From Candidatus Freyarchaeum deiterrae (GTDB taxonomy: Archaea; Asgardarchaeota; Jordiarchaeia; Jordiarchaeales; Jordiarchaeaceae): a DNA stretch of 64,000 bases. This document shows positions 1-64,000 of the stretch, piece by piece. The notes under the pieces are model-generated. The model was not told where the DNA came from. It did no database searches and was given only the letters and a program-made list of their open reading frames with translations. Numbering within the stretch: the first letter of the stretch is position 1; each line of letters opens with the position of its first letter. The stretch is from the NCBI GenBank assembly GCA_037305845.1, contig CP147778.1:448001-512000 (forward strand), read 5' to 3'. The position numbers and the translations under genes are program-made.

Positions 1-378
1 GAAAAATAAGAGGTGTAATAGAACGCCCATAAACCAAATAGACCCCAAAGAGGATTTTACCGACTTTTTATCTACATAATTTGATTAAAAAATAGTTATT
101 CCGGGGTATGAAATTTGCGGTTTTTGAATTATATTGCTTAAATACTAAAACTTGTTGGAGAATGAAACGGGGATATTTTCAAATATATTCCTAAAAATGG
201 TACAAAAGTCGAAGTTTAACTATAAAATGGGAAACACATGTATGAAAACGTTTATATACTAAAACATATTGAACATAAAACAATAACAATTTAATGTATA
301 TTCGAACAGGATGTAAAACGCTAAAAACTATGCTTGTTTAAAATGCATGCTTTTTGTAGCAGAGGCGTTAATAAAATT

Positions 379-2403
379 ATGAAAAAATCCTCGGTGGAGA
401 AAAACCAACGCGGTAAACCCAATAAACACCCAACAAAATCACTAGGACCAGTCTCGAACCTCGAGGAATATGTTCTGCCCGATTGGTGGCGGCGTATTTT
501 TAACTCCCTATATCTGAAAACCGATGCAGATGTAGTGGACGACCAGAAAATAACGAGCCAAGAAGTGGGTCTATTTTCCTCAATTCTGAAACTCTCGCAG
601 GATGACAGAATTCTGGATCTATGCTGTGGACAGGGACGACACTCTCTGGAACTGGCCAGAAGAGGATTCAAGAACGTTGAAGGGATTGACCGCTCTCAGT
701 ATTTAATTCAAAAGGCTAAATCACAAGCCAAAAAAGAAGGACTGAACGTTCGGTTTAGAGAAGGCGACGCTAGAAAACTCCCCTATTCATCCGATACCTT
801 TGACGCGGTTCTGATTCTAGGGAACAGTTTTGGCTATTTTGAAACCACTCACGACGACTTGAGAGTACTAAAAGAAGTACACAAGGTCCTAAAACCATGG
901 GGCAAAGTGCTCATAGATGTTGCTGATGGAGAATTCTTGAGGGAGAATTTCCAGCCCCGATCATGGGAATGGATAGACAAAAAACACTTCGTCGTCAGGG
1001 AAAGATCAATTTCTGCCGACGGCCAGCGTCTTATCTCAAGGGAAATAATTACAAACGCAGAGAAGGGGGCACTTGCCGACCAATTCTATGCGGAGAGACT
1101 ATACACAAAGGAAAGCATAATTAACCTTTTGAAAACAGCGGGCTTAAACAGTACCACTTTCCACGGCGAAATCTTCACAGATTCTCAGCGTAACCAGGAT
1201 CTGGGTATGATGGAAAGACGGCTCATAGTCACATCCGTGGTCAGAAAAGACTGGGCTCCTATCAAAAGGAAGCCAGGAGAAGAAGTGAGAAACGTAGTAG
1301 TAATTCTAGGCGACCCCAAAAAACCTGACCACCTAAAGCCGGGCGCAGTGTTCGACGACGACGACTTGTACACGATTGACCAGATGAAGGACGCTTTAAG
1401 GGAACTAAAAGGCTACAGCTTCTCATACCTGAGTAACCACGATACCCTGCTTCAGGATTTAATGAAACTGAAGGGTAAAGTAGACTACGTCGTTAACCTC
1501 TGTGATGAAGGTTTATACAACGATCCAAGAAAGGAGCTACACGTTCCGGCCTTTCTAGAGCAGCTTAACATACCTTACACTGGTTCAGGCCCTCAGTGTC
1601 TAGCTCACTGCTACGACAAATCCTTGGTGCGGGGTGTTGCAAAGGAAATGGGAGTTCCTGTTGCTAAAGCCATCCTCATTAAATCTGGTGATGCAACCGT
1701 TGATTTGACTTTCAGTTTCCCAGCTATGGTGAAGCCGAACTTTGGTGACTCCAGCTTCGGAATTACACAAAAGAGTGTTGTAAATAGCTCTGAAGAACTT
1801 CTAAACGCAGTTTCCGATGTCCGCGAAAAGTTTGGGTACAATAAACCAATCCTTGTTGAAGAATTCCTCTCTGGAAAAGAAGTCACCGTGGGGATAATTG
1901 GAAATCCCCCTGAGTCGTATAAAGTGTTACCCATCGTAGAGGAAGATTATTCGTCGCTGCCTGAAGGACTCCCCAAAATCTGCGGATACGAAGCCAAGTG
2001 GCTCCCTGACTCCCCATACTGGAGCCTAACATCCAAAATAGCTGAACTATCGGACGAGACAAGAAACATCATCGTAAAAGGATCATTGATGTTATACGAA
2101 CGACTCGAAGTCCGAGATTACTGCCGTTTCGACTGGAGGCTGGACGCACGAGGCAATCCAAAACTCCTTGAGGTGAACCCGAACCCGGGATGGTGCTGGG
2201 ACGGACACATGGCGAAGATGTCAAAAATAGCAGGAATGACATACTCCGAAATGCTGGAAACTATTCTACAAGCCGCTGAACAACGAATAGGAATGCGTCC
2301 AATAAACGGTAAAAGCCTGCTAAATGGTAATGGCAAAAGTCATAACGGTAACGGTAAAAGCGAGGAGCAACACACGGTCCTAGTTTCACCAACACAAAAA
2401 TAG
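379..2403 (+). CDS. Class I SAM methyltransferase fused to a D-Ala-D-Ala-ligase-like ATP-grasp domain
   Basis: N-terminal ILDLCCGQGRHS SAM motif I and GDAR motif. C-terminal Ddl-like motifs: NLCDEG, IPYTGSG, VKP..GDSSFGI, LVEEFLSGKEVTVG, RFDWR, LEVNPNPG. ATG at 379 preferred over TTG at 334. Confidence 0.85.
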   Translation: MKKSSVEKNQRGKPNKHPTKSLGPVSNLEEYVLPDWWRRIFNSLYLKTDADVVDDQKITSQEVGLFSSILKLSQDDRILDLCCGQGRHSLELARRGFKNVEGIDRSQYLIQKAKSQAKKEGLNVRFREGDARKLPYSSDTFDAVLILGNSFGYFETTHDDLRVLKEVHKVLKPWGKVLIDVADGEFLRENFQPRSWEWIDKKHFVVRERSISADGQRLISREIITNAEKGALADQFYAERLYTKESIINLLKTAGLNSTTFHGEIFTDSQRNQDLGMMERRLIVTSVVRKDWAPIKRKPGEEVRNVVVILGDPKKPDHLKPGAVFDDDDLYTIDQMKDALRELKGYSFSYLSNHDTLLQDLMKLKGKVDYVVNLCDEGLYNDPRKELHVPAFLEQLNIPYTGSGPQCLAHCYDKSLVRGVAKEMGVPVAKAILIKSGDATVDLTFSFPAMVKPNFGDSSFGITQKSVVNSSEELLNAVSDVREKFGYNKPILVEEFLSGKEVTVGIIGNPPESYKVLPIVEEDYSSLPEGLPKICGYEAKWLPDSPYWSLTSKIAELSDETRNIIVKGSLMLYERLEVRDYCRFDWRLDARGNPKLLEVNPNPGWCWDGHMAKMSKIAGMTYSEMLETILQAAEQRIGMRPINGKSLLNGNGKSHNGNGKSEEQHTVLVSPTQK

Positions 2404-2450
2404 AGGGGAAGTAAACAGATTCCCTTTTATTTTTTCATTTTCATTTTTTT
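2402..2450 (+). terminator. Hairpin plus poly-T terminator
   Basis: AGGGGAA...TTCCCTT stem followed by long T tracts right after the stop codon. Confidence 0.5.
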
Positions 2451-2581
2451 AAAGAATTTCATAGTTGCAATTACTTCTTAATTCTAATTCTGATACATTT
2501 TTTATCTATTAAAAGTAAAAAAAAAGAAAAAAGTTTATCCTCTAAACTTGAGGAAGCTAGAAGATAAGACAATACCGGCTT

Positions 2582-3100
2582 TTATGGCTGCTGTGATTCC
2601 AGAACCTCTATTGTTTTACTGCAGAATTGAGGAAGATCCGCCGGCATACGGGATGTGACCAGTTTTCCATCTACTACAACCGGGCTGTCCTCGTAGATAC
2701 CGCCAGCATTCTTGAGGTCGGTGGCCACGGAGTACCAGCAAGTAGCTCTTTTGCCTCTGATAACATCGGCTTCGATCAACATTTGGGCTGCATGGCAAAT
2801 AGCGGCAATCACTTTTCCCTTCTTAAAAGCGGATTTAACTAGTTCAACCAATCCCTTGTTAATTCTCATACTGTCAGGTGCACGACCTCCGGGTATTACA
2901 ACTGCTACATAGTCGTCAATCTTCACTTGGTCGGGGGAAAAATCAGTCCTGTAAGGAACTCCGTACTTGCCGTGATAGCTTTCTTTAGCTTTAGCGCCGA
3001 CGATTTTCACTTCGTAGCCGGCTTCCTGAAGTCGATAATAGGGGTAAATGAATTCTGAATCTTCAAACCCGTCGTCAATCAAAATAATTATTTTTTTCAT
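2582..3100 (-). CDS. pfpI: PfpI/DJ-1 family protein (glyoxalase III/deglycase/protease)
   Basis: GFEDSE, VIPGG, AAICHA (nucleophile Cys-His), VVVDGKLVTSR motifs. Confidence 0.9.
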   Translation of the reverse strand: MKKIIILIDDGFEDSEFIYPYYRLQEAGYEVKIVGAKAKESYHGKYGVPYRTDFSPDQVKIDDYVAVVIPGGRAPDSMRINKGLVELVKSAFKKGKVIAAICHAAQMLIEADVIRGKRATCWYSVATDLKNAGGIYEDSPVVVDGKLVTSRMPADLPQFCSKTIEVLESQQP

Positions 3101-3120
3101 CCTTATCCCCCATTAAGTCG

Positions 3121-3672
3121 TTATCCTTTCATGCTCATTGTTATTTTTATTTCGGCGAACATTTCTCTCTTCGCTTTGCAGATGGGGCAGATGTACGGCG
3201 GGTCGTCGCGGTAGACAACGTAGCCACACTGTCTGCAGTACCACAGCTTCTTCTTAATCTCAATAGGTTCTTCAGTTTCAACAGCTGCTTCCTCTTCAAC
3301 CTTCTTTTCAGCTACACCTTCCGTGGGCTGAAAAGCTCTAGACTGCTTCTCCATAGGTCTACGCTCAGGAATCGACGTCGAGGGAGCATTACCCTCATAC
3401 ACGTCCTGACTGACGTAAAGTGAGCAGTAGCACTGTCCGAATTCCGCTACATCTGGGTCTCGATAGTCGCAGGGACAAATTATATCCCGGTCGATGTCGA
3501 GTTTTCCTGCAGCTAGTCTGCAGGGACATGAGGGATATCCATAGCGTTCCCAATTCTTTTTAAGTCCTTCAATTAACCCCTTGAGAAAATCTGGATCCGG
3601 ATTTAGGTAGTAGCCGTAAGTCTTTGCGTCGCTTTCAGCTCTCTTCTTAACTTCATCCAAGGTTGGTGTCAA
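3121..3672 (-). CDS. Ferredoxin:thioredoxin (disulfide) reductase catalytic subunit with C-terminal rubredoxin-like domain
   Basis: CPC-x13-CPC-x12-CYC FTR signature; C-terminal CRQCGY...CPICK rubredoxin motif. Confidence 0.9.
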   Translation of the reverse strand: MTPTLDEVKKRAESDAKTYGYYLNPDPDFLKGLIEGLKKNWERYGYPSCPCRLAAGKLDIDRDIICPCDYRDPDVAEFGQCYCSLYVSQDVYEGNAPSTSIPERRPMEKQSRAFQPTEGVAEKKVEEEAAVETEEPIEIKKKLWYCRQCGYVVYRDDPPYICPICKAKREMFAEIKITMSMKG

Positions 3673-3953
3673 AACTCTAAAGCCTCCTTTATATCGTCTA
3701 CACGATAACCGTTGATTAATTTGTTATCGTCTATAATTAATACAGGGAAAGAAAGAACTCCTCCTCTATTCACAATATCTTTCCTGATTTGGTCGTAATC
3801 ATCCTTTTCACATAAATCCACATCCACATACTCGTACTCTACACTGTTCTCCTTCAAAAGCTGCTTCGTTCTTCTACACCAAACACAGGTACTTATTGCG
3901 TACATCAGGACTTTGTGTTTATTTTTCGAACCCGGTACTTTTACAACATTCAT
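3669..3953 (-). CDS. Glutaredoxin/NrdH-like redoxin
   Basis: CVWC active site and SFPVL cis-Pro motif; 4-nt overlaps with both neighbours. Confidence 0.9.
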   Translation of the reverse strand: MNVVKVPGSKNKHKVLMYAISTCVWCRRTKQLLKENSVEYEYVDVDLCEKDDYDQIRKDIVNRGGVLSFPVLIIDDNKLINGYRVDDIKEALEF

Positions 3954-5347
3954 TTTTCAGATTCCTCCTCTTCAACGTGTTTCAAATTACTAAAAGCCCA
4001 CTTTACAACCTCTGTTGCAGCGGGGTGAATATGCATAGCCAAAACAATTGGAGCATAACTCCCATTTCCATAATTCATCGCATTAACTACCTCCTGTATG
4101 AGTTCGGGTGCAAAGGGACCTATTATGTGCCCGCCCAGAATTTTTCCGGTATCATGCTGCACAATAACTTTTACAAATCCTTCCGGTTCACCCATCGAAG
4201 AACCTTTAGCCGTTTCCTTGTAGGTGTAGTAGCCCACCAGAATCTTCTTGAACTCTTTTTTCGCATCGGCCTCCGTTAAGCCTACCGACGCGATTTGGGG
4301 ATGAGTGAAAACTGCGTGTGGCGTAGCAAATAGATCCACTGGCACCTTATTTTTATCAAAAGCGTTATGTACCGCGACTTGAGCCTCATAATTAGCTGCG
4401 TGTCTAAACATCTGTTTATCAATAGCATCTCCGAAGGCCCAAATATTTTTCTTGGTGGTTTCAAGAAACTCATTAACCTTTATGAATCCCTTGCTGTCCA
4501 CCTGTACACCAGTTTTCTCCGGCTTAAGCAGATCAGAGTTAGGCTTGCGTCCCGCAGCTATCATCAAAGCCTCAGCTGAAAACTCCTTTTCCTGCTGATT
4601 GGTTGTATCCTTAGCCACTACGGTTTTGACGCTATTCGTCTCTTTGAGTTCAACTACCTGATGATTCATGTATATCGCCATTCTTTTTTCCATTTCCTTC
4701 TTGAGCAAGTCTGAAACCTCTGGCTCTTCAGCCGGTACAAGTCTTGGTCCCAGTTCAACCATTGTAACTTCGGTGCCCATGCCTGCGAAGAAATGAGCGT
4801 ACTCGCAGCCAATGTATCCTCCACCAATAATAACGATGCTTTTGGGTAGTTCTTCCAGCTCTAGGACGGTCTCATTCGTTAAATATTGAACACTATCAAT
4901 TCCTTTAAATGGAGGGATAAGTGGCCTCGCTCCAGAGACAATGAATATTTTATCCCCCTTTATCTTCATGTCTCTTATCTGCATCGTGTAATCCGAAACA
5001 AACTCACCCACATCCTGGAACCACTGAATATTCGGATCTGCTTTCACACCCTTAGCCATTCCTTGATTCTCTTCAGTGACAAGGTGGTGCATCCGATGCA
5101 TAATATTTTGAAAGTCAATCGACTCTATCTTAGCCTTTATACCGATTTTCTCTGCTTCCTGAATCATAGCAACAACGTCAGCGGGGTAGATAAGCATCTT
5201 TGAAGGAATGCAACCCCAGTTAAGGCAAGTTCCACCCAGCGGGGGTCCCTTATCAATCAAAGCTACTTTCAGACCGCTCTCAACAGCTTCCGAAGCCACC
5301 ATCATTCCAGAACCTGAACCAATAACAATCACGTCAAACTTATCCAT
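3950..5347 (-). CDS. Pyridine nucleotide-disulfide oxidoreductase (dihydrolipoamide dehydrogenase/mycothione reductase-like)
   Basis: GSGSG FAD motif, GGTCLNWGCIPSK redox disulfide, GGGYIG, C-terminal HIHPAATE His-Glu dyad. Confidence 0.9.
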   Translation of the reverse strand: MDKFDVIVIGSGSGMMVASEAVESGLKVALIDKGPPLGGTCLNWGCIPSKMLIYPADVVAMIQEAEKIGIKAKIESIDFQNIMHRMHHLVTEENQGMAKGVKADPNIQWFQDVGEFVSDYTMQIRDMKIKGDKIFIVSGARPLIPPFKGIDSVQYLTNETVLELEELPKSIVIIGGGYIGCEYAHFFAGMGTEVTMVELGPRLVPAEEPEVSDLLKKEMEKRMAIYMNHQVVELKETNSVKTVVAKDTTNQQEKEFSAEALMIAAGRKPNSDLLKPEKTGVQVDSKGFIKVNEFLETTKKNIWAFGDAIDKQMFRHAANYEAQVAVHNAFDKNKVPVDLFATPHAVFTHPQIASVGLTEADAKKEFKKILVGYYTYKETAKGSSMGEPEGFVKVIVQHDTGKILGGHIIGPFAPELIQEVVNAMNYGNGSYAPIVLAMHIHPAATEVVKWAFSNLKHVEEEESEK

Positions 5348-5734
5348 AATCTCACCTCAAAAAACATTACAAAAACCAATAGCCAAGACACCAGCCATGA
5401 TTTTCAAGCCCTCCACATACATAAACCAGAAATACAAGACTGTATCCAAACAGAAACCAGAAATACAAACACACTATAATACCTTATATCAATAAACGAA
5501 TGTATATAAGAATTTTGATAAACTCCCCCCAGCAAAATTATTCACCTCACTATCTAAATAGCAGAATTTAACGAATTTTATTGTATAGAAATTTTTAAAA
5601 AGAAGATTTCTTAACTGAAGTAAAGTTAGGTCTTTTGAGAAGTGTCCCGCTATCGAAAGCCACATTGGTTAATTCTTCTCTAAACAGTCGCTCAATAGTT
5701 GCAGCTTTTCGTTGCAAACTTGCGAGGAGTCGGT

Positions 5735-6448
5735 ATGATTTCCAGAAAGCATATGACGGAGATAAGTGAGTTCGATAATTGGACAGGGAATGGGATTCCA
5801 TCGGGTAACTATCTTGTTCTCGGTCCTCCCAAGGTTGGAAAGAAGGTTTTTGTGGATCAAGTCGCTTACTTATCTGCCTCTAAGAACCAGCCTGTTGTCT
5901 ACATTACTCTAGATGGTTCACCTGACAGCATTAAGGCGCGTATGATGGAATTCAGCTGGAATGCGGAAGCTTTAGAGAGAAAGAACCTGTTTCAGTTTGT
6001 GGACGGATTCACCATGTGGTACACTCATCCCCCATCAGGCGATAACGAGTTCGCTGTGGAGAGTTTAACGAATGTTTCCAAACTTTTGTCAGTTATTGTC
6101 ACTGCACTAGATAAGGTTGGAGAGGATGGAATCATTATCTTCTCAACTCTCTCTACCTTAATGGAGCACGCGGGATTCCAGAGGTCGTACAGTTTCATGA
6201 CCGGGTTGAAGGCAATAATCGAGGAGAGAAGCGGCCTCGGATTCACCGTGCTGACCAGCGGCATGCACTCGGAAGGAGAGATAAACGCATTCAAGCACAT
6301 TGTTGACGGAATAATCGAGATGCAGTACAAGCCCACAGGCGGAGAGATGAAACGAAGGATGAGAGTAATAGGGATAGGAGCGAGACTGGACTACCTTGAC
6401 TGGAAAGAGTTCAACATCACAACTAGCGGAATCAAGTTAAGCATGTAG
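5735..6448 (+). CDS. KaiC/RAD55-family single-domain ATPase, degenerate motifs
   Basis: GPPKVGKK Walker A variant, VYITLD, IVDGIIEM, RRMRV; GAGGAG RBS before ATG 5735. Confidence 0.8.
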   Translation: MISRKHMTEISEFDNWTGNGIPSGNYLVLGPPKVGKKVFVDQVAYLSASKNQPVVYITLDGSPDSIKARMMEFSWNAEALERKNLFQFVDGFTMWYTHPPSGDNEFAVESLTNVSKLLSVIVTALDKVGEDGIIIFSTLSTLMEHAGFQRSYSFMTGLKAIIEERSGLGFTVLTSGMHSEGEINAFKHIVDGIIEMQYKPTGGEMKRRMRVIGIGARLDYLDWKEFNITTSGIKLSM

Positions 6449-6601
6449 CAACGGAGGCCATAACTTTTTCAGTGCCAAAAGCATAAATATTTCTAATTCG
6501 GAAAAAAAGTGTCTCAACTAAGTAATCACAATGTTTATAAAGTCTAACAAAGAGAAAAAAAGCCATATCAGTTGAATAAAATTTGGAGAGAGGTGTTTTT
6601 T

Positions 6602-7546
6602 GTGGTAATTAGTGTACATGGTCATATACTCAATAAGGATATGTGGTCTGATACCTTCTGGGATTGGCAAGCCAGAACCTTTCAACTGGCTTTCGGTATC
6701 CCCAAGGAAATGTATTTTCAACAGATACTGCCCCAAGTAGCGGGGTTCAATGCGGAGGGGTACGTTAAGGTAATGGAGACTGCGGGCATCGATAAGGCGT
6801 TGGTTATGGGAGTTGACTGGGGAATGTCCGTGGCCGGCGAAGCCAAATGGTCCGTGGAAGAGATGAACCATTGGGTTGCAAAACAGGTAGACGAATACCC
6901 CGATAAGCTCGCAGCCCTCTGCGCCGTGGACCCTCGAAGAGGAGAAAGAGCGGTTAAACTGCTCGCGAAAGCGGTAGAAGAGTGGGGAATGAAGGGACTC
7001 AAATTCCACCCCACCGCAGGTTACTATCCGGATGACCCCAAGTACTTCCCTCTCTATAAGAAATGCGTAGAACTCGATGTACCACTTCACTCACACACCG
7101 CGGTAATAATGGCTCCAATGGAATCCAAATTTGCGGACCCCATACACCTCGACAGCGTTGCGGCGCACTTTCCCGAACTAAAGATAATCGCAATTCACTT
7201 CGGGGGACTTTGCTGGATGCTTAAGTGTATGGATATAATGTGCTTCAGACCCAATGTTTATGCAGAAATCTCGGCACAACAGCCTGGTGCGGCTGGTATG
7301 CCCCAATACTGGCTGACCACTCTAAGAAACATTCTCAACGTACCAGCACTAGTGGGATCTTCTCTCAAAGAGAGGATAATGTTTGGCACCGACTCGCCCT
7401 TAATCACGACCGTAATGGGTGACGACAAATGGGTAGATTGGATCAAAAACATCCCAGAAAAAGCCAAGGAATACGGCTTAAACTTCACCCAAGAAGAAGT
7501 CAACAAAATCCTCAGCGAAAACGCAAAGAGGATACTAAAACTATAA
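6602..7546 (+). CDS. Amidohydrolase_2 family metal-dependent hydrolase/decarboxylase
   Basis: HGH, VDPRR, GLKFHP, HSHT, IHFG, FGTDSP, NAKRIL; GAGGTG RBS before GTG 6602. Confidence 0.85.
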   Translation: MVISVHGHILNKDMWSDTFWDWQARTFQLAFGIPKEMYFQQILPQVAGFNAEGYVKVMETAGIDKALVMGVDWGMSVAGEAKWSVEEMNHWVAKQVDEYPDKLAALCAVDPRRGERAVKLLAKAVEEWGMKGLKFHPTAGYYPDDPKYFPLYKKCVELDVPLHSHTAVIMAPMESKFADPIHLDSVAAHFPELKIIAIHFGGLCWMLKCMDIMCFRPNVYAEISAQQPGAAGMPQYWLTTLRNILNVPALVGSSLKERIMFGTDSPLITTVMGDDKWVDWIKNIPEKAKEYGLNFTQEEVNKILSENAKRILKL

Positions 7547-7586
7547 AACACACTAATTCACCCTTCTCTTTTTCTTTTCCACATAT

Positions 7587-7770
7587 ATGAAAGAGCAGGT
7601 AACTAAAGAACGGGTTGAAAGACGAAAACATGACTTAGCTGTTGCAAAACTTCTTCTCAGAGAGGGGAAGTATTTAGATCTGGCAGTTTTCCATATTGTC
7701 AGGCAATTGAGAAATATCTAAAAGGTTATCTTATTTATAAAAGCGGGGATTAAAGAAGATACACGACCTT
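7587..7770 (+). pseudogene. HEPN-domain protein remnant (frameshifted, truncated)
   Basis: Reading across two frameshifts gives MKEQVTKERVERRKHDLAVAKLLLREGKYLDLAVFH / QAIEKYLKGYLIY / LKKIHDL, the DL..A, FH.QQA.EK.LK, K.HDL pattern of HEPN proteins from MNT-HEPN modules. Confidence 0.75.
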
Positions 7771-8160
7771 TTTCTTGGATTCAAGGAGAGCCCTAAAGAG
7801 TGGTCGAGTAAAGAGCCCAGAGTGATTATTTTTTTGATTAGTGTTTCAATGTTGAACTTGCTTGAAACTAGAACTGAAATTAAAAGCAGTTGGTTTCGTT
7901 TAAAGTGTGGAGGAGGCGAAAAAGAAGTACGAAAAAAAATAAGACGAAGTTATATCCGTATGTAAACTTCAAGAAAAAAATTATTTTGTTTGACATTGAG
8001 AGGTGGCGGTGATAAATAATAGTTTAAGATGTATCGCTGAAATCGAGGATAAAAATAAAGCTCGCTTGCTTATAACTCCAATTTGGGAAGAAATATGAAT
8101 TTCATATATATGTGTTTAGTCCATCAAATTTTTCTTTGATAACGAATTTAGGTGATGAAA

Positions 8161-8877
8161 ATGTCTAAAAAGGAAACAATCAGCAAGAAAAATGATAACC
8201 CCAAAGATGATGCGGAGGCATGGTTTATCAAGGGCAATGCATTGCTTCGTCTCGGAAAGCGTAAACAGGCGGTAAAATGCTACGATAAGGCTATAGAGAT
8301 AAAACCCAACTATGCATTGGCATGGCTTATCAAGGGCGCAGTATTGCATGGTCTCGGAAAGCCCGATGAGGCGGTAAAATGCTACGATGAGGCGATAGAG
8401 ATAAACCCCAACCATGCAGGTGCATGGCTTAACAAGGGCAAAGCATTGGGTGGTCTTGGAAAGCGTGAAGAGGCGGTAAAATGCTACGATAAGGCTATAG
8501 AGATAAACCCCAACCATGCATCGGCATGGCTTATGAAAGGCAAAGCATTGGGTGGTCTTGGAAAGCGTGAAGAGGCGGTAAAATGCTGTGATAAAGCTGT
8601 AGAGATAAACCCCAACTATGCATCGGCATGGCTTAACAAGGGCGCAGTATTGCATGGTCTCGGAAAGCTTGATGAGGAGTTAAAATGCTACGATAAGGCT
8701 ATAGAGATAAAACCCAACTATGCATTGGCATGGCTTAACAAGGGTTTAACATTGGACGATCTTGGAAAGCGTGATGAGGCGGTAAAATGCTGTGATAAAG
8801 CTATAAAAATAAACCCCAACATTGCAAAGATATACCCCAACCTTGCAAAGAAATTGCGCAGATTATCAAGGAGATAG
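8161..8877 (+). CDS. Tetratricopeptide repeat protein (6 TPRs)
   Basis: Six 34-aa units AxAWxxKGxxLxxLGKxxEAVKCxDKAIEIxPN. Confidence 0.95.
   Translation: MSKKETISKKNDNPKDDAEAWFIKGNALLRLGKRKQAVKCYDKAIEIKPNYALAWLIKGAVLHGLGKPDEAVKCYDEAIEINPNHAGAWLNKGKALGGLGKREEAVKCYDKAIEINPNHASAWLMKGKALGGLGKREEAVKCCDKAVEINPNYASAWLNKGAVLHGLGKLDEELKCYDKAIEIKPNYALAWLNKGLTLDDLGKRDEAVKCCDKAIKINPNIAKIYPNLAKKLRRLSRR
8212..8823 (+). repeat. Six near-identical 102-bp tandem repeats encoding the TPR units
   Basis: Units start at 8212, 8314, 8416, 8518, 8620 and 8722; recurring GCGGTAAAATGCT and ATAGAGATAAAxCCCAAC blocks. Confidence 0.95.
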
Positions 8878-9067
8878 AGTCTGGAACCGATAGGGCGGGG
8901 AACATGACCCAATACTGTTCGAAAGATTGTGTCGAGATGGCTGAGGGGAGCTTGTCTAGAACCGTTTGTATACATCAACTCGGTTTTTTGGAGGATTATG
9001 AGGCGGGTTGTGTGAACATGAATCGTTTGCGAACCCCCATTTCTGGGCGCTATAAAGCATCACTGCT

Positions 9068-9235
9068 GTGCTGCCTGCTGGACCGGTAGTTGCAGGGCAC
9101 CTGTATGGTGGGCTAGCGCTTTACATTCGTCATATGAACACTTCAGCTAGCAGCGCTTACCATGTACTTTGTCGATTGGGATGGGCTCAAAAAGGAAGCA
9201 GAACGCTTCAGGAAGTCCTTCAAGTTCGGATTAAA
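9068..9235 (+). pseudogene. Possible C-terminal remnant of an MFS-type transporter
   Basis: AGPVVAGHLY (MFS TM11-like) followed, in another frame and with a stop, by hydrophobic TFVI*TLQLAALTMYFVDW. Confidence 0.3.
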
Positions 9236-9259
9236 TTTCCAAATAGACTGTAGCCAGCT

Positions 9260-10129
9260 TTAGGCTTGATAGAAGCTTCTTGAAGGTTTCACTTTTTTGC
9301 TGGATTTGATAAAGGTGCCTTCGTCCAGTTCTCGAAAGGCCTTCGACAGCTCCTCCTCAGTATTCATAACAATAGGCCCTCCCCAAGCCACAGGTTCATT
9401 TAGTGGTTTTCCTGATACAAACAAAAAGCGAAACCCGTCCTTTGACTCTATTCTGATGCTGTCGCCCTCATCAAACAGAGCACAGTGTTGGGATTCTATC
9501 AATGTACCATCGGAGTAGCCTGAACCTTCAATTGCGTGGGCAAACACTCTGCAGCCCCTTTCGGTTGCGTGTTCAAACGCCTTCCCAGCGGCCAATTTTA
9601 CATCGAAGTATTCAACATCAACCGACAAATCTTGAACCGGCCCCCTCGTCCCATCGATCTCCCCTGATATAACCTTAATTTCAACCCCTTCCTCTTCTAA
9701 TGTAGGAAGTTGTTCTTTTGTGATTCCACGGTATTTTGGTTCAGTCATCTTCTTTTTTGCGGGCAGGTTCACCCAGAGTTGGAATCCCGTCATTAGACCA
9801 TTGTATCTTTTCGGCATTTCTTGGTGGATTATGCCTGACCCCGCAGTCATCCACTGAACATCTCCAGACCTTATTACTCCGCTGTTACCTATGCTATCGC
9901 CGTGCGCCACTTCTCCACTCAGCATGTAGGTGACGGTTTCAATTCCTCTGTGGGGATGCCATGGAAACCCCTTGATGTAGTCCTCTGGATTATCTGAACC
10001 AAAATTATCTAGAAGTAGAAATGGGTCGAACATAGGAACCTCATTGAAGGCAAAAACTCGCTTGAGCCTAACACCCGCGCCATCCACTGTCGTTCTACCT
10101 TTCAGAATATTCTTAACTTTTCTCCTCAT
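9260..10129 (-). CDS. Pirin family protein
   Basis: DPFLLLD, GFPWHPHRGIETVTY, WMTAGSGIIHQE, QLWVNLP, GPIVMNT. Confidence 0.95.
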   Translation of the reverse strand: MRRKVKNILKGRTTVDGAGVRLKRVFAFNEVPMFDPFLLLDNFGSDNPEDYIKGFPWHPHRGIETVTYMLSGEVAHGDSIGNSGVIRSGDVQWMTAGSGIIHQEMPKRYNGLMTGFQLWVNLPAKKKMTEPKYRGITKEQLPTLEEEGVEIKVISGEIDGTRGPVQDLSVDVEYFDVKLAAGKAFEHATERGCRVFAHAIEGSGYSDGTLIESQHCALFDEGDSIRIESKDGFRFLFVSGKPLNEPVAWGGPIVMNTEEELSKAFRELDEGTFIKSSKKVKPSRSFYQA

Positions 10130-10310
10130 AGTAATAACACCAAATACCTATCCTTCCCTTTTACTCGCGTAAATTAACCCCGAGCCATTACATTATTGTA
10201 TTGCATATCAAATTCATAATATTTTCGGGTGGTTTTGGGACAAAATTAATTTCACTCTTTATTAAGGAACCTATACGCTGCCTAGAGGTTTAGACAACGC
10301 CCCTCTTATG

Positions 10311-11930
10311 GAATTGCTTGGCATCACTCCTCCCTCATAAATTCTACTCCCTATTATATTTTTGCGCTCTCTACTCTACCATCACGCGTGATAGATAGAT
10401 GGACGGATGGACACGCTGGGCATCAACTTCGAAGGGAAAAAAAGGAGTAGAAGCAATTCATCAACTTCCCCGAAAGGGAACCCACTCTCCTTTCTCTTTG
10501 GTACTTTTAAAAGAATGATTTATCCCAATAATGCTTAAAAAAGCTGATCTTTCTACAAAAGAGTTGATGACAACCACCAAGAAGAAGAAAAAAAGACAGG
10601 GGTGCATAAGTGGTGCTAGAAACAATTATGGTGACTACTGCTACCAGAACGGAGCAGATCCACCTCCAGCCAAACAGCAGAAATAGCATCAACAACAAAA
10701 ACCTGAGCAGGTTGTGCCACTACTCAAAGAACCTCTATAACCAAGCAAACTACATAGTAAGGCAAAACCTTCTCCAAACCGGAAAATGGACGAGATACGA
10801 GGAGCTCGCGGGGGCGCTCAAGAACGCAGAGAACTACAAGGCCCTCCCCGCGCAAACCGCACAGCAGACCCTGAAAACACTGGATAGAAGCTGGAAATCG
10901 TTCTTCAGAGCAACTCAGGAGTGGAAGAAGAACCCGGACAAGTTCCTCGGCAGACCCAAAATGCCCGGCTACAAAGAGAAGAACGGAGAACACCTACTAA
11001 TCTTCACAAACCAGCAGTGCCGAATAATGAGAGACGGAGAAATAAAATTCCCAAAAAAAGTAGACTTGAAGGTTAAGACACGGTTGGAAGACGAAACCCG
11101 CCTCCGGGAGATCCGAATAGTGCCCGAGGGCGGGGGATACGTCCTAGAGGTAGTTTACCACAGGAGGAGGAGGGCTGTGGAGAAGGAACCGCGAAAACTG
11201 CCCCGGGGTAGAGTGATGGGCGTGGATTTGGGGCTGAGGAACACCGTAACCATCGTAAACAACATTGGTGAGAAGCCGATTGCTGTTAAGGGCGGTGTAC
11301 TAAAGTCCATAAACCAATACTACAACCGGGAAAAGGCGCGGTTGCAGAGCGTCTACGACTGTCAGGGACTTAAGACTACTGGTTCCAAGCTTCTGAAGCT
11401 GACCGGGAAGAGGAATCGGAAAATACATGACTTCTTTCATAAGCTGAGCCGTGGAATCGTGGAGTGGTGCGTCAGAAATGATATAGGTACCATAGTGGTA
11501 GGTTATAATGATAATGGTAGCGGTGGTGGCTGGAAGCAGAGTCCGTGTCTTGGGCGGCGTAACAATCAGAACTTCGTTCAGATACCCTTCCAGAGGCTGC
11601 TGCAGCAGGTCTGCTACAAGGCTGAGGAAGCGGGGATAACCGTGGTGGTACGGGAGGAGAGTTACACCTCGAAGTGCAGTTTCTTGGACAATGAACCTCT
11701 GGGTCATTGTGATGAGTACGCTGGTAGGAGAATAAGCCGGGGCTTGTTCCGGTCGAATAAAGGAGTGGTGATCAACGCGGACGTGAACGCCGCCTACAAC
11801 ATTATAAGGAAGGCATTCCCGGAAGCTTTCACTGCGGACGGGATAGAGGGTGTTGGGCTTCACCCGGTTAGAATGAATCTAAACGCGTTCTAGCAAAGGG
11901 GCTCTTTGAGGAAAGAGCAACCTATTTGCC
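10311..11930 (+). mobile_element. Solo-tnpB IS200/IS605-type element (ends approximate)
   Basis: tnpB plus structured flanks: upstream hairpin TTCCC-CGAAA-GGGAA (10466-10480) and inverted repeats; downstream hairpin GCTCTTT-GAGG-AAAGAGC (11901-11918) closed by GCAAA/TTTGC. Confidence 0.55.
10610..11893 (+). CDS. tnpB: RNA-guided endonuclease TnpB (IS200/IS605 family, IS1341-like, no tnpA)
   Basis: SKNLYNQANY, RPKMPGYK, RuvC-I GVDLG, RuvC-II REESYTSKCS, RuvC-III NADVNAAYNI. Start may be ATG 10628. Confidence 0.93.
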   Translation: MVLETIMVTTATRTEQIHLQPNSRNSINNKNLSRLCHYSKNLYNQANYIVRQNLLQTGKWTRYEELAGALKNAENYKALPAQTAQQTLKTLDRSWKSFFRATQEWKKNPDKFLGRPKMPGYKEKNGEHLLIFTNQQCRIMRDGEIKFPKKVDLKVKTRLEDETRLREIRIVPEGGGYVLEVVYHRRRRAVEKEPRKLPRGRVMGVDLGLRNTVTIVNNIGEKPIAVKGGVLKSINQYYNREKARLQSVYDCQGLKTTGSKLLKLTGKRNRKIHDFFHKLSRGIVEWCVRNDIGTIVVGYNDNGSGGGWKQSPCLGRRNNQNFVQIPFQRLLQQVCYKAEEAGITVVVREESYTSKCSFLDNEPLGHCDEYAGRRISRGLFRSNKGVVINADVNAAYNIIRKAFPEAFTADGIEGVGLHPVRMNLNAF

Positions 11931-11947
11931 CGAGTGGCTTCTTCTTG

Positions 11948-12784
11948 TTAGGTATGTGGTTTTTTTATGGTTGCTTTTTTTAGTTGGCTGGCGTAGTCTT
12001 TGAGTGTTTCTAGCATTTCTTCTACTTCTTCTTCGTCGTTGTTGTTGTATTTTTTTTCTATGATTTTTATGAATTCGCTTCCCACTATGGCGGCTTCTGC
12101 TCCGTTTTGTATAATGGTTTTCACATGGTCAGGCTTTGAGATTCCGAAACCTACGGCTAAGGGGATTTTTTGCTTTGTGATTTGAAGTGTTTTTCTAATC
12201 AGTTTTATGGTGTAGTCTTGAATATTGTCTCTGGCTCCTGTTACTCCGTAAACTGAGACGAGGTAGAGGAAGCCTGATGTGTTTTCCACTATTTTTCTTA
12301 GGCGTTCCGTTGGGGTTGATGGGGCTGCTAGGAATATTGTATCCACTCCGTGTATTTCTGCGATCTTCTTGTACTCGGCGGCTTCTTCTATGGGGAGGTC
12401 TGGGACGATTACTCCGTCGACTCCTGCTGCCTTGGCGGATTCGAAGAAGTTTTTTGTTCCCATTCTGAAAATTGGGTTATAATAGGTCATTATTACGAGT
12501 GGTGTTTTGTTTTTTTCTTTGATTTCTTCGATTATTTTGAGCACCCCTTTTGGTGTTGTTCCTGCTTTCAATGCTTTGGTGGCTGCGGTTTGGATGGTTG
12601 GTCCATCGGCTATGGGGTCGGAGAATGGAATTCCCAGTTCCATGATGTCTGCTCCCCCTTCAACTAGAGTGTCTACTATTTGGGGTGTCAGTGCCGGTTC
12701 GGGATAGCCAGCGGTGACGTAAGCGATTAAGCCGCCTTCGTCTTGGGTTCTGAGTTTTGAGAATGTTTTTTCTATATCTCTCAT
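11948..12784 (-). CDS. trpA: Tryptophan synthase alpha chain
   Basis: [40 protein letters not shown]. Confidence 0.97.
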
Positions 12785-13977
12785 ATTTTCTCACCTAGAT
12801 ATTTGGCTACCACTTCAGTGTCTTTGTCTCCTCTCCCAGATATGGTTACCACGATTATCTTGTCTTTGGTTAAGGTTGGGGCTAGCTTTATGGCGAATGC
12901 TAACGCGTGGGATGGCTCCAATGCTGGAATTATTCCCTCTTTTTGGGATAGTTCGAGGAAAGCATTTACTGCTTCTTTATCTGTTGCGGCGGCGTATTGG
13001 GCTCTACCTATGCTTTTGAGGAAGGAGTGTTCGGGTCCGACTCCTGGGTAGTCTAGTCCTGCTGAGATGCTGTTAGTGTCCAGTATCTGGCCGTTTTCGT
13101 CTTGGAGAATGTATGTTAGCATTCCGTGGAATACGCCTTCGGCTCCTCCGATTAGTGAGGCGGCGTGTTTTCCGGTGTCTATTCCTTGTCCTGCAGCTTC
13201 AACGCCGTATAGCTCAACTTCTTCGTCGTCTAGGAAGGGATGGAATGTTCCTATGGCGTTGCTTCCTCCGCCTACGCATGCGATGAGGGCGTCGGGAAGT
13301 CTTTCTTCCTTTTGTAGTATTTGCTGCTTTAACTCGTTTCCAATGACGCTCTGGAAGTCTCTGACCATCATGGGGTAGGGGTGTGGTCCTACCACGGAGC
13401 CTATGAGGTAGTATGTGTCTTGGACGTTTGCTACCCAGTCTCTTAGGGCTTCGTTTATGGAGTCTTTCAGGGTTTTTGTTCCGGATTCTACTTGGTGGAC
13501 TTGGGCTCCGAGTAGTTTCATTCTGAAGACGTTGAGCTTTTGCCGTTCTATGTCTTCGGCTCCCATGTAGACCTCGGCTTTCAATCCCAATACTGCGCAG
13601 GATATGGCGGTGGCGACTCCGTGTTGCCCTGCACCGGTTTCTGCTATGATTCTTGTCTTTCCCATTCTTTTTGCGAGCAGGGCTTGCCCCAACGTGTTAT
13701 TTATCTTGTGGGCTCCTCCGTGGGCTAGGTCCTCCCGTTTGAGGTAGATTTTTGCTCCGCCGAGTTTCTTGGTCAAGTTTTCCGCGTAGTACAGGGGGGT
13801 GGGTCTTCCGGCGTACTCTGAAAGGTAATAGTTCAATTGTTTTTGGAATTCTGGATCCTTTTTTGCTTCTTCGTATGCTTTCTCAAGTTCTTTAACTGCG
13901 GTCATTAGGGTTTCTGGGATGAACTGCCCGCCGTGTTTCCCGTATTTACCATTTATGGGGTATTTCTTCAATTCCAT
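12781..13977 (-). CDS. trpB: Tryptophan synthase beta chain (TrpB1 type)
   Basis: [18 protein letters not shown] lysine, [33 protein letters not shown]. Confidence 0.98.
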
Positions 13978-14624
13978 TGCATCTCAACTTCCTTAGCGTT
14001 TTTTATGAATTCGGATACTTTTTTGGGGTCTTTTACTCCTGGTTTTGCCTCAACACCGCTGGAGACGTCGACGGCGTAGGGTTTAACCAGTTGTATGGCT
14101 TCCTTCACATTTTCTGGCTTTAATCCTCCGGCTAGGATTAGCGGTTTGGGGTATATGGCTTCCCTAACAAGTTTGCTGAGTTTCCAGTCATGAGTTATTC
14201 CTGTGCCTCCATACTTTCCTGAGACAAGAGAGTCTAGGAGTATCGCGTCCAGTATGTTTGCGGCTTCCTTGGCAGTGTTGGCTGCTTGAGGTTCAGCTTG
14301 GATTGCCCCTATCAGGTGAATGTAAGGTAAGCTTTTTCGTATCTCTTTGTATCTTTGGTTCAAGCCGTGGATTTGAATGGTGCTGGGATTCAATTCTTTG
14401 TGAATCTTCTCTAGATGACCAAGGTCTTTGGGGACTGTAACTACGACTGTTTCCACGAATATCGGAGCGGATTTTATTATTTCCTTGGCTTTGTTTATGG
14501 AGAGGTTTCTTGGAGATTGGGGTACATCTACGACAAAACCTACTGCGTCTGCTCCAGCGTCCACGGCTATTTGGAGATCTTTGGTGGAGGTTATTCCGCA
14601 TATCTTAACACGAACCCGACTCAC
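13968..14624 (-). CDS. trpF: Phosphoribosylanthranilate isomerase
   Basis: [29 protein letters not shown]; GTG start at 14624 overlaps the trpC stop (GTGA). Confidence 0.95.
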
Positions 14625-15403
14625 AGCGATTCCACCAACTCTTTCACTTTTTCCTCTATGTTGCCGGCCTTCATGATAGCAGTTCCTACGAGGAATGCTT
14701 GGGCTCCGCAATTTCGGAGGAAGCGTATGTCTTGCGAAGTGTTTATGCCACTTTCGCTCACAATCACTCTTCCTTCGGTACCGTGTTTGGTTAAGATGTG
14801 CTTTGTGACTTCTAGATTTACTTTGAGCGTTTTTAGGTCACGGTTGTTTATGCCGATCATGTCGGAGTCGGTCTTGAGTGCGTTGAGAAACTCGTTTTCA
14901 GTGTGTACCTCTAAGAGTGTTTCTAGGCCTTTGGAATGGGTGTGTTCAATCATGCTCTGAACATTCTCTTCGCAGTAACCTCTATCAAAGAGTGCCTGTA
15001 TTAGTAGAATTGTGTTTGCGCCATTTCTTGAGGCGAATTCAATTTGTTCCAGACTTAAGATAAAGTCCTTCATTAGTATTGGTACATCCACTTGGTCTCG
15101 TACTTGGGTTATGAACTTGACGTTGCCTTTGAAGTGTTTTGGTTCTGTTAGAATTGATATGCCGACACTGCCTCCCTTCTCCATATCCTTAGCAATCTTT
15201 CCCAAGTCGCTATTCTCCCTTATGGTGCCTTTGGAAGGCGATGCGAACTTGATCTCGGATATGATTGGATTTCCCTTACCGCTCGTAATAATAGCTTCTT
15301 TCAAGCTTTTGGGAGTAGCTGCTACCTTTGCGGTAGTTTCGTAGTATCCTTCTTTTATCGACCTCATTGCGTCTTTAGCTAGTACGTCAATGTAATCAGG
15401 CAT
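14621..15403 (-). CDS. trpC: Indole-3-glycerol phosphate synthase
   Basis: ISEIKFASPSKG, ISILTE, LMKDF, GINNRDL, VSESGI. Confidence 0.96.
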   Translation of the reverse strand: MPDYIDVLAKDAMRSIKEGYYETTAKVAATPKSLKEAIITSGKGNPIISEIKFASPSKGTIRENSDLGKIAKDMEKGGSVGISILTEPKHFKGNVKFITQVRDQVDVPILMKDFILSLEQIEFASRNGANTILLIQALFDRGYCEENVQSMIEHTHSKGLETLLEVHTENEFLNALKTDSDMIGINNRDLKTLKVNLEVTKHILTKHGTEGRVIVSESGINTSQDIRFLRNCGAQAFLVGTAIMKAGNIEEKVKELVESL

Positions 15404-16454
15404 ACTTCCTTTCATACTCCTCAAGCTTCGATAGCTGCCCGCCGGAAGCTTTGACCATCATCTTTAATTTTTCATATGCGGCTCCGCTTTCGATGGAGTC
15501 AGACGCCAGTTCAATTCCTTCCGATAAATCTCCGGCTTTACCGCCGACAAGTATTCCAGCCGCTGAGTTAAGCAGAACTATGTCTCTTTTCGGGTCTTGC
15601 TTAGAGATGTTGTTTAATAGTTTGAACGTGAGTTCAGCGCTCTCTTCTGGTGTAGTTCCACATATCTCCTGTGGCTTAGCTATTTTGAAACCATAGTCTT
15701 TAGGGGTTATCTCTTTGAGGGATACTTCTCCGTCTCTGAGTTGGGCTATTGATGTTTTGCCAATTATTGAGATTTCATCCAATCCGTCCAAGCCGTGAAC
15801 CACCATGGCTTCTTCACAGCCTAGTTCCCCTAAAACGTGGGCTAGTGGTTCCACTAGTTCTTTACTATAAACGCCGAGTAATTGGGCGTTAGCACCTGCT
15901 GGATTTGTTAATGGTCCGAGAATGTTGAAGACGGTTCGGATTCCTATTTCCCTCCGAGGGCCAATAGCATGTTTCATTGCAGGGTGGAAGTTTGGAGCGA
16001 ACATGAATCCTATTCCCACATTCTCGATAATTTTTTCAACAGCTTTCGGTTCCAAATTGAGGTTGTAGCCGAGTTGCTCTAGCACGTCGCTGCTGCCGCT
16101 TTTACTGGTAACTGATCGATTGCCGTGCTTAGCTACGGCGACTCCTGCGCCTGCAACTATGAAGGCTGCTGCGGTGCTTACGTTAAAGGTTTTCATCTTG
16201 TCTCCTCCGGTTCCACAGGTATCTACTAGTCGACCGCTAACTTTTGGATGAATTTTATAGCAAAACTCTCTCATCACGGATGCGAAAGCTGATATTTCCT
16301 GTACAGTTTCCCCCTTCATTCTCAGAGCAGTTAGGAATGCTCCGATCTGAGCCTGTGTGGCAGCGCCTGACATTATCTCCTTCATTGTGTCCCTAGCTTC
16401 TTGTTGTTCCAAGTCTTTTCCTTCAACTATTTTTTGTATGTTTTCCTTTATCAT
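15396..16454 (-). CDS. trpD: Anthranilate phosphoribosyltransferase
   Basis: DTCGTGGD, FNVST, KHGNRSVTSKSGS, RTVFNILGPL, GLDEIS. Confidence 0.97.
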   Translation of the reverse strand: MIKENIQKIVEGKDLEQQEARDTMKEIMSGAATQAQIGAFLTALRMKGETVQEISAFASVMREFCYKIHPKVSGRLVDTCGTGGDKMKTFNVSTAAAFIVAGAGVAVAKHGNRSVTSKSGSSDVLEQLGYNLNLEPKAVEKIIENVGIGFMFAPNFHPAMKHAIGPRREIGIRTVFNILGPLTNPAGANAQLLGVYSKELVEPLAHVLGELGCEEAMVVHGLDGLDEISIIGKTSIAQLRDGEVSLKEITPKDYGFKIAKPQEICGTTPEESAELTFKLLNNISKQDPKRDIVLLNSAAGILVGGKAGDLSEGIELASDSIESGAAYEKLKMMVKASGGQLSKLEEYERKYA

Positions 16455-16458
16455 GCTA

Positions 16459-17040
16459 TCACTCGCCCGCAAGAAAGTTTTTTATCAGTCTATTTCCGTT
16501 TATCGTGAGTATGGATTCGGGGTGAAATTGAACTCCTTCAATCGGATATTCTAAATGCCGGACTCCCATGATTTCTCCACCATCTATTGCCTCGGCTGTA
16601 ATTTCCAAGCATGACGGTGTAGTTTCCCTATCGCCAACTAGGGAGTGGTAACGAGTAGCCTCAAAGGGATTCTTCATTCCCTTAAAGACTCCTTTGCCAT
16701 CATGTTTTATGAGGCTCGTTTTTCCATGCTTCAAATTACTCGCGCGGATAATCTTCCCACCAAAAGTGGAGAAGATTCCCTGGTGCCCTAGACACACGCC
16801 CAGTGTGGGAATTTTACAACTCATTTTTCGCAAAATTTCGGAGCATACACCGAAGTATCGCACATCTTCCGGCGTGCCGGGACCAGGAGAAATTATTATT
16901 CTATCCGGGCGGAGTTTGGTTGCTTTCTTCAAGGTTATTTCGTCATTTCTATAGACTAGGGGTTCTGCCCCAAGTTCTCCTACGTACTGCACAAGATTGT
17001 AGACGAAGGAGTCATAATTATCGATAATAAGAACTTTCAT
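16459..17040 (-). CDS. trpG: Anthranilate synthase component II (glutamine amidotransferase)
   Basis: IDNYDSF, ISPGPG, GVCLGHQ, RYHSL, GVQFHPES. Confidence 0.97.
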   Translation of the reverse strand: MKVLIIDNYDSFVYNLVQYVGELGAEPLVYRNDEITLKKATKLRPDRIIISPGPGTPEDVRYFGVCSEILRKMSCKIPTLGVCLGHQGIFSTFGGKIIRASNLKHGKTSLIKHDGKGVFKGMKNPFEATRYHSLVGDRETTPSCLEITAEAIDGGEIMGVRHLEYPIEGVQFHPESILTINGNRLIKNFLAGE

Positions 17041-18437
17041 AATTTGACCTCCGATAATTCTAAAGCCTTCTGCAAGGCTCCAAGTTTATGTTCAGTTTCG
17101 AACCATTCCGTTTCAGGCACCGAGTCGGCTACTATTCCCGCTCCAGCTTGTATGAAGCATCTATGCTTATCCGCTACCAGTGTTCGTATTGTAATAGCGA
17201 AGTCCATATTGCCATTATAAGAGAAGTAGCCGAGAGCTCCCGCGTATGGGCCTCTCCTCGTGGGTTCAAGTTCCTCAATTATTTCCATCGCTCTTACTTT
17301 GGGGGCTCCAGAAACTGTTCCCGCTGGAAAAACCGCTCTCATGGCATCGTAGCAGTTACGGTCATCTCTTAGCTTGCCCACTACTCTAGAAACTATGTGC
17401 TGAACATGGCTGTACTCATGTACCTCCATGAATTCTGGAACGTGGACACTTCCGAAACTCGAAACCTTACCCAAGTCGTTCCTAGCCAAGTCTACTAGCA
17501 TCACATGTTCGGCGCATTCCTTCTCGTCAGATAAGAGATCTTTTGCTAAAGCCCTATTTTTAGCGGGGTCTTCCACTCTGGGTCTGGTGCCAGCTATAGG
17601 GAAGGTCTCCACCGCGTTTCCATCAACTCTCACAAGCATCTCGGGACTGGATCCTATGATTTTCCGTTCTCCCATTTTTAAGAAATACATGTATGGAGAA
17701 GGATTGATCTCTCGTAATGCCAAGTAGAATCTAGTCAGATCTCCTTTGAACTTGAACTCCTTCCTCTTCGAAGGAACGACCTGAAAAATATCGCCTGACG
17801 CTATGTATTTTTTGGCGTTCTTAACTGATTCTTCGTACTGTTCTTTTGTGACGTTAAACTTGGGACTGGTAAAGGATAAACTTCCAGGGTTGTAGGGCTC
17901 CTTTGCTAATTCTAATAATTCGTCTGAGTGGTCTTCATCCCTGTAATAGTAGAGGGTCTCTCCTCGGATGTGGTCGAATACGACGCCATCATCATAAATG
18001 CCCATCTGAATATCTGGAAATTCCAGGTCGTCTACAGCTCGGTTGGGAAGCTTTTCAAAGTAACGTATTGCGTCATAGGAGATGTATCCCACGGCGCCGC
18101 CTTCCAACCTGAATCTTTTTTGGTTGGATTTTGTTCCAAGTACCTCTTCTAATACCTTGAGGGGATCGTTGGCTTTGGTTATATTCTTCTCCCCAGATTC
18201 CATATCTTGTAGTGTTACCTCGCCGTCTTTCGCCGTTACCAACATTTTCGGCATGAATCCGATGAACGAATATTGGGCCAGCTTTTTCGGCCCCTCCATG
18301 GATTCGAGGAGGTATGCGTGCTCGTATTTTTCTTGTATTTTCAAAAAGAGTTCGGTTGGTGAGAACGAAGTTGGAAACTTTTTAATATTCAACCGAGAGA
18401 TAGGCTTGCTTTCGCTCTTCTTGATGTACTGCTGCAA
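17037..18437 (-). CDS. trpE: Anthranilate synthase component I
   Basis: [48 protein letters not shown]. Confidence 0.96.
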
Positions 18438-18683
18438 TTTGTAGCCAAAGATGATTCCTCACTGTAAAGCCTCCTATAATAAAGCCTAATTATAAGAATT
18501 TATACCCATGTGTTATATTTAAAACTTATGTGTACAAAAATATACATAAATAAAATAATTTTTAGTTCATAAACTAGTTAAAATCAAATCTTTGAGAAGG
18601 GCGTTATAAGAAAAAGTATTCCCATAATTACGGAGATTAAAAGCTAAAAAGGAAGTTCTGCATAATAATTTCTAGTGAATTTT

Positions 18684-19553
18684 ATGAACCAAAAAATAAA
18701 TGATTCGGATACTAAAAACCCGAGTTTGGATGCAGAAATTAACGCTGTAATTGATGTGGAGCAGTTACAGGTATTGACGAACAAGCATCTGGAGGAAATG
18801 GTGAACAAGGTTTCAGCCATGTTTCCCATGCGGGGCCTCAGTGAGTTCCTCAGGTTTCAAAGCAACGAGTTTGCCTCAAATCTTTTTCAGGCCATCCTAA
18901 CTGTGTTGGAGAAAAAAGGGGAGAAAACAGGTGGAGGAAAGGAAGGAAACAATCGGGTATATCAAGAACTCAAAAAACAATTGAAACACACTTTGAGTAA
19001 AATTATAGAGAATATTGAAAAGTGGGGAACTCCCCTCGGGGAGAGAGATTCCGAAGAAGAAACAAGCGTAGAGAACGCAGTGCCCGTGAGTCCAAAAGTG
19101 ATGAGTAAGGCAGTTTTTGGCGGAGTAAAGGTGGAACAGGAACAATCTTTACCCGAATTGAAGGAAGAGAAGAAAGAGAAACTGAGTGATAATGAAGATC
19201 AGAAATTGATTAGATTTCTGGGAGAGCAGAGAGAAAAGTATAATCCCTTTATCTATGCTTCTGGAGAGGAGGAAATAGTTCATCTCCGTGGACAGGTTGA
19301 AGGCTTGACACGAATTATAGACCGTGTTAAACCCCTTGTAGAAACAGATCCGAGGTACAAGACTATCGTTTTCATCGGAAACCGGGGAGGAACTACTGCC
19401 GAGGAGCTGGGTGATTACCTAGGTCTAACTGAGGGGAAGCGGAAAAGTCTCGTCAAGGAGCTCAAGAACCTTGAAATGATAGATGTTAACGAAAACGGTA
19501 TGATTGTTTTAAAACCCATAAAGACTGAGGAAGAGAAAAAGAAAGAGTTATAA
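18684..19553 (+). CDS. Hypothetical helical/coiled-coil protein with probable C-terminal winged HTH
   Basis: Long charged ORF; C-terminal TAEELGDYLGLTEG...LVKELKNLEMIDV is wHTH-like. Confidence 0.6.
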   Translation: MNQKINDSDTKNPSLDAEINAVIDVEQLQVLTNKHLEEMVNKVSAMFPMRGLSEFLRFQSNEFASNLFQAILTVLEKKGEKTGGGKEGNNRVYQELKKQLKHTLSKIIENIEKWGTPLGERDSEEETSVENAVPVSPKVMSKAVFGGVKVEQEQSLPELKEEKKEKLSDNEDQKLIRFLGEQREKYNPFIYASGEEEIVHLRGQVEGLTRIIDRVKPLVETDPRYKTIVFIGNRGGTTAEELGDYLGLTEGKRKSLVKELKNLEMIDVNENGMIVLKPIKTEEEKKKEL

Positions 19554-19696
19554 GATTCTCAAAAACCTACGAAAAGAGTATAACCTGAGACTAGAGGCCC
19601 TAAAGTTAGACGTGGAGAACGGTCTAGACATAATTATTTGACAAACATTTGTAACTTTCTTGAATTAAAAGGAAGGCGTTAAATCAACTTTTGAGT

Positions 19697-20548
19697 TTAT
19701 TTTATTGCGTTTCTGAGGTCTTGCAGTGCCTGCTTTAGTGTTTTGTTTTTCAGGGCTTGGAAGCCTCCTACTGTTTTGTGGCCTCCTGATGTGTAGCCTT
19801 GTTTTGTTAGGTGTTGGTAGATTTTTGTGAGGTCTATATTTTCGTTTGTAGCTATAGTTCCGCTTTTTACTCTTTGTTCATTCATCCCTATGGCAATCAC
19901 TATGGGTGTTTTCTCTTCTAGTATGAGCATGGCGTCCTTGGAGGCTCCTCTCTCCCAGCGGTCGTTGAACTGAAATGTGAAGTAGACTGATTCGGGGGTT
20001 AATTTTTCGCACTTCTTTAGGAGCTCTTTTGTTTTTTCTTCCACTTTTCGGTATTCTGTTTGTCGTTTTTCTGCCCATTGTTGGAGCTGTTTCCAGTCTC
20101 CTTTTTTGACCATTTCTGCGACCTGTGGACGTGGGAAGCCTTGGGCGTCTACTCGGTATGCTTTCCAGAGTGTTTGGCTGAGTTTCGATTTTAGGGTTGC
20201 TGTGTCAACTTCCTCCATGGCGGTTCTCCATTTTTTGGGGAATTCCAGCTGCCAGTGGTCCGCGATGAGTGAGCAGACAGCCTTGTATTCTGGTTCCAGT
20301 ATCCACTGGTTGCCCTGCTCATCCATGCCTTGTCTTGGTTGGGTTCCGTGGTGGTCGATTATCAGGGAGTTTCGCAGGCTCGTTACGCGCTCTGGTGTGA
20401 TCTCTATGGAGACAGCGTTTTCAATGGTTAAATCTAGTAGTTCCAGGGGGAATTCTAGGGGCAAGTCGTGAATTCGTGAGAAGAGTCCTGCACCTACCAC
20501 TCCATCCCAGTCACCGTGGGCTACTATTCTTAATATTTTGGGCTTCAT
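19697..20548 (-). CDS. DHH-family phosphoesterase-like protein
   Basis: HGDWDG motif I, IIDHHG motif III, C-terminal SGGH (DHHA1). Confidence 0.75.
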   Translation of the reverse strand: MKPKILRIVAHGDWDGVVGAGLFSRIHDLPLEFPLELLDLTIENAVSIEITPERVTSLRNSLIIDHHGTQPRQGMDEQGNQWILEPEYKAVCSLIADHWQLEFPKKWRTAMEEVDTATLKSKLSQTLWKAYRVDAQGFPRPQVAEMVKKGDWKQLQQWAEKRQTEYRKVEEKTKELLKKCEKLTPESVYFTFQFNDRWERGASKDAMLILEEKTPIVIAIGMNEQRVKSGTIATNENIDLTKIYQHLTKQGYTSGGHKTVGGFQALKNKTLKQALQDLRNAIK

Positions 20549-20642
20549 CTTTATGCAGTCCTGTTTTGTTCAAGTTATTCATGTTTTTTATTTGAAACAT
20601 TAGTAGAGATTATTTTATGTTGTTTAACCCTTTGTGTGATTG

Positions 20643-22733
20643 TTATGTGAACTTTTGGTTCTGTATCGTTTGATGGAGTTCTTCTATTGTTTTTTCCGGA
20701 TTTTCTATTTTTATTGCTTTGGCTAGTGATAAGTCGAGGTTGTGTCTATACTCTTCGTTTAGTTGATTCCATAATGGAGGTAAGCGTTTGTCTAGTATGC
20801 TGTTGAAGTTTTGGCATGTTGTTGATATGCTTTTCTCATCGATTGCATTTATGTTGATTAAGGGTAGTTCAAGGTAATCGTTTTCTAGGAATCTTGTCCA
20901 TGTCTCAGAGATTTTTCTGCCCAGTAATGCTAATATCGAAATGAAAAGAGTGGAGTTGAACCATGCGATCAGTAGTTTTGTTGTTGTTTCGTTTTGGTCT
21001 TTGATTATGTAGAAGTTTTTGGACGCGGCTACCTTCTCTTTGGTGTAGTTTGCAAAAACGCCTCTTCTCCTGAACGTGAGGTCTACCTTGTCTGGTATGA
21101 ATACTTGTCCGAATGGTTTTTTTGTCCTCATTTGTTTATGTACGTGGCTGTACCAGTGTTTTCCATAAGAGTTTATGGCGGGCTTAGCTGTGTTGGAATC
21201 GATTCCCCATTTGATGTAATCTTGTAAATCTACGGGCAAATTTTTGATTTCCATTGGTGGAATTGAGAGCATGTAGCTGTCTACCTTCGCTTCGATTGTA
21301 TTGCTGTAAAGACTGGGTTTGCGTAGAGTTCTTATGAGGAATTCTTTGTTTAAAGCCAGTCTGGTCTTACTTTCAGAATTTTCTATTTCCACGGATCCTT
21401 CATTTTCTTTAACGATGTGCCAATACTTGTTGGGAACGAAAAAGAATTCCGGTCCATACATTTCGACTCCCCTAACGATGCTTTCCCTACCCAACACAAG
21501 GTCCCAGTAGCCTAGTGTGCCGATTTTTAGTCCATGCTTAAACACTTTAACAACAATATCCCTAAGCCTACTCTTCCCGAGAAGAGCTAACCAGTTGATG
21601 TCTAGAAATCGAGGTAAATCATTAATGTTGAATGAGTTTACATTCCTCAGTTTTTGTTTATCAGTAACCAATTTGGCTATTTGCTCAGCATCGTTATTTA
21701 GTTCAGCGAACACGGTTAGCCTGTCTCTGCCAGCTCTCTTAACCGCTGCAACGATGACCTCTTTGAATCCGCTGTCCTCGGAGAATGATGGCCTGGATTC
21801 TAGTTCTATCATTGTGAGGATATCATAAGTTTTTTTTAGAAGAGATTTGTAACCCCTACCATATATCGTGTAAAATGTAGATGCAGGAAGGACGGAAACT
21901 ATTAGCCCGTTGTCGCTCAGCAAGTGGTCTACCAAGAACATGGACAGTGTCTGAAGGCTATTCTCCCTTCGGGTAATATACTCTTTATAACCCAATTCGC
22001 TTATGAGTCTGAGTAAATATTCTCGATAATTTTTTTCCAGATATTTCCATCTGGTGAATGGTGGATTTGTTAAAATGACATCCGCTTTGGGCAGTTCAGT
22101 CCTAGTATTTTGGGGTGAGGCTCGTGGTATTTCTTTAAATGCATCCCCTGTAATTACCGTAATGATGTCTTTTCTTCCATTCACTGCGTGTAATAGTGAA
22201 GCGTATGCTACCAAGGCAGGTAATGTTAGTGGCTCGATGCCCCAGACCTTTTGAATTTTTTCAGTTCCAATTTTTTGAATTGCAGCCGTCAGGGTACGTG
22301 CTGATCCAAGAAACGGGTCGGCAAGTACTATCTTCTGCTTTACTGATGTTTTCAAAAATTCGTAAACCATGGACTCCATAAATTGGATGCCTTGGTCTAT
22401 GGTGTAATAGGCGGCTAATTTTTTTCTTTCATCTTTAGGAATTAACTTTTGTACTTTAGCTTGAAACTCAATTATTGGAGTTTGCTCTTTTATTAACTCT
22501 GATTCAATAAATCTAGTTTCATCTAGACTCAGTTTCCTTAGGTTGGATAATACTGGAGCGTTCCAGGTTTTTAGGGTCTCTAGGTCTTCATCCTTGCCGT
22601 ATTGTAATATGGTGTTTAGGCTGGCGATGAAGATTTGAAAACTTTCAGAAATATTGGGTTCTAATCCCAACTTTTCTAATATTCTATTTTGTTTCATATC
22701 CATTTTCATGGGATTATCACTGTTCCCTCGCAT
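20643..22733 (-). CDS. Amino-DNA methyltransferase (probably m6A, gamma order) with C-terminal target recognition domain
   Basis: YYT, DPFLGSA (motif I), GDAF, ILTNPPF (motif IV), and a TaqI_C-like tail (LIAWFNS, LPLIN). Confidence 0.85.
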   Translation of the reverse strand: MRGNSDNPMKMDMKQNRILEKLGLEPNISESFQIFIASLNTILQYGKDEDLETLKTWNAPVLSNLRKLSLDETRFIESELIKEQTPIIEFQAKVQKLIPKDERKKLAAYYTIDQGIQFMESMVYEFLKTSVKQKIVLADPFLGSARTLTAAIQKIGTEKIQKVWGIEPLTLPALVAYASLLHAVNGRKDIITVITGDAFKEIPRASPQNTRTELPKADVILTNPPFTRWKYLEKNYREYLLRLISELGYKEYITRRENSLQTLSMFLVDHLLSDNGLIVSVLPASTFYTIYGRGYKSLLKKTYDILTMIELESRPSFSEDSGFKEVIVAAVKRAGRDRLTVFAELNNDAEQIAKLVTDKQKLRNVNSFNINDLPRFLDINWLALLGKSRLRDIVVKVFKHGLKIGTLGYWDLVLGRESIVRGVEMYGPEFFFVPNKYWHIVKENEGSVEIENSESKTRLALNKEFLIRTLRKPSLYSNTIEAKVDSYMLSIPPMEIKNLPVDLQDYIKWGIDSNTAKPAINSYGKHWYSHVHKQMRTKKPFGQVFIPDKVDLTFRRRGVFANYTKEKVAASKNFYIIKDQNETTTKLLIAWFNSTLFISILALLGRKISETWTRFLENDYLELPLININAIDEKSISTTCQNFNSILDKRLPPLWNQLNEEYRHNLDLSLAKAIKIENPEKTIEELHQTIQNQKFT

Positions 22734-22833
22734 ACTTGGACATCAGTCACCTTTCTCTAGAGATTGTGTATTTTTCTACAATCTTTATAAATTGTCACAT
22801 CTGATAAGGATTTTCGGAACTGTTTAAGGGAGG

Positions 22834-23619
22834 CTACTCTCCCTTAAAGGCTGGTTTGCGTTTCTCTACGAATGCTTGTATGCCCTCTTTTCCCTCGGGA
22901 TGCGCTGCACAGTTGCTAAGTCCTTCCCGTTCTAATTCTAACTGTTTTTCGAATGGTGTGTCGAACGAGTCTGTGAGGAGTCGCTTCGATACTCCGAAGG
23001 AGTTGATTGAGCCATTTGCTAATTCGTGAGCCATTTTTGTGGCTTCCTCCAGTGTGCGTCCATCGTCTACAACTTTCGTTACCAGTCCCCATGTTAATGC
23101 TTGTTCGGATGAGATTGGCTTGTCAAACGCAACGATTTCAAGGGCTCGGGCTAAACCCACGAGTCTTGGAAGAGTGAACGTGCCCCCGCCGTCAACAGAT
23201 AGACCAGACGAGGAGTACGCTTGTCTCAGGATCGCGGAACGAGCCATCACCCTAAAGTCGCAGGCTAAAGCAAGTGAGAATCCGCCACCAGCCGCCACCC
23301 CGTTAATCGCAGCTATCACCGGCTTCTTCATCCGGCGAATCTCCAGTATGGATTGGTGATATCGGGCAGTAAGTTCGTAAAAGCCTGCGGGAGTCCCCTG
23401 TGGATAATCCAAAAACCACTTCAAATCGCCACCTGCACAGAAACCTTTCCCTTCACCGGATATCACTACTCCCCGTACCTCGTCATCTGCGGCGAGAGAG
23501 ATTAGTTGGTTTGCAAATTGTCCAATCATGTCGAGGTCAAATGAGTTTAATTTTTCTGGGCGGTTTAATAATACTACCGCTATATCATCCTCTCTTCTAA
23601 CTTTAACAGTTGCGACCAA
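22834..23619 (-). CDS. Enoyl-CoA hydratase/isomerase (crotonase, PaaG-like)
   Basis: LNRPEKLN, FCAGGDL, AAINGVAAGGGFSLALACD, EGIQAFVEKRKP. Confidence 0.92.
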   Translation of the reverse strand: MVATVKVRREDDIAVVLLNRPEKLNSFDLDMIGQFANQLISLAADDEVRGVVISGEGKGFCAGGDLKWFLDYPQGTPAGFYELTARYHQSILEIRRMKKPVIAAINGVAAGGGFSLALACDFRVMARSAILRQAYSSSGLSVDGGGTFTLPRLVGLARALEIVAFDKPISSEQALTWGLVTKVVDDGRTLEEATKMAHELANGSINSFGVSKRLLTDSFDTPFEKQLELEREGLSNCAAHPEGKEGIQAFVEKRKPAFKGE

Positions 23620-23712
23620 AGTTCCTTACCTCCAAATGTTGAACAGAATTTTAAATAACGTTTAGACTAACTACTATGTTCGCAATTTTAATGGTTACGC
23701 ATTTTGCTCAAG

Positions 23713-25368
23713 CTAGGTTTGCTCTCTTTCTACGCCTTCGAAGAAAACTGGCCAGAAGGGGTCTTGCTCGGGTATTTCTAATGGGATAGTGCTTCCGTTG
23801 AGCCGTTTTATTATTTTTGTTCTTGGGTCGTCTGTGACTTTTCCTATTATGGATGCGTTTATGTTTGCTTTTTTTAGCCTGCGAATTATTTCTTTTGAAT
23901 GGGTTGTCTTTGCGGTGATAAGAAGTGAGCCTTCTGCGATTGCTGCTATAGGGTCTATTTTGAAAGCTTCACACACCATCTTTACCTCTTCAGGGTATAT
24001 GAAGGAAGCTTCGTCAATCTTCATGCCTCTTCCGCTGGCATTCGCTATTTCGAATAGTCCTCCTATTACGCCGCCCTCTGTTGCGTCGTGCATTGCGGTG
24101 ACGCCGCCGGCCTCCATTGCGGTTAGAGAGTCTTTCACCACGGTCATCTGTTTACATAGAGCTTTTGCTTTTTCAACGAGTGATTTGGAATAATTTTCAA
24201 GCAATTCTTCCTCCCGTAGAACAGAGAGTATTCCCGCGGTCTCTATTGCAGGTCCCTTCGTCAGAATGACATCGTCTTCTGGTTTTGCGCCGGCGGGTGT
24301 GACATAACTATTTTTATCAGTAATCGCAAACACTGTTATTCCTCCTATTGTGGGAGAAGCGAATCCCGGATAGTACCCGGTGTGTCCACCCACTATTGCT
24401 ATTTCGAGTTCGACCGCGGTATTATGAACAGAGTCTACTATGGTCTTAAAGTCCTCTTGGCTGGTCGTGGGAGGCATTAGAAGCGTGTACAGCATGTATC
24501 TGGGTTTCACACCCATTACGGCGACATCGCTCGCCCCTATGTGAACCGTGTACCAGCCGAACATTTCAAGCGGCTGTTTGGGGATGGAAAAAATAGGGTC
24601 TTCCGCAATAACGAGCACTCTCTCTTTGTCTAGCTCGATAACTGCTGAATCAACACCTGTTAAGGGAGGTACAATAACGGTTTCGTCTTTATTGCCTAGG
24701 CGTTTCAGAAGGAAGTTTGTGAAAATCTCGAGGTCTATCTTACCCACTTTGGGACTGGGTTGAACACTTTTAGCATACAGCCTAGCGATTTCGCATATCT
24801 TTTTTGCAACCTCAATCGGGTCTTTTCCTACGAGCACTGTAAGATCTTCTTTGCCTACAGCACCTGCCTCGTAGAAAACATCTGGAACCCTGCCTCCTGC
24901 TGCTCTTATAGCCTCTTTTACCTTCCAAGGCATCGACGCCCCCTCTATTTCCTTAATCTTTTCCGGCTCTTTGGTGCGGTCAATTACACTGAACACTAGT
25001 CCCTTTTTTTCGCAGTAATCCTCCAACCATTTTATGAGATTGGGATTACACGCGAAGTTTATGCCGGCTCTTATTGAGGGGTCGACCTTGTTTATTTCTA
25101 TGATGAGTCTAGCCATATGGCTCGACGCCCCTAACTTGGGTTTTCCTGCAGCGTGGGGCATACCGTTTATAACAGTTATGCGTCCCTCGATTGCCAGAAC
25201 ATCTTCTGGTCTTTGGGGATTTGGTTTTGCATATACGAGGTTTGTTCGCACTTCAGGAATTAGTGCCGCAAATTCTTTGCATCCCTCAATGTGGTCCAGT
25301 GCCACAAATATTTTCCCATAAATTTCTACTTCTGTTTCCGTTGGTTCGTCACGCTTCATTTTTACCAA
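23713..25368 (-). CDS. Fusion of ThiN-type thiamine-phosphate synthase domain and AIR-synthase-related (ThiL/HypE/PurM fold) domain
   Basis: N-terminal LIPEVRTNLVYA, EGRI, GASSHMAR, VGKE (ThiN). C-terminal GVDSA, EDP, ASDVA, IVGGHT, MHDATEGG (AIRS). Confidence 0.85.
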   Translation of the reverse strand: MVKMKRDEPTETEVEIYGKIFVALDHIEGCKEFAALIPEVRTNLVYAKPNPQRPEDVLAIEGRITVINGMPHAAGKPKLGASSHMARLIIEINKVDPSIRAGINFACNPNLIKWLEDYCEKKGLVFSVIDRTKEPEKIKEIEGASMPWKVKEAIRAAGGRVPDVFYEAGAVGKEDLTVLVGKDPIEVAKKICEIARLYAKSVQPSPKVGKIDLEIFTNFLLKRLGNKDETVIVPPLTGVDSAVIELDKERVLVIAEDPIFSIPKQPLEMFGWYTVHIGASDVAVMGVKPRYMLYTLLMPPTTSQEDFKTIVDSVHNTAVELEIAIVGGHTGYYPGFASPTIGGITVFAITDKNSYVTPAGAKPEDDVILTKGPAIETAGILSVLREEELLENYSKSLVEKAKALCKQMTVVKDSLTAMEAGGVTAMHDATEGGVIGGLFEIANASGRGMKIDEASFIYPEEVKMVCEAFKIDPIAAIAEGSLLITAKTTHSKEIIRRLKKANINASIIGKVTDDPRTKIIKRLNGSTIPLEIPEQDPFWPVFFEGVEREQT

Positions 25369-25585
25369 TCCTCTTTCCTCTTTCTTATGGAAGTGTCACT
25401 CAATTTTATTTATTTGAAATTAGCATTTTATTCTATTATTGTAAGATACATGAATTCCCATCGCTGTAATGCAGATGAGTGTGGTCGGAGTTTCAAATAA
25501 AAGGATTTCTAACATTTAACTTTATTGCTAGTATGGGGGAACTCTGTAGAATACCAAAATATCGTTAATATGGCAAATAAATGTG

Positions 25586-26302
25586 TTACTCATATTTTTG
25601 TTCCATTTGTTTACCGGGTAACCTTTTTTGAATCGCTTCGCTGGTCAATTCTCGGAGTGCATCTGTTGCTACCCACTTGGCACTTTTTGAATCCAGTTTT
25701 TGTATCTCTTTGGCTGTTTCTGTGGCTTTCTTGTTCAAATCGGGGTTTCGTTTTCCGATCTGTCTCAGTGCCCAATTAACCGCTTTTTTGATGTAGGTTC
25801 TACTGTCGGCAGCTTCCCTCCTTATGATGGGTAGAAATCTCTCAAACTGTTCGTCGCTAGCTTTCTTATCACTAACCGCTAAGCAAGCAATTAGTACAAA
25901 TCCTGCTCTTTTGACAAATTCTTCTTCGTTTGAACTCCATTCAACTGCTTTTTGGTAGGCGTACTTGGTCCACCTAAAGAGTTTCATAATGCACTGGTCG
26001 CATATTTCCCAGTAGTCAAACTCCTTCACCCAAGAGTCCATCTGCTCCTCCGTCACCATTTCGGGATCGTCAATCATAGAGGCGAGTATCCGAGTTTCAC
26101 GGGTATTAGATGCCCACAGCTGTTGAGCGAGAAGGTGGTTCTTTCCTGTTTCTTTGGCAATCTTTCTCAGGTCTGGTATCGACACGCCATAAGTTCTCTC
26201 CGGAGTTATCCCAAACATTGCCATACCCTTAACCGCTTCAGGATTTGACAAGGTTTCCAGTCGTTTAAGAATATCACTGTATTGCATTCTCTTAACCTGC
26301 AT
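25586..26302 (-). CDS. DNA alkylation repair protein (AlkD family)
   Basis: GVSIPDLRKIAK, LW, WEICD, FVKRAG, KKAVNWALRQIGKRN. Confidence 0.9.
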   Translation of the reverse strand: MQVKRMQYSDILKRLETLSNPEAVKGMAMFGITPERTYGVSIPDLRKIAKETGKNHLLAQQLWASNTRETRILASMIDDPEMVTEEQMDSWVKEFDYWEICDQCIMKLFRWTKYAYQKAVEWSSNEEEFVKRAGFVLIACLAVSDKKASDEQFERFLPIIRREAADSRTYIKKAVNWALRQIGKRNPDLNKKATETAKEIQKLDSKSAKWVATDALRELTSEAIQKRLPGKQMEQKYE

Positions 26303-26694
26303 AATGTTTACTTGTGCTTCCGCTTAACGATTTCGGCGTAATAGGTGCTGCTGAATTTCGCACTCTAGAAATCTCTAGCCTAAAGGTAATTTACATCCAT
26401 TTATTTAAGTCACGAAAAGCTTATGTGAGAGCGGAGTTTAAAAGGGATACAAGGATAACAGCTCTCTTGAAACCGTTTTTAACTGTAAGGGATTTGCGAA
26501 GAGAACATGTTAATTCAAGTGAGGAATAAATTAGATGCTAAAACAGGAAACGAAGATGCAAAGTTTAGTAATCTGTGATAATTAAAACTGCGCGCTTCAA
26601 TGTGTTTTTGAGAGCTTAAATTTATCCGAATGTCTATCGTAGATTCGCAAATATGCTAAATGTTATGGGCTGTGCCAATGTGGGGTGAAACGTA

Positions 26695-27774
26695 ATGCCC
26701 GGTCTCAAATTTTCTAGATCAGATAGGAAATCTTCAAAAATGGTTGGTCTTCCTCCTGGAACACTTGTTCATGTTGGAGAGAAGAGAACTGCCAAGGTGA
26801 AAATTACACTTATTGATTATGATGTGAATCATGTTGTGGAAAAGGAGGTAAAATCGATCGATGAGTGTTTTCCCTTCAAAGATACACATACTGTGACATG
26901 GATAAACATAGACGGTATTCACCGAGCGGATATCGTTGAACAAATTGGAAAATGCTTTGACATACACCCTCTCTTACTAGAGGACATAATGAATACCGAG
27001 CAACGCCCAAAAATAGAGGATTTCGGGAATTATCTCTTTATCGTTTTAAAAATGATTTACCCCGACACAAAGGGGACGGGAATAACGACAGAACAGGTAA
27101 GTTTGATTATTCATTCAAATTATGTCATCACATTCCAGGAGCGTCCAGGTGATGTTTTTGAGCCCATCAGAGAAAGAATTAGAAGTGGGAAAGGCCGTAT
27201 CCGAAAGATGGGATCTGATTATCTCGCTTACGCTTTAATTGACGCCATTGTTGATACCTATTTCATAATCTCGGAAAAATTTGGAGAGCGAATAGCAGAC
27301 CTAGACGAGGAGCTGGTAACAAAACCTACCATAGAAACCGTACGGGGTATCCACAAATTAAAGAGAGAGCTGCTATATTTACGCAAAGCGGTTTGGCCCC
27401 TAAGGGAAGTTATCGATATCATGGAAAAAGGAGAATCTTCACTAGTTAAGAAAACAACGATTATATATCTCAGAGACGTTTACGACCACACCATTCAGAT
27501 TATGGATACGATAGAGATATTTCGAGACATGCTTTCCGAAATGGTTGACGCTTATCTTTCAAGCATCAACAACAGAATGAACGAAATCATGAAAGTCTTA
27601 ACGGTCATCGCTACAATATTCATTCCACTGACTTTCATAGCGAGTATTTACGGCATGAACTTTAGCTGGATGCCCGAACTTCAATGGCCTGAGGGTTACC
27701 ATATAGTTTTGATCGCAATGGCTGTTCTCGGGGGTTTAATGCTGATTTATTTCAGGAGAAAAAAATGGATTTAA
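26695..27774 (+). CDS. corA: Magnesium/cobalt transporter CorA
   Basis: GLPPGTL, HPLLLEDI, QRPKIE, YLRDVYDH, YGMNF signature, MPEL, two C-terminal TM helices. Confidence 0.97.
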   Translation: MPGLKFSRSDRKSSKMVGLPPGTLVHVGEKRTAKVKITLIDYDVNHVVEKEVKSIDECFPFKDTHTVTWINIDGIHRADIVEQIGKCFDIHPLLLEDIMNTEQRPKIEDFGNYLFIVLKMIYPDTKGTGITTEQVSLIIHSNYVITFQERPGDVFEPIRERIRSGKGRIRKMGSDYLAYALIDAIVDTYFIISEKFGERIADLDEELVTKPTIETVRGIHKLKRELLYLRKAVWPLREVIDIMEKGESSLVKKTTIIYLRDVYDHTIQIMDTIEIFRDMLSEMVDAYLSSINNRMNEIMKVLTVIATIFIPLTFIASIYGMNFSWMPELQWPEGYHIVLIAMAVLGGLMLIYFRRKKWI

Positions 27775-27858
27775 AAGAGCTTATCCCTGTCAACTTCGTA
27801 ATGAAGGTAACCACAGCTTGTACCCTGTGGTTTTTACCCTTTCCCTTAAGTGATTTTT

Positions 27859-27921
27859 ATGCGAATTTGGGACATATCACCTGAAAAATTGTGTGGTAAT
27901 CATCTGTTGGGCGAGCACAGG
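27859..27921 (+). pseudogene. 5' fragment of pyrimidine-dimer DNA glycosylase (T4 endonuclease V/DenV-like)
   Basis: MRIWDISPEKLCGNHLLGEHR matches the MR.W...P..L...HLLGEHRE N-terminus of this family; similarity stops abruptly afterwards. Confidence 0.7.
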
Positions 27922-28055
27922 TATAAAAATACGAAAAATTCTGTTCTCTTTATCCAAATTTTTTGCCAGAGCATTTCAGTATAGTTATATTAAAAAAAAG
28001 AAAGAGATATTTTTGTTGAAGCCCTTTGCTCAATTCTGGCTGATTTTCGGCTTTA

Positions 28056-31000
28056 CTAATCTTCTGGTTCGTCATCCTCTTTAGATTCTTCTTCCTCTGT
28101 TCCTTTCGCTTTCCTAGTTTTTCCTTTTGATTCTTCCTCTGTTGATTCTTCTTCGGATTCTTTAGCTTCTTCCTCTGCTGGTTCTTCTTCGGTAGGTTCT
28201 TTTACTCTTGGTCTGCGGATTGGTACCTGTTTTTCTTCGTATTCTTCGATGGTTTGGAGTATTATCGCGCTTGTTTCTCCTGGGATGCCTACTGATTCTA
28301 GGAGTTTTTCTCTCTCTGCGGGGGCTGCGGTTTTAAGTTCTAGAGCCATTGCGTACGCTTCTTTCTGCTTCATTTTTGATTCTACTAGAAGTGGCACTAT
28401 GAGGTCTGCTAGTTCCACTGGTATATATTTCTCCACTCTGGGTTCAACAGCTATAATAGCTAGCTCTTCGCGTAGTATGTCTGCGATAACTTTCTCTCTG
28501 GGTACGAGTTTAACAGTTACTTTTTCTCCGCGGCTGATTGCTCGTATTAGTTCGTCGATTCTCTTTATGATGGCGGGTATCCTAGCTCTCTGGAGGAATG
28601 TGTATCCCATGAACAAAGAGGTGGGTATTGCTATGGCTGCTAATGTTATTAGGAATGTGGATACTGGAACTCTGGTTGGGCCTATCGCAATCGCCCTCTC
28701 CTTAATTGTAACAACAAATGACATCTGCTGAGATTGGTAGTTTGGAGCCGAGATCACTATGTTTATCGGTAGCGAGGTGGGTGACAGTCCTTGGGTGGGC
28801 ACAAGAACCATGTAACTACCAGCACCCAGTTGTAGAGCATGAACTTGTGATACGCCTAAGCCTTCCGCGCTACTTCGCGCGCCGAGAACCGGTAATCCAC
28901 CTGTAACCGTTACAGTCGCGTTGGGCACTGCATTCCCGTTAGCATCCAAGTATGTGAACGAGAGAGGGGCTACTGGCCATGAGTTTTCAACTTGAACTAA
29001 TGGGCCTGCGAAAAGAAACTCTGAAGATCCAAATAGCTCGGGGATCAGAAGCGCGGTTCCAATACTAGTTTGAGCTCCCGACACTTCAAGGCTTAAGGAT
29101 GTAAAGTTGCTGATGTAGTTTTGCTTTGACGCCGCAATAATTAAAACGTAGAAACCGGAGCTTAAAGTCCCATTTGCTAATTGACCAGAGTAGGTACCAT
29201 TGTTATTATCAGTCAAGGTTCCATTGATATATGTGCCCTGTACAATCCAAGACACATTAGCTCCTGTGATAGAGGTATTATCTGTTTGGCGAACAAGTAC
29301 GACGTAGAATGGTATATTCTGATTCCAGGACCCTTGAATTTTGTTAGATGGGGCTAAGATAATTTCTGAGGCTAAGTTAATTGTCACTGGAATGAAGTAA
29401 TCATTTATGGCGTAGTTTTGCAGAGAAGATACTATCTTAATGGTGAAGTTTCCAGTAGTTAGATTACCAAAAACGCTTCCATTAATCTGATATGTTCCCT
29501 TTGCTCCCGTAGGCGGCATAATCTGGTTTACGTAAGAAGTTCCAGAAATGGTGTAAGTAACGTTGACACCGTCTAAAAATACGTTATTATGTGTGTCGAA
29601 TAGGTGGATAATAACGGTAGTTTCATTCAAAAATTCACTCCAAGTTTTAATAATCGGATTTCCTATACCGTTATCACATATCACAGTAACGTTAATGCTT
29701 TGCACTGACAAAAAGATACTGATAGGTGTCGGATATAGTTGATTCGTGTCATGAGGCTTTGCAGTTATGATAATTGTGTAGCTGGCTCCGCCAACAAGTC
29801 CAACTAGAGTAGTATTGAAGTTTGCATAGTAATTGCCTGAGGGTTGTCCAGTAACGTTGGTCATATTTGCATCGTATACTGAACCACTAGAAGTAGTAAT
29901 ATTGTAATTTACCCAATCAGCGTTGTCTATGCTGCTCCCACCGGTAGCATTGAACCACACGTAGAAGCTTACGTTGTCCGTCCAATATTTATTGATTATA
30001 CTACCTAAGTAAATCAAACTGGTTGGAATCGCAAATATATCACGGTTTAATAAAACCATGAACGCCTTGGGTTCGCTTATGTTTATGGGTTGAGAGACAC
30101 TTGTGTTGGTTCCATAATTATAAACAGTGATTCCTGTCTCCAGTGTTGCATTAGTGTATATTTGTATATTTAAAGTAACGTTTGCCCAAGCGTAGAAAGA
30201 GCAGTTGGCAAAGAATAGGTCAACATTCTGAGAGATGTCTGTTAACGAGGCGTTTACGTAGTTCAGTGTTACGTTTGCAGTCTGAACCCTGTGAGTATTA
30301 TTGTCCCAGACTTCAACATATACTGTGGTTATATTCATTCTAATAGTTATGGTACTGTAGGGAGAACTGAAGTCTACTGGGTTCCAGTGCATCGCGTCAC
30401 TAGTATAGTTTTTGTAAGTATTAGTTATGTTCGCTTGTACCCAGTCCTCATACTGATTAGATGTAGAATTCTGGTTTAGTAATAATAAGCATTGTCCTGT
30501 GGAGTTTGAGACTCCTGTCTTGCTTAAGCTCGTTAATGCCGAATCGTTATACGCGTTTACATTTGCCCTAGGTATAGGGTTGTTGTACCAATCTGTGACA
30601 TTAGCAACTAGGGGGTAGAATTTGTTCTTTTCACTACTATTGTTGGTTTGCGTCGGCTTGTTTACCTGATACCATGTGCCTGTAACTTGGTTGAAGCCTT
30701 GGGTTATACCCGCTATGTAATAAGTGAATGGTATTACTATTGGGTATTCGACACTGCCATATTGTGGATCTCCTGGTCTTCCATCATTTCTGAATAGGAA
30801 GCTCAGCGTGCCCGAGTCTATTGGGAGCGTATCTCCATAGCCGTACTCTAGGCTGGTGCGGTTTCCATGTGTGTCATCTGGCCATAGTGGTGCTCCAAGG
30901 AGAGCCAAACCGAGTCCATCGTTACGCACAAGAGACATGTAGTTAAAGGGTTGTGGGGATGATATTTTATCAGTCCAATGCCAGTTAGTAGCAGCTCCCA

Positions 31001-32036
31001 GATTGTAGGTATCTATGTATAGGTTCCATTGGCTTGTTACATTAACGACTGCAAAATCGTAAATGGGAACAGTGCTATAATTACCCGTAGTATTAACAAT
31101 GTTAGCTTTTACATAGCCTTGATAAGCATAAAACGTATAGGTCTTGTTCATCCCACTGTAATTTCCACCACCTACCAAACTAGTATTAGTGAATCTATCG
31201 ACGCTCGTCTTATAGACCCTAACAGTAGCTCTTAGAGGCCCGTTTTCAATAAGTATAGCCGTCCAGTTAAGGGCATTGTAGGGAGGGACGTAGGGAGGCT
31301 GTGAACCCCACCGCTGCAGGTCGTCGGCGTCTATACGGTCTAGCCCGCTGTGCAGCCCTGTTGTTGGAATGATGTTGGTTCCGTTAACCATGAAAATGCG
31401 GAAACATGCGTCGTCATCATAACCGGTGTTGGTATACTGAATGTTATAGGTGCCGCTTATTACACCTGTGTCAAAGAGGAAATAATGAATACCAGTTGGG
31501 TCGATGGTGATATTGAGGGGGGTTGTGTATGTTGGGGCAGTTCCCCCATAGGTGTTGTTATAGTACACGTAGTATGTTGAGGTTCCTCCGTTTGTGACGT
31601 TACAGAGGAAAAGTAGGACACAGGAGGTAATATTGGTTCCACTATAAGTTAGGTTCTCCAATTGTATGGGTACCTCTACCCAATTATTTGTTGATTGGCT
31701 GAAGTAGAGGACTCGTATGCTATTATTGGCGCAGTGCGTAGGTGCAAAAGTTAAATTTGTTATGGCTATTTCGTTTACTCTGTCCGCGTATCCTGGTTCA
31801 GTTACGTTTACTTCTATTCGATAATTCCAACTTTGGTTCCACCAGAAGTTTGGCTGTGGCTGTGGGTTTGCCTTTGAGGCGATTTGGTTTGATGTCTGTG
31901 TGCTGGCAAGGATGCTGTTTTGAGGTGAGAAAGCCGTTTGATTGTTCTGTAGTATGAGAGGTACAGCAATTACTGTGAGTAACGTTAGGATAACCACTAA
32001 GCTTAGGGCTATTTTCTTTTTGTTGGTTTTGACCAT
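28056..32036 (-). CDS. Large single-pass cell-surface glycoprotein (DUF2341-like N-terminus, Ig-like beta domains, TM helix, cytoplasmic domain, acidic tail)
   Basis: N-terminal signal/anchor, WWNQSWNYRIEV motif, many N-x-S/T sequons, TM FLITLAAIAIPTSLFMGYTFL, E/K-rich tail. Confidence 0.8.
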   Translation of the reverse strand: MVKTNKKKIALSLVVILTLLTVIAVPLILQNNQTAFSPQNSILASTQTSNQIASKANPQPQPNFWWNQSWNYRIEVNVTEPGYADRVNEIAITNLTFAPTHCANNSIRVLYFSQSTNNWVEVPIQLENLTYSGTNITSCVLLFLCNVTNGGTSTYYVYYNNTYGGTAPTYTTPLNITIDPTGIHYFLFDTGVISGTYNIQYTNTGYDDDACFRIFMVNGTNIIPTTGLHSGLDRIDADDLQRWGSQPPYVPPYNALNWTAILIENGPLRATVRVYKTSVDRFTNTSLVGGGNYSGMNKTYTFYAYQGYVKANIVNTTGNYSTVPIYDFAVVNVTSQWNLYIDTYNLGAATNWHWTDKISSPQPFNYMSLVRNDGLGLALLGAPLWPDDTHGNRTSLEYGYGDTLPIDSGTLSFLFRNDGRPGDPQYGSVEYPIVIPFTYYIAGITQGFNQVTGTWYQVNKPTQTNNSSEKNKFYPLVANVTDWYNNPIPRANVNAYNDSALTSLSKTGVSNSTGQCLLLLNQNSTSNQYEDWVQANITNTYKNYTSDAMHWNPVDFSSPYSTITIRMNITTVYVEVWDNNTHRVQTANVTLNYVNASLTDISQNVDLFFANCSFYAWANVTLNIQIYTNATLETGITVYNYGTNTSVSQPINISEPKAFMVLLNRDIFAIPTSLIYLGSIINKYWTDNVSFYVWFNATGGSSIDNADWVNYNITTSSGSVYDANMTNVTGQPSGNYYANFNTTLVGLVGGASYTIIITAKPHDTNQLYPTPISIFLSVQSINVTVICDNGIGNPIIKTWSEFLNETTVIIHLFDTHNNVFLDGVNVTYTISGTSYVNQIMPPTGAKGTYQINGSVFGNLTTGNFTIKIVSSLQNYAINDYFIPVTINLASEIILAPSNKIQGSWNQNIPFYVVLVRQTDNTSITGANVSWIVQGTYINGTLTDNNNGTYSGQLANGTLSSGFYVLIIAASKQNYISNFTSLSLEVSGAQTSIGTALLIPELFGSSEFLFAGPLVQVENSWPVAPLSFTYLDANGNAVPNATVTVTGGLPVLGARSSAEGLGVSQVHALQLGAGSYMVLVPTQGLSPTSLPINIVISAPNYQSQQMSFVVTIKERAIAIGPTRVPVSTFLITLAAIAIPTSLFMGYTFLQRARIPAIIKRIDELIRAISRGEKVTVKLVPREKVIADILREELAIIAVEPRVEKYIPVELADLIVPLLVESKMKQKEAYAMALELKTAAPAEREKLLESVGIPGETSAIILQTIEEYEEKQVPIRRPRVKEPTEEEPAEEEAKESEEESTEEESKGKTRKAKGTEEEESKEDDEPED

Positions 32037-32365
32037 TTTGTATTCCTCTTGTAAAGAAAGGCGGATAACCACGATTTTTGGTAATCGTTTCCCTCCTTTC
32101 TTTTCCTAGACCCTTTTTTGGTGTAGTTTTAGTCTTTTTCCCAAAATTTTAGGTTTTTAGAAGTATATTTAGTTGATTTAGGGCGAAAGTGATATTTATC
32201 CTTTTTCTTTTAAAAGAAGATTGCGAATCGGCTATTTTTGGATTAGTGGCTTTGGAATTTAGTCCGATAGAGTATAGAAATGATGCGTTCTTCCCTTTAG
32301 TTTTGGGGTTTTATTTTTCCCGTTTTTTAGTGTCCGGTTATTTTTCTCTGTTAGGTTTTTGGGTT

Positions 32366-35071
32366 TTAGATTGGGAAGGCTGTTTTTATTTCTTCGTAGA
32401 GTTCTGGGAAGCTGTTCAGCCATTCTTTTCTTTCTTTTTTGAGTTGTTGGACCATTTTTTCGACTTGTTCGGTGCTGTAGTATTTTTCTAGTTTGAACTT
32501 GTCCATGTCGACGCCTTCGACTTCTTTGGGTGCGAGTGTTCCGAAGTGGGGTTCGGGTATCCATTCTATGTTGTTTCGAGCTATGCCTCTTATTATGGAG
32601 GCCATTTCTTTTATTTGGATGCGGTCCACTTTTCTTTTGACTATGCTTACGCCTTCCTCGTTTGTTTCTCTTAGTTCTCCTATTCCTCCGGTGTTTACCA
32701 GGTAGCAGTGTACTTTGTCGCCGAATTCTTTTATCATGTCGTAGAACTTGTTTCCTTCTAGTCCTTTGTTGCCTACTATGAAGGGGTTGGTTCCCACTTC
32801 TCTTACTGATTGTCCGGCTCTTTTGGGGTCGCTTCCCGAGGTTTCTATTGATTCTCCCAGCATGAATGCTGCTGCGGCTTGTTCGATTGTGAGTTTGGAT
32901 GCTACGGGTACCACGGTGTTTCTTCTGGTTATTATGAGGAGTATTAGTCCGTCGACTTCGTTTAATGGGGGTAAGTTGACTGTAGGGCTTTTGTATTTTC
33001 CGAAGTCGTCTCTCTGCATTATTCCGCGGCCGTTGCCGGTCAGTATGTCGCTTTCGAATAGTACGTTTCCTTTGTAGTCCACCATCACGTTTTCGAGTAT
33101 AGCGTCGGGTTTGGTTATGGCGTTGTAGATTAGTGGCTGTATTTCCGGGTTTACACCTTCTGTCTTTAGGTAGAATCCTCGCTCAGTGCCTATGGCTGAT
33201 CCGTCGGGTCGTAGTGCGACGAAGTCGTCCTGTACTATTTCTATGCCTTCTCCGTCTGCTTCGTTCAAGTCGTGGGTGTGGCAGCTATGGGTGGTTTTTC
33301 CGGTTGCAGTGAGTCCGAAGATTAGTGTGCTGTAGGTTTTTATTTCGCCAGTTTGGGCGTCTCTGGCTCTGATTTTTTTAGCGCCGGCGTGCAGCCCGAG
33401 CATACCCTGCTGCTTCGCAAACCACATCGCCATTCTCAGGAAGCCTTTCTTAGCTTCACCATAATAATCAGACCCAAGGACGAAGGTTACTCCTATTTCG
33501 GGGAGTACTATTATTTGCCTGTCTTTTTCCTGCCACTCTGGAATATATACTATGAATAGGTGGGGACCATTATAGTCGTCTAGGGGGTCGAAGAGGGTTT
33601 GGTTAACCATGTGAGCTAGCCTAATCATTTCTCCTCTGTGGACAGAGACTAGGAGGGTGCATTTCGGTGTGAAGTCGGGGTTGCCTCCCATAGTGCGTTC
33701 GGTGCATATGAAGGGTGCGCTTTTAATATACTGGAGTATATCTTTCATTGTTTCAGGTAGGTCTTTCATGAGTTCTTTCTGTTTGGGGCTCATTTCGTAC
33801 TGAATCACTTCGGGGCTGCCCGCGGTTATGGTTAAGCCCGCGCTCCTGTTTTTAACTGTGGAGACGAAATTGTAGTTGTTGAAGATTGTTTTAGTCCCGT
33901 ATGCTTCCGCCATCTTTCGGATTTTTTCGTGGGTAAGATGTTTGACGTTGGTTCTCTCGTGGAGATTCTCTACTTCCTGTCTTATCTCTTCCATGTTTAG
34001 CTGGGCGATAATCTCATCAATTTCGGCTTTCGCTCTCTGCTTTTCTTCCTGTAGTGGTTCGAGGTACTCTTTGGAGGTAATTATCCGCCTGACTTCTTTT
34101 TGCATATCTAAAAGAGGGTAGGCTACGTTCAGGTAGTAAACGGCTGCGAATTTGAAAATGTTTTTGTAAAAATCAATCTGGAGTTTTTCACGCTTTTCGC
34201 TACGTATAAGTAGGTAGGGGTTGAAGAAGGGTTGCGGAGAATGGGTGAGTATATCTATAGCTTCTTGTGGATTCAGGCGTTTAGCTATCCTCGCCTCCTT
34301 GCGATTATTCACAAGCAGGAAAATGAGTTTGATACGTGTGGTGTCAAGATACCTTTCATTTCCGCCTATCCACCAAGGATCAAGCATAAAGTGGTTGTCT
34401 TCTTTTTTGCTCTTCTCGTAGAGCGGTTGGAGTCGGGCATAGATTTTTATGAGGTCTCTTTTAAGATAGAATTTTCTCTCGGAGACGGATGTGGATATGC
34501 GTCCTTTCTCTCCTCCGAGCTGTTCGACGTATATTATATCGTCGGAGTGTATTCGCGCACGCTCCAGCTCTAGGAGTAGAAACGCGTTGGTGCTGACGCC
34601 TCTTCCTGTTTCTCCCATTATGGCTATTCCTTCCCCGTTGATGTCCACTAGGCTTCCCCTGATAAAATTTAAACGCTCCTGCTCCTCACTGACATCAGCC
34701 ACGATGCCCAGAGCTAGGGCTCGTACAAATTCGTAATTGTCAACATTAAAAAGTATACCAGTTTTGGTTTCAGAGTTATAGTATATTCCGGGGTTTTCAT
34801 CGTAAACTCCCGTGGCTGCGTATATCACCCCGTGGGGGCGCAGATTTCGTTCTATAGACGCGGGAAACCAGTTCTCTCTCCAAAAATCATCCAGATGGCT
34901 TTCATTAGTTCTCAGCTGTATAATGTAGCCGTTTATGTTAGCGTTCCAAACATAGAGAGAATCATATCCCAGATATCTCTCCGCCTTTTGAACCAAGTCT
35001 TCCCTTGTTTCCCGAGAGATTCCTACGTCTATATTGCCTTCCTTTTTCGGAATCTTTTCTAATTCGCCCAT
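32366..35071 (-). CDS. pckA: Phosphoenolpyruvate carboxykinase (ATP) with an extra N-terminal degenerate HPr-kinase/PEPCK-like domain
   Basis: C-terminal YYGEAKKG, LGLHAG, FGLTATGKTT, QDD, ERGFYLKT, NGR, NPF, LVNTG. N-terminal domain has GETGRGVST and IHSDD. Confidence 0.85.
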   Translation of the reverse strand: MGELEKIPKKEGNIDVGISRETREDLVQKAERYLGYDSLYVWNANINGYIIQLRTNESHLDDFWRENWFPASIERNLRPHGVIYAATGVYDENPGIYYNSETKTGILFNVDNYEFVRALALGIVADVSEEQERLNFIRGSLVDINGEGIAIMGETGRGVSTNAFLLLELERARIHSDDIIYVEQLGGEKGRISTSVSERKFYLKRDLIKIYARLQPLYEKSKKEDNHFMLDPWWIGGNERYLDTTRIKLIFLLVNNRKEARIAKRLNPQEAIDILTHSPQPFFNPYLLIRSEKREKLQIDFYKNIFKFAAVYYLNVAYPLLDMQKEVRRIITSKEYLEPLQEEKQRAKAEIDEIIAQLNMEEIRQEVENLHERTNVKHLTHEKIRKMAEAYGTKTIFNNYNFVSTVKNRSAGLTITAGSPEVIQYEMSPKQKELMKDLPETMKDILQYIKSAPFICTERTMGGNPDFTPKCTLLVSVHRGEMIRLAHMVNQTLFDPLDDYNGPHLFIVYIPEWQEKDRQIIVLPEIGVTFVLGSDYYGEAKKGFLRMAMWFAKQQGMLGLHAGAKKIRARDAQTGEIKTYSTLIFGLTATGKTTHSCHTHDLNEADGEGIEIVQDDFVALRPDGSAIGTERGFYLKTEGVNPEIQPLIYNAITKPDAILENVMVDYKGNVLFESDILTGNGRGIMQRDDFGKYKSPTVNLPPLNEVDGLILLIITRRNTVVPVASKLTIEQAAAAFMLGESIETSGSDPKRAGQSVREVGTNPFIVGNKGLEGNKFYDMIKEFGDKVHCYLVNTGGIGELRETNEEGVSIVKRKVDRIQIKEMASIIRGIARNNIEWIPEPHFGTLAPKEVEGVDMDKFKLEKYYSTEQVEKMVQQLKKERKEWLNSFPELYEEIKTAFPI

Positions 35072-35262
35072 TCTCCTTTCACCAAATTATGTCAAGTCCA
35101 ACCCGTTCGAAATCTACGAGATTTTTTTTAGAAATTAACTAGTTTACTCCTTTTTATACGTTTTCATTAACTCTATTTACTCATAGAACGCCCTTTGACA
35201 GTCTTGCATAAAAAAATGCTTTTCCCATCGATTTCATTCAATTATAAAGGCTTTTCATCCGA

Positions 35263-35278
35263 GAGAGGAAATTTATAA
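35263..35278 (+). promoter_or_regulatory. BRE-TATA promoter of the ncRNA
   Basis: Purine-rich GAGAGGAAA then TTTATAA (35272-35278), placing the start site at about 35301, the first base of the terminal stem. Confidence 0.65.
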
Positions 35279-35300
35279 CGCTTAATGCGCATTTAATACT

Positions 35301-35411
35301 AGTCCTTGCAAAAATTTATCCAGTGACCTTTTGGGGATGATGCTGGAAGAGCCGTATGACCGCTTTCGGGATGATTTGCAAAAAGGACTCCTCACATAGA
35401 GGGTTTCTTTT
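35301..35411 (+). ncRNA. BHB-flanked, circularly permuted box C/D guide RNA precursor
   Basis: AGTCCT/AGGACT stem, TGCA/TGCA central helix and two AAA bulges. Inside: D(GTGA)-hairpin-C(ATGATGC)-12-nt guide TGGAAGAGCCGT-D'(ATGA)-hairpin-C'(ATGATTT). Followed by CCTC/GAGG hairpin and T tract. Confidence 0.75.
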
Positions 35412-35481
35412 ATCAAAAGTTCTTAAGGGTACATAATGATTATTAATTAATAACTCAACCTAATCCATTTTTAAAGACCTT

Positions 35482-35934
35482 CTATTCCGGATCTTTTTTC
35501 AATTCATAAATAGTGTCACAGAAAGAATCCCCTTCCGCAAGAGTCTTAATTATATTCAATTTAATCTTATCAGTTACAGCTGCACGGAAATATTCATGAT
35601 CGATTTCCATTACTGCTTCGCATAGTTCCCTTGATGTGTTTTCTAGGCCAAAGGGACATTTTGTACCCTGGATTTGAAATTTGTCATCAGAGATTTTAAT
35701 TACTTTAACTTGGTTTGGATCAAAACTTTCGGAAAAGGCTTTCGCAACAGTTGATAATTTGTTGTTTGGCAGTTTTTTCCTAATTTTTAAACCGAGAGCT
35801 CGACCTTGTTTCGTACATATATCTTTAATAATGGGCAAAGTCTCTTTTCCCACCATTTCATAAAAGGCTTTAATTAGCATTCCCTGAGCTTCTATCGGAT
35901 TCTTCGGTAATTTTTCAGAATTTTTATCATCCAT
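35482..35934 (-). CDS. ATC-hydrolase/V4R-like small protein
   Basis: KCPFG, LCE..M.ID, TLAEGDSFCD Cys pattern. Confidence 0.65.
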   Translation of the reverse strand: MDDKNSEKLPKNPIEAQGMLIKAFYEMVGKETLPIIKDICTKQGRALGLKIRKKLPNNKLSTVAKAFSESFDPNQVKVIKISDDKFQIQGTKCPFGLENTSRELCEAVMEIDHEYFRAAVTDKIKLNIIKTLAEGDSFCDTIYELKKDPE

Positions 35935-36071
35935 GGTATTCCCTCGGAATCAAATGACTTTATTTTAAAATTAAAGAATGCTTTTCCTATTTTTTACAAA
36001 TTTCTTGTGGCATTCTTCAAGGAATTTCAAATTTATATTCATAGGCCTTATTCCTTCTAAATATCTGATTA

Positions 36072-37199
36072 CTATTCCGAAGAATTTTTTTGGTATAATC
36101 TTTCTGAAATGTGTTTCGAGAGTTTATCCAAGTTTTTTCCTGTTTTTGCCGAGATGGGAATTATTCGGTTCCCATTGTCTGAGTCAAATACAGACTTGGT
36201 TACGTCTAGTATTTCCTCCAAATTTTCTTCGTCTATTTTGTCTATTTTGTTTAGTACTACAGTGATTTTCTGCTTTTGAACGGGGATGGTTTCCAGCACT
36301 TTTAGTCCTTCGCTTAGCTTTAGTGCTACTATGTCTGGAGGCTCATTTGCGGGAACTAGGAATACCAGGAGGTCGGCGTATTGGAAGTCTATTAGGTTTA
36401 TTTGAAACGCGGTCAGTAGTCGGGGGTCTAGGTCGATTACGAAACCTATGGTGTCCACAAATAGGACGTTCTCGTTTTCCAGCCACTTTTTGTACTTTGC
36501 GGATAGGGTTGTGAAGGGTTTTCCGGTCACTAGTTGGTCTGCTCCAGTAAGCCTGTTGAAGAGAGTTGTTTTCCCAGAGGTGTAGTAGCCGCCTATGGTG
36601 ACTATTTTGGCTCCTTCCTCCTTTCTCTTCATTACCTGCATTTTTTTCTCCTCAAGCATTTTGTTTATCTCCTTCTTTATGGAAGCCTCCCTCTTTGTGT
36701 TGGCTTTTAGGGTGCTGTGCATTGCGTATTCTCCGCCGCCCATCAGAGAAGCGTGTTCCTCTTTATACCTTTTCGAAGCTAACAGCTTACGTAGGGGAGC
36801 CTCCTTGTTCATTCTAGCCAATTTAATTTGGAGAACCGATAAACTGTCTGTGGCGTTAGCTTCAAAGATCTCAAGGGTTAGGTCGTATCTGTCTATTATG
36901 TTTGCTTCCAGCTCTCGGGAGAGATTCAGGAATTGCATAGAGGATAGCCTATTGTAAACAATGAAATTATCAATCTCCTGCGATTGCATAAGCTCCTTTA
37001 GTTCCTGCACCTTCCCCCTTCCGAAGAGGAGATAGTTAGTAGGGTTTCTAACCTGTACTACTTCGTCTACTACATCATATCCCACGTTCTTGGCGAGTTC
37101 GGTTATCTCATCCAGCTTCACACGGAACAAAAATTGGTCACGAGCGTCGTCCTTCAAAATTCCGACCAAGGCACGTTTATTGAATGTTCTTTTTTCCAA
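36072..37199 (-). CDS. hflX: HflX-like ribosome-associated GTPase
   Basis: FGRGKVQEL, IIDRYDLTLEIF, G1 GYYTSGKTT, G2 FTTL, G3 DTIGF, G4 NKID, G5 ISAK. Confidence 0.88.
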   Translation of the reverse strand: MEKRTFNKRALVGILKDDARDQFLFRVKLDEITELAKNVGYDVVDEVVQVRNPTNYLLFGRGKVQELKELMQSQEIDNFIVYNRLSSMQFLNLSRELEANIIDRYDLTLEIFEANATDSLSVLQIKLARMNKEAPLRKLLASKRYKEEHASLMGGGEYAMHSTLKANTKREASIKKEINKMLEEKKMQVMKRKEEGAKIVTIGGYYTSGKTTLFNRLTGADQLVTGKPFTTLSAKYKKWLENENVLFVDTIGFVIDLDPRLLTAFQINLIDFQYADLLVFLVPANEPPDIVALKLSEGLKVLETIPVQKQKITVVLNKIDKIDEENLEEILDVTKSVFDSDNGNRIIPISAKTGKNLDKLSKHISERLYQKNSSE

Positions 37200-37339
37200 T
37201 TATTCGCCCTCTTTGAGTTTTTTATACACGATTAGGGAAAAGCAAAAATATGCGTTCACCGCCTAATAGAAAGTAAGAAGGTTTAATCAATCTTCCCTAA
37301 GCCCATATTTTAGCATGGGAGGAGTGGAGTGGATTAGCT

Positions 37340-38140
37340 ATGGCTTTTGTTAGAACCAACGATGATATGTTAAGGCTTTTTGAAAGGTTTAAGGGTGGAA
37401 TCAAGTTTTACGACGCGGAGATGCTCATTGCAATATTTCTCACAACGCCTGAGTTTTTAAGAAAGATTCTACCCCCACCACTAGAGCCACCCCAAATTCC
37501 CTTGGGCCTAGTCTATGTAGCTAATTTTCCCAAAACAAGTATGATTCAGTCCTACCGTGAGGCGGCGATATTTCTGGACGCCCAGTTCGAGGGGAAGCCT
37601 GGAAATTACTGCTTAGCCATGCCCGTGGACAATGACATGGCGATGGTTCAGGGAAGAGAGCTGGCGGGTTTCCCAAAAAAGATGGCTGAAATCTCCCTTG
37701 AAAAAAGAGGAAAAAGAATAGTGGGATTAGTCACCCGGAGGGGAGTGGAGATCCTAAAAATTAAGGCCTCACTCACCGAGCAGGAATTAACACGCGATCA
37801 GGTTTACCAGTTGTTCGCAGCGGACAAGGACGAGCGGGGTATGCCCATTTTCACTTATCTCGTCAGGGGATTCCCTTCCCTTAAACCTGAGGGCGAATCT
37901 AAGCCTCAACTAATTTATTATGAAACCCGCCTACTTCCCAAAAAGGTGGAAGTGATAACCCAGATTGAATTAACTTTCGGAAAATCAGAGATAGATCCGT
38001 ACCATGAAATAGAGATAATGGAGGTAGAAGGTGGAATATACGGAACTTTCGAAAACACTATGGTAGGCGGAACAAAAGTATTAGAATTCGAGAGCCCTCA
38101 AAACCTAGCACCCTACCTATTCTACAGATATGATCTCTAG
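37340..38140 (+). CDS. Acetoacetate decarboxylase (ADC) family protein
   Basis: LPPPLEP, YREAA, MPVDND, GRELAGFPKK (Schiff-base Lys), DPY. Confidence 0.85.
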   Translation: MAFVRTNDDMLRLFERFKGGIKFYDAEMLIAIFLTTPEFLRKILPPPLEPPQIPLGLVYVANFPKTSMIQSYREAAIFLDAQFEGKPGNYCLAMPVDNDMAMVQGRELAGFPKKMAEISLEKRGKRIVGLVTRRGVEILKIKASLTEQELTRDQVYQLFAADKDERGMPIFTYLVRGFPSLKPEGESKPQLIYYETRLLPKKVEVITQIELTFGKSEIDPYHEIEIMEVEGGIYGTFENTMVGGTKVLEFESPQNLAPYLFYRYDL

Positions 38141-38243
38141 AAGAGGAACAAAAAAGGTTAAAAAAATGTAATATATGACCACACGAATGTTTTGAAACTA
38201 ATTACGTCATTTTCCTGATTAACTTGAAGGTAAGGGACAAATT

Positions 38244-39761
38244 TCATGCCGCTGGTTGGAACAGCGAGATTATTCTTTGGATGTCTAATCCCCAGCCGAA
38301 AAGATGTGAAAATCCCAGCAGTAGAAATATTCCGACAGCGAGGCTAGCAAGGGTGATGGGCACTCCTATTTTCAGAAATTGTCTCCAGGAGACATGGTGT
38401 CCCTCCTTTTCTAAGGAGGAAATTCCGATTAGGTTTGGGAGACCTCCTAACGGGGTTAGGCTGGCTCCTAGGTTCGCTCCGTATATTAGTGACCATATTA
38501 TAAGGTTCTGATTTATAAAAGCGGACGCGGATAGGCTGGGTGTAACAAAGAGTAAAGCTGTTGTCACAGAAATGTTATCGAGCACACCTGATAGTCCTCC
38601 ACAGAATAAAGTTACCACAGAGGCTGTCGCCGGAACGTTAGCGAATAAGATTGTTCCAAGGCTGTTACCCATGAGTTCTAGGACATTGGTTCTGTTAACG
38701 CCGCCTATTATTATGAATATTCCGATGAAGAAGAATATGAGGCTCCAGTCCACCGCTCGTAGGGTTTTCTCTGGGTCTTCTCCGCTTACAAAGAGAAATG
38801 CAAAAGCAAACACAAGTGATACAACATAAAATGGTATGCCCAATAAACCTGCTATAACGAATCCTGCTATGGTTACTGCGAGCAGTATGCTTAATCGTCG
38901 GAAAATTTTTGGGTTTTTTATTACAGAGCGCTCATCGAGGGAGAGTAGTTCCTCTCTCTTTTTCAGGTATTCCTTATTTTCTTTAGGAATATGGAATGCA
39001 TCCCTGTAGTGGCGGAATATGAAGAACAGAGCGATCACCGTACCAAGCCCCGCGACTGGCAATCCTAACACGAGAAAAGTAGGGTAGGAGAGATAACGTG
39101 TCGGATCCAGATTATAGTGGCCGGTAACCAGAACGTTCACGAAGTTACCTATAATTGTGGACGACCCCGCCGCGTTGACTACAAACACCGTGCCGAGTAT
39201 GTAGGGTACCGGGTTGAGGTCTAATATTTTGGCTATCTGATAAGTTAGGACGCTTACTATAATGAAGGTGGGATCGGAGTTTAAAACCATTGTTAGAAGA
39301 AATGCTAGTATCCACATGTAAATGAAAAGTCTTTTAACATCCCCACCACTTAGTTTGGCGACTTTAATAACAATGTACGCAAACACTCCTGAACGAGTGG
39401 CAACAGTCGTTATAATAACAACTGAAATAATAATGAGCAAGGTTGACCAGTCGATAAATTCCTTGTAAACATCAGTGTAAGAGAACAACAGCTCATGGCT
39501 TAGGCTTGGACCATAGACAACGGATGTAAAAGGGGGAACCCAGGAATAAACATAGGAGAAGTATCCTCCAGCAATGAGTGTTGCCACAGCTCCTCCTAGA
39601 GCTGCCACCGTTTTGTGAAGACGCTCAGTTGCTATAAGCCCAAAGGTAACAATAATAATAGCAACAAAAACTATTTGGGCTGAAAGAGGTGGCTGAATCA
39701 AATAAGGAGCCAATTCGGAAATAAGGGGATCAACCATGTACTTCAACCCAGATTTATTCAC
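38244..39761 (-). CDS. ArsB/NhaD/CitMHS (IT superfamily) transporter
   Basis: Many TM helices; IDWSTL, VDWSLIFFFIG, SGVLDNI, GANLGASLTPLG. Start may be ATG 39737. Confidence 0.88.
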   Translation of the reverse strand: MNKSGLKYMVDPLISELAPYLIQPPLSAQIVFVAIIIVTFGLIATERLHKTVAALGGAVATLIAGGYFSYVYSWVPPFTSVVYGPSLSHELLFSYTDVYKEFIDWSTLLIIISVVIITTVATRSGVFAYIVIKVAKLSGGDVKRLFIYMWILAFLLTMVLNSDPTFIIVSVLTYQIAKILDLNPVPYILGTVFVVNAAGSSTIIGNFVNVLVTGHYNLDPTRYLSYPTFLVLGLPVAGLGTVIALFFIFRHYRDAFHIPKENKEYLKKREELLSLDERSVIKNPKIFRRLSILLAVTIAGFVIAGLLGIPFYVVSLVFAFAFLFVSGEDPEKTLRAVDWSLIFFFIGIFIIIGGVNRTNVLELMGNSLGTILFANVPATASVVTLFCGGLSGVLDNISVTTALLFVTPSLSASAFINQNLIIWSLIYGANLGASLTPLGGLPNLIGISSLEKEGHHVSWRQFLKIGVPITLASLAVGIFLLLGFSHLFGWGLDIQRIISLFQPAA

Positions 39762-39954
39762 TAATATTTACTGAGGAGAGGAGCGAATACTTGCTTGAAA
39801 ATCCAGATTAGGGGTTTAAAAACTTATCTTGCTAATAAAGACAGATTTCTATGAACTGCCCCCTAAATATATTTTGGAACTGCTGCAAAACGGGGGCTAA
39901 TCTAATCTCTACTAGTGGAAGCTTTGGCGGAGCTAATTTTTAGAGAGTTATGTT

Positions 39955-40221
39955 CTATTTGTCTTTGAGTAGCTTGGATTTTATCTGACGTAGCCGCTCC
40001 AGGCTTATAGATCCAGCTTGATAGGCTTGAACAGCGACCATTAACTCTTCTATGATTTCGCGGTTTTTCAATATAAGCTCTGGAAGAATGTTGGGATCCC
40101 TCTCCTTTACTGATAACTCCTTCCAACAATCGTTAAAATGATCATTAATACTATTATTGAACACCTCGGCATCTATATCAGCCACTATTTTCTTCAAGCA
40201 ATCAAGAACGATCTCTACCAT
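39955..40221 (-). CDS. Small hypothetical helical protein
   Basis: 88-aa amphipathic ORF preceded by a G-rich RBS-like sequence. Confidence 0.55.
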   Translation of the reverse strand: MVEIVLDCLKKIVADIDAEVFNNSINDHFNDCWKELSVKERDPNILPELILKNREIIEELMVAVQAYQAGSISLERLRQIKSKLLKDK

Positions 40222-40697
40222 CCCTTAAACCCCCTTACCCGGAGATACCGCCATCAAATTTTCAGAGATCGAACTAAAGATCCTAATTAAGCTCCACCTA
40301 GGTTTCAGGAAGGTCTCGTATCGTCCACGCATGGATATAACATTGCGCCCATATACAACTTTGATAAACGAGTATTCTTCGACGCGGTACTGCCTCGGTA
40401 ACACCGAATTTTGAGCCTTACTCTCTATCTTTGTGAGGACTTTATTAATAAATTTATTTTATCATAAAAATGGTAAAAAAGTTAATATTATATAAAAAAT
40501 TGGAAAAAAATTTTTTATATTTTCAGTATTTTATAACATAGTTTATCTAAGAATCATACTTCTAAATGTTTAAACGTTAATAGCGTGATAAAGAGCAAAA
40601 GCTACGACCTTTGGGTACTCATCCTTAAAACTCAGTTCCGCTCTATCAAAGCGAAGTTCTAAAAAAAATTCTACGAAGACGGGTTGTGATATAATTT

Positions 40698-41891
40698 TTA
40701 GAACCAGTCTCCGGTTGAGAGTTTTTGAGGCAAGTAGGTTTCGGTTAAGTATTCGAATCCATGACTACTTAGTGCTTGAATCTCCGCCTTCCTTTTTAAC
40801 TCTATCATAAGTTGGAGGTCCTTAGTCCACTTTACATTCTTTTGAACAAAGGGCTCCTTAAGCATCTCCTTAGCACGCTTAATGTCCTTATCCGTCATCT
40901 TAAGCCAGCACTCTTTAGGAATATTATAATCGTCAAGGTCCTTGCTCAAGACTCCTAGGAGCTTCAATTCCGGTGTTGCAAGGAAGGGTGATTCATAGCT
41001 GAGGCGTTTACTGCCCCTGAGATAAACACTGTATATGTACATACCGTAGGGATCACTATCCATCAGTGCGAAGGCTGGAATTTTGAGTGCCTTTACCATT
41101 TTTCTGAGGAAGCTTCTCGTGGCTATGTCTGCTGATCCCTTTCCAGTTATTATGATACAGGGGACTTTGTTCCACCACTTGGCTTCGCTCAGCCGAATGA
41201 GTGCTGCGTCCTTTTCAACGACGAGTATGAACTCTGCATCGCTTTCTACTATTTTGATTTGGTCTAGGAAGGGTGTAATCGACCAGCCGCCGCTTCCTAG
41301 TTTTGTGAGGTCTATGTTGTCCCCGCTATCTCTTATGATGAGTCTACCTATGGCCATTCCCTTGGCACTCGCCACTACGTGTGTGGAGTCACGAGTGGTA
41401 CTGAGAAGAGGGGGAATGTCGTCTATTATTTTATCGCTGTAGAGCTGGTCTTTGAAGAGGTTAACATCATTGTAGAAGATTTCACGCTTCGTAGCGTGAA
41501 TGTCTCTCTCAACCAGGGTGTGTATGATTTCCATTACTCTCATGGTTCTCGCAACATCTGATGAGGTGGCTAGGCTTAGAAGAGCTCTTCCGCTCTTACC
41601 CTGTCCGAGGAGCAGTAGGTCACTATCCTCATCATATATTATATTGTCTCCTCCTCTCTGCGGTATCTCTATTACTGGTGGCTTTTTTTTCTCGACCTGT
41701 GATAGGAGTTCGCGCGATAGCTCGTGAATTTTTTTGTGAACTTCTTCTGAGGGTAATTCCTCAACAATCGCCGCACCGCTTGGTAGCTTGAACTTTGATT
41801 TCCTTTTTTCATTCATTTTTTCCTTAAGTTCCCTCACTTTATCAAGAGTGAGTTCAGATTTCACTACTCTTTCAGTCTTAGCCTTTGGCAA
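40698..41891 (-). CDS. top6A: DNA topoisomerase VI subunit A (Spo11 family)
   Basis: TKREIFY catalytic Tyr, LVVEKDA, ITGKG, DSDPYG, KAEIQAL, YLPQKL. Confidence 0.96.
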   Translation of the reverse strand: MPKAKTERVVKSELTLDKVRELKEKMNEKRKSKFKLPSGAAIVEELPSEEVHKKIHELSRELLSQVEKKKPPVIEIPQRGGDNIIYDEDSDLLLLGQGKSGRALLSLATSSDVARTMRVMEIIHTLVERDIHATKREIFYNDVNLFKDQLYSDKIIDDIPPLLSTTRDSTHVVASAKGMAIGRLIIRDSGDNIDLTKLGSGGWSITPFLDQIKIVESDAEFILVVEKDAALIRLSEAKWWNKVPCIIITGKGSADIATRSFLRKMVKALKIPAFALMDSDPYGMYIYSVYLRGSKRLSYESPFLATPELKLLGVLSKDLDDYNIPKECWLKMTDKDIKRAKEMLKEPFVQKNVKWTKDLQLMIELKRKAEIQALSSHGFEYLTETYLPQKLSTGDWF

Positions 41892-41906
41892 TTGTTATTC
41901 GCTCTC

Positions 41907-43877
41907 CTATTGACTCATTTTAGCTGCTTCGGTTAATCCCTCGGTACGGACTTTTTGATGAACATGAATGTTTTTGGGTGCGGTTGAGGTTGTGGGTGAG
42001 GGTGCGGATTCGGTTTCAGGTTTAGGTGTGGTTCTGGTTTTTGTTTTGGCCTTTGTTTGTGTTGTTAGTGTCTGTTGGGACTCCCTTTTCTCTTGTCGCG
42101 ATATTTTTCTTTCGGTTGAGTTTACCATTGCTTCAATGTTTTTGTACACTTCTTCATAGGTGGGTTTGACCTCTAATTCTGGATCGGATTGCTCTACCGC
42201 AACCAGGGACCTGGCAAACACTGCCGCGTGTTCTAGTAGCATCTTTGCTCTCTCCATTTTTCTGCTTTCGACTTCTCCCTTTGTTATATGTGACTTGAGC
42301 TTTCTACCCAGCTCCTCGAGAGCGAGTTTAACCTCTCTAACTAGTATATCGTCCGCAGCCAGAGCTTGTTTGCTTTGGGCTTTGAACATAACGTGTACAA
42401 ACGGACCACTGACATTGACAAAGAGCTTCACTGGTCCGCGGGGCAGTCCGTTTTCACCCCTGTCAATCTTGTAGTTTTTCCAGTTTACGCTCGCCGCAGC
42501 CTTCCATATTGCGCAGTCCGAGTTGTCCCTAAGTTTTGGGGTGCGGTTTGTGAATCGGTTTAGAACCATGTTACCAAAATCGTTTGAATTGTTATTCGTA
42601 TCGTAGGCAATTGCTGCCTCCACGACAAAGGCTAACCCTTTGCTGCTTGTAGGGGGGCGGGTAACAGCTTCTACGAACTCCGCATTGATGTTCTTCTTTA
42701 TAACTTCCTGAAGTACCTCTTTTCCAACAGGTACAACAGTGTCTACGGGAGGCGAAGGATACTTCATGCTTATGAAAGATCTATAGAGTGCGTTTATCTG
42801 ATCGTCGCTCAGCTTCTTGACTTGTGAGTTGGGCGTCAGTTTAGACCGAAGTCCAACGTTCGCGTTTTCAATTATATCCTTGGCTCTTTTGCTCCCTATT
42901 CTGCAGAAGGAGGTAGTAAGATAATCAACCACCCTCGAAGTCTTTGTGTTCCTAATTAACTCCTGAAAATCACCTATACTTGTGGACTCAGGGTGGGGTT
43001 CCGTGTAAACGGGTTCCACGGGGAACATCGAAACACGTCTTGGATAGATTGCCACCTCTCCAATAGGATCTACAAAGATAAGTGTTATGTGACTATTTAG
43101 GAGGGAGGTTTGGCGGATGTATTCATCAGCATAACCTCTAACATATTTAACGTTTAGATACCAGAGTTGCACGTATGTTCCGTGCTTGAAGGGAACAACA
43201 ACTCCCGTGGGTTCAATGGTGTACTTTTTCTTATTCTCACCGGTTGTGTAGAAAACCGAGAGTTCTCCCTTCTTTTCTTTTATATGTTTACTAATTACAG
43301 TAATGGGCCTTCCTGTGGTGTTTTGAGCGTCGCTGAAAGCGCTGGGCGCTCCAAAACCTTGGCTTCCCCTTGTTTGTCTTAACTTTTCCGCTTTACTTGA
43401 GGCCAAGTATATTCCATACTTCTCAAGGTCTACGGGACGTATACCGGAGCCGTTGTCGAAGGCCTCAAAAGAATACATCTCAATATCGGAGCCCTGAATA
43501 TCGTCGGGCAGTATCTCGGGCTTCTCAACTTTATGAATCATGATGAGAGCGATGGGCTCATCGTTTATTATATCTTTAAGAGGTTCAAGAATCTCTTTTA
43601 ATCTAGCAGAGATTGTGGCAGCCTTGAGTTTTCCCCCGTTTCCTTCCCAGGGGAAGGATGGGTACTCTATGATAGGGCTCTCGGAGCTCAGGTCCTTGAA
43701 GAGTTTATGCTTCCAATGAGCTGCTTCAATAGCGTCAAGGGAGTTATCTAGGAATTCTGCGGCGTACTGTGTGTGTTTGTGACGCTCTATTGAGAACCCC
43801 ACCAGCTGGGTTCTCTTTCTCATAAATTGAGCTATGTTTCCTTCTTTGATTTCGCCTTTGGAACCGGATTCCGACAT
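41907..43877 (-). CDS. top6B: DNA topoisomerase VI subunit B
   Basis: EFLDNSLDA, DNGSGI, QTRGSQGFG, HGT, PHP, FVVEAAIAY, RFTNRTP, VNWKNY, SKQA; adjacent to top6A. Confidence 0.93.
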   Translation of the reverse strand: MSESGSKGEIKEGNIAQFMRKRTQLVGFSIERHKHTQYAAEFLDNSLDAIEAAHWKHKLFKDLSSESPIIEYPSFPWEGNGGKLKAATISARLKEILEPLKDIINDEPIALIMIHKVEKPEILPDDIQGSDIEMYSFEAFDNGSGIRPVDLEKYGIYLASSKAEKLRQTRGSQGFGAPSAFSDAQNTTGRPITVISKHIKEKKGELSVFYTTGENKKKYTIEPTGVVVPFKHGTYVQLWYLNVKYVRGYADEYIRQTSLLNSHITLIFVDPIGEVAIYPRRVSMFPVEPVYTEPHPESTSIGDFQELIRNTKTSRVVDYLTTSFCRIGSKRAKDIIENANVGLRSKLTPNSQVKKLSDDQINALYRSFISMKYPSPPVDTVVPVGKEVLQEVIKKNINAEFVEAVTRPPTSSKGLAFVVEAAIAYDTNNNSNDFGNMVLNRFTNRTPKLRDNSDCAIWKAAASVNWKNYKIDRGENGLPRGPVKLFVNVSGPFVHVMFKAQSKQALAADDILVREVKLALEELGRKLKSHITKGEVESRKMERAKMLLEHAAVFARSLVAVEQSDPELEVKPTYEEVYKNIEAMVNSTERKISRQEKRESQQTLTTQTKAKTKTRTTPKPETESAPSPTTSTAPKNIHVHQKVRTEGLTEAAKMSQ

Positions 43878-44370
43878 TCTAATCATCTCTCATGCTTTTC
43901 TTCATATTGGTAGCAAACACGGAATTATTAACACTTATAATCTCGACAATTCGATATAAAAAGTGTTTGTACCATGCGAAATTTACAATAGTTTCACATA
44001 ATATGGTAGATTTCCCAAATTTTAAACCTTTTTACAAGAAACAAGTTGAAATAAGAATATTTTTTTCCAATTATTTTAAGTTAATCATAAATACATATAT
44101 AATTCCAGATGCACATCTTAGCAATTAATATAAATACTTTCATTATATACATATAATTCTAAAGATATTAAATACGATTAATTAAATAATATGTTACAAA
44201 AAGTATTCAAAGTTAAAAATAATTACTTAACTAAAAATTTTTCTCACCTGCATGAAAACAGATAGACAAACTCACTTTCCTATCTAATACACGTAGATAA
44301 TGTTGGAGGGTAGTTGTCCTTTCTCTCAGTCTCAATTACTTATTTAATTTAGGAGTGCTTTTTATCTCTG

Positions 44371-45588
44371 TTAAATATTGAACAAGTCCACTATATCCAA
44401 AACTGCTATATTCTCTTTTTCAGCTATTGAAAGTAGATTGTTTTCACAGAAGGGGCAAACAGTTACTATGTAATCCGCTCCAACTTCCTTTGCATCTTCC
44501 ACTCTTACTCTAGCTATTTCTGAAGCGAGATCCGGAAACGCAGATTTTACTCCTCCACCCGCTCCACAGCACCAGGCGGCTGTTCGGTTGCGTTTCATTT
44601 CCACAAAGTCTATACCTGGAACCTGTTTTATTATTTCGCGTGGAGGGTCAAAGAAATCGCAGTGGCGTCCCAAATGGCAAGGATCATGATAGGTTAATCT
44701 CTTCCCCTTGAAATCATTTCTGAGGCTCAGCTTTCCTTCTTTTAGTAGCCGCTCTAGTATCTCGGTTACGTGAACCACCTTGAAGGGTAATTCTTTTCCG
44801 TAGATTTCGGGGTAGTCTTTTTTGAGTGTTCTGTAGCATCCTGCGCAGTGTACCACCACTTCTTTGGCTTCGGCGTCCTGTAGTGCTTGAATGTTGTGTA
44901 AAACTAGTTTTTCTCCCAGCTCGCGCATACCCGTTCGCAGTGCCACTGAGCCGCAGCAATACTCTTCAGGATGTATCACAGCCGGTGTAACTCCCCCTGA
45001 AATCAGCAGTTTTATAGTTTTTTGGATGAGTTCGGGTTGCCTGTAGGGTTCGGTGCACCCCATAAAGAGTACTAGGTCGCCTTTGGATGGCAGTTCTACT
45101 CCTTCGGGTATCCAATCAATTCGTTTCTCGTGGGGTTCCATGTAGGGATTGTGCTGTTTTTCGCACCATTCCAGAACTTCCCTTTGTCGGGGCATTGGTC
45201 CGTAGCCTGCATCTACTAGGTCTGCTCGTAGTGCCTCGTAAATCTTTACGTGGTCGAGGTATCGGCCTATGTTGAGGCTGATGTTGGGGTCCATGGATTG
45301 GTGGCATGTTGCGTGGCAGTCGCCGCATGTGGTGCACTGGTATATGGCGTTGGCTAGCTCCTGGCTGGGCTTCAGTTTTCCCTCCAAGAGTCCGCGTATT
45401 ATCTGCATTTTTCCCCGCGCAAAGAAGGGCTCGAACCCCGGGGTTTGCTCCAGCACCGGGCAGACCTTGTATCTGCCTACCGTGTATCTGACTGCTGTGC
45501 GGCAGTCTCCGCAGGCGATGCATCCTATCGCTATGTCTCCGAGTTTTTTGAGGTGCCTCAGTTTCTCCACTTGTTGGGTTTTAGTCAT
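44371..45588 (-). CDS. Fe-S/CCG-domain oxidoreductase subunit (GlcF/HdrD-like)
   Basis: CIACGDC, CTTCGDC, two CCG domains, YHDPCHLGR, CPFC. Confidence 0.9.
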   Translation of the reverse strand: MTKTQQVEKLRHLKKLGDIAIGCIACGDCRTAVRYTVGRYKVCPVLEQTPGFEPFFARGKMQIIRGLLEGKLKPSQELANAIYQCTTCGDCHATCHQSMDPNISLNIGRYLDHVKIYEALRADLVDAGYGPMPRQREVLEWCEKQHNPYMEPHEKRIDWIPEGVELPSKGDLVLFMGCTEPYRQPELIQKTIKLLISGGVTPAVIHPEEYCCGSVALRTGMRELGEKLVLHNIQALQDAEAKEVVVHCAGCYRTLKKDYPEIYGKELPFKVVHVTEILERLLKEGKLSLRNDFKGKRLTYHDPCHLGRHCDFFDPPREIIKQVPGIDFVEMKRNRTAAWCCGAGGGVKSAFPDLASEIARVRVEDAKEVGADYIVTVCPFCENNLLSIAEKENIAVLDIVDLFNI

Positions 45589-47092
45589 TCTTGTCTTCCT
45601 CCGGACTGTAGAAGTGGAACTTGCCTGGGCTTAGCAGAAAGTTGGGATCCACTGTTCTCTTCGTGTCTTTGAAGAACTTGGTGAACTGTGGTTGGAAGGC
45701 GTTGGCTTCCATTATGGCTTGGCTTATGACCTCGCCCAGCCAGTAGTGCACTCCTCCGTATTCTACTTGGAAGTGTAGTCTATCCTTCCATAACTTCAGG
45801 TTGGTTTCTCTCATCTCGGGCTTGTTCCATGCGCTCATGCCTCCAACGATTACGCACTCCCCTCTTGGCATTACGTAAACTACTGCTGCTGTAGCTGGAG
45901 CCGCCATAGCGTTTGAATATTCCTGCGCCTTTTGAAGCGTGTACATATCTGAAACTTTAAAAACCTGTGGCATCTGGTCGATGGGAACCTTGTGACAGGT
46001 GGTGCAGCTGAAGTGACCCGGCATAACGCCGAAAACCCCGTGGAAGTACTGCCACTGACCCTGCTTTTTACCCACCCATTCTGCAATATTCCCCTCCTTG
46101 AGTGAAGGACCGAGTTCAACCACGTCAGGTTTCTTGAATTCCTCGTGAACAGTATCTCTCGCAATCTCAAACATCTTCTCGTTATCCGCTTCTATCCCAA
46201 CCATCATTATGGGTTTTGCGAGCATAAGGTCTTTCCAAGGCTTAACGACCTCGCTAAGCGAATAAATCATAACCACCGACGATGGCGTAATAGTTATATC
46301 CGAAACTCCCCAGCTGCACCTACGCTGAAGCGCGTGGCTAACTTTAGCCATGAATTCGTAGTCATCCGGGACAACGAAGGTGTATCCTTCTCTATACTCG
46401 GGCAGCGGGTAAATCTTCATAACCGCCTTGGTTTTGATGCCCATAGTTCCCACATCACCCATAAAGAGACCTGTAAAATCCGGACACATTCCCCATCTGG
46501 TGAAGGGTTTCTTAACGTACCTACTTGCACCGGAACCAGTGTTGATAATGTCTCCCTCAGGATTGGGAAGAACTACTTCTACTCCTATACAGTTATCAGA
46601 AACGGGGCCATACTTTGTGGAGCCGAAACCGATGGTGTTGTTTGAGAGCCCCCCGCCGATGGTGGCGCTCATACCGGAGCCCGGTCCCTCAACCCCGGTG
46701 GTGTAGCCCTTTTTGTGGAGAAACTCTATCAGTTCGCCCCACGTGATGCCGCACTCTACTACAACATTTCCCACGTCCTCGTTAAGTTCAACAACCCTGT
46801 TCATTCGCGTGAGATCAATGACAATTCCTCCCTCCACTATGGGTTTCGAGCCTCCCACGAGGTCTGCTCCGCCACCCCTCGGAACCATGGAAATCTTGTA
46901 CTTGTTCGCCACCCTGACAATGTGCGAAACCTCTTCTGCGGTTCCTGGGCGAACCACAATATCTGGCCATCTATCGGGCAGCGCGGGATCCACGTTTCGG
47001 GAATAAGCTTGCCTTACAAAATCCTTATCGGAAATGTAATCCGCTCCCAACGCATCCTCTATTTCCTTATACACTTTTTCCGTAACTAACAA
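45581..47092 (-). CDS. FAD-binding oxidoreductase (GlcD/D-lactate dehydrogenase-like, VAO fold)
   Basis: PDIVVRP, PRGGG, IDLTRMN, ATIGG, GTMGI.T, DPNFLLSPGK; TTG 47092 follows GAGGTGA. Confidence 0.88.
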   Translation of the reverse strand: MLVTEKVYKEIEDALGADYISDKDFVRQAYSRNVDPALPDRWPDIVVRPGTAEEVSHIVRVANKYKISMVPRGGGADLVGGSKPIVEGGIVIDLTRMNRVVELNEDVGNVVVECGITWGELIEFLHKKGYTTGVEGPGSGMSATIGGGLSNNTIGFGSTKYGPVSDNCIGVEVVLPNPEGDIINTGSGASRYVKKPFTRWGMCPDFTGLFMGDVGTMGIKTKAVMKIYPLPEYREGYTFVVPDDYEFMAKVSHALQRRCSWGVSDITITPSSVVMIYSLSEVVKPWKDLMLAKPIMMVGIEADNEKMFEIARDTVHEEFKKPDVVELGPSLKEGNIAEWVGKKQGQWQYFHGVFGVMPGHFSCTTCHKVPIDQMPQVFKVSDMYTLQKAQEYSNAMAAPATAAVVYVMPRGECVIVGGMSAWNKPEMRETNLKLWKDRLHFQVEYGGVHYWLGEVISQAIMEANAFQPQFTKFFKDTKRTVDPNFLLSPGKFHFYSPEEDKND

Positions 47093-47114
47093 AAAATTCA
47101 CCTCAAATTTGAGC

Positions 47115-47873
47115 CTAGTAACTTCGATTGTACACGAAAGGCAGATATTTCTCGGTATCCTCCCCAACCACTCTAAGAAGAACGGTTCCTTTAGACATTT
47201 TGGGCGTTCCTAGAGTGTAAATCATACCCATGTTCGTTACTGGTTCTATTTCGTAGAGGGGGTCTTTCTCCGATTTTTCAAAACTAATGGTTCCCGTTGC
47301 AGTGTGTACTTCCTTGGGTTCTGTGGTGATGTCGATTGCAAGAATTTCTGCCAAGCTTAGACCCTCCACGTCCGGGCTTGGAAACACCCTGAGGGAGAAT
47401 GTTGGTCCGAAACTCATGGTGCCCTCCATACTGCCTGTCAGAGTGCCCTTCATATCAACTATTTTGATGCCTTCCCTCTCTAATGTTCCCTTAACCTTGT
47501 CTCCATCCCTTTTCAGTTCTATTTTGGCTATCTTCTTGGGAAGCCCGTAAATCTCTCTCCCCCCGATCATAGCCGCGTCATTGTCAACATACATACAGGG
47601 GCAATATACTCCGTCAATGTTCCCCTGTTCTCCCGGGAAACTGGCTTGAACAAACATCGCAGACTCATTATACTTTACACCGAAGTTCGACTCGGGATAC
47701 TTTGCAATGAATACAAGTACTATTCCTTCCTTTCCAGCCTCTAGTGGCGGAGGAAGAATCTTCTGAATGGTTTCACGTTTCGAAAGGTAAATGGAGGCTA
47801 GAATCTGTGCGTTAGGCCATATATAGGGCGGCTTGGGTATGATTTCCTCGAAATCTTCTCGATAAAAACTCAA
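47115..47873 (-). CDS. Acetoacetate decarboxylase family protein (second paralog)
   Basis: LPPPLE, YNES, MYVDND, GGREIYGLPKK, DPL. Confidence 0.85.
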   Translation of the reverse strand: MSFYREDFEEIIPKPPYIWPNAQILASIYLSKRETIQKILPPPLEAGKEGIVLVFIAKYPESNFGVKYNESAMFVQASFPGEQGNIDGVYCPCMYVDNDAAMIGGREIYGLPKKIAKIELKRDGDKVKGTLEREGIKIVDMKGTLTGSMEGTMSFGPTFSLRVFPSPDVEGLSLAEILAIDITTEPKEVHTATGTISFEKSEKDPLYEIEPVTNMGMIYTLGTPKMSKGTVLLRVVGEDTEKYLPFVYNRSY

Positions 47874-48027
47874 AACTACCTCACCTCTACCAAGAAATAC
47901 TAAACATTATAAAATTGAATTATTTGATAGTTTATTATTATACTCTAGTTATACGAAATAAAAAGGTTTATGACGAAAAACAAATTTTGACTGGTTAAAA
48001 TTTGGATCGGATAACCTGAACTTCTAC

Positions 48028-48246
48028 TTATCGCTTCTTATGCAATTTGTCGTAGCGTTTGTTAACTTGGTAGCATCCTCTGTTCTCCTCGTTTGCGAAT
48101 ACGCAAAGCTGCCCAGGGTGCTCGATGCTGTAATTGTAGCAGAAATGGCACATCGACTTTCCGGCTCCTAATTTTTTACTGGCGTTTTCCAGACGTATTT
48201 CTTCGCATAATCTGAGGGCAATATCTTTGGGTATTGCATCTTTCAC
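48028..48246 (-). CDS. Small Cys-rich hypothetical protein
   Basis: 72 aa with C...CHFC...C...GC and an AGGAG RBS. Confidence 0.6.
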   Translation of the reverse strand: MKDAIPKDIALRLCEEIRLENASKKLGAGKSMCHFCYNYSIEHPGQLCVFANEENRGCYQVNKRYDKLHKKR

Positions 48247-48403
48247 TCTTCATTACTCCTTTCACTTATTATTTGGTAGTTATTTATGAAAAGCAAAATT
48301 CTTGGAAGTAAATACTAATATTACAATTTTCAAAAATGGAAATATAGTTTAGAAAAGGCATTCTATTTAATTATTTTTGCTATTCCCTTTTGGTTGGGTG
48401 CTT

Positions 48404-48967
48404 CTATCCTGACAGATGTTTGTCGTAGACTGCCTGAATTCTTTGCATCAGCTCCGCGACATCTTCTGGGTTCATATCGGCCATTATTGCCTCTGTGAGT
48501 TCCCTGATATCTTCCATTTTTTCTCGGGATTCCTGCGATATGTTTATGATAGTTTGTGTGTTTCCGGAGCCGCCCATCATTTGTTGCATCATCTTGTTCA
48601 TGAGGTCCATGCCTTCGCCGGTCATCATCTGCTCCATTATTTTTCCAATCAATCCCATTCCTGCACCCATAATCTGACTAATGTCTTCTGGTGGTCCTCC
48701 TCCCTTAAACATGTCCTGCATATTTTGCAATTTCGCCATATCCTCTGGTGATAGTGAAGAGAACACCTTGTCCATCATTTTTTGCATGTTTTCCATGTTT
48801 TCTCCGCTGAATAGATTATCCATCATCTGTGGGGAGGCTGACATCATAGCATGCTTATCTTCCTCAGGGAGCTCCGAGAGTATTTGATCGATTCTATTCT
48901 CTAGATATGCCATCTTTTCTTCTTTGGACATTTTTTTGATTTTCTTAATTTCGTCGTCAGTAACCAA
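48404..48967 (-). CDS. Met-rich alpha-helical protein (STI1-like composition)
   Basis: Repeated PQMM/MQKMM/MMQQMMG helices; GAGGTGA RBS before TTG. Confidence 0.7.
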   Translation of the reverse strand: MVTDDEIKKIKKMSKEEKMAYLENRIDQILSELPEEDKHAMMSASPQMMDNLFSGENMENMQKMMDKVFSSLSPEDMAKLQNMQDMFKGGGPPEDISQIMGAGMGLIGKIMEQMMTGEGMDLMNKMMQQMMGGSGNTQTIINISQESREKMEDIRELTEAIMADMNPEDVAELMQRIQAVYDKHLSG

Positions 48968-49276
48968 AACTTTTCACCTCAGACAATATTTTCATAGTCT
49001 AATGGGGGTAATAACTCTTTTTAGTCTATTTTATTATAGCTTATCCACAGAAACAGTGTAGAAATCTCTTGCTCCTAGGGGGGATTGGAAAGGTATTTGT
49101 CGAAAGCTCTTTAATAGAGAGGAAAAAACTCACTTAACTTTCTGCATTTGTCTTTGGTGGGAAACCTTTTTCGTACTCAAAATTTATACTAAAAGGGAAG
49201 AATGAAAATTAAATATTTAAATAATAATGTAAAAGTTCTTAAGATAAACGTAGAATGAGTATTTGAGGTTGTCAAA

Positions 49277-50209
49277 TTGAGTGAAGGCTTCTTTGAGCGG
49301 AATAGGTTTCTGATTTATCTTATCATACTTGTTTTCAGCTGGGGCGCTATAACCTTTCTTTTAGACCCACTCTTGGATGAGTTATACACCTTCGTTCCAG
49401 TTCCCATATCCGAGTACTACCCCCTATCTGGGTTCACGGCTTACCTCTCCGTAGGAAGAATCTGGAGTTTCCTACTTTTGGGAGGCGTAGGCACCGTAAT
49501 GTTTTACTTAATTTTTAGAGAAATACTCGCTCAGCCTCCGGAGACCGAGAGAACCAAAAGGACTCAAATCTTGGTTGAGATTATTTTCATGGTTTTCATA
49601 TTCATATTCGTCGGCGGACTGGGCATGCACTACGTAGCAAATGAACTCCACGTTTACACTTCTCTCTTCTCTCTAGTATTGCCCTATACACCATTCACGA
49701 TAGACCCCCTAACGTTTACTAATAACCTAAATTATTTGGTGTACTTTTTCGATGAAGTTTTAGGACATAAACTCATATTCCTAGGAATATTTGGTTTCAT
49801 AGTTATGGGAACCATTCTTCAAACAAAGCACAAATATCAAAGAATTTTCACTCGCAGGGACTACTTTATATACGGGTTCCTAGGCCTACTTTTCGGCTTG
49901 GGAATGGGAGTGAGCACTGTTGAAGGACAAGCAGCATTCGAAACAATAATCTTCTCCGCCTCCATCATAATTATAATGTTAATATTACTAGCAACAAAGA
50001 AAGTACGACTGGCCGAAACAAATGGAAAAACTGTAAAATCAACCCCCTTCTACCCATTCTCCCTCCTATTCTTCGTTGGCATCGTAATCGCCATAATAGG
50101 TTGCGCCCTTTATTTCGGAACCATGCCAGCATACCCCTTTTTCATTCAACCCTCCCAGAAGGCGTTAATAAACACAGAAATACTACAATACATCCTCTCA
50201 ACCCTTTAA
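49277..50209 (+). CDS. Multi-pass membrane protein resembling eukaryotic CLN6
   Basis: About 7 TM helices; motifs SVG, G.GMHYVAN, YFFDEVLGH, VEGQ, TNG, YP..QP occur in the same order as in CLN6. Confidence 0.7.
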   Translation: MSEGFFERNRFLIYLIILVFSWGAITFLLDPLLDELYTFVPVPISEYYPLSGFTAYLSVGRIWSFLLLGGVGTVMFYLIFREILAQPPETERTKRTQILVEIIFMVFIFIFVGGLGMHYVANELHVYTSLFSLVLPYTPFTIDPLTFTNNLNYLVYFFDEVLGHKLIFLGIFGFIVMGTILQTKHKYQRIFTRRDYFIYGFLGLLFGLGMGVSTVEGQAAFETIIFSASIIIIMLILLATKKVRLAETNGKTVKSTPFYPFSLLFFVGIVIAIIGCALYFGTMPAYPFFIQPSQKALINTEILQYILSTL

Positions 50210-50515
50210 GCAGAAAAAAACAATAAGCAGAGGAATATTCTCTCTGCCCTTTTTTAAAGAAAAATCAGGATGAATTACTTGGAGTTTTTAGATGAAACTC
50301 AATGAACCAGTTTCTACTCTTCAAAATTGAAGCGTATATTAATATTTTATATTTAATAAATAATAAATATAGAAACATATTAATAGACCCTAAACAATCA
50401 TTAGATTAGTGAGTGTTAGAAAGGGAAAGAGTAATCATTATCGAAAACTTAGCTGAACCGACTTCCCAATTTTGTTAAGCTTACGCCTGAAAAATGAAAG
50501 AGGTGTATTGAAAGA

Positions 50516-50986
50516 ATGCCACAAATAAATTCTTTCTACAATGCCGTAATTTTCGGCACATTACTCAGCGCCGCAGATAAAATAGGAATGAAACCCATGA
50601 TACTCGGAAGACAAGCATCCAAAATATTAAAACCCCTAATAGGAACTCTCGCCCAAAAGGCTATTGGTAAAGATCCACCATCAAACATGGAGGAGCTTAT
50701 TGAAGCTATAAAAGAGATTGCAAAGAATAGCGGATTAACAGAGTCAAATAACTTGGAAATGAATTTCTCTGGAAACTGTCTCAGCGTAAAAGGAACTGAC
50801 TGCATGTACTCAGAGATGGCTGAGTATGGAAAGTCCATAGGATACGATGCTTGCCCTGTGTGCGTTACGGGTGTTGTTTTAATGAGCATCATCGGTGCCC
50901 TAGGTTTCGGTGAAGTTATAGATTTAAAAATAGAAAACAGTGGAAAAACTTGCTTGAGCAAAATGGTATTAGATCAAAGCAAATGA
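50516..50986 (+). CDS. V4R/methanogen-output-domain-like small protein
   Basis: DCMY...ACPV...KTC Cys pattern; GAGGTG RBS. Confidence 0.6.
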   Translation: MPQINSFYNAVIFGTLLSAADKIGMKPMILGRQASKILKPLIGTLAQKAIGKDPPSNMEELIEAIKEIAKNSGLTESNNLEMNFSGNCLSVKGTDCMYSEMAEYGKSIGYDACPVCVTGVVLMSIIGALGFGEVIDLKIENSGKTCLSKMVLDQSK

Positions 50987-51059
50987 AAAGCCCGTGTGAA
51001 CGGTTCCAGTTTTTGCAGGGGTTTTCTTATTTCTGCTTCAGGTGTCTAGAATAAAATTA

Positions 51060-51410
51060 TTATTTCTTATTCGATATTGGAATTACACATAGAAAAGTGA
51101 ATGTTTCTTTACCCTGATTTTCGTATCCGTGTTTCTCGTTTGGGGGAACGAACAAAACATCTCCGGGACCCGCTATGGTTTCAAAGCCTTTATCGTTGAA
51201 GATTCGAGCTTTCCCTGACAAGACGTAAATCTCATGTTCTTCTGGATGATTGTGCAAGCCTATGTTGCCACCAGGTTTGATCTCAAAGCGGCGCATTGCA
51301 TACTTCAGAGCCCCGTCCTTCTCGGTTATGAGCCAGCGTATTGTAGTTTTGGTAGAACCCGCAGTAGTAACCTTTTCTTCCGCAACATCACTATAATTCT
51401 TCTTAAGCAT
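51060..51410 (-). CDS. Cupin domain protein
   Basis: HNHPEEHEIYVLSG and GDVLFVPPNEKH cupin motifs. Confidence 0.9.
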   Translation of the reverse strand: MLKKNYSDVAEEKVTTAGSTKTTIRWLITEKDGALKYAMRRFEIKPGGNIGLHNHPEEHEIYVLSGKARIFNDKGFETIAGPGDVLFVPPNEKHGYENQGKETFTFLCVIPISNKK

Positions 51411-51531
51411 ATCAACCACGAACCACAATTGATATATGAGGCATATATCCTTAACCCTTGAATTAAAAGGTGAACAGCGTTAACTCTTAAGATGCTAAAA
51501 GAATAGTTTCAAAACAAATTTCTCAAAAAAA

Positions 51532-52341
51532 TTAGAACATAAAACTGCAATCTATACCATTACACTCTTTCAAGATTCTTGTTTTAAATTGCTGATAATA
51601 ACTCTCCGGGTTTTCCATAACTTCAATAAATTCATCCATAATCTTTGGTTCAAATTTCTCCAACGTTGCTATAATAGGTTTCCAGTTCCCACACTTTATA
51701 TTCAGTGTATCAAAAAGCAAGTATCCAGCATTACCTCTCTCAGCGCTTTCCAAAATACCCTCCACATTTCTCTCAGTTATCAAGGGAATTACTGGCGCAA
51801 CAAAAACATATGTTTTGATCCCGTTTTTTCCAAGGGTTTCTAACGCGTCAAATCTTCTTTCAACACTGGGTGCCCCTGGCTCAATAAATCCTCTAAAACT
51901 CTCATCAAAATGAGAAACGGAAAACCCCACTTCAATGTTCTTCACTTTCTTAATAACATCCAAATCTCTAACTATCAAGTCAGACTTTGTTAAAATATCA
52001 ACCCTAAAATCATTATGCTTTGCTAGTTCCTCCAAAATTTTCCTAGTAAGCTCGTATCTCTTTTCCAGCTCCTGATAAGAATCACAAACACTGCTCAAAA
52101 GAACAGTGCCCGGTTTTTTCCTCTTAATTTCTTTCGCCAGTACAGTTGGGGCGTTAATTTTGGCATGAACAAAATTTCCCCAAGGTTGCTTAGTCTTCGC
52201 ATACCTCATCATGAAACGAGCGTAACAATAAACACACCCATGAGAGCAACCAACGTAGGGATTTATTGAATAATCTACCCCGCCTATTCCACTTTGACTC
52301 AAAATGCTTTTACAAAAAATTTCTTTTACTTCTTCTATCAC
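51532..52341 (-). CDS. Radical SAM protein, spore-photoproduct-lyase-like DNA repair family
   Basis: NPYVGCSHGCVYCYA, LTKS, EPGAPS..R. Confidence 0.9.
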   Translation of the reverse strand: MIEEVKEIFCKSILSQSGIGGVDYSINPYVGCSHGCVYCYARFMMRYAKTKQPWGNFVHAKINAPTVLAKEIKRKKPGTVLLSSVCDSYQELEKRYELTRKILEELAKHNDFRVDILTKSDLIVRDLDVIKKVKNIEVGFSVSHFDESFRGFIEPGAPSVERRFDALETLGKNGIKTYVFVAPVIPLITERNVEGILESAERGNAGYLLFDTLNIKCGNWKPIIATLEKFEPKIMDEFIEVMENPESYYQQFKTRILKECNGIDCSFMF

Positions 52342-52343
52342 GG

Positions 52344-53714
52344 TTAAGACCCTAAAAATTCAGTCATTAAACGTTGTTTTCTTATTTCGGATAATACGCC
52401 ACTTACCTGAAGCCAATACTTCATACCTATACGCATACGTGTTTTTATATGCTCCAAAGCGTTCTCCATTGTTTGGAACTTCATCGGCTCATTTCTTAAA
52501 GCATCCCTAACGCATTCTCGTACCAACCAAACTCCCAGAGGCATAAGGTTGCCCGGCAGTGTTTCCCTGAATATGACTACCGCTGCTTGCCTTCTCTCCC
52601 CAAGAAGGTGTTCCGTAACTGCAAGCCTAGCCGCATAGTAACAACCACCTATGCTCGCGTAAGTGGTTCTACCTTTGTACGGTTCCCAATCTGACGCTAT
52701 ACCAATGTTGTTACGATCCGGATTCCATAACGTTCCCGGAAACCAAGCCTCTATCAACTCATAGCTCCAGGGTCGGGGAATCATAAGGACGATAAAACGG
52801 TTCTCAAGATAATTACTCTCGTAAACCAAATAATCATTTATTAAGGGGAAATCTTTAACATCCTCTCTCAGAGTTTGGGAAATGTTGCTGTCAACCGCGG
52901 TGATGCTCCACCTTGTGGGTACCAGTTTTCTGTTGTTCTTAATCCCCATAGCGCCGACACTCAGAATTCTCTGTATTCGTGTTACCGGAAGTTTATTTTC
53001 GTACAGCATCAAGATTCCTTCAATCGCCTTAAGATCCGTGTCGAAATACACTTTATCTACTAACTTGGGTATTTTAAAAGTGCCAATGTTAATTTTTTCG
53101 AGAGGTGCGGAAGGCCCCATTGGCTGTACTTCGCTGGATAACAAGAGACGATGTTTCGGCTTTTTCTTCAAGATTATCTCAGAGTCAACAGGATTGCCCG
53201 CAAGAGCAAGTTCACGGGTGTCCGTCAGTAATTTGTTTTCGGTGTCAACCTTCCTAACGTCTGTGAGAAACATACCCCTGACAAGTTTGTACCTATAACC
53301 TATTATTTCCTCAACATCTTTTCCAAACCAGAGTTCAGGAATATCGAAAATACTTGTATCGCCCCTCTCCGGTGGAACCATCGGCCCCGCATAAACATAA
53401 GGATACCCCTTCCTACCAATAAAAGCACTAGGCGGAGAATCCCCACTTAGTTGAGTCCCATCAAAACTTTTTGACATCTTAACATAGTTGTAAAAACGCT
53501 CAAGTAAGGGGCACTTATTTTTTCCACACAGCATCTTTGTGCCCCTGCATAGAAGGCAGGTTGATTGTTGGGGGGCCGTGTAATCTATGAGTTCTGGATT
53601 GAACTCTAATGCGGTGGAATAGTCCTCTATCAAGTGGTCTATCCAGGGGATTCTTTTTTTGACCTTTTTTACAAACTTGCCTGAAACTAGGGTGTCCAAA
53701 TAGATTACTCCCAT
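52344..53714 (-). CDS. nreA: Nre family archaeal DNA repair protein
   Basis: CLLCRG..LCG..CP, SPPSAFIGR.GYP, LVPTRWSITAVD, GGCYYAARL, C-terminal PIP box QRLMTEF. Confidence 0.92.
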   Translation of the reverse strand: MGVIYLDTLVSGKFVKKVKKRIPWIDHLIEDYSTALEFNPELIDYTAPQQSTCLLCRGTKMLCGKNKCPLLERFYNYVKMSKSFDGTQLSGDSPPSAFIGRKGYPYVYAGPMVPPERGDTSIFDIPELWFGKDVEEIIGYRYKLVRGMFLTDVRKVDTENKLLTDTRELALAGNPVDSEIILKKKPKHRLLLSSEVQPMGPSAPLEKINIGTFKIPKLVDKVYFDTDLKAIEGILMLYENKLPVTRIQRILSVGAMGIKNNRKLVPTRWSITAVDSNISQTLREDVKDFPLINDYLVYESNYLENRFIVLMIPRPWSYELIEAWFPGTLWNPDRNNIGIASDWEPYKGRTTYASIGGCYYAARLAVTEHLLGERRQAAVVIFRETLPGNLMPLGVWLVRECVRDALRNEPMKFQTMENALEHIKTRMRIGMKYWLQVSGVLSEIRKQRLMTEFLGS

Positions 53715-53974
53715 TAATACAACAATTAACTCACTTTAAAAAATCATCCCTCTTGGGGATTTGCCTTCTGGCTTTGTTTTTCGGTTTTTAAAATTCGAGT
53801 TTTTGTCTCAAATAAGTAGGAACTCGAATCGATTCATCTAGTTCTAATTCCCTAAACGGTAAAATTAGAATGTAACTTAATCCATTATGAGAATCGGATT
53901 AGACTGAGAATCTATGTAACAATTTGCATTCATCTTTTCTTCCCGTTTATGAAATTGCAAGCTTTTTAGATTTC

Positions 53975-54160
53975 AGTTTTTATTATAAGCAGCCTAATCG
54001 ACATAATTGGCATTACTACGATTGCCGCCGTTATCGGCTTCGGACTTATATTCGTAGCATTCATTCTCTGGGCCGCAGTTTTTTTATTCCTCGAGAAACA
54101 TGTAATCGATAGAAAAGATAGTAAACAAACCCACATTTTTTATTTATCATCAAATTCTTG
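53975..54160 (+). pseudogene. Possible startless C-terminal fragment of a membrane protein
   Basis: Frame ISSLIDIIGITTIAAVIGFGLIFVAFILWAAVFLFLEK, preceded by an in-frame stop and lacking an ATG. Confidence 0.3.
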
Positions 54161-54280
54161 ACTATTATTAACATTTTAAGAATTGATTCTGTTTCAAGTC
54201 TGATTAGTGTATATATATGTTTCTAATTCTGTCTGATATGATACTAAAATAAAAAAAGTTGAGGTTTCTCTGGAAACCCT

Positions 54281-57157
54281 CTATATGTATTCTGCTATAT
54301 AATTAGCTGCATCAAGACAGAAATCTGGATTGGACCAGGTATTATGACCAACGAAAGACCAATCACGATACAACTCAGAAGTTCTATTATTCACCAAAGA
54401 CTTACTGCTATTTAGGGAATCATATGCTATATCATTATAAAGTATATCTCCGTTAGTCAAAGGTATTACTAGATCGTCCCAATTGTGGACTACGTAGAAG
54501 GCCAAGTTATGAGGAATACTGTCGCAGTGATCATTATTATTCATCCAGGCTGTAGTTGTATTTTCACCAGAATTTACTGGGCTGAGGCTTTGCGCTTCAG
54601 AAAGGGCTTGCGTATTATTGTTAATCCAATCAACAAGTAGCTGCTGCCCGGGTTGGTTACTAAGTATATATTGCGCTGCATCATACAGATTGGCCGGCCC
54701 GTCTCCTTCAACAACTACCTTAAGACTGCTTTGATATCCTTGAAGATACCCTAAGTCGGTGCAGGCAGCCATTGTTACTACGTAGGATCCTAAGCTATGT
54801 CCAACTAAGCCTATCCTGCTTCCGTCGAGCACACCGTTAGTGCCGCCATAACTCTGATTCGCTGTGTTAATTACTGCGTAAAGGTCCTTCATTAGGTATG
54901 AAAAGCTAGTAATATTATCATTAACCGTTGAAGCACCTGGCCTTTGAGTATATGTTACCACTGTGAAATTATTGGCTAGAAGATCTTTAGTCATATTAAT
55001 AAAGGTGGTTTCCCATACACTAAGGTCGCTCCCCAAACCGTGAACTAGTACTACCAGAGGTTGACGCGTACCTGCATTATTTGTGAAGAATTTCGCGGGT
55101 AACACATACAATCCGTCAAATGATGTAACATTAAACGACCATATTGCGGTTCCTTGTCCCCAAGTCACATTTACTCGTCTGGTTGCGGTTCCATTTAATC
55201 CCGCACTATCAATGACTGTGACTGTGACACCGAACACACCTGCTTCTATACCCTGGGAAGAAATAGGCTTGAAGCTGAAGGCACCGGTTTCGCCGTAAGG
55301 AGGCCCTGAAATCGGAGCCACAAGAGTGAACCGCGAATCGTTAATGAATATACTGTAAACTTGACTTCCGGTACCGTTGTAGGTTCCGTTAATCCAGACA
55401 CCGCTGCCGTAGGGCAATGGGGCATTATCAGTGGGGGGGATTGTAATTACTGCTATTGGGGGGCTCTTATCCACTATTACGTGTCTGGTTGCGGTTCCAT
55501 TTAATCCCGCACCGTCAATAACTGTGACCGTTACACCGAGCTCACCTGCTTGAATACCCTGGGAAGCATTGAGCTTGAAGCTGAAGGCACCGGTTTCGCC
55601 GTAAGGAGGCCCTGAAATCGGAGCCACAAGAGTGAACCGTGAATCGTTAATGAATATGCTGTAAACTTGACTTCCGGTACCGTTATAGGTTCCATTAATC
55701 CAGACATTGTTGTAAGGCAATATGGCATTATCAGTGGGGGGGCTTGTAATGTTTACTATTGGTGGGGTCGTATCCACTATTATTACTTGTCTGGTTGCGG
55801 TTCCATTTAATCCCGCCTCGTCTTGGACTGTGACTGTGACACCGAGCTCGCCTGCTTCTATACCCTGGGAAGCATTGAGCTTGAAGCTGAAGGCACCGGT
55901 TTCGCCGTAAGGAGGCCCTGAAATCGGAGCCACAAGAGTGAACCGTGAATCGTTAATGAATATGCTGTAAACTTGACTTCCGGTACCGTTATAGGTTCCA
56001 TTAATCCAGACATTGCTGCCATAGGGCAATATGGCATTATCAGTGGGGGGGCTTGTAATGTTTACTATTGGTTGACTCTTATCCACTATTATTAAGTGTC
56101 TGGTTGCGGTTCCAACAAACCCCGCACCGTCAATAACTGTGACCGTTACACCGAGCTCACCTGCTTCTATATTTTGGGAAGCATTGAGCTTGAAGCTGAA
56201 GGTACCGGTTTCGCCGTAAGGAGGCCCTGAAATCGGAGCCACAAGAGTGAACCGTGAATCGTTAATGAATATGCTGTAAACTTGACTTCCGGTACCGTTA
56301 TAGGTTCCGTTAATCCAGACATTGTTGTAGAGCAATGGGGTATTATCAGTGGGGGGGATTGTAATTGCTGCTATTGGGGGGCTCTTATCCACTATTACGT
56401 GTCTGGTTGCGGTTCCATTTAATCCGGTCCCGTCTTGGACTGTGACATTTACGTCAAAGTTACTTGTGGGTATGCCTGAGGCTTCGAAGCTGAAGGTACC
56501 AGTGCAACCGTAGGGTGTTGAACCCGAGGGATTCACGAGGGTGAACCGATTATCGCTTATGTTTATGAGGGTAATCTGACTTGGGAAGTCATTGTAGGTT
56601 CCGTTAATCCAGACACCGCCAGTGATAATCGTTTCGTCGTTAACGGGGGCTGTGATTGTAGCGTGTGGACTGTGTAGTTGGTCAACATTGAAAGTGATGT
56701 TGATTGTCACTGTTGTGGGTGATTGTATCCAGTAATAGTTAATCATGTTTGGATCTTGGTATGATACCAGTGTTCCGCTTGAAGTTGAATTAAAATTCCA
56801 TCCGTTCAAGTGGCCTACCAGTAAATAATCGACAGTGCTGTTTTGAAGGGTGTGTGTAACGCGTGTCTGAATCGTTCCATTAAGGTATTGGTATTGCCAA
56901 GACTCGCTGTAGTTGTAGTATGTTCCACTGACCTTTTCGATTACTGGGATTGTCCCAATTCCTGGTTGCCAGCCTGTGGGGTAATATCCAGCATTCGAGT
57001 TGCTGTTTAGAAGGGAATAGAGAAGGAGTGGGGTGTAATTGGCAGAGTTTTGGGAAAGGGTAAGCTCTGATATGTATAGTGACCCGCTGAAAACTGAGAG
57101 TATTACTAATGCGATTAGTGCATATCTGTATTTATTAAAAAGGTTTTTTTGACTCAT
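54281..57157 (-). CDS. Secreted/anchored alpha/beta hydrolase with five Ig-like (Big) repeats
   Basis: N-terminal signal/anchor; about 101-aa repeats; VLVHGLG oxyanion motif, GHSLG nucleophile, DDLVIP Asp, VGHN His. Confidence 0.88.
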   Translation of the reverse strand: MSQKNLFNKYRYALIALVILSVFSGSLYISELTLSQNSANYTPLLLYSLLNSNSNAGYYPTGWQPGIGTIPVIEKVSGTYYNYSESWQYQYLNGTIQTRVTHTLQNSTVDYLLVGHLNGWNFNSTSSGTLVSYQDPNMINYYWIQSPTTVTINITFNVDQLHSPHATITAPVNDETIITGGVWINGTYNDFPSQITLINISDNRFTLVNPSGSTPYGCTGTFSFEASGIPTSNFDVNVTVQDGTGLNGTATRHVIVDKSPPIAAITIPPTDNTPLLYNNVWINGTYNGTGSQVYSIFINDSRFTLVAPISGPPYGETGTFSFKLNASQNIEAGELGVTVTVIDGAGFVGTATRHLIIVDKSQPIVNITSPPTDNAILPYGSNVWINGTYNGTGSQVYSIFINDSRFTLVAPISGPPYGETGAFSFKLNASQGIEAGELGVTVTVQDEAGLNGTATRQVIIVDTTPPIVNITSPPTDNAILPYNNVWINGTYNGTGSQVYSIFINDSRFTLVAPISGPPYGETGAFSFKLNASQGIQAGELGVTVTVIDGAGLNGTATRHVIVDKSPPIAVITIPPTDNAPLPYGSGVWINGTYNGTGSQVYSIFINDSRFTLVAPISGPPYGETGAFSFKPISSQGIEAGVFGVTVTVIDSAGLNGTATRRVNVTWGQGTAIWSFNVTSFDGLYVLPAKFFTNNAGTRQPLVVLVHGLGSDLSVWETTFINMTKDLLANNFTVVTYTQRPGASTVNDNITSFSYLMKDLYAVINTANQSYGGTNGVLDGSRIGLVGHSLGSYVVTMAACTDLGYLQGYQSSLKVVVEGDGPANLYDAAQYILSNQPGQQLLVDWINNNTQALSEAQSLSPVNSGENTTTAWMNNNDHCDSIPHNLAFYVVHNWDDLVIPLTNGDILYNDIAYDSLNSSKSLVNNRTSELYRDWSFVGHNTWSNPDFCLDAANYIAEYI
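55165..56670 (-). repeat. Five tandem repeats of about 303-309 bp (four near-identical)
   Basis: Unit boundaries at 56389, 56083, 55774 and 55471; identical core CCGGTTTCGCCGTAAGGAGGCCCTGAAATCGGAGCCACAAGAGTGAACCG in four units. Confidence 0.95.
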
Positions 57158-57571
57158 TTTTCCGTATTCCAGAATTTTGGGTATTTAATTTGTCATTGCG
57201 CCCCTCCTCGGCGCTACTCTCGGAGCTTTTTGGAGAGGTCGACCTCACGGCGATGTATTCTCCGTGCAGCCATGTCCCCATCATCATTTTTTGTGAATCA
57301 TTATGTAGTTCGTTTTTCAAGTAGCACTTCCAATCGTCTACTTCGTTTAATTGAACATGTATATTAAATTTTCTTAAATTGTTTTTAAAATTGAAGTACT
57401 TTTTTCGAAAATAAATAAAATTACATATATAAATTACTTATAAAAGTTATATAAGGCACATAAAAATTATTAGACCATCATAATTTTTATCCTTCTACAT
57501 AATCAAGTCTGTTGAAATCATTTCATTTACAAGCCACATCATGTTCAGATCCTATGCAGCTTTTAATATAG

Positions 57572-57845
57572 AAATCGAGTGTACGAAGAAACAGTGGTAA
57601 GGATAAAGAGTTGGGTTATGTAGACTCGAATCTTATAAAAGAACATTTTCAAATAGGGTCAATGAGGGTTAAGAGAGCAAACTTAAAACAATTCTTTAAA
57701 GAGTTCCCGATAAATGAGGGTGAAAAGAAGACCGTTCAACTAGTGTTAAAAGAGAAAATCTCAACGGTTCTAGCCTATGAGAGGAAAACCAGAATCGCAG
57801 CACAGATACTAGCAATTAACACTTGTATACAATAGGAGCCCTCTT
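57572..57845 (+). pseudogene. PIN-domain (DUF3368-like) remnant
   Basis: VYEETVV / KELGYVDSNLI...GEKKTVQL..KE....LAYERKTR.AA / TIGAL with frameshifts; the catalytic Asp position reads Tyr. Confidence 0.6.
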
Positions 57846-58045
57846 TCGCAAAGGCCCTTTCCTCGTAGTCTACAACCTTGAAGGTGTGCGTAACTCCCAA
57901 ATAGTTGACGCTACATACATACTTATAATCCTCGAAGGGACTGCATGTTCTGGTGCAATTTCTGAGGTTGTCTTTGCGGATTTGGGAAAAAAAGAGTATT
58001 TTAAATGAATTGGGTTAACAAATTAACTGAAAAGGAGGCAAGACT

Positions 58046-58789
58046 ATGGGTATGGAATGGAAAGATTATGCTGATAAAATAAGTGAGCTTCTTGGGCTTG
58101 AAGGAAATCCAGTAGCTATTACTTACTCTATGAAGCCGCCGTTGAAGTCTTCAGGTAAAAGGCATCGGGTATGCGACGCGTTCCTGAATACGAGGGACGG
58201 CGAGATTGTTGACCTTACCGCTCAGACATGCTCCTGTGTTGGTGGAACTTGGCATCTGGGCCTTGTTGGACCTCCGACGGGGGAGGCTTATAAAGCGTTT
58301 CAGGAATTTCTGGTTAATGGAGAGAAACTTTTCTGCTCCATAGTGGCTCTCTATCGGTCAGGAGCACTGAGCACAGCGCCGCCCTTTGGTCTAGCGGAGC
58401 ACGTTATTTTGTCGCCCATGAATGAGGCGGAACTCCGTCCAGACCTAGTTCTATTCGTATGCAACGCTGAGCAAGCCTGCCGACTCGTCACACTAGATAC
58501 CTATGATACCGGCATTCCTCCAAAAATTGAGATGGCGGGGTCAACGTGCCATCAGGCGGTAGCTTATCCCATAGTTAGCGGTGAGCTAAACGTCAGCTTA
58601 ATGGATTACACTAGTCGGCGTATTCGTGGCTATAAATCAGGAGACCTGATAGTTTCAATACCGTATCACCGTTTTCACGGAGTGATGCGAAGCATAGAGC
58701 ACTGCACAGCTGGACGAGCCAAAATGGAGGTTCCCGAATCATTCCGCCGTCTTTCACGCGCCCAAGAATCACTCGGTCCAGAAGATTAG
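58046..58789 (+). CDS. DUF169 family protein
   Basis: PVAI, C...CxC.GG..LG, PDLVLFVCNAEQA.RL, STC, R......L.VSIP. Confidence 0.85.
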   Translation: MGMEWKDYADKISELLGLEGNPVAITYSMKPPLKSSGKRHRVCDAFLNTRDGEIVDLTAQTCSCVGGTWHLGLVGPPTGEAYKAFQEFLVNGEKLFCSIVALYRSGALSTAPPFGLAEHVILSPMNEAELRPDLVLFVCNAEQACRLVTLDTYDTGIPPKIEMAGSTCHQAVAYPIVSGELNVSLMDYTSRRIRGYKSGDLIVSIPYHRFHGVMRSIEHCTAGRAKMEVPESFRRLSRAQESLGPED

Positions 58790-58924
58790 CTCAGAAGTTG
58801 AATGCTCAAAAATACTCTTAGGAGTTAATAGAACAGGTTTACTATTCTTGGAACACTCGCTGAGCGGGTTAAGAATAAAAGTTATTAATTGCAAAACAAT
58901 TTCAAACAGTATGGAGAGGTGATT

Positions 58925-59500
58925 TTGTTGTCATCTAAGAAAGATTTGAAACCGACTATTGCGTTATACCCGAACCCTGTGGTTTTGGCTACTTCGGTTG
59001 ATGAGAGAGGAAAGCCTAATGTTTGTACTCTGGCCTGGGCGGGAGTGCTGTGCTCGGAGCCTCCTCAGATAGGGATTTCTATTAGACCCTCACGTTATTC
59101 CCACGAGTTGATAAGCAAGACTAGGGAGTACGTTGTCAATTTACCCACTGTCGACATTGTGGAAGAAACAGATTACTGCGGCATAGTAACTGGGAAAAAA
59201 GTGGACAAGTTCAAAGAAACCAAACTCACACCGGTGAAAGCCAAAAAGGTCAAACCACCATTAATCAAGGAATGTCCAGTGAACTTGGAGTGCAAGGTTA
59301 AAGATATAATCAAGCTCGGGTCTCATGACCTGTTCATCGGGGAAATCGTAAATGTTAATGCAGACGCGGATTTGATGGATTCTCCCACTAGTATTAATTT
59401 TGGGAAACTAAAAGCTATAACTTGGAATCCCATCTCAAGAGAATACTATGGTCTCGGAGAATCCTTAGGAGAGTACGGTTTCTCACAAAAAAAGAAATAA
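58925..59500 (+). CDS. Flavin reductase/flavoredoxin family protein
   Basis: YPNPVVL, PNVCTLAW, EYVVNLP, CG..TG...DKF, ECPVNLEC, GSHDLFIGE. Confidence 0.92.
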   Translation: MLSSKKDLKPTIALYPNPVVLATSVDERGKPNVCTLAWAGVLCSEPPQIGISIRPSRYSHELISKTREYVVNLPTVDIVEETDYCGIVTGKKVDKFKETKLTPVKAKKVKPPLIKECPVNLECKVKDIIKLGSHDLFIGEIVNVNADADLMDSPTSINFGKLKAITWNPISREYYGLGESLGEYGFSQKKK

Positions 59501-59634
59501 AGTAAAGGTAAAAATCTGAAAAGCATAGGATTAAAATACACTTGCACAGAAAATATCTTTGTTCTTGGAGAAACAAAAGAAAAGTAGTCGGGGCCTGTTT
59601 AAACCCAGCCCCAAATTAGAATTTTTATTTTATT

Positions 59635-60573
59635 TTATTTAATTCCGAGTATTCTCTGTGCGTTGCCTCCGAGCATGAGGTCAACTTCTTCTTGGGTGAA
59701 TTTGAAACCCTCTTCTGTGGCCTTTGTGGGTAGGTCTTTTACTAGTTGAATGTAGTCTTTGCCGGGCATTGCGGCTTCCAGATAGGGTCCATCTGTTCCC
59801 CACAAGACTCTGTCTTCTGAGAATTCGTCGAGGCATTCGCGGAGCGAAGCGCAGAACTCGTGATAACTATTTTGGGCTATTAGCTGCCATCCCGAGAAGT
59901 CTACTGTCAGATTTGTTTTGCATGAGCCCATGTGAAATAATTCGTAGCGCCAGCCGAACCCCATGTGTGCGGCTTGTATCGTAAGGTCGGTGAAGTCTAA
60001 ACAAACATCGTCGAGAAACATTGGGTCGCAGTACTTGGATCTCAGGGGTTGGACTATTTGTCCGGTGTGGAAGAGAACCGGCTTCTTAAACTCTCTTGCA
60101 ATGTCTAAAAGCTTGTAGGCCTCTTTGCTGTTGGGGTAGAATCCGGTAGACGGGTGGAGCTTCAAGCCGCTCATTTTCCACTCCTCGAAGCATCTCCTGA
60201 TGAGCTTGTCTGCGTTTGGTCTTCTTGGGTCTACACTTGCAAAAGCTAGGATTTTTTTGGGATACTTCTTTTGGATGCCGGCAAAAATCTGGTTCTGCTC
60301 TTCGATGGACACTTTGGGGTCACCCAAAAGAAGACCGTAATCCTGTACGCATGCGACGGTCATGTCAATTCCGAAGTTTTTCATCTGAGCAATTAGTTTC
60401 TCACCCGTGGGGTCGAAAAAGTTGGGGAGAAGCTGATCAATTATCTGCTGGGGCGTCATATCCATGCCGAGAAGTTTTTTTACGGGTTTAACGTAGACTT
60501 TGGCTAACTCGTTCCACCAAGTTGTAGGATACCAATCTTTATCCACAATGTGAGAGTGTGCATCAATAATCAA
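59635..60573 (-). CDS. Amidohydrolase_2 family protein (paralog of 6602-7546)
   Basis: IIDAHSH, VDPRR, GLKLHP, FHTG, AHMG, WGTDGP, GGNAQRIL. Confidence 0.88.
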   Translation of the reverse strand: MIIDAHSHIVDKDWYPTTWWNELAKVYVKPVKKLLGMDMTPQQIIDQLLPNFFDPTGEKLIAQMKNFGIDMTVACVQDYGLLLGDPKVSIEEQNQIFAGIQKKYPKKILAFASVDPRRPNADKLIRRCFEEWKMSGLKLHPSTGFYPNSKEAYKLLDIAREFKKPVLFHTGQIVQPLRSKYCDPMFLDDVCLDFTDLTIQAAHMGFGWRYELFHMGSCKTNLTVDFSGWQLIAQNSYHEFCASLRECLDEFSEDRVLWGTDGPYLEAAMPGKDYIQLVKDLPTKATEEGFKFTQEEVDLMLGGNAQRILGIK

Positions 60574-60728
60574 CTCATACTCCCTCCAAAAATAGTTATT
60601 ACATATTTTCTTCAATTTAGTATTTAAGACTATATACCTCTCAACGGTTGGATTTTATTTTTATGGCTGAGATTCTTTAATAAAGGAAAGGTCAATTTAA
60701 CAAGGAAGGTTAAAAAAAGAGGAGATTT

Positions 60729-61883
60729 TTAGAAATCTATGGTTTTTCCCTCGTATGCGTATTGGAAGATTTTTCTGAGATCTTCTTCGCTTGGTCTTCG
60801 TGGGTTGAAAAACAAGTTTACATCTGTCTTGGCGAAATTCACTACCTTTTCAAAGTTTTGTTTCCAGTCCTTTTCAGATATTCCGAGTCCTTTTATGGTG
60901 AATGGAGCGTCCATTTTTTTTAATAATTCTTTGACCATTGAGGATAATTTCGCCGTGGGATCCTTTACGCCGGTAACGTTGAGACTCTCAAGGATTTCAG
61001 TATACACTTCTTTACATTCGGGTTTATTGTACTCAATGTTATAGGGCAACATTAAACCAACGGTGGAACCGTGTGAAAAATGAAAAACTCCTCCTAGCGC
61101 GTGTCCGCAAGCATGGCCGAGGCCATTGCCGGCAGTCCCATAAGCGATTCCTATCATTGACGCAGCGTAATGAATTTTTTTGCGAGCATTAGTGTCATTA
61201 GCACCCTCTTTGACGGCTATTGGTAAATATTTGAAGAGGATTTTAATTGCGTACAGATTGTAAGCTTGAAGAAAATCAGTAATCAGTTTGCTGGATGCAC
61301 TCTCAATTGCCTGAGCTAACGCATCAAGCCCAGATGAAAGAGTAAGTTCTCGTGGCATGTTTAATACTAAGGTGGGATCAAGAATCACAGCTGAAGGAAC
61401 CAATTCATATGAAACTAACGCGGTCTTCTGTCCTGTTTGTGAGTTCGTGAACACTAATCCTGGACTATTTTCGGAACCGGTTCCGCTAGTAGTTGGAACA
61501 AGAACCAATTTAGATTTTTCTTTTAAATTATATTCCTTGGTTAAATTTATGTCAGATAGTTTCAGAGATGGTTGTCCATAAAGGAAATAACACGCTTTAG
61601 CTATATCCATTGCTGAGCCGCCGCCGATTCCAATGATTAGCTCCGGTTTAAATTCGCGGGCGACATCGCCACCTTTTATCATAATGGTGTCTGTTGGATT
61701 GGGTTCGGCTTCATCAAAAATTTTAACTTCTCTCCCCTTGAAAAGGTCTAAGAGTTTGTCTCCAACCATTTGTCGAGTGGTTTTGCCGGTTACAATCAAA
61801 ATTCTATTTTCTTTGAAATTCTTTAATTGTTCTAATGATCTCTTACCATGGTAAATAACGGGTATTCTAATTGGTAATGACAT
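60729..61883 (-). CDS. Iron-containing (type III) alcohol dehydrogenase
   Basis: EPNP, GIGGGSAMD.AK, PTTSGTGSE, ILDP, GLDAL, HACGH...HG. Confidence 0.92.
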   Translation of the reverse strand: MSLPIRIPVIYHGKRSLEQLKNFKENRILIVTGKTTRQMVGDKLLDLFKGREVKIFDEAEPNPTDTIMIKGGDVAREFKPELIIGIGGGSAMDIAKACYFLYGQPSLKLSDINLTKEYNLKEKSKLVLVPTTSGTGSENSPGLVFTNSQTGQKTALVSYELVPSAVILDPTLVLNMPRELTLSSGLDALAQAIESASSKLITDFLQAYNLYAIKILFKYLPIAVKEGANDTNARKKIHYAASMIGIAYGTAGNGLGHACGHALGGVFHFSHGSTVGLMLPYNIEYNKPECKEVYTEILESLNVTGVKDPTAKLSSMVKELLKKMDAPFTIKGLGISEKDWKQNFEKVVNFAKTDVNLFFNPRRPSEEDLRKIFQYAYEGKTIDF

Positions 61884-62380
61884 GATTAGCCCTCCATACA
61901 ATGTGTACCATAAAAAGATTTTATTTTCGAAATAATTAATTCATTGTGAGTTTTTTATGGGTGGATAGTTATATAAATTTTTTACCACAAAGGGAGTGGT
62001 ATATTATGGTTAGATTCCATTCAAGTAGCCAGGGTTTTTGATTAAATTAGAATCGAATTAGGTAAGTTTATCGATATTAAACTAGGATACTGCGAGGAGT
62101 AAGTAGGTAAGGTTTTGAGACTTGTGAAAGAACAATATGAGTGAGGAATATATCTCCGCCTTCTTAGGGTAGGATAAAAAAATAGAAATGATAAAAAAAA
62201 AGCACCTGAGGGAGGCATCATTTCATACAATTTTTCACTCTAATTAGTTTGGGGATTAAGCCTCACTTCGACAGGATTGTGAATCTCTGCCTCCCAAGGG
62301 TTTCATATGAATTTGAAAATTAAATGATATGTATATTTGGTGCTCACTTTATTTTATGGTCTCGTAGTCTTCGTTATTAT

Positions 62381-63541
62381 TTAGAGTGGCGCTATTCTGA
62401 TTGTTTCGTTCATTCCTCTTCCGTTGGTCAATTTCACTGTTTTTCCGTCTTTATAGACGAATTCTCCTGTGAGTGTGATAGGCGCATCGTAGAAGTTTAC
62501 ATTCCAAGCGTAAATGCCTTGCATACGCAAGTTGTCAAGCTTCACCTTCTGAATGAATTGTGGATACAATGCAAGAGCTGCATTCATGTTTAATACTCCC
62601 TTATCGGTTTCCACTTTAACCTTGTACTGTGTAGGTATAAACCGATGGCATTCCTCTACAAACACCCAAGTATCAGGAACAACCTCAATCTCCTTCGCAC
62701 TCAGATAATCATCCTCAGATATCATGTAAACAGTTCCGGTTACATGGTGATTAGGACGACCATCACTCAAAACGGACTCCACTGGACAGAAGAATGTGTA
62801 CATCTGATCAAAATTCAAATAAATCCAGTCCACTTGCCGGATTGCAAAGAAGTCCAATTTGTTAAACCATACGTGCTCGAATAGACCCTTACCCTCGACC
62901 TCAAGTTCTTCTCCGTCGACAATTATTTTTCCCTGCACATCACTTAAATCTTCAAGTCCATCGACTTCGGTTCCTTCAGTTATGCGGCTAGTTGCGTTTC
63001 TCGCACCACCCCAAAAAAGCGGAGGCCCTCGAGGTTTAAAGGTTAATTCGCAGCCCAGTTTTTCATTCTTTGAAATCACTTTCTGTTCTTCCTTACTGCA
63101 GAAGACGGTTAAATCATCCATTTCTATTACTGCTCCCTCATCGTCCTCCCTGTACTTGAAGGCATCTTTTGATGACGGTGGAATAGCCATATCTATGGTA
63201 TCACTAGGCTTTTTTAAAACCTGTATGTCGTTATCCTTTTCTAGGGATAATGGGCCAGTAGCATAGTTAAAGGAATCAAACTGGCCTAGTAGTGTTCCTT
63301 CGGTAATAGAGAATTTTGCTAGACGTTCTTTTCCTTCGTGTGAAAAGTGCATTGTGAAGTACCAATCGTTAAATCGCAACGGTTGATCCTGATTTTTCAC
63401 TCTTAGGTCGTCTAATTCTACACCTTCGGCTCGCGAAACCTTTTCCTTTACAGAGACCCTACTGATTGTCTTTCCAGTAGCTTTGCTTACTTCTTTTCCG
63501 CTTGATTTAGATTTTTTGGCTCCCTTTTTTTCTAATTCCAT
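62381..63541 (-). CDS. Hypothetical protein, possibly AttH/CrtC/tocopherol-cyclase-like beta-barrel
   Basis: DWYF near the N-terminus, G.I.VDGE...VEG.G..EH.W, DWIY. Confidence 0.55.
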   Translation of the reverse strand: MELEKKGAKKSKSSGKEVSKATGKTISRVSVKEKVSRAEGVELDDLRVKNQDQPLRFNDWYFTMHFSHEGKERLAKFSITEGTLLGQFDSFNYATGPLSLEKDNDIQVLKKPSDTIDMAIPPSSKDAFKYREDDEGAVIEMDDLTVFCSKEEQKVISKNEKLGCELTFKPRGPPLFWGGARNATSRITEGTEVDGLEDLSDVQGKIIVDGEELEVEGKGLFEHVWFNKLDFFAIRQVDWIYLNFDQMYTFFCPVESVLSDGRPNHHVTGTVYMISEDDYLSAKEIEVVPDTWVFVEECHRFIPTQYKVKVETDKGVLNMNAALALYPQFIQKVKLDNLRMQGIYAWNVNFYDAPITLTGEFVYKDGKTVKLTNGRGMNETIRIAPL

Positions 63542-63707
63542 TTAGTATTCCTCCAACACTAACTAATAATATTATTATATAACATCTTTATAAATTTTTA
63601 TATAATAATTTCTATCAATTAAAAAAACGATTTATGCTTTTCAATTATAAAAAAGTTATGGAAACTGTAAAGCTAGAACTTTGCGGCTCTAAGCAAGTGT
63701 AGTGTTT

Positions 63708-64000
63708 TTAAGGGGATTTTTTTTCTCCTAACCAGGCATCCACTTTAGGCATCCATTCGCTTATTGATATTTTCTGTGGGCATTTCTCCTCGCATGTTTT
63801 GCATGCAATGCATATGTTCGCGCGTTCTTTTACTGGGAATAGCGTTCTATACCAGTAGCGAGACGGTTTCGGATCATCGTATATAAAGCTGTCATTATAT
63901 AATTCGAAGTTTCTTGGTATGTTCACTCCGTTGGGGCATGGCATACAGTAACTGCATTTCGTGCAGGGGATAGTGGTTCTTTTTTTGTATTCCTTCTGGA
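63708..64000 (-). CDS. C-terminal part of an aldo/keto reductase with 4Fe-4S domain (runs off the window end)
   Basis: IPCTKCSYCMPCP.GVNIP...CIACKTCEEKCPQ. Confidence 0.8.
   Translation of the reverse strand, partial: QKEYKKRTTIPCTKCSYCMPCPNGVNIPRNFELYNDSFIYDDPKPSRYWYRTLFPVKERANICIACKTCEEKCPQKISISEWMPKVDAWLGEKKSP

What the first reader, a model, noticed from the sequence alone, without database searches (positions are those of the whole stretch)
35263..35411. Stand-alone, BHB-processed, circularly permuted box C/D guide RNA aimed at the ribosomal peptidyl-transferase centre
Seen in sequence: BRE-TATA at 35263-35278 puts the start at about 35301. The ends form a BHB in canonical orientation, with each bulge 3' of the central helix: outer stem AGTCCT(35301-06)/AGGACT(35384-89), central TGCA(35307-10)/TGCA(35377-80), AAA bulges (35311-13, 35381-83), inner helix ATTTATCC/GGATGATT. 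A hairpin and T tract follow. There is no tRNA around it. Inside are two parallel kink-turn hairpins (TGA-cc..gg-GATGAT) in the order D-C-guide-D'-C', which is permuted relative to the normal C-D'-C'-D. The C-to-D' spacer is exactly 12 nt (TGGAAGAGCCGT). Established: the archaeal splicing endonuclease cuts BHB motifs and RtcB circularises the excised piece, as for the C/D RNA inside the euryarchaeal pre-tRNA-Trp intron. Inference: a 70-nt circle (35313-35382) is released, and ligation creates the second C'-D spacer across the junction. In the precursor, C' is sequestered in the BHB inner helix, so splicing could act as the activation switch. This would be a dedicated non-tRNA 'intron-only' gene for making a circular guide RNA.
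Basis: partly seen in the sequence, partly recalled or inferred. Interest (0 to 1): 0.9.

Follow-up and report, generated by a model that had tools for sequence, protein, structure and literature searches.

The report
Permuted archaeal rRNA-methylation guide RNA gene
This archaeon encodes a small RNA that marks one site in the ribosome's catalytic centre for methylation, but its parts are written in rotated order inside a tRNA-splicing signal, so it is probably cut out and closed into a circle, a maturation route not found described for this RNA class.

Summary
The element is real. It is a stand-alone, single-copy RNA gene, conserved with its neighbours in 4 of 5 congeners and 2 further metagenome variants. 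Its invariant guide pairs over 10 bp with the genome's own 23S rRNA. By the D+5 rule it points at C2510 (E. coli numbering), next to the peptidyl-transferase centre. Its sequence matches the guide of SNORD49 (human 28S Cm4456). The same guide occurs in normal C-D'-C'-D order in another family of the phylum, so the D-C-guide-D'-C' order here is a true permutation; it was found in no other genus among 400 genomes. The outer stem, the 4-bp helix and the 3' 3-nt bulge are conserved. The genome has a two-subunit EndA with the loop lysine that cleaves such motifs, plus RtcB, L7Ae, Nop5 and fibrillarin. Best reading: EndA excises and RtcB circularises a single-guide C/D RNA (about 0.6). Rival: it works unspliced, closed by its stem (about 0.25). 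There is no expression evidence. No earlier finding of this RNA turned up in the scan.

The parts
35263..35278 (+). BRE/TATA-like promoter (TTTATA 35272-35277); predicted start near 35301
   Evidence: A TTTAT(A/C) word sits 28-29 nt before the outer stem in all six full homologs although the surrounding DNA differs. No transcript data.
35301..35306 (+). 5' strand of outer stem (leader)
   Evidence: 100% paired in 5 genomes, 2 of 6 pairs with double-sided change
35307..35310 (+). 5' strand of 4-bp central helix (TGCA, palindromic)
   Evidence: Invariant; pairing probability 0.77-1.0 per pair
35311..35313 (+). 5' AAA bulge/loop; predicted EndA cut between 35312 and 35313
   Evidence: AAA invariant in 6/6; cut position from established BHB chemistry, not shown
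35314..35322 (+). Pre-D segment: 3' half of the C'-D spacer; can pair with the 5' half of the guide (TCCAG with CTGGA)
   Evidence: Length varies 7-9 nt, TCCA invariant; duplex with guide -6 to -9 kcal/mol against -20 for the rRNA target
35323..35326 (+). Box D (GTGA)
   Evidence: Invariant; followed by CC-loop-GG and box C
35327..35336 (+). Short hairpin closing the D/C kink-turn (takes the place of the normal terminal stem)
   Evidence: Stem kept, loop variable
35337..35343 (+). Box C (ATGATGC)
   Evidence: ATGAT invariant
35344..35355 (+). D' guide, 12 nt; 35345-35354 pairs with LSU rRNA CGGCUCUUCC; G35351 (D+5) faces C2510 (E. coli numbering)
   Evidence: Invariant in 7 distinct homologs; 10-bp perfect duplex with own LSU rRNA; numbering
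35356..35359 (+). Box D' (ATGA)
   Evidence: Invariant; CTGA in canonical-order relatives
35360..35370 (+). Short hairpin of the D'/C' kink-loop
   Evidence: CC/GG kept, loop variable
35371..35377 (+). Box C' (ATGATTT); its last T is also the first base of the 3' central helix
   Evidence: Invariant
35377..35380 (+). 3' strand of central helix (TGCA)
   Evidence: Invariant in 7 homologs
35381..35383 (+). 3' 3-nt purine bulge; predicted EndA cut between 35382 and 35383
   Evidence: AAA in six, AAG in L184
35384..35389 (+). 3' strand of outer stem (trailer)
   Evidence: Covaries with 35301-06
35390..35411 (+). 3' hairpin and T tract, terminator-like
   Evidence: Only terminator-like site in 35080-35480; hairpin 85% paired across homologs
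35313..35382 (+). Predicted excised and circularised guide RNA, 70 nt (67-70 in homologs)
   Evidence: Inference from cut positions; not observed

Best explanation
A stand-alone gene makes a precursor of about 105-110 nt whose ends pair into outer stem + 3-nt bulge + 4-bp helix (a relaxed BHB, or bulge-helix-loop). Two L7Ae bind the D/C and D'/C' kink motifs. This occupies U35375-U35376 and leaves a central helix of exactly 4 bp. The two-subunit EndA cuts at 35312/13 and 35382/83, RtcB joins the ends of the 70-nt piece, and the circle has the normal cyclic order C-guide-D'-C'-spacer-D. With Nop5 and fibrillarin it 2'-O-methylates the LSU rRNA C equivalent to E. coli C2510. It is in effect a single-guide RNA: the spacer made by ligation is a linker that can pair weakly with the guide until the target displaces it. 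Shown: sequence, conservation, target match, permutation relative to relatives, presence of the enzymes. Inferred: transcription, cleavage, ligation, methylation.
For: Guide invariant in 7 distinct homologs and a 10-bp match to own LSU rRNA with D+5 on a C. The same guide sits in canonical order in 5/7 genomes of family f19 and in another archaeal group, and the f19 copy scores against Rfam SNORD49 (E 0.0066, below gathering score), the guide of human 28S Cm4456 (PMC9941101). The outer stem varies with pairing kept, while TGCA/TGCA, the 5' AAA and the 3' 3-nt bulge stay fixed, although hairpin loops and flanks vary. A plain closing stem would not need these. EndA has a catalytic and a structural subunit; the catalytic one is closest to Aeropyrum EndA (E 8e-43) and keeps the lysine aligned to K44 of the Crenarchaea-specific loop, which PMC3241643 shows is needed to cut BHL motifs. 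The genome's tRNAs carry introns at non-standard positions; a tRNA-Val intron has AAA and AAT bulges and only about one outer pair by my reading. RtcB, fibrillarin, Nop5 and L7Ae-family genes are present. Precedent for the route: permuted SRP RNA of Thermoproteus (PMC4731332).
Against: No RNA data at all. The inner helix that normally holds intron ends together for ligation is not conserved. The spacer in the circle (13-15 nt) fits the usual 12 nt less well than the path through the unspliced precursor (10-12 nt). All permuted copies are from one genus, covariation is thin (2 pairs; 18/500 shuffles reach the score), and in the protein-free fold the central helix extends to 6 bp, which hides the 5' site.
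Confidence: 0.6

Rival explanations
1. A linear, permuted guide RNA that is never spliced. The leader/trailer stem closes the ring non-covalently; the 5' strand leaving the TGCA helix (35311-35322) serves as the C'-D spacer.
For: That path is 12 nt here and in L189 (equal to the guide spacer), 11 in G002/G005 and 10 in G001/G004, closer to the usual spacing than the circle. The end helices are stable in every homolog. The inner helix is absent in congeners.
Against: It does not explain the fixed 3-nt purine bulge after exactly 4 bp or the fixed 5' AAA. A broad-specificity EndA in the same cell would be expected to cut this motif.
Confidence: 0.25
2. EndA cuts the motif only to trim the ends. 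The working RNA is the linear 70-nt piece, with two kink motifs joined by the one guide; circles are a minor by-product.
For: The second spacer has no conserved target and varies in length, so its continuity may not be needed. No inner helix holds the ends.
Against: Excised archaeal BHB introns are generally circularised by RtcB (PMC9014305; PMC12558985), and the RNP would hold the ends close (inference).
Confidence: 0.1
3. A different RNP: an H/ACA-like pseudouridylation guide, or an rRNA chaperone that pairs with two PTC segments rather than guiding methylation.
For: D-hairpin-C on a stem is also the layout at the top of archaeal H/ACA RNAs (own knowledge); an ACA lies at 35394-96; TTATCC could pair with LSU GGAUAA near 2449.
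Against: The 5' pocket strand does not match the rRNA 3' of the site. The ACA is absent in G002 and L184, and TTATCC is not conserved. Canonical-order relatives are plain C/D RNAs.
Confidence: 0.05

Closest known systems
Archaeal box C/D sRNAs (incl. circular forms of Pyrococcus/Thermococcus made by Rnl)
   Same: Two kink motifs, 12-nt guide, 10-bp duplex, D+5 rule, PTC-region target; L7Ae, Nop5 and fibrillarin present.
   Different: Box order in the gene is D-C-D'-C' with the break inside a spacer. Ordinary sRNAs begin at C, end at D, usually lack BHB ends (PMC7994747) and are circularised at the terminal stem by Rnl (PMC9014305).
Permuted SRP RNA of Thermoproteus (PMC4731332)
   Same: Stand-alone permuted non-tRNA gene with its own TATA box, leader and trailer forming a BHB-type motif, heterotetrameric EndA, many non-standard tRNA introns.
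   Different: Different RNA class and lineage. There the circle and the cleavage were shown and ligation restores a needed loop; here both are predicted and the restored part looks like a linker.
C/D RNA in the pre-tRNA-Trp intron (Haloferax, Pyrococcus sR50, Halobacterium)
   Same: C/D guide released by EndA and circularised.
   Different: Hosted in a tRNA and targets that tRNA; from my own knowledge its boxes are in normal order. Here there is no tRNA, the order is permuted and the target is rRNA.
Pyrobaculum sR56/sR57 circular permutations (PMC6009581)
   Same: C/D genes rearranged by permutation, proposed to arise from circular RNA re-insertion.
   Different: There the D and D' guides swap places, which leaves an ordinary C-D'-C'-D gene (my reading); no processing motif is described in the passages read.
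Eukaryotic SNORD49 (U49; Rfam RF00277)
   Same: Near-identical D' guide with the same unpaired U before D'; by sequence the same rRNA site (human 28S Cm4456/4426); UCC before box D able to pair with GGA of the guide.
   Different: Linear, normal order. The window's RNA itself does not hit RF00277; only the canonical f19 relative does, below gathering score. Common ancestry versus convergence on a shared target is not resolved.

Membership tests
Archaeal box C/D sRNA | Two C/D-type motif pairs able to form kink-turn/kink-loop | tested here: met
   D GTGA/C ATGATGC and D' ATGA/C' ATGATTT, cores invariant, closing stems kept
Archaeal box C/D sRNA | About 12-nt spacer with 10 or more bp antisense to rRNA/tRNA ending at a D or D' box, D+5 paired | tested here: met
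   10-bp duplex with LSU, D+5 at C2510 equivalent
Archaeal box C/D sRNA | Gene order C-D'-C'-D with a terminal stem at C/D | tested here: not met
   Order is D-C-D'-C'; no D box follows C'. The order is normal only in the predicted circle.
Archaeal box C/D sRNA | Second (D) guide with a target | tested here: not met
   Spacer 13-15 nt, best rRNA matches 6-8 bp at different sites in different homologs; tRNA targets not tested
Archaeal box C/D sRNA | L7Ae, Nop5 and fibrillarin encoded | tested here: met
Archaeal box C/D sRNA | Binds the proteins and guides 2'-O-methylation | not testable with these tools
   Needs reconstitution or RiboMeth-seq
Strict BHB (hBHBh') splicing substrate | Helices on both sides of two 3-nt bulges around a 4-bp helix | tested here: not met
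   Inner helix imperfect here and not conserved
Relaxed BHB / BHL substrate | 4-bp helix, one 3-nt bulge stacked on an outer helix, loop on the other side | tested here: met
   All homologs
Relaxed BHB / BHL substrate | Host EndA of the two-subunit type with the specificity-loop lysine | tested here: met
   PMC3241643
EndA/RtcB-circularised permuted RNA (Thermoproteus SRP type) | Gene permuted relative to homologs | tested here: met
   Same guide in canonical order in f19 and another archaeal group
EndA/RtcB-circularised permuted RNA (Thermoproteus SRP type) | Mature RNA is a circle with one junction at the EndA sites | not testable with these tools
   No RNA-seq access
tRNA-intron-encoded C/D RNA | Flanking tRNA exons | tested here: not met
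   No tRNA in the window; leader and trailer are 12 and about 29 nt with no tRNA arms
Archaeal H/ACA sRNA | Two-strand pocket matching both sides of a target U, conserved ACA | tested here: not met
   5' strand does not match, ACA not conserved
SNORD49 (RF00277) | Score at or above the Rfam gathering threshold | tested here: not met
   No hit for the window; f19 relative 19.9 bits against 37

The most novel reading that the evidence does not exclude
A dedicated host gene whose only product is an EndA-excised, RtcB-closed circular C/D guide that works well only after ligation. The guide would be a true orthologue of eukaryotic SNORD49, giving a splicing-dependent snoRNA-like biogenesis in an archaeal lineage probably close to eukaryotes.
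Probability: 0.25. Interest if true: 0.88.

Novelty: new variant of a known kind. Interest (0 to 1): 0.7.

Why it matters
The role and the route of C/D sRNA circularisation in archaea are described as unclear (PMC7994747, PMC9014305). A gene whose box order is normal only after end joining, with one predicted junction, gives a clean test of whether circularity is functional. It would add a third class of EndA-matured permuted RNA after tRNA and SRP RNA. Such genes are invisible to Rfam and would be missed by finders that expect C first and D last, so guide inventories may be incomplete. The match to the SNORD49 site suggests that a PTC-adjacent methylation, and perhaps its guide, is older than eukaryotes. 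Limits: one small gene in one genus, no expression data, and the likely function (one 2'-O-methyl) is ordinary.

Tried and rejected
Rfam at gathering score: nothing in the window; at E up to 10 only chance-level hits. Covariance model R1 over 151 phylum genomes: only genus g1; no paralog in the own genome. A guide-agnostic double kink-loop pattern (fixed 15-base middle, so other spacings are missed) over 400 phylum genomes: the same five loci only. A scan of genome contigs with a 15-mer was too loose and returned chance bacterial hits. The G007 (same order) guide-like match lies inside a long open frame and lacks proper boxes; three hits in family f7 also lack the architecture and are near the number expected by chance. 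G003 lacks the RNA but also lacks the neighbouring PEPCK gene, so an assembly gap is likely. Second guide aimed at LSU 2446-2451: rejected, not conserved. Split or permuted tRNA: rejected, no tRNA arms. H/ACA reading: rejected. MAFFT of re-permuted circles with canonical relatives aligned C, guide and D' but not the second half, so homology of the second spacer rests only on a short CCAG-then-TGA resemblance and is weak. Literature searches found no description of a D-C-D'-C' gene; the library is incomplete, the term C/D could not be searched directly, and two key papers were not held. From memory, Berkemer et al. 2015 reported BHB-like elements near many archaeal C/D RNAs; I could not check it.

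Full report
Setting. The window lies in a single-contig archaeal genome of 3,576,204 bases (archaeal LSU rRNA hit). The element is on the + strand in a 410-base gap between a 901-aa PEPCK-like ORF (32366-35071, minus, divergent) and a 150-aa ORF (35482-35934, minus, convergent). ARAGORN finds no tRNA in the window and Rfam nothing at gathering score.

Observation. The pattern of two TGA-stem-loop-RTGAT units 9-16 nt apart occurs once in the genome. Relaxed BHB-like motifs are common on their own (1337), but only this locus convincingly encloses such a pair. BLAST finds the element in four of five congeners (E 1e-24 to 1e-31), and a metagenome pattern scan adds L189 and L184, plus L180, which repeats G005. 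PEPCK lies upstream at about the same distance in all copies whose contig reaches that far, and the HflX-like gene downstream in most. The fifth congener lacks PEPCK too, so its absence is probably an assembly gap. A TATA-like word lies 28-29 nt before the outer stem in all six full copies although the flanks differ, and a hairpin with a T tract follows.

What is conserved. Invariant: TGCA-AAA at the 5' end, TCCAGTGA, ATGAT, the whole guide with D' and CC, GGGATGATTTGCA and a 3-nt purine bulge, AAA or AAG in L184. The outer stem changes sequence but stays fully paired, with double-sided changes at two of six pairs; with five related sequences this is suggestive, not strong. Hairpin loops and the stretch before D vary. 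The shared motif is therefore outer helix, 3' bulge, 4-bp helix and a 5' loop, a relaxed BHL. When the box cores are held unpaired, as if bound by L7Ae, the 4-bp helix and outer stem still form in all six sequences (pair probabilities 0.78-0.99 for the central helix). In the C'/D' motif U35375 and U35376 face D', so the motif ends just where the 4-bp helix begins. Kink-loop formation is thus compatible with the splice motif and may sharpen it, which argues against the proposed sequestration switch.

Target. Bases 35345-35354 pair perfectly with CGGCUCUUCC in the genome's single LSU rRNA (-20 kcal/mol). D+5 (G35351) faces the C that maps to E. coli C2510. The annotated E. coli 23S runs 3 nt short of standard numbering, which I fixed on the A-loop U2552 (standard numbering from own knowledge). 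Helices 90-93 are a known archaeal methylation hotspot (PMC7994747). The second spacer, which exists only across the predicted junction, is 13-15 nt and has no shared rRNA target. Its 3' part can pair with the 5' half of the guide at -6 to -9 kcal/mol, far weaker than the target duplex.

Permutation. The same guide, between a C box and a CTGA D' box, is present in 5 of 7 genomes of family f19 of the same phylum and in a further group of metagenome contigs. There it is followed by C', a spacer and D, the normal order. One f19 copy scores against Rfam SNORD49 (19.9 bits, E 0.0066, gathering score 37) through a near-identical guide and a similar pre-D end; SNORD49A/B guide human 28S Cm4456 (Cm4426) (PMC9941101). 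That this is the same site follows from the guide identity and from my recollection of the numbering. The D-C-guide-D'-C' order appeared in no genome outside genus g1 among 400 searched. The own genome has a few canonical-order candidates, so this gene is the exception. Because TGCA is a palindrome, the two ends are also a direct repeat (TTGCAAAA(A)), and the predicted circle keeps one copy. A tandem duplication or re-insertion of a circular copy, broken at a palindromic spot in the dispensable spacer, would create both the permutation and the splice motif in one step. This origin is inference.

Machinery. Two EndA genes are present. One has the Tyr, His and Lys motifs and is closest to Aeropyrum pernix EndA (E 8e-43), including the Crenarchaea-specific loop with a lysine aligned to K44. 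The other lacks the His. PMC3241643 shows that this loop and lysine give cleavage of BHL motifs. The genome's tRNAs have introns in the D arm and variable region, as expected for such an enzyme. RtcB, fibrillarin, Nop5 and L7Ae-family genes are present.

Mechanism and rivals. Most likely (0.6): the precursor binds L7Ae, EndA cuts at 35312/13 and 35382/83, RtcB closes the 70-nt piece, and the circular single-guide RNP methylates C2510. The main rival (0.25) is an unspliced linear RNA closed by its stem. It gains from the 10-12-nt path from C' to D in the precursor, against 13-15 nt in the circle, but leaves the fixed bulge unexplained. Trimming without ligation (0.1) and a non-methylation role (0.05) are less likely. 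That the element is a permuted C/D-type guide for this site is about 0.9 under the first three readings together.

Comparison with what is known. It works like an archaeal C/D sRNA but fails the gene-order feature, so I file it as a permuted variant. Its predicted maturation copies the permuted SRP RNA of Thermoproteus (PMC4731332) and the tRNA-Trp intron guide, but it is neither. Ordinary C/D sRNA ends usually lack BHB motifs and are circularised by Rnl. Permuted Pyrobaculum sRNAs swap their two guides (PMC6009581), which leaves the box order normal. I found no description of a D-C-D'-C' gene, within the limits of the library. Earlier notes of this scan had nothing on this RNA.

Verdict. Real, conserved and unusual; a new variant that combines two known principles. 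Interest 0.7.

Noticed in passing
L169:1496-1552 (also L170-L173): Canonical-order C/D sRNA in family f19 whose D' guide and pre-D end resemble eukaryotic SNORD49 (Rfam E 0.0066); a candidate archaeal counterpart of a human snoRNA, lying just upstream of an ORF.
   Followed up: partly
L179, L181, L183, L185, L186, L188, L190-L192 (around the guide match): Another group of metagenome contigs carries the same guide in canonical order with a GGGCC terminal stem and an unusual D box (GAGA).
   Followed up: partly
window 32366-35071 (-): 901-aa PEPCK-like protein with about 330 extra N-terminal residues. Earlier scan notes call this a degenerate HPrK/PEPCK-like domain. The RNA gene's promoter lies in the same intergenic region, divergent from it.
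   Followed up: no
G000:C1 about 1370990-1371065 (+) and about 1244680-1244745 (-): Two canonical-order C/D sRNA candidates with 10-nt rRNA matches (LSU near position 2593 of the Rfam hit; SSU). Few others were found, so the guide set of this genome looks small.
   Followed up: partly
G000:C1 1.06-1.86 Mb (e.g. 1482430-1482545, 1625999-1626100, 1647848-1648027, 1698331-1698424): Many tRNA genes carry one or several introns at non-standard positions; ARAGORN finds only 17 genes and misnames several.
   Followed up: partly
L193:1147-1782 and L194:1474-2070: Two-subunit splicing endonuclease whose catalytic subunit has the 'Crenarchaea-specific' loop with the K44-equivalent lysine.
   Followed up: yes
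window 40698-41891 (-): ORF resembling DNA topoisomerase VI subunit A (Spo11-like), judged by eye from its motifs.
   Followed up: no
L037 (G005:C130, near 8789-8921): Weak model hit at a contig end consisting of a duplicated stretch of about 45 nt that starts with TTGCAAAAA and includes a small hairpin; probably a repeat or assembly artefact.
   Followed up: no

What the first reader, a model, noticed from the sequence alone, without database searches (positions are those of the whole stretch)
35344..35359. Guide predicts 2'-O-methylation at the site equivalent to the eukaryotic U49/SNORD49 target
Seen: GGAAGAGCCG (35345-35354) lies one base upstream of D' (ATGA). Established: many archaeal 23S and eukaryotic 28S rRNAs read GAUGUCGGCUCUUCC in the PTC, giving a perfect 10-bp duplex. 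The D+5 rule points to the C in GUCGG[C]UCUUCC (E. coli C2510 equivalent). From memory and needing verification, this is the position methylated in human 28S under SNORD49/U49 guidance, with a very similar guide. Inference: a possible ancestral archaeal counterpart of a specific eukaryotic snoRNA, or convergence on the same site. The host rRNA is not in this window.
Basis: partly seen in the sequence, partly recalled or inferred. Interest (0 to 1): 0.7.

Follow-up and report, generated by a model that had tools for sequence, protein, structure and literature searches.

The report
Rearranged Asgard rRNA methylation guide RNA
This is a real small guide RNA of an Asgard archaeon that should direct sugar methylation of one cytidine beside the ribosome's catalytic centre, the same cytidine that human SNORD49 marks; the target is old and shared with non-Asgard archaea, so it is no special link to eukaryotes, but the RNA's parts are in an unusual rotated order.

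Summary
Observation confirmed. The guide (35345-35354) pairs 10/10 with the host 23S rRNA, and D+5 falls on E. coli C2510, which corresponds to human Cm4456 (SNORD49A/B). The match alone is weak (shuffle p 0.016; a loose genome scan does not beat controls). Conservation makes the case: invariant guide and boxes in four congeneric genomes and three metagenome contigs. The host is almost certainly Freyarchaeum. The same guide sits in ordinary C/D RNAs of Hodarchaeales, Njordarchaeales and Lokiarchaeota, but also of Methanopyri and Hydrothermarchaeota, and the site was already predicted for M. kandleri sR7 and I. hospitalis sR473. The SNORD49 model does not score this RNA. So the site is an old archaeal target; descent of SNORD49 from that family is plausible but not shown, and this copy is derived. 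The unusual part is the layout: D-hairpin-C-guide-D-hairpin-C inside a covarying terminal stem with a bulge-helix-bulge-like closure, and a dead second spacer; splicing to a 70-nt circle is possible but untested. This scan found the same site before on other DNA (e1-5454551, e1-5394904); the splicing idea came from e1-5513603.

The parts
35272..35277 (+). TATA-like box, 29 nt before the start of the terminal stem; own promoter (inferred)
   Evidence: a TTTAT core is kept at this distance in all homologues
35301..35306 (+). 5' strand of outer terminal helix (pairs with 35384-35389)
   Evidence: 100% paired in 7 sequences, 2 pairs with double-sided changes
35307..35313 (+). 5' strand of the 4-bp central helix (TGCA) and three A's; possible 5' bulge of a BHB/BHL motif; part of a 9-nt direct repeat also present at the 3' end
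   Evidence: invariant; in the naked-RNA fold two of the A's pair with the C box instead
35314..35322 (+). remnant of the second spacer; variable in length and sequence, no conserved rRNA target; can pair with the downstream C box
35323..35326 (+). D-type box GTGA of K-turn 1
   Evidence: invariant in all homologues
35327..35335 (+). short hairpin closing K-turn 1
   Evidence: CC/GG stem kept, loop varies
35336..35342 (+). C-type box (G)ATGATG of K-turn 1
35345..35354 (+). antisense guide, 10 bp to 23S C2507-C2516 (E. coli numbers); G35351 is D+5 and faces C2510
   Evidence: invariant in 8 sequences
35356..35359 (+). D-type box ATGA of K-turn 2; its first A pairs with U35376 of the C box, replacing the usual C-G pair
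35360..35369 (+). short hairpin closing K-turn 2
   Evidence: CC/GG kept, loop varies
35370..35376 (+). C-type box GATGATT of K-turn 2
35377..35389 (+). 3' strand: central helix TGCA, 3-nt A bulge, outer helix
   Evidence: 3-nt bulge kept in all 8 sequences; pairs
35390..35411 (+). small conserved hairpin followed by a T- or A-rich run; terminator-like, and with 35375-35389 it resembles the genus CRISPR repeat

Best explanation
A stand-alone, single-guide box C/D sRNA gene of Freyarchaeum (Asgard, Jordarchaeia). It is transcribed from its own promoter as about 90-110 nt. Two D-hairpin-C modules fold into K-turns that bind L7Ae, then Nop5 and fibrillarin. The 10-nt guide pairs with the 5' strand of 23S helix 90 and fibrillarin adds a 2'-O-methyl group to C2510. 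The second spacer carries no guide and is interrupted by the RNA's own ends, which pair as a terminal stem. The gene is a circular permutation of an old archaeal family that targets C2510, usually together with G2446. Shown: sequence, boxes, target, conservation, covarying stem, presence of the proteins. Inferred: transcription, RNP assembly, methylation, and the history.
For: Target and register. Invariant guide and boxes with variable loops and flanks in 4 congeneric genomes and 3 further contigs, same neighbourhood. All 17 proposed pairs hold in 7 sequences, with compensatory changes in the outer helix. Fibrillarin, Nop5 and L7Ae genes present. Same guide in same register in canonical intergenic C/D RNAs of Hodarchaeales (18 of 22 genomes, reversed-pattern control 0 of 22), Njordarchaeales (5 of 7, control 0) and scattered others. 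M. kandleri sR7, an RNA-seq-detected sRNA, has the same two targets as the Hodarchaeales RNA.
Against: Boxes deviate from consensus and no Rfam family reaches its cut-off. The first two guide bases can pair back on 35320-35321, which competes with the target duplex (8-bp duplex about -13 kcal/mol). The homologues are close kin, so covariation counts are not independent. One congeneric genome (97% complete) and the sister family show no copy. No paper in the library reports a measured methyl group at C2510 in any archaeon.
Confidence: 0.85

Rival explanations
1. As above, but the linear transcript is only a precursor: the tRNA splicing endonuclease cuts the terminal motif and RtcB ligates a 70-nt circle (35313-35382) in which the boxes regain the normal cyclic order with a 16-nt empty spacer.
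For: 4-bp invariant helix with a 3-nt bulge on the 3' strand and three A's on the 5' strand in all homologues, outer helix covarying. An inner helix of 7 pairs is possible in the window RNA. Two endonuclease subunit genes of 205 and 213 aa and RtcB are present, and over 90% of this lineage's tRNA genes have introns (PMC11291895). K-turn 2 needs U35375-U35376, which would free the 5' A's (inference).
Against: In the naked-RNA ensemble the 5' A's pair with the C box at 0.8-0.9 and the enforced BHB is 3 kcal/mol above the minimum. The inner helix is broken in four of seven homologues. Relaxed BHB shapes arise often by chance (86 hits; bioRxiv 10.64898/2026.10.13.758758). Both K-turns can form in the linear RNA, so a circle is not needed.
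Confidence: 0.4
2. The RNA belongs to the very lineage that gave rise to eukaryotic SNORD49/U49 (orthology through the Asgard ancestor of eukaryotes).
For: U49 is conserved in human, plants and a green alga and is placed near the eukaryotic root. The guide is kept in Hodarchaeales and Njordarchaeales. In Njordarchaeales it precedes D' as in SNORD49, and the SNORD49 model's best hit in 4 of 5 such genomes is that RNA. The Hodarchaeales partner site G2446 equals human Gm4392 (snR38/SNORD1) by the same offset.
Against: Scores are 12-21 bits against a cut-off of 37 and are explained by boxes plus guide; a generic Pyrococcus C/D model scores about the same. No hit in this genome. The site is shared with non-Asgard archaea. 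At least 4% of positions in this region are methylated in human, so coincidences are expected among many guides. The second guide differs between Asgard lineages (G2446, G2251, about 2576-2577), so modules shuffle.
Confidence: 0.35
3. The RNA binds helix 90 as a folding chaperone for the large subunit and does not methylate, because its second half is empty and its boxes are imperfect.
For: Archaeal guides with a conserved mismatch at the target base exist (PMC6009581); the second spacer has no target.
Against: D+5 is a Watson-Crick G-C pair in every homologue and the one-base gap is fixed; the register is the same as in eukaryotes, where the methyl group is measured.
Confidence: 0.1
4. Chance match in an intergenic region.
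For: Loose box-plus-complement scans do not beat controls.
Against: Invariant core in diverged intergenic DNA, double K-turn layout found once among intergenic sequences, covarying stem, same guide in other orders.
Confidence: 0.02

Closest known systems
Methanopyrus kandleri C/D box sRNA sR7 (Dennis et al. 2015, PMC4644070)
   Same: Guide before a D box in the same register, predicted target at alignment column 2784, which is E. coli C2510.
   Different: sR7 has the normal C-D'-C'-D order and a second guide for G2446; the window RNA is permuted and has one guide.
Ignicoccus hospitalis sR473 (same paper)
   Same: Predicted to target the same C2510 column.
   Different: Normal order; second guide aims elsewhere (column 2693).
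Eukaryotic SNORD49/U49 (Rfam RF00277, clan CL00062)
   Same: Same target base (human Cm4456, Arabidopsis Cm2880); guide identical at 9 of 10 positions with the same one-base gap.
   Different: No model hit in this genome; normal box order; the consensus guide has a mismatch opposite U2511; no likeness outside boxes and guide.
Permuted, BHB-circularised SRP RNA of Thermoproteus (Plagens et al. 2015, PMC4731332; as summarised in PMC7994747)
   Same: A rearranged gene whose paired ends can form a splicing-endonuclease motif.
   Different: Different RNA class, and there the circle is shown and required. [quoted passage not shown]
Circularly permuted C/D families sR56/sR57 of Pyrobaculum (Lui et al. 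2018, PMC6009581)
   Same: Permutation of a C/D gene is known.
   Different: There the two guides swap places and the box order stays C-D'-C'-D; here the break lies inside a spacer, so each D precedes its C.

Membership tests
Archaeal box C/D sRNA | Two C/D box pairs able to form K-turns | tested here: met
   Two D-hairpin-C modules with invariant GA dinucleotides
Archaeal box C/D sRNA | 10-12 nt guide complementary to rRNA with a Watson-Crick pair at D+5 | tested here: met
Archaeal box C/D sRNA | Linear order C, D', C', D between the ends | tested here: not met
   Order is D, C, D, C; no D box follows the last C box. The cyclic order is normal.
Archaeal box C/D sRNA | Second guide (usual, not obligatory) | tested here: not met
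   Spacer varies and has no shared target
Archaeal box C/D sRNA | L7Ae, Nop5 and fibrillarin encoded by the host | tested here: met
Archaeal box C/D sRNA | Expressed, bound by L7Ae, directs methylation | not testable with these tools
SNORD49 (RF00277) | Score above the gathering cut-off of 37 bits | tested here: not met
   No hit at E up to 10 in this genome; 12-21 bits for canonical Asgard relatives
SNORD49 (RF00277) | Guides the C2510-equivalent base | tested here: met
   (prediction, not measurement)
SNORD49 (RF00277) | Likeness outside boxes and guide that shows common descent | tested here: inconclusive
   The 3' element of the consensus resembles several different second guides equally
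sR7-type double guide (G2446 plus C2510) | Guide for C2510 | tested here: met
sR7-type double guide (G2446 plus C2510) | Guide for G2446 | tested here: not met
   Not in this RNA and no such guide found by pattern in the genus
BHB-spliced permuted RNAs | 4-bp helix flanked by two 3-nt bulges and outer helices | tested here: inconclusive
   Outer helix, central helix and 3' bulge conserved; 5' bulge and inner helix not favoured or not conserved
BHB-spliced permuted RNAs | Splicing endonuclease and RtcB in the host | tested here: met
BHB-spliced permuted RNAs | Circular junction reads | not testable with these tools

The most novel reading that the evidence does not exclude
A free-standing, permuted C/D guide gene that behaves like an intron without a host RNA: the tRNA splicing machinery cuts its paired ends and ligates a 70-nt circular guide for C2510. 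I found no described case of this for a stand-alone C/D gene. In the boldest form (about 0.1) the flanks are a recycled CRISPR repeat into which the guide core was inserted.
Probability: 0.35. Interest if true: 0.68.

Novelty: new variant of a known kind. Interest (0 to 1): 0.45.

Why it matters
The target claim adds one more site to the list of rRNA methylations shared by archaea and eukaryotes. Hoeppner and Poole (PMC3511168) could not tie any early eukaryotic snoRNA to an archaeal RNA; a guide kept in Hodarchaeales and Njordarchaeales makes the inheritance of the U49 site testable by a wider survey, though not provable from sequence. The layout matters more: if the RNA works with each D box before its C box, or is spliced into a circle by the tRNA machinery, it shows a route to C/D RNA maturation and permutation that differs from the ligase-dependent circles of Thermococcales, and it means standard C/D finders miss such genes. 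It can be tested in vitro with purified archaeal proteins.

Tried and rejected
Rfam at gathering and relaxed thresholds on the window: nothing relevant. SNORD49, snR38 and generic Pyrococcus C/D models on whole genomes: nothing above cut-off. H/ACA reading: rejected, the ACA lies in a downstream loop and is not kept in all homologues. Idea that the empty spacer is a relic G2446 guide: only 6 pairs and not conserved, left as unproven. Idea that the SNORD49 3' element is a decayed G2446 guide, which would support orthology: rejected as evidence, because it fits G2446, G2251 and the plant U49 second site about equally. Genome-wide catalogue of other host guides: not above control, so no enrichment test was possible. 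Search for other permuted or BHB-flanked C/D genes in the host and 40 relatives: none; weak model hits were CRISPR arrays. Supplements of PMC6009581 and PMC5027482 are not held.

Full report
Host. The window lies in a single-contig genome of 3,576,204 bases. Its size fits the complete 3.58-Mbp Freyarchaeia genome of PMC11291895, and the gene next to a close homologue of this RNA is labelled Freyarchaeota.

Observation. The ten guide bases lie at 35345-35354, followed by T35355 and ATGA at 35356-35359. The one 23S gene holds the exact complement. The fifth base before the box is G35351; it faces host C2646, which aligns to C2510 of E. coli K-12 rrlB. No better site exists in host 23S or 16S. 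Human Cm4456 (4426 in old numbers) is assigned to SNORD49A/B (PMC9941101). A cross-species table equates human Um4498 with E. coli Um2552 and human Cm4456 with Arabidopsis Cm2880 and Ostreococcus Cm2711, with no yeast or archaeal entry (PMC11542601); the offset of 1946 puts 4456 at 2510. The Rfam SNORD49 consensus guide equals the window guide at nine of ten bases, with the same one-base gap.

Is it more than chance? By itself, barely: shuffled spacers reach ten pairs over D+5 in 1.6% of trials, and a loose scan of the genome gives 41 candidates against 34-42 with scrambled targets. Conservation decides. The element is found in four of five congeneric genomes (E below 1e-23) and in three further metagenome contigs, beside the same PEPCK gene where that could be read. 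Guide and boxes are invariant while loops and flanks drift. Fibrillarin, Nop5 and L7Ae are encoded.

Anatomy. A TATA-like box lies 29 nt before 35301. The RNA then reads: 5' stem strand, short spacer, D-type box (35323-26), hairpin, C-type box (35336-42), 13-nt spacer with the guide, D-type box (35356-59), hairpin, C-type box (35370-76), 3' stem strand (to 35389), and a small hairpin with a T-rich tail. Each D precedes its C, so both K-turns are of the internal, hairpin-closed kind, and the ends fall inside the second spacer. This is a circular permutation of the usual layout and the only intergenic case in the genome under a strict pattern. All 17 proposed pairs hold in seven sequences, with compensatory changes in the outer helix (kin are not independent). 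The second spacer varies and has no shared target. The ends form a 6-bp outer helix, a 3-nt A bulge on the 3' strand and an invariant 4-bp helix, followed on the 5' strand by three A's. In favour: the motif is conserved, the host has two endonuclease subunits and RtcB and very many tRNA introns. Against: in the naked fold the 5' A's pair with the C box and the enforced motif costs 3 kcal/mol, the inner helix fails in four of seven homologues, and relaxed motifs are common by chance. Cutting and ligation would give a 70-nt circle. I put this at about 0.4.

Distribution of the guide. A box-guide-box pattern over 400 Asgard genomes hit 18 of 22 genomes of one family and 5 of 7 of another, with no control hits in either. 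These are intergenic C/D RNAs in normal order from Hodarchaeales and Njordarchaeales; single cases occur in two Lokiarchaeota-labelled lineages and two unnamed families. Most other hits lie in long reading frames and are chance. In Hodarchaeales the partner guide aims at G2446, which by the same offset is human Gm4392, the snR38/SNORD1 site. In Njordarchaeales it mostly aims at G2251. Heimdallarchaeaceae keep only the G2446 guide, Freyarchaeum only the C2510 guide. Outside Asgard, the G2446-plus-C2510 pair occurs in four Methanopyri MAGs and a Hydrothermarchaeota MAG. Dennis et al. 2015 already list M. kandleri sR7 and I. hospitalis sR473 at alignment column 2784, which is C2510.

Relation to SNORD49. 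The SNORD49 model has no hit in this genome at E up to 10. On the normal-order relatives it gives 12-21 bits against a cut-off of 37, no more than boxes plus guide explain; a generic Pyrococcus model scores alike. Two guides for one conserved base must look alike, so the likeness carries no independent signal. At least 7 of 171 positions in this region are methylated in human, so some overlap is expected. Hoeppner and Poole met the same limit for sR12 and SNORD43. What can be said: the site was probably guided in archaea before eukaryotes arose, the guide survives in the Asgard orders closest to eukaryotes (their position is from my own knowledge), and inheritance is plausible (about 0.35) but not shown. 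The window RNA is a derived form, not a model of the ancestor.

Mechanism, steps marked. Shown in sequence: boxes, guide, target, stem, protein genes. From established C/D biology (PMC7994747): L7Ae binds K-turns, Nop5 and fibrillarin follow, and the base paired to D+5 is methylated. Inferred: that this happens with the permuted RNA. The guide's first two bases can pair back on 35320-21, but the full duplex (about -20 kcal/mol) should displace them. No read data could be examined, and no paper held reports a measured methyl group at this base in an archaeon.

Side observation. A model built from the RNA returned CRISPR arrays as its next hits. The 3' flank (35375-35403) matches the first 29 bases of a congener's repeat with the joint best score among 52,552 prefiltered genome sites, and ranks 226th against the host's own repeat; with the full repeat the rank falls to about 200 or worse. 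Both ends start like the repeat and lie 67-70 nt apart, near the array period of 72-79. The query length was chosen after the fact, so this is a lead only.

Verdict. Real C/D guide for C2510, confidence 0.85. The site equivalence is true but already implied for non-Asgard archaea, so the eukaryote link earns little. The rotated, possibly spliced layout is a new variant. Interest 0.45.

Noticed in passing
window 35305-35314 and 35375-35403: Both ends of the RNA begin like the genus CRISPR repeat, and the 3' flank keeps a repeat-like hairpin; removing the C/D core would leave one repeat-like unit. Possible origin by insertion into a repeat, or 3' end formation by Cas6, or chance.
   Followed up: partly
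L034-L051 (Hodarchaeales), about 1460-1525: Canonical double-guide C/D RNA for G2446 and C2510, lying directly upstream of a Trm112-family gene.
   Followed up: yes
L059-L063 (Njordarchaeales): C2510 guide before D', second guide in register for the P-loop G2251 in four genomes and for G2446 in one.
   Followed up: partly
L210-L219 (Heimdallarchaeaceae), about 1490-1560: C/D RNA that keeps a G2446 guide and has a variable second spacer: the mirror image of the window RNA.
   Followed up: partly
L031, L032 about 1495-1550: C2510 guide paired with a second guide near G2576-A2577, a region methylated in yeast and human; register not settled.
   Followed up: no
L085 and L086-L088, 23S helix 89 loop: Insertions of about 46 and 339 nt at the same place in the 23S genes of two Asgard families, probably rRNA introns.
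   Followed up: no
L080 about 1591-1615: The 23S gene binned with Hodarchaeales genome G116 differs at the G2509 position, giving a mismatch to that genome's guide; may be real or a binning error. The 23S piece in G102 (L091) looks bacterial.
   Followed up: no
L026 (host 16S, G000 1804896-1806517): The 16S match spans 1622 nt against a 1478-position model, which suggests an insertion or intron.
   Followed up: no
window 32366-35071, minus strand: The divergent neighbour is a 901-aa PEPCK with a long N-terminal extension; already noted by the scan as e1-5513609.
   Followed up: no
G003 and family f2 genomes: No copy of the RNA or of its guide was found in one 97%-complete congener or in five genomes of the sister family.
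   Followed up: partly

Follow-up and report, generated by a model that had tools for sequence, protein, structure and literature searches.

The gene at positions 49277-50209 of the window (the whole stretch of 64,000 nucleotides of Candidatus Freyarchaeum deiterrae DNA analysed here) almost certainly encodes a genuine, distant member of the CLN6 superfamily. Taken overall, its product is probably best explained as a CLN6-type homodimer of the long form, with seven transmembrane (TM) helices, that would carry out phosphoryl transfer on the outer membrane face by means of a metal and a phospho-histidine. The protein belongs to a long-form subfamily specific to Jordarchaeia, in which, as judged by residue comparison, the catalytic core of human CLN6 appears to have been kept and the pocket to have been remodelled.

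CLN6, a Batten disease protein for many years assigned to a receptor complex for export from the ER, remained an orphan until October 2026. Two preprints, both of 9 October 2026, now report that human CLN6, once purified, epimerises glycerophosphoglycerol in a Ca2+-dependent manner, converting the R,S into the S,S form, and that it acts in the ER upstream of CLN8 and CLN5 in the synthesis of S,S-BMP (bioRxiv 10.64898/2026.10.07.757477, 10.64898/2026.10.07.757350). Because the purified protein has been shown to be an epimerase, the premise of the earlier note on this DNA that CLN6 is without known catalytic activity is out of date. In one of these two preprints, Zhu et al. found H127Y and R62H to be inactive and obtained no rescue with mutants of D173/E174/H178 and of Y182/Y223. 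Sheokand et al., also in one of the two, report that D59A, D131A, D173A, E174A, H178A and E227A are inactive in cells, model CLN6 as a homodimer in which a cavity opens to the lumen and two Ca2+ ions are present, and propose that H178 forms a phospho-histidine, with the phosphate moving between the two primary hydroxyls of glycerol. D173 and E174 are described as Ca2+ ligands and H178 as the proposed phospho-histidine nucleophile (bioRxiv 10.64898/2026.10.07.757477, 10.64898/2026.10.07.757350). Prokaryotic relatives, whether bacterial or archaeal, are mentioned in neither preprint, and no paper in the literature searched pairs CLN6 with Asgard archaea.

Reading frame and sequence motifs

The gene and the element preceding it are as follows.

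49277..50209, + strand: CLN6-like gene, one uninterrupted open reading frame of 310 aa with a TTG start
49265..49269, + strand: GAGGT Shine-Dalgarno-like element, 7 nt 5' of the start, as read from the sequence

Orthologues that are 66-77% identical share the start position of this protein, and an intact orthologue is present in all ten of the ten genomes of the host's family and order, which we counted as evidence of selection. The gene is single-copy in the host genome, which consists of one closed contig of 3.58 Mb. Homologues with named hosts assign this genome to the Asgard class Jordarchaeia/Freyarchaeota. An A/T-rich stretch lies some 50-70 nt upstream of it.

The earlier note had described an intact frame with six quoted motifs in order, and all of them were confirmed: LSVG (residues 57-60), FVGGLGMHYVANELH (111-125), LVYFFDEVLGH (154-164), TVEGQ (214-218), RLAETNG (244-250) and YPFFIQP (286-292). 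The human CLN6 motifs with which it had paired them fit the spacing of H127/D131, D173/E174/H178 and E227 in the preprints. The likeness itself holds in order for the other motifs, but the matches of LSVG and RLAETNG to the human protein are positional at best, since few residues there are conserved in the Jordarchaeia clade: only S58, G60 and R61 are invariant in the LSVG region, and within RLAETNG E247 is invariant and the NG is not kept.

Homology to CLN6

The Pfam CLN6 family (PF15156, gathering cut-off 27 bits) does not match the 310-aa protein even at an E-value of 10; nor was a match obtained in a profile search of the whole host genome or with any of the 20 members of alignment A1, which comprises the clade of the window protein and its Helarchaeota and Promethearchaeota relatives. 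Pfam and NCBIfam scans of the protein yielded nothing else meaningful. A phmmer search of 1.8 billion representatives, all of which were searched, returned 65 relatives, and 10 of the 66 aligned proteins match PF15156 independently. Four proteins of the same family, the Promethearchaeota clade formed by P0099, P0100, P0101 and P0109, lie above the Pfam cut-off (40-47 bits, E down to 2.4e-12). When the subfamily of the window protein was compared with this Pfam-positive clade by hhalign, the two were aligned from TM1 to the C-terminal motif with a probability of 99.7% (E 4.9e-27, 259 columns), and the ten Jordarchaeia sequences alone gave 98.4% (E 8.4e-15), the comparisons spanning 231-259 columns. 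The profile check that the earlier note had called for is therefore negative when made directly against Pfam CLN6 and positive when the subfamily profile is set against the Pfam-positive clade.

Structural comparisons point in the same direction. A fold search of the ESM Atlas with the AlphaFold2 model of the protein retrieved four clusters with TM-scores of 0.66-0.85 (0.79-0.85 by target); three are bacterial, including one with 12% CLN6 annotation, and the fourth consists mostly of Mucoromycota. The cluster with partial CLN6 annotation also came top in a language-model search, where its score of 0.89, below the trust mark of 0.9, makes it a lead only. Searches of the PDB by sequence, with the single protein and with a profile, gave noise only, Foldseek found nothing in the PDB at E <= 0.001 with the model, and the best Z in a wide VIA-align search, 7.5, is inside the noise range for helical bundles; that these searches yielded no solved relative does not imply a new fold.

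A chance or compositional likeness among hydrophobic membrane proteins, devoid of true homology to CLN6, would agree with the missing direct Pfam match of the protein and of the 20 A1 sequences and with the sub-threshold language-model score. It is effectively refuted by the hhalign E-values over 231-259 columns and by the transitive Pfam results, CLN6 being the top Pfam family for four bacterial and many Asgard relatives, and it is further opposed by fold matches of up to 0.79-0.85 by target and by the retention of every polar motif in unchanged order. The homology to CLN6 claimed in the earlier note is hence borne out by profile-profile comparison, by transitive Pfam matches and by the folds of CLN6-annotated clusters.

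Distribution and phylogeny

A family profile applied at E <= 1e-5 finds matches in 44 of 301 Asgard genomes. The relatives fall into long forms, such as the window protein, and short forms of about 245 aa, the latter occurring in bacteria, in Odinarchaeia and as a paralogue in Freyarchaeota/Jordarchaeales. Genus-mates of the host carry two copies, one of each form, and the host genome has the long form only. The short forms share the catalytic motifs with the window protein, to which they are related by phmmer E-values down to 1e-15, but they have no E46 hairpin (see below) and show F-G-G-F-x-[QE]-P-S-E in place of YPF-x-QPSE. CLN6 is the top Pfam family of short-form prokaryotic proteins (19-30 bits), including four bacterial members (18.9-26.9 bits), and the matches of some metagenomic short forms extend over almost the full Pfam profile (positions 36-250), with 21-30 bits. 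Among the full-length prokaryotic proteins tested, the highest Pfam CLN6 scores are those of the Promethearchaeota clade, although some short forms cover more of the profile length.

The bacterial origin of one short form, P0063, is attested by the six sigma-70 genes of the genome that bears it (G302); the short form is rare in the phylum of that genome, the one bacterial phylum sampled, being present in 4 of 251 genomes. Locus L021, labelled 'Candidatus Deferrimicrobium', was rejected as bacterial evidence, as it comes from the same genome as G296, which is assigned to the Asgard phylum and lacks sigma-70.

The earlier note had suggested a phylogeny with bacterial homologs, and a maximum-likelihood tree of 93 rows was built. 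It places the window protein inside a Jordarchaeia clade (support 100), apart from the bacterial rows, which form one clade (support 99) within the short-form half. The long-form half includes the Jordarchaeia and the Pfam-positive clades, and all 16 of its named rows are Asgard. The tree contains no eukaryotic rows, its root is arbitrary, and the split between the long and short halves is weak (support 70). A search with the motif region for eukaryotic CLN6 yielded 12 candidates, all prokaryotic, and a motif scan of metagenomes gave one metazoan-type exon of 27 aa and one ambiguous split gene, on L040, which covers Pfam CLN6 positions 23-177 with 40 bits. The suggestion that the protein is a eukaryotic signature protein is thus only partly sustained: it is compatible with the exclusively Asgard named rows of the long-form half, while the bacterial members are real and the resemblance to eukaryotic CLN6 is not greatest in the clade of the window protein.

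Predicted membrane topology and homodimer

The AlphaFold2 model (pLDDT 86, pTM 0.84) comprises seven TM helices, in agreement with the approximately seven of the earlier note, together with two beta-hairpins and a C-terminal helix. Its principal elements are listed here.

49304..49375, + strand: TM1 (residues 10-33), with D30 at its outer end
49385..49450, + strand: extracytoplasmic beta-hairpin (residues 37-58), marked by the invariant E46 (49412-49414), a feature that typifies the long form; contributes to the predicted dimer interface
49565..49663, + strand: TM3 (residues 97-129), with the dimer contact motif G113-G114-x-G116 and with H118 and N122 near its outer end
50132..50155, + strand: Y286-P-F-F-I-Q291-P-S293, extracytoplasmic, after TM7, conserved throughout the long forms; likewise contributes to the predicted dimer interface
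50150..50203, + strand: C-terminal helix (residues 292-309), an extension found only in the Jordarchaeia clade

Loops rich in K/R (residues 85-96, 185-194 and 240-257) alternate with K/R-free loops (34-58, 130-146, 215-217 and 281-291), and the protein is therefore predicted to be N-in/C-out, with its conserved polar residues outside; in this positive-inside prediction E46, H118, N122, D159/E160/H164, E216 and the YPF motif are all external. In topological terms the extracytoplasmic face corresponds to the ER lumen. Human CLN6 is likewise an N-in/C-out 7-TM protein whose site faces the lumen (bioRxiv 10.64898/2026.10.07.757477, 10.64898/2026.10.07.757350), and the two proteins thus share a length of about 310 aa, their TM number and orientation and the placing of active-site residues on the lumen-equivalent face. 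The beta-hairpin with E46 between TM1 and TM2 is an addition that human CLN6 does not have.

The window protein is also predicted to form a homodimer, as human CLN6 is. The prediction scored 0.84, against 0.00 for the best of three controls; among proteins of solved structure, 20 of 30 known as pairs and 1 of 23 known as single chains attain the mark for a homodimer. At least 67% of the contacts agree between runs, with a partner pLDDT of at least 78. Recall of a template does not account for it, because no CLN6 structure has been solved. The predicted interface is symmetric and is composed of the TM3 glycine motif (112-117), TM2, the E46 hairpin, residues 153-161 and the YPF motif, a composition that would bring the conserved motifs together on the outer side, close to the dimer axis. 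From the topology and the list of interface residues, we infer that the conserved residues cluster into one site.

Conserved core and remodelled pocket

Human residues were mapped onto the window protein by motif identity and fixed spacing. The mapping was anchored on the metagenomic metazoan-type exon, which ends in ...SFELLYYYDEYLGH and matches Pfam CLN6 positions 133-152, where the DEYLGH segment lies, with 31.4 bits. The positions concerned are the following.

49457..49459, + strand: R61, invariant in the Jordarchaeia clade
49628-49630, + strand: H118, corresponding to human H127
49640-49642, + strand: N122, corresponding to human D131
49751..49768, + strand: D159-E160-V-L-G-H164, the DE-x-x-G-H motif, corresponding to human D173/E174/H178
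49778..49780, + strand: F168 (TAC to TTC relative to the Tyr of the other Jordarchaeia orthologues), corresponding to human Y182
49910-49912, + strand: V212, four residues before E216, standing at human Y223
49922..49930, + strand: E216-G217-Q218, in the outer turn between TM5 and TM6, E216 corresponding to human E227

The DE-x-x-G-H motif, the EGQ glutamate and the TM3 histidine are common to the window protein and human CLN6. In the 93 sequences, drawn from seven groups, E160 and H164 never vary, D159 is replaced once, by Glu, and E216 is nearly invariant, being strictly so in the clade of the window protein. The remainder of the site is less faithful to the human one. At position 122 the window protein, like most prokaryotic members, has Asn and not the acidic residue of human D131, Asp being confined to a minority; N122 could still bind a metal. 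Position 118 is His in the window protein and Arg in 9 of the 10 Jordarchaeia-clade sequences, with CGC codons in near orthologues, AGG/AGA in deeper ones and CAC in the window. From this distribution of codons, Arg118 is ancestral in the clade, and H118 of the window protein is a one-base reversion to the family-wide residue.

Neither pocket tyrosine of human CLN6, Y182 or Y223, is kept, their places, as set by fixed spacing from H164 and E216, being taken by F168, which is unique to the window protein among the Jordarchaeia orthologues examined (all others have Tyr), and by V212. The clade-specific R61 is a further departure from the human protein, position 61 being Asp or Glu in most other clades and Thr in a Helarchaeota-like group. 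Towards the N-terminus, the Pfam CLN6 matches of long forms start only at profile position 83 and leave the preceding region unaligned. Position 30 is Asp or Glu in all nine Jordarchaeia-clade genes compared by codon, and we would guess that it is a candidate equivalent of human D59; no Arg stands three residues past it, and there is no clear equivalent of R62. The Promethearchaeota proteins P0099, P0100, P0101 and P0109, which are annotated as hypothetical and share the weakly supported tree half (support 70) of the window protein, resemble it in the ISE hairpin, G-x-x-x-H-x-x-x-N, [YF]-x-DE-x-x-GH, EGQ and YPF-x-QPSE, but they have Tyr at the position of Y223 and Asp at 61, where the clade of the window protein has V212 and R61, with mostly R118.

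Genomic context

The gene stands alone in the window, with a divergent Met-rich gene on one side and a small open reading frame of no family on the other; no operon partner is found at this locus and none is conserved beyond close relatives. In genus-mates it is flanked on the same strand by an F420-type luciferase-like oxidoreductase directly upstream and by a gene of the CrtI/phytoene-desaturase family directly downstream. Both are missing at the window locus, and only a 28%-identical paralogue of the CrtI-like gene exists elsewhere in the host genome. Among other relatives, a divergent UbiA prenyltransferase lies 12-15 nt after the CLN6-like gene in two Asgard loci (L021 and L023), an LPG_synthase_TM gene lies 29 nt before P0030, and the Pfam-positive clade is flanked by a GT2/GT21 glycosyltransferase and a VIT1 gene. 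Across the family these neighbours give weak hints of membrane-lipid or envelope chemistry, and no partner is common to the clades.

The complete host genome contains no match to CLN8/TLC (PF03798) or to CLN5 (PF15014), the latter being a weak negative, as control genomes likewise gave none. With no relatives of either protein in a complete genome, the host would therefore have no BMP-type pathway. This separates it from the setting of human CLN6, as does a membrane that faces the cell exterior and not the Ca2+-rich ER lumen. The gene need not be a substitute for glycerol-1-phosphate dehydrogenase (G1PDH), a gene of the Fe-ADH_2 family (126.8 bits) being a candidate for that function.

Proposed reaction and alternative explanations

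In the reaction that we propose, a divalent cation would be bound by D159 and E160, with E216 and N122; H164 would attack the phosphorus of a glycerophosphodiester to give a phospho-histidine intermediate, and the phosphoryl group would then be handed to another hydroxyl. In CLN6 the acceptor is the second primary hydroxyl of that glycerol itself, and the outcome is inversion from sn-3 to sn-1 (bioRxiv 10.64898/2026.10.07.757477, 10.64898/2026.10.07.757350). On balance, the window protein may be expected to share this metal and phospho-histidine phosphotransfer chemistry with human CLN6, the most likely class of substrate being glycerophospho-alcohol head groups or free glycerophosphodiesters on the outer membrane face. 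Human CLN6 and the window protein probably do not act on exactly the same substrate, and it seems doubtful that the latter is specifically a glycerophosphoglycerol epimerase. The earlier note had envisaged an ancient metal-dependent, lipid-modifying enzyme, a proposal that gains support from the use by the human epimerase of the DE..GH, H and EGQ residues conserved here. Against this explanation weigh the missing direct Pfam match, the departures in the pocket (F168, V212, R61 and no clear equivalent of R62), the lack of CLN8 and CLN5 relatives and the isolated position of the gene. In addition, nine of the ten orthologues have R118, whereas H127Y is inactive in the human protein, and N122 occupies the position of D131, the D131A mutant of which is inactive in human cells.

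The strongest alternative, which we regard as possible but not likely, is that the same superfamily and machinery serve another reaction, in which the protein would not invert a glycerol within one molecule but would either hydrolyse its substrate, as a phosphodiesterase, or pass a phospho-alcohol head group to a different acceptor molecule at the cell surface. The altered pocket speaks for it, in that human pocket residues are not kept (F168, V212, no equivalent of R62), R61 has been gained and orthologues carry R118; so do the missing CLN8 and CLN5 partners and the variation of the neighbours by clade, from GT2/GT21 and VIT1 to UbiA or LPG_synthase_TM. Nevertheless, from the bacterial members through to the Pfam-positive clade there is little or no variation at the nucleophilic histidine, the metal ligands or the EGQ glutamate, which argues for one conserved chemistry, and none of the findings points to a specific alternative substrate.

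It is improbable that the product is a non-enzymatic membrane protein, whether one that serves as a scaffold or in the manner of a cargo receptor, or one that transports or senses metal ions through the Asp/Glu/His cluster. The older view of CLN6 as a component of an ER export receptor would fit such a role, an acidic/His cluster could bind metal without catalysis, and VIT1 metal-transporter genes adjoin the Pfam-positive clade. Purified human CLN6 is nonetheless catalytic and its H178A mutant inactive (bioRxiv 10.64898/2026.10.07.757477, 10.64898/2026.10.07.757350). Moreover, the conserved residues are predicted to lie at one helix end, on the outer face, and not along a transmembrane path, and the near or full invariance of five residues over a very deep divergence is typical of an active site.

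Implications

Prokaryotic homologues that keep the catalytic core suggest that the chemistry of CLN6 is older than the eukaryotes, and their compactness would make them tractable for a first experimental structure and for tests of the phospho-histidine. The interest of this particular gene is tempered by its divergent clade, its remodelled pocket, the lack of a pathway context and the occurrence of the family in bacteria as well. The handedness of glycerol phosphate separates archaeal lipids from those of bacteria and eukaryotes, and, as the CLN6 enzyme class changes precisely this handedness, its presence in Asgard archaea is worth a biochemical look. It may be speculated, at rather long odds, that Asgard CLN6-like enzymes shift a phosphodiester between the primary hydroxyls of glycerol, in lipid head groups or scavenged glycerophosphodiesters at the cell surface, and that eukaryotes inherited both CLN6 and the sn-1 glycerols of BMP, which have the archaeal handedness, from an Asgard long-form enzyme. 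If this were true, sn-3 versus sn-1 stereochemistry would be edited in a lineage that straddles the divide between archaeal and bacterial lipids.

Gene neighbourhood of the CLN6-like gene in the window and in its close relatives

In the genus-mates of the window's organism (L012, L014, L015 and L016), the CLN6-like gene sits tightly between two genes of its own strand, one coding for an F420-type luciferase-like oxidoreductase (~380 aa), the other for a member of the CrtI/phytoene-desaturase family (~506 aa). Both genes are missing at the window locus (flanks 48968-49276 and 50210-50515), and the sole CrtI-like counterpart in the window's own genome is a paralogue with 28% identity (G000:C1:212125-213588). 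A Met-rich gene is kept upstream of the CLN6-like gene at four genus-level loci. The following genes of the window are considered here:

48404-48967, minus strand: Met/Glu/Asp-rich protein of 187 aa, with runs such as MMxxMM
45581-47873, minus strand: GlcD-like FAD-binding oxidase (528 aa) and acetoacetate-decarboxylase-family gene (252 aa)
52344-53714, minus strand: full-length archaeal Nre gene (Nre_N and Nre_C)

The Met-rich product matches only DUF760, and weakly so. The ~50-nt overlap between the GlcD-like oxidase and acetoacetate-decarboxylase-family genes suggests that they form a translationally coupled pair. Beside the Nre gene stand genes for a radical SAM/DUF5131-like protein and for a cupin, in a layout that is also kept in the genus-mates.

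Additional copies of the family

A second CLN6-like paralogue, of the short form (~282 aa), is present in all five genus-mates and missing from the complete genome of the window's organism; it matches the Pfam CLN6 profile at 21.6 bits. Further afield, some loci of Promethearchaeota type hold two copies in tandem, a sign that the family has duplicated locally.

G064:C180:24415-25185 (L003 1390-2238), minus strand: short-form paralogue, with equivalents in G028, G038, G056 and G082
L026 3835-5523, plus strand: tandem pair of CLN6-like genes, Promethearchaeota-type locus
G293:C107:4877-6523: tandem CLN6-like genes, Promethearchaeota-type locus

CLN6-like sequences in metagenomes

The following two metagenome contigs carry sequences matching the Pfam CLN6 profile:

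L040 63-898 (Ga0113563_10172391), plus strand: CLN6-like gene split over two overlapping frames
L054 255-335 (Ga0065711_1078967), minus strand: open stretch of 27 codons that includes ...SFELLYYYDEYLGH

The split in L040 may reflect either a frameshift or a short intron. The first part of this gene, which carries Tyr at the position of human H127, matches profile positions 23-177 (40.4 bits) and is the only sequence seen here to match from so far N-terminal a position, three short forms matching from positions 36-60. The L054 stretch, which comes from an environmental metagenome and scores 31.4 bits, looks like a lone exon from the CLN6 gene of an animal.

Lipid-type neighbours elsewhere in the family

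The L021 locus (DATKTP010000091.1) belongs to the same genome as G296 and G301, a MAG bearing the bacterial name 'Candidatus Deferrimicrobium sp.' that shares its GTDB phylum with the window's Asgard genome. Since no sigma-70 gene was found in this MAG, its public label is probably wrong. At two Asgard loci (L021 6618-7649; L023 3873-4943), a divergent UbiA-family prenyltransferase gene lies 12-15 nt downstream of the CLN6-like gene. The gene for another family member, P0030 (contigs ENA ERZ24794666 and Logan ERR13325269), is preceded by an LPG_synthase_TM (PF03706) gene at a distance of 29 nt.
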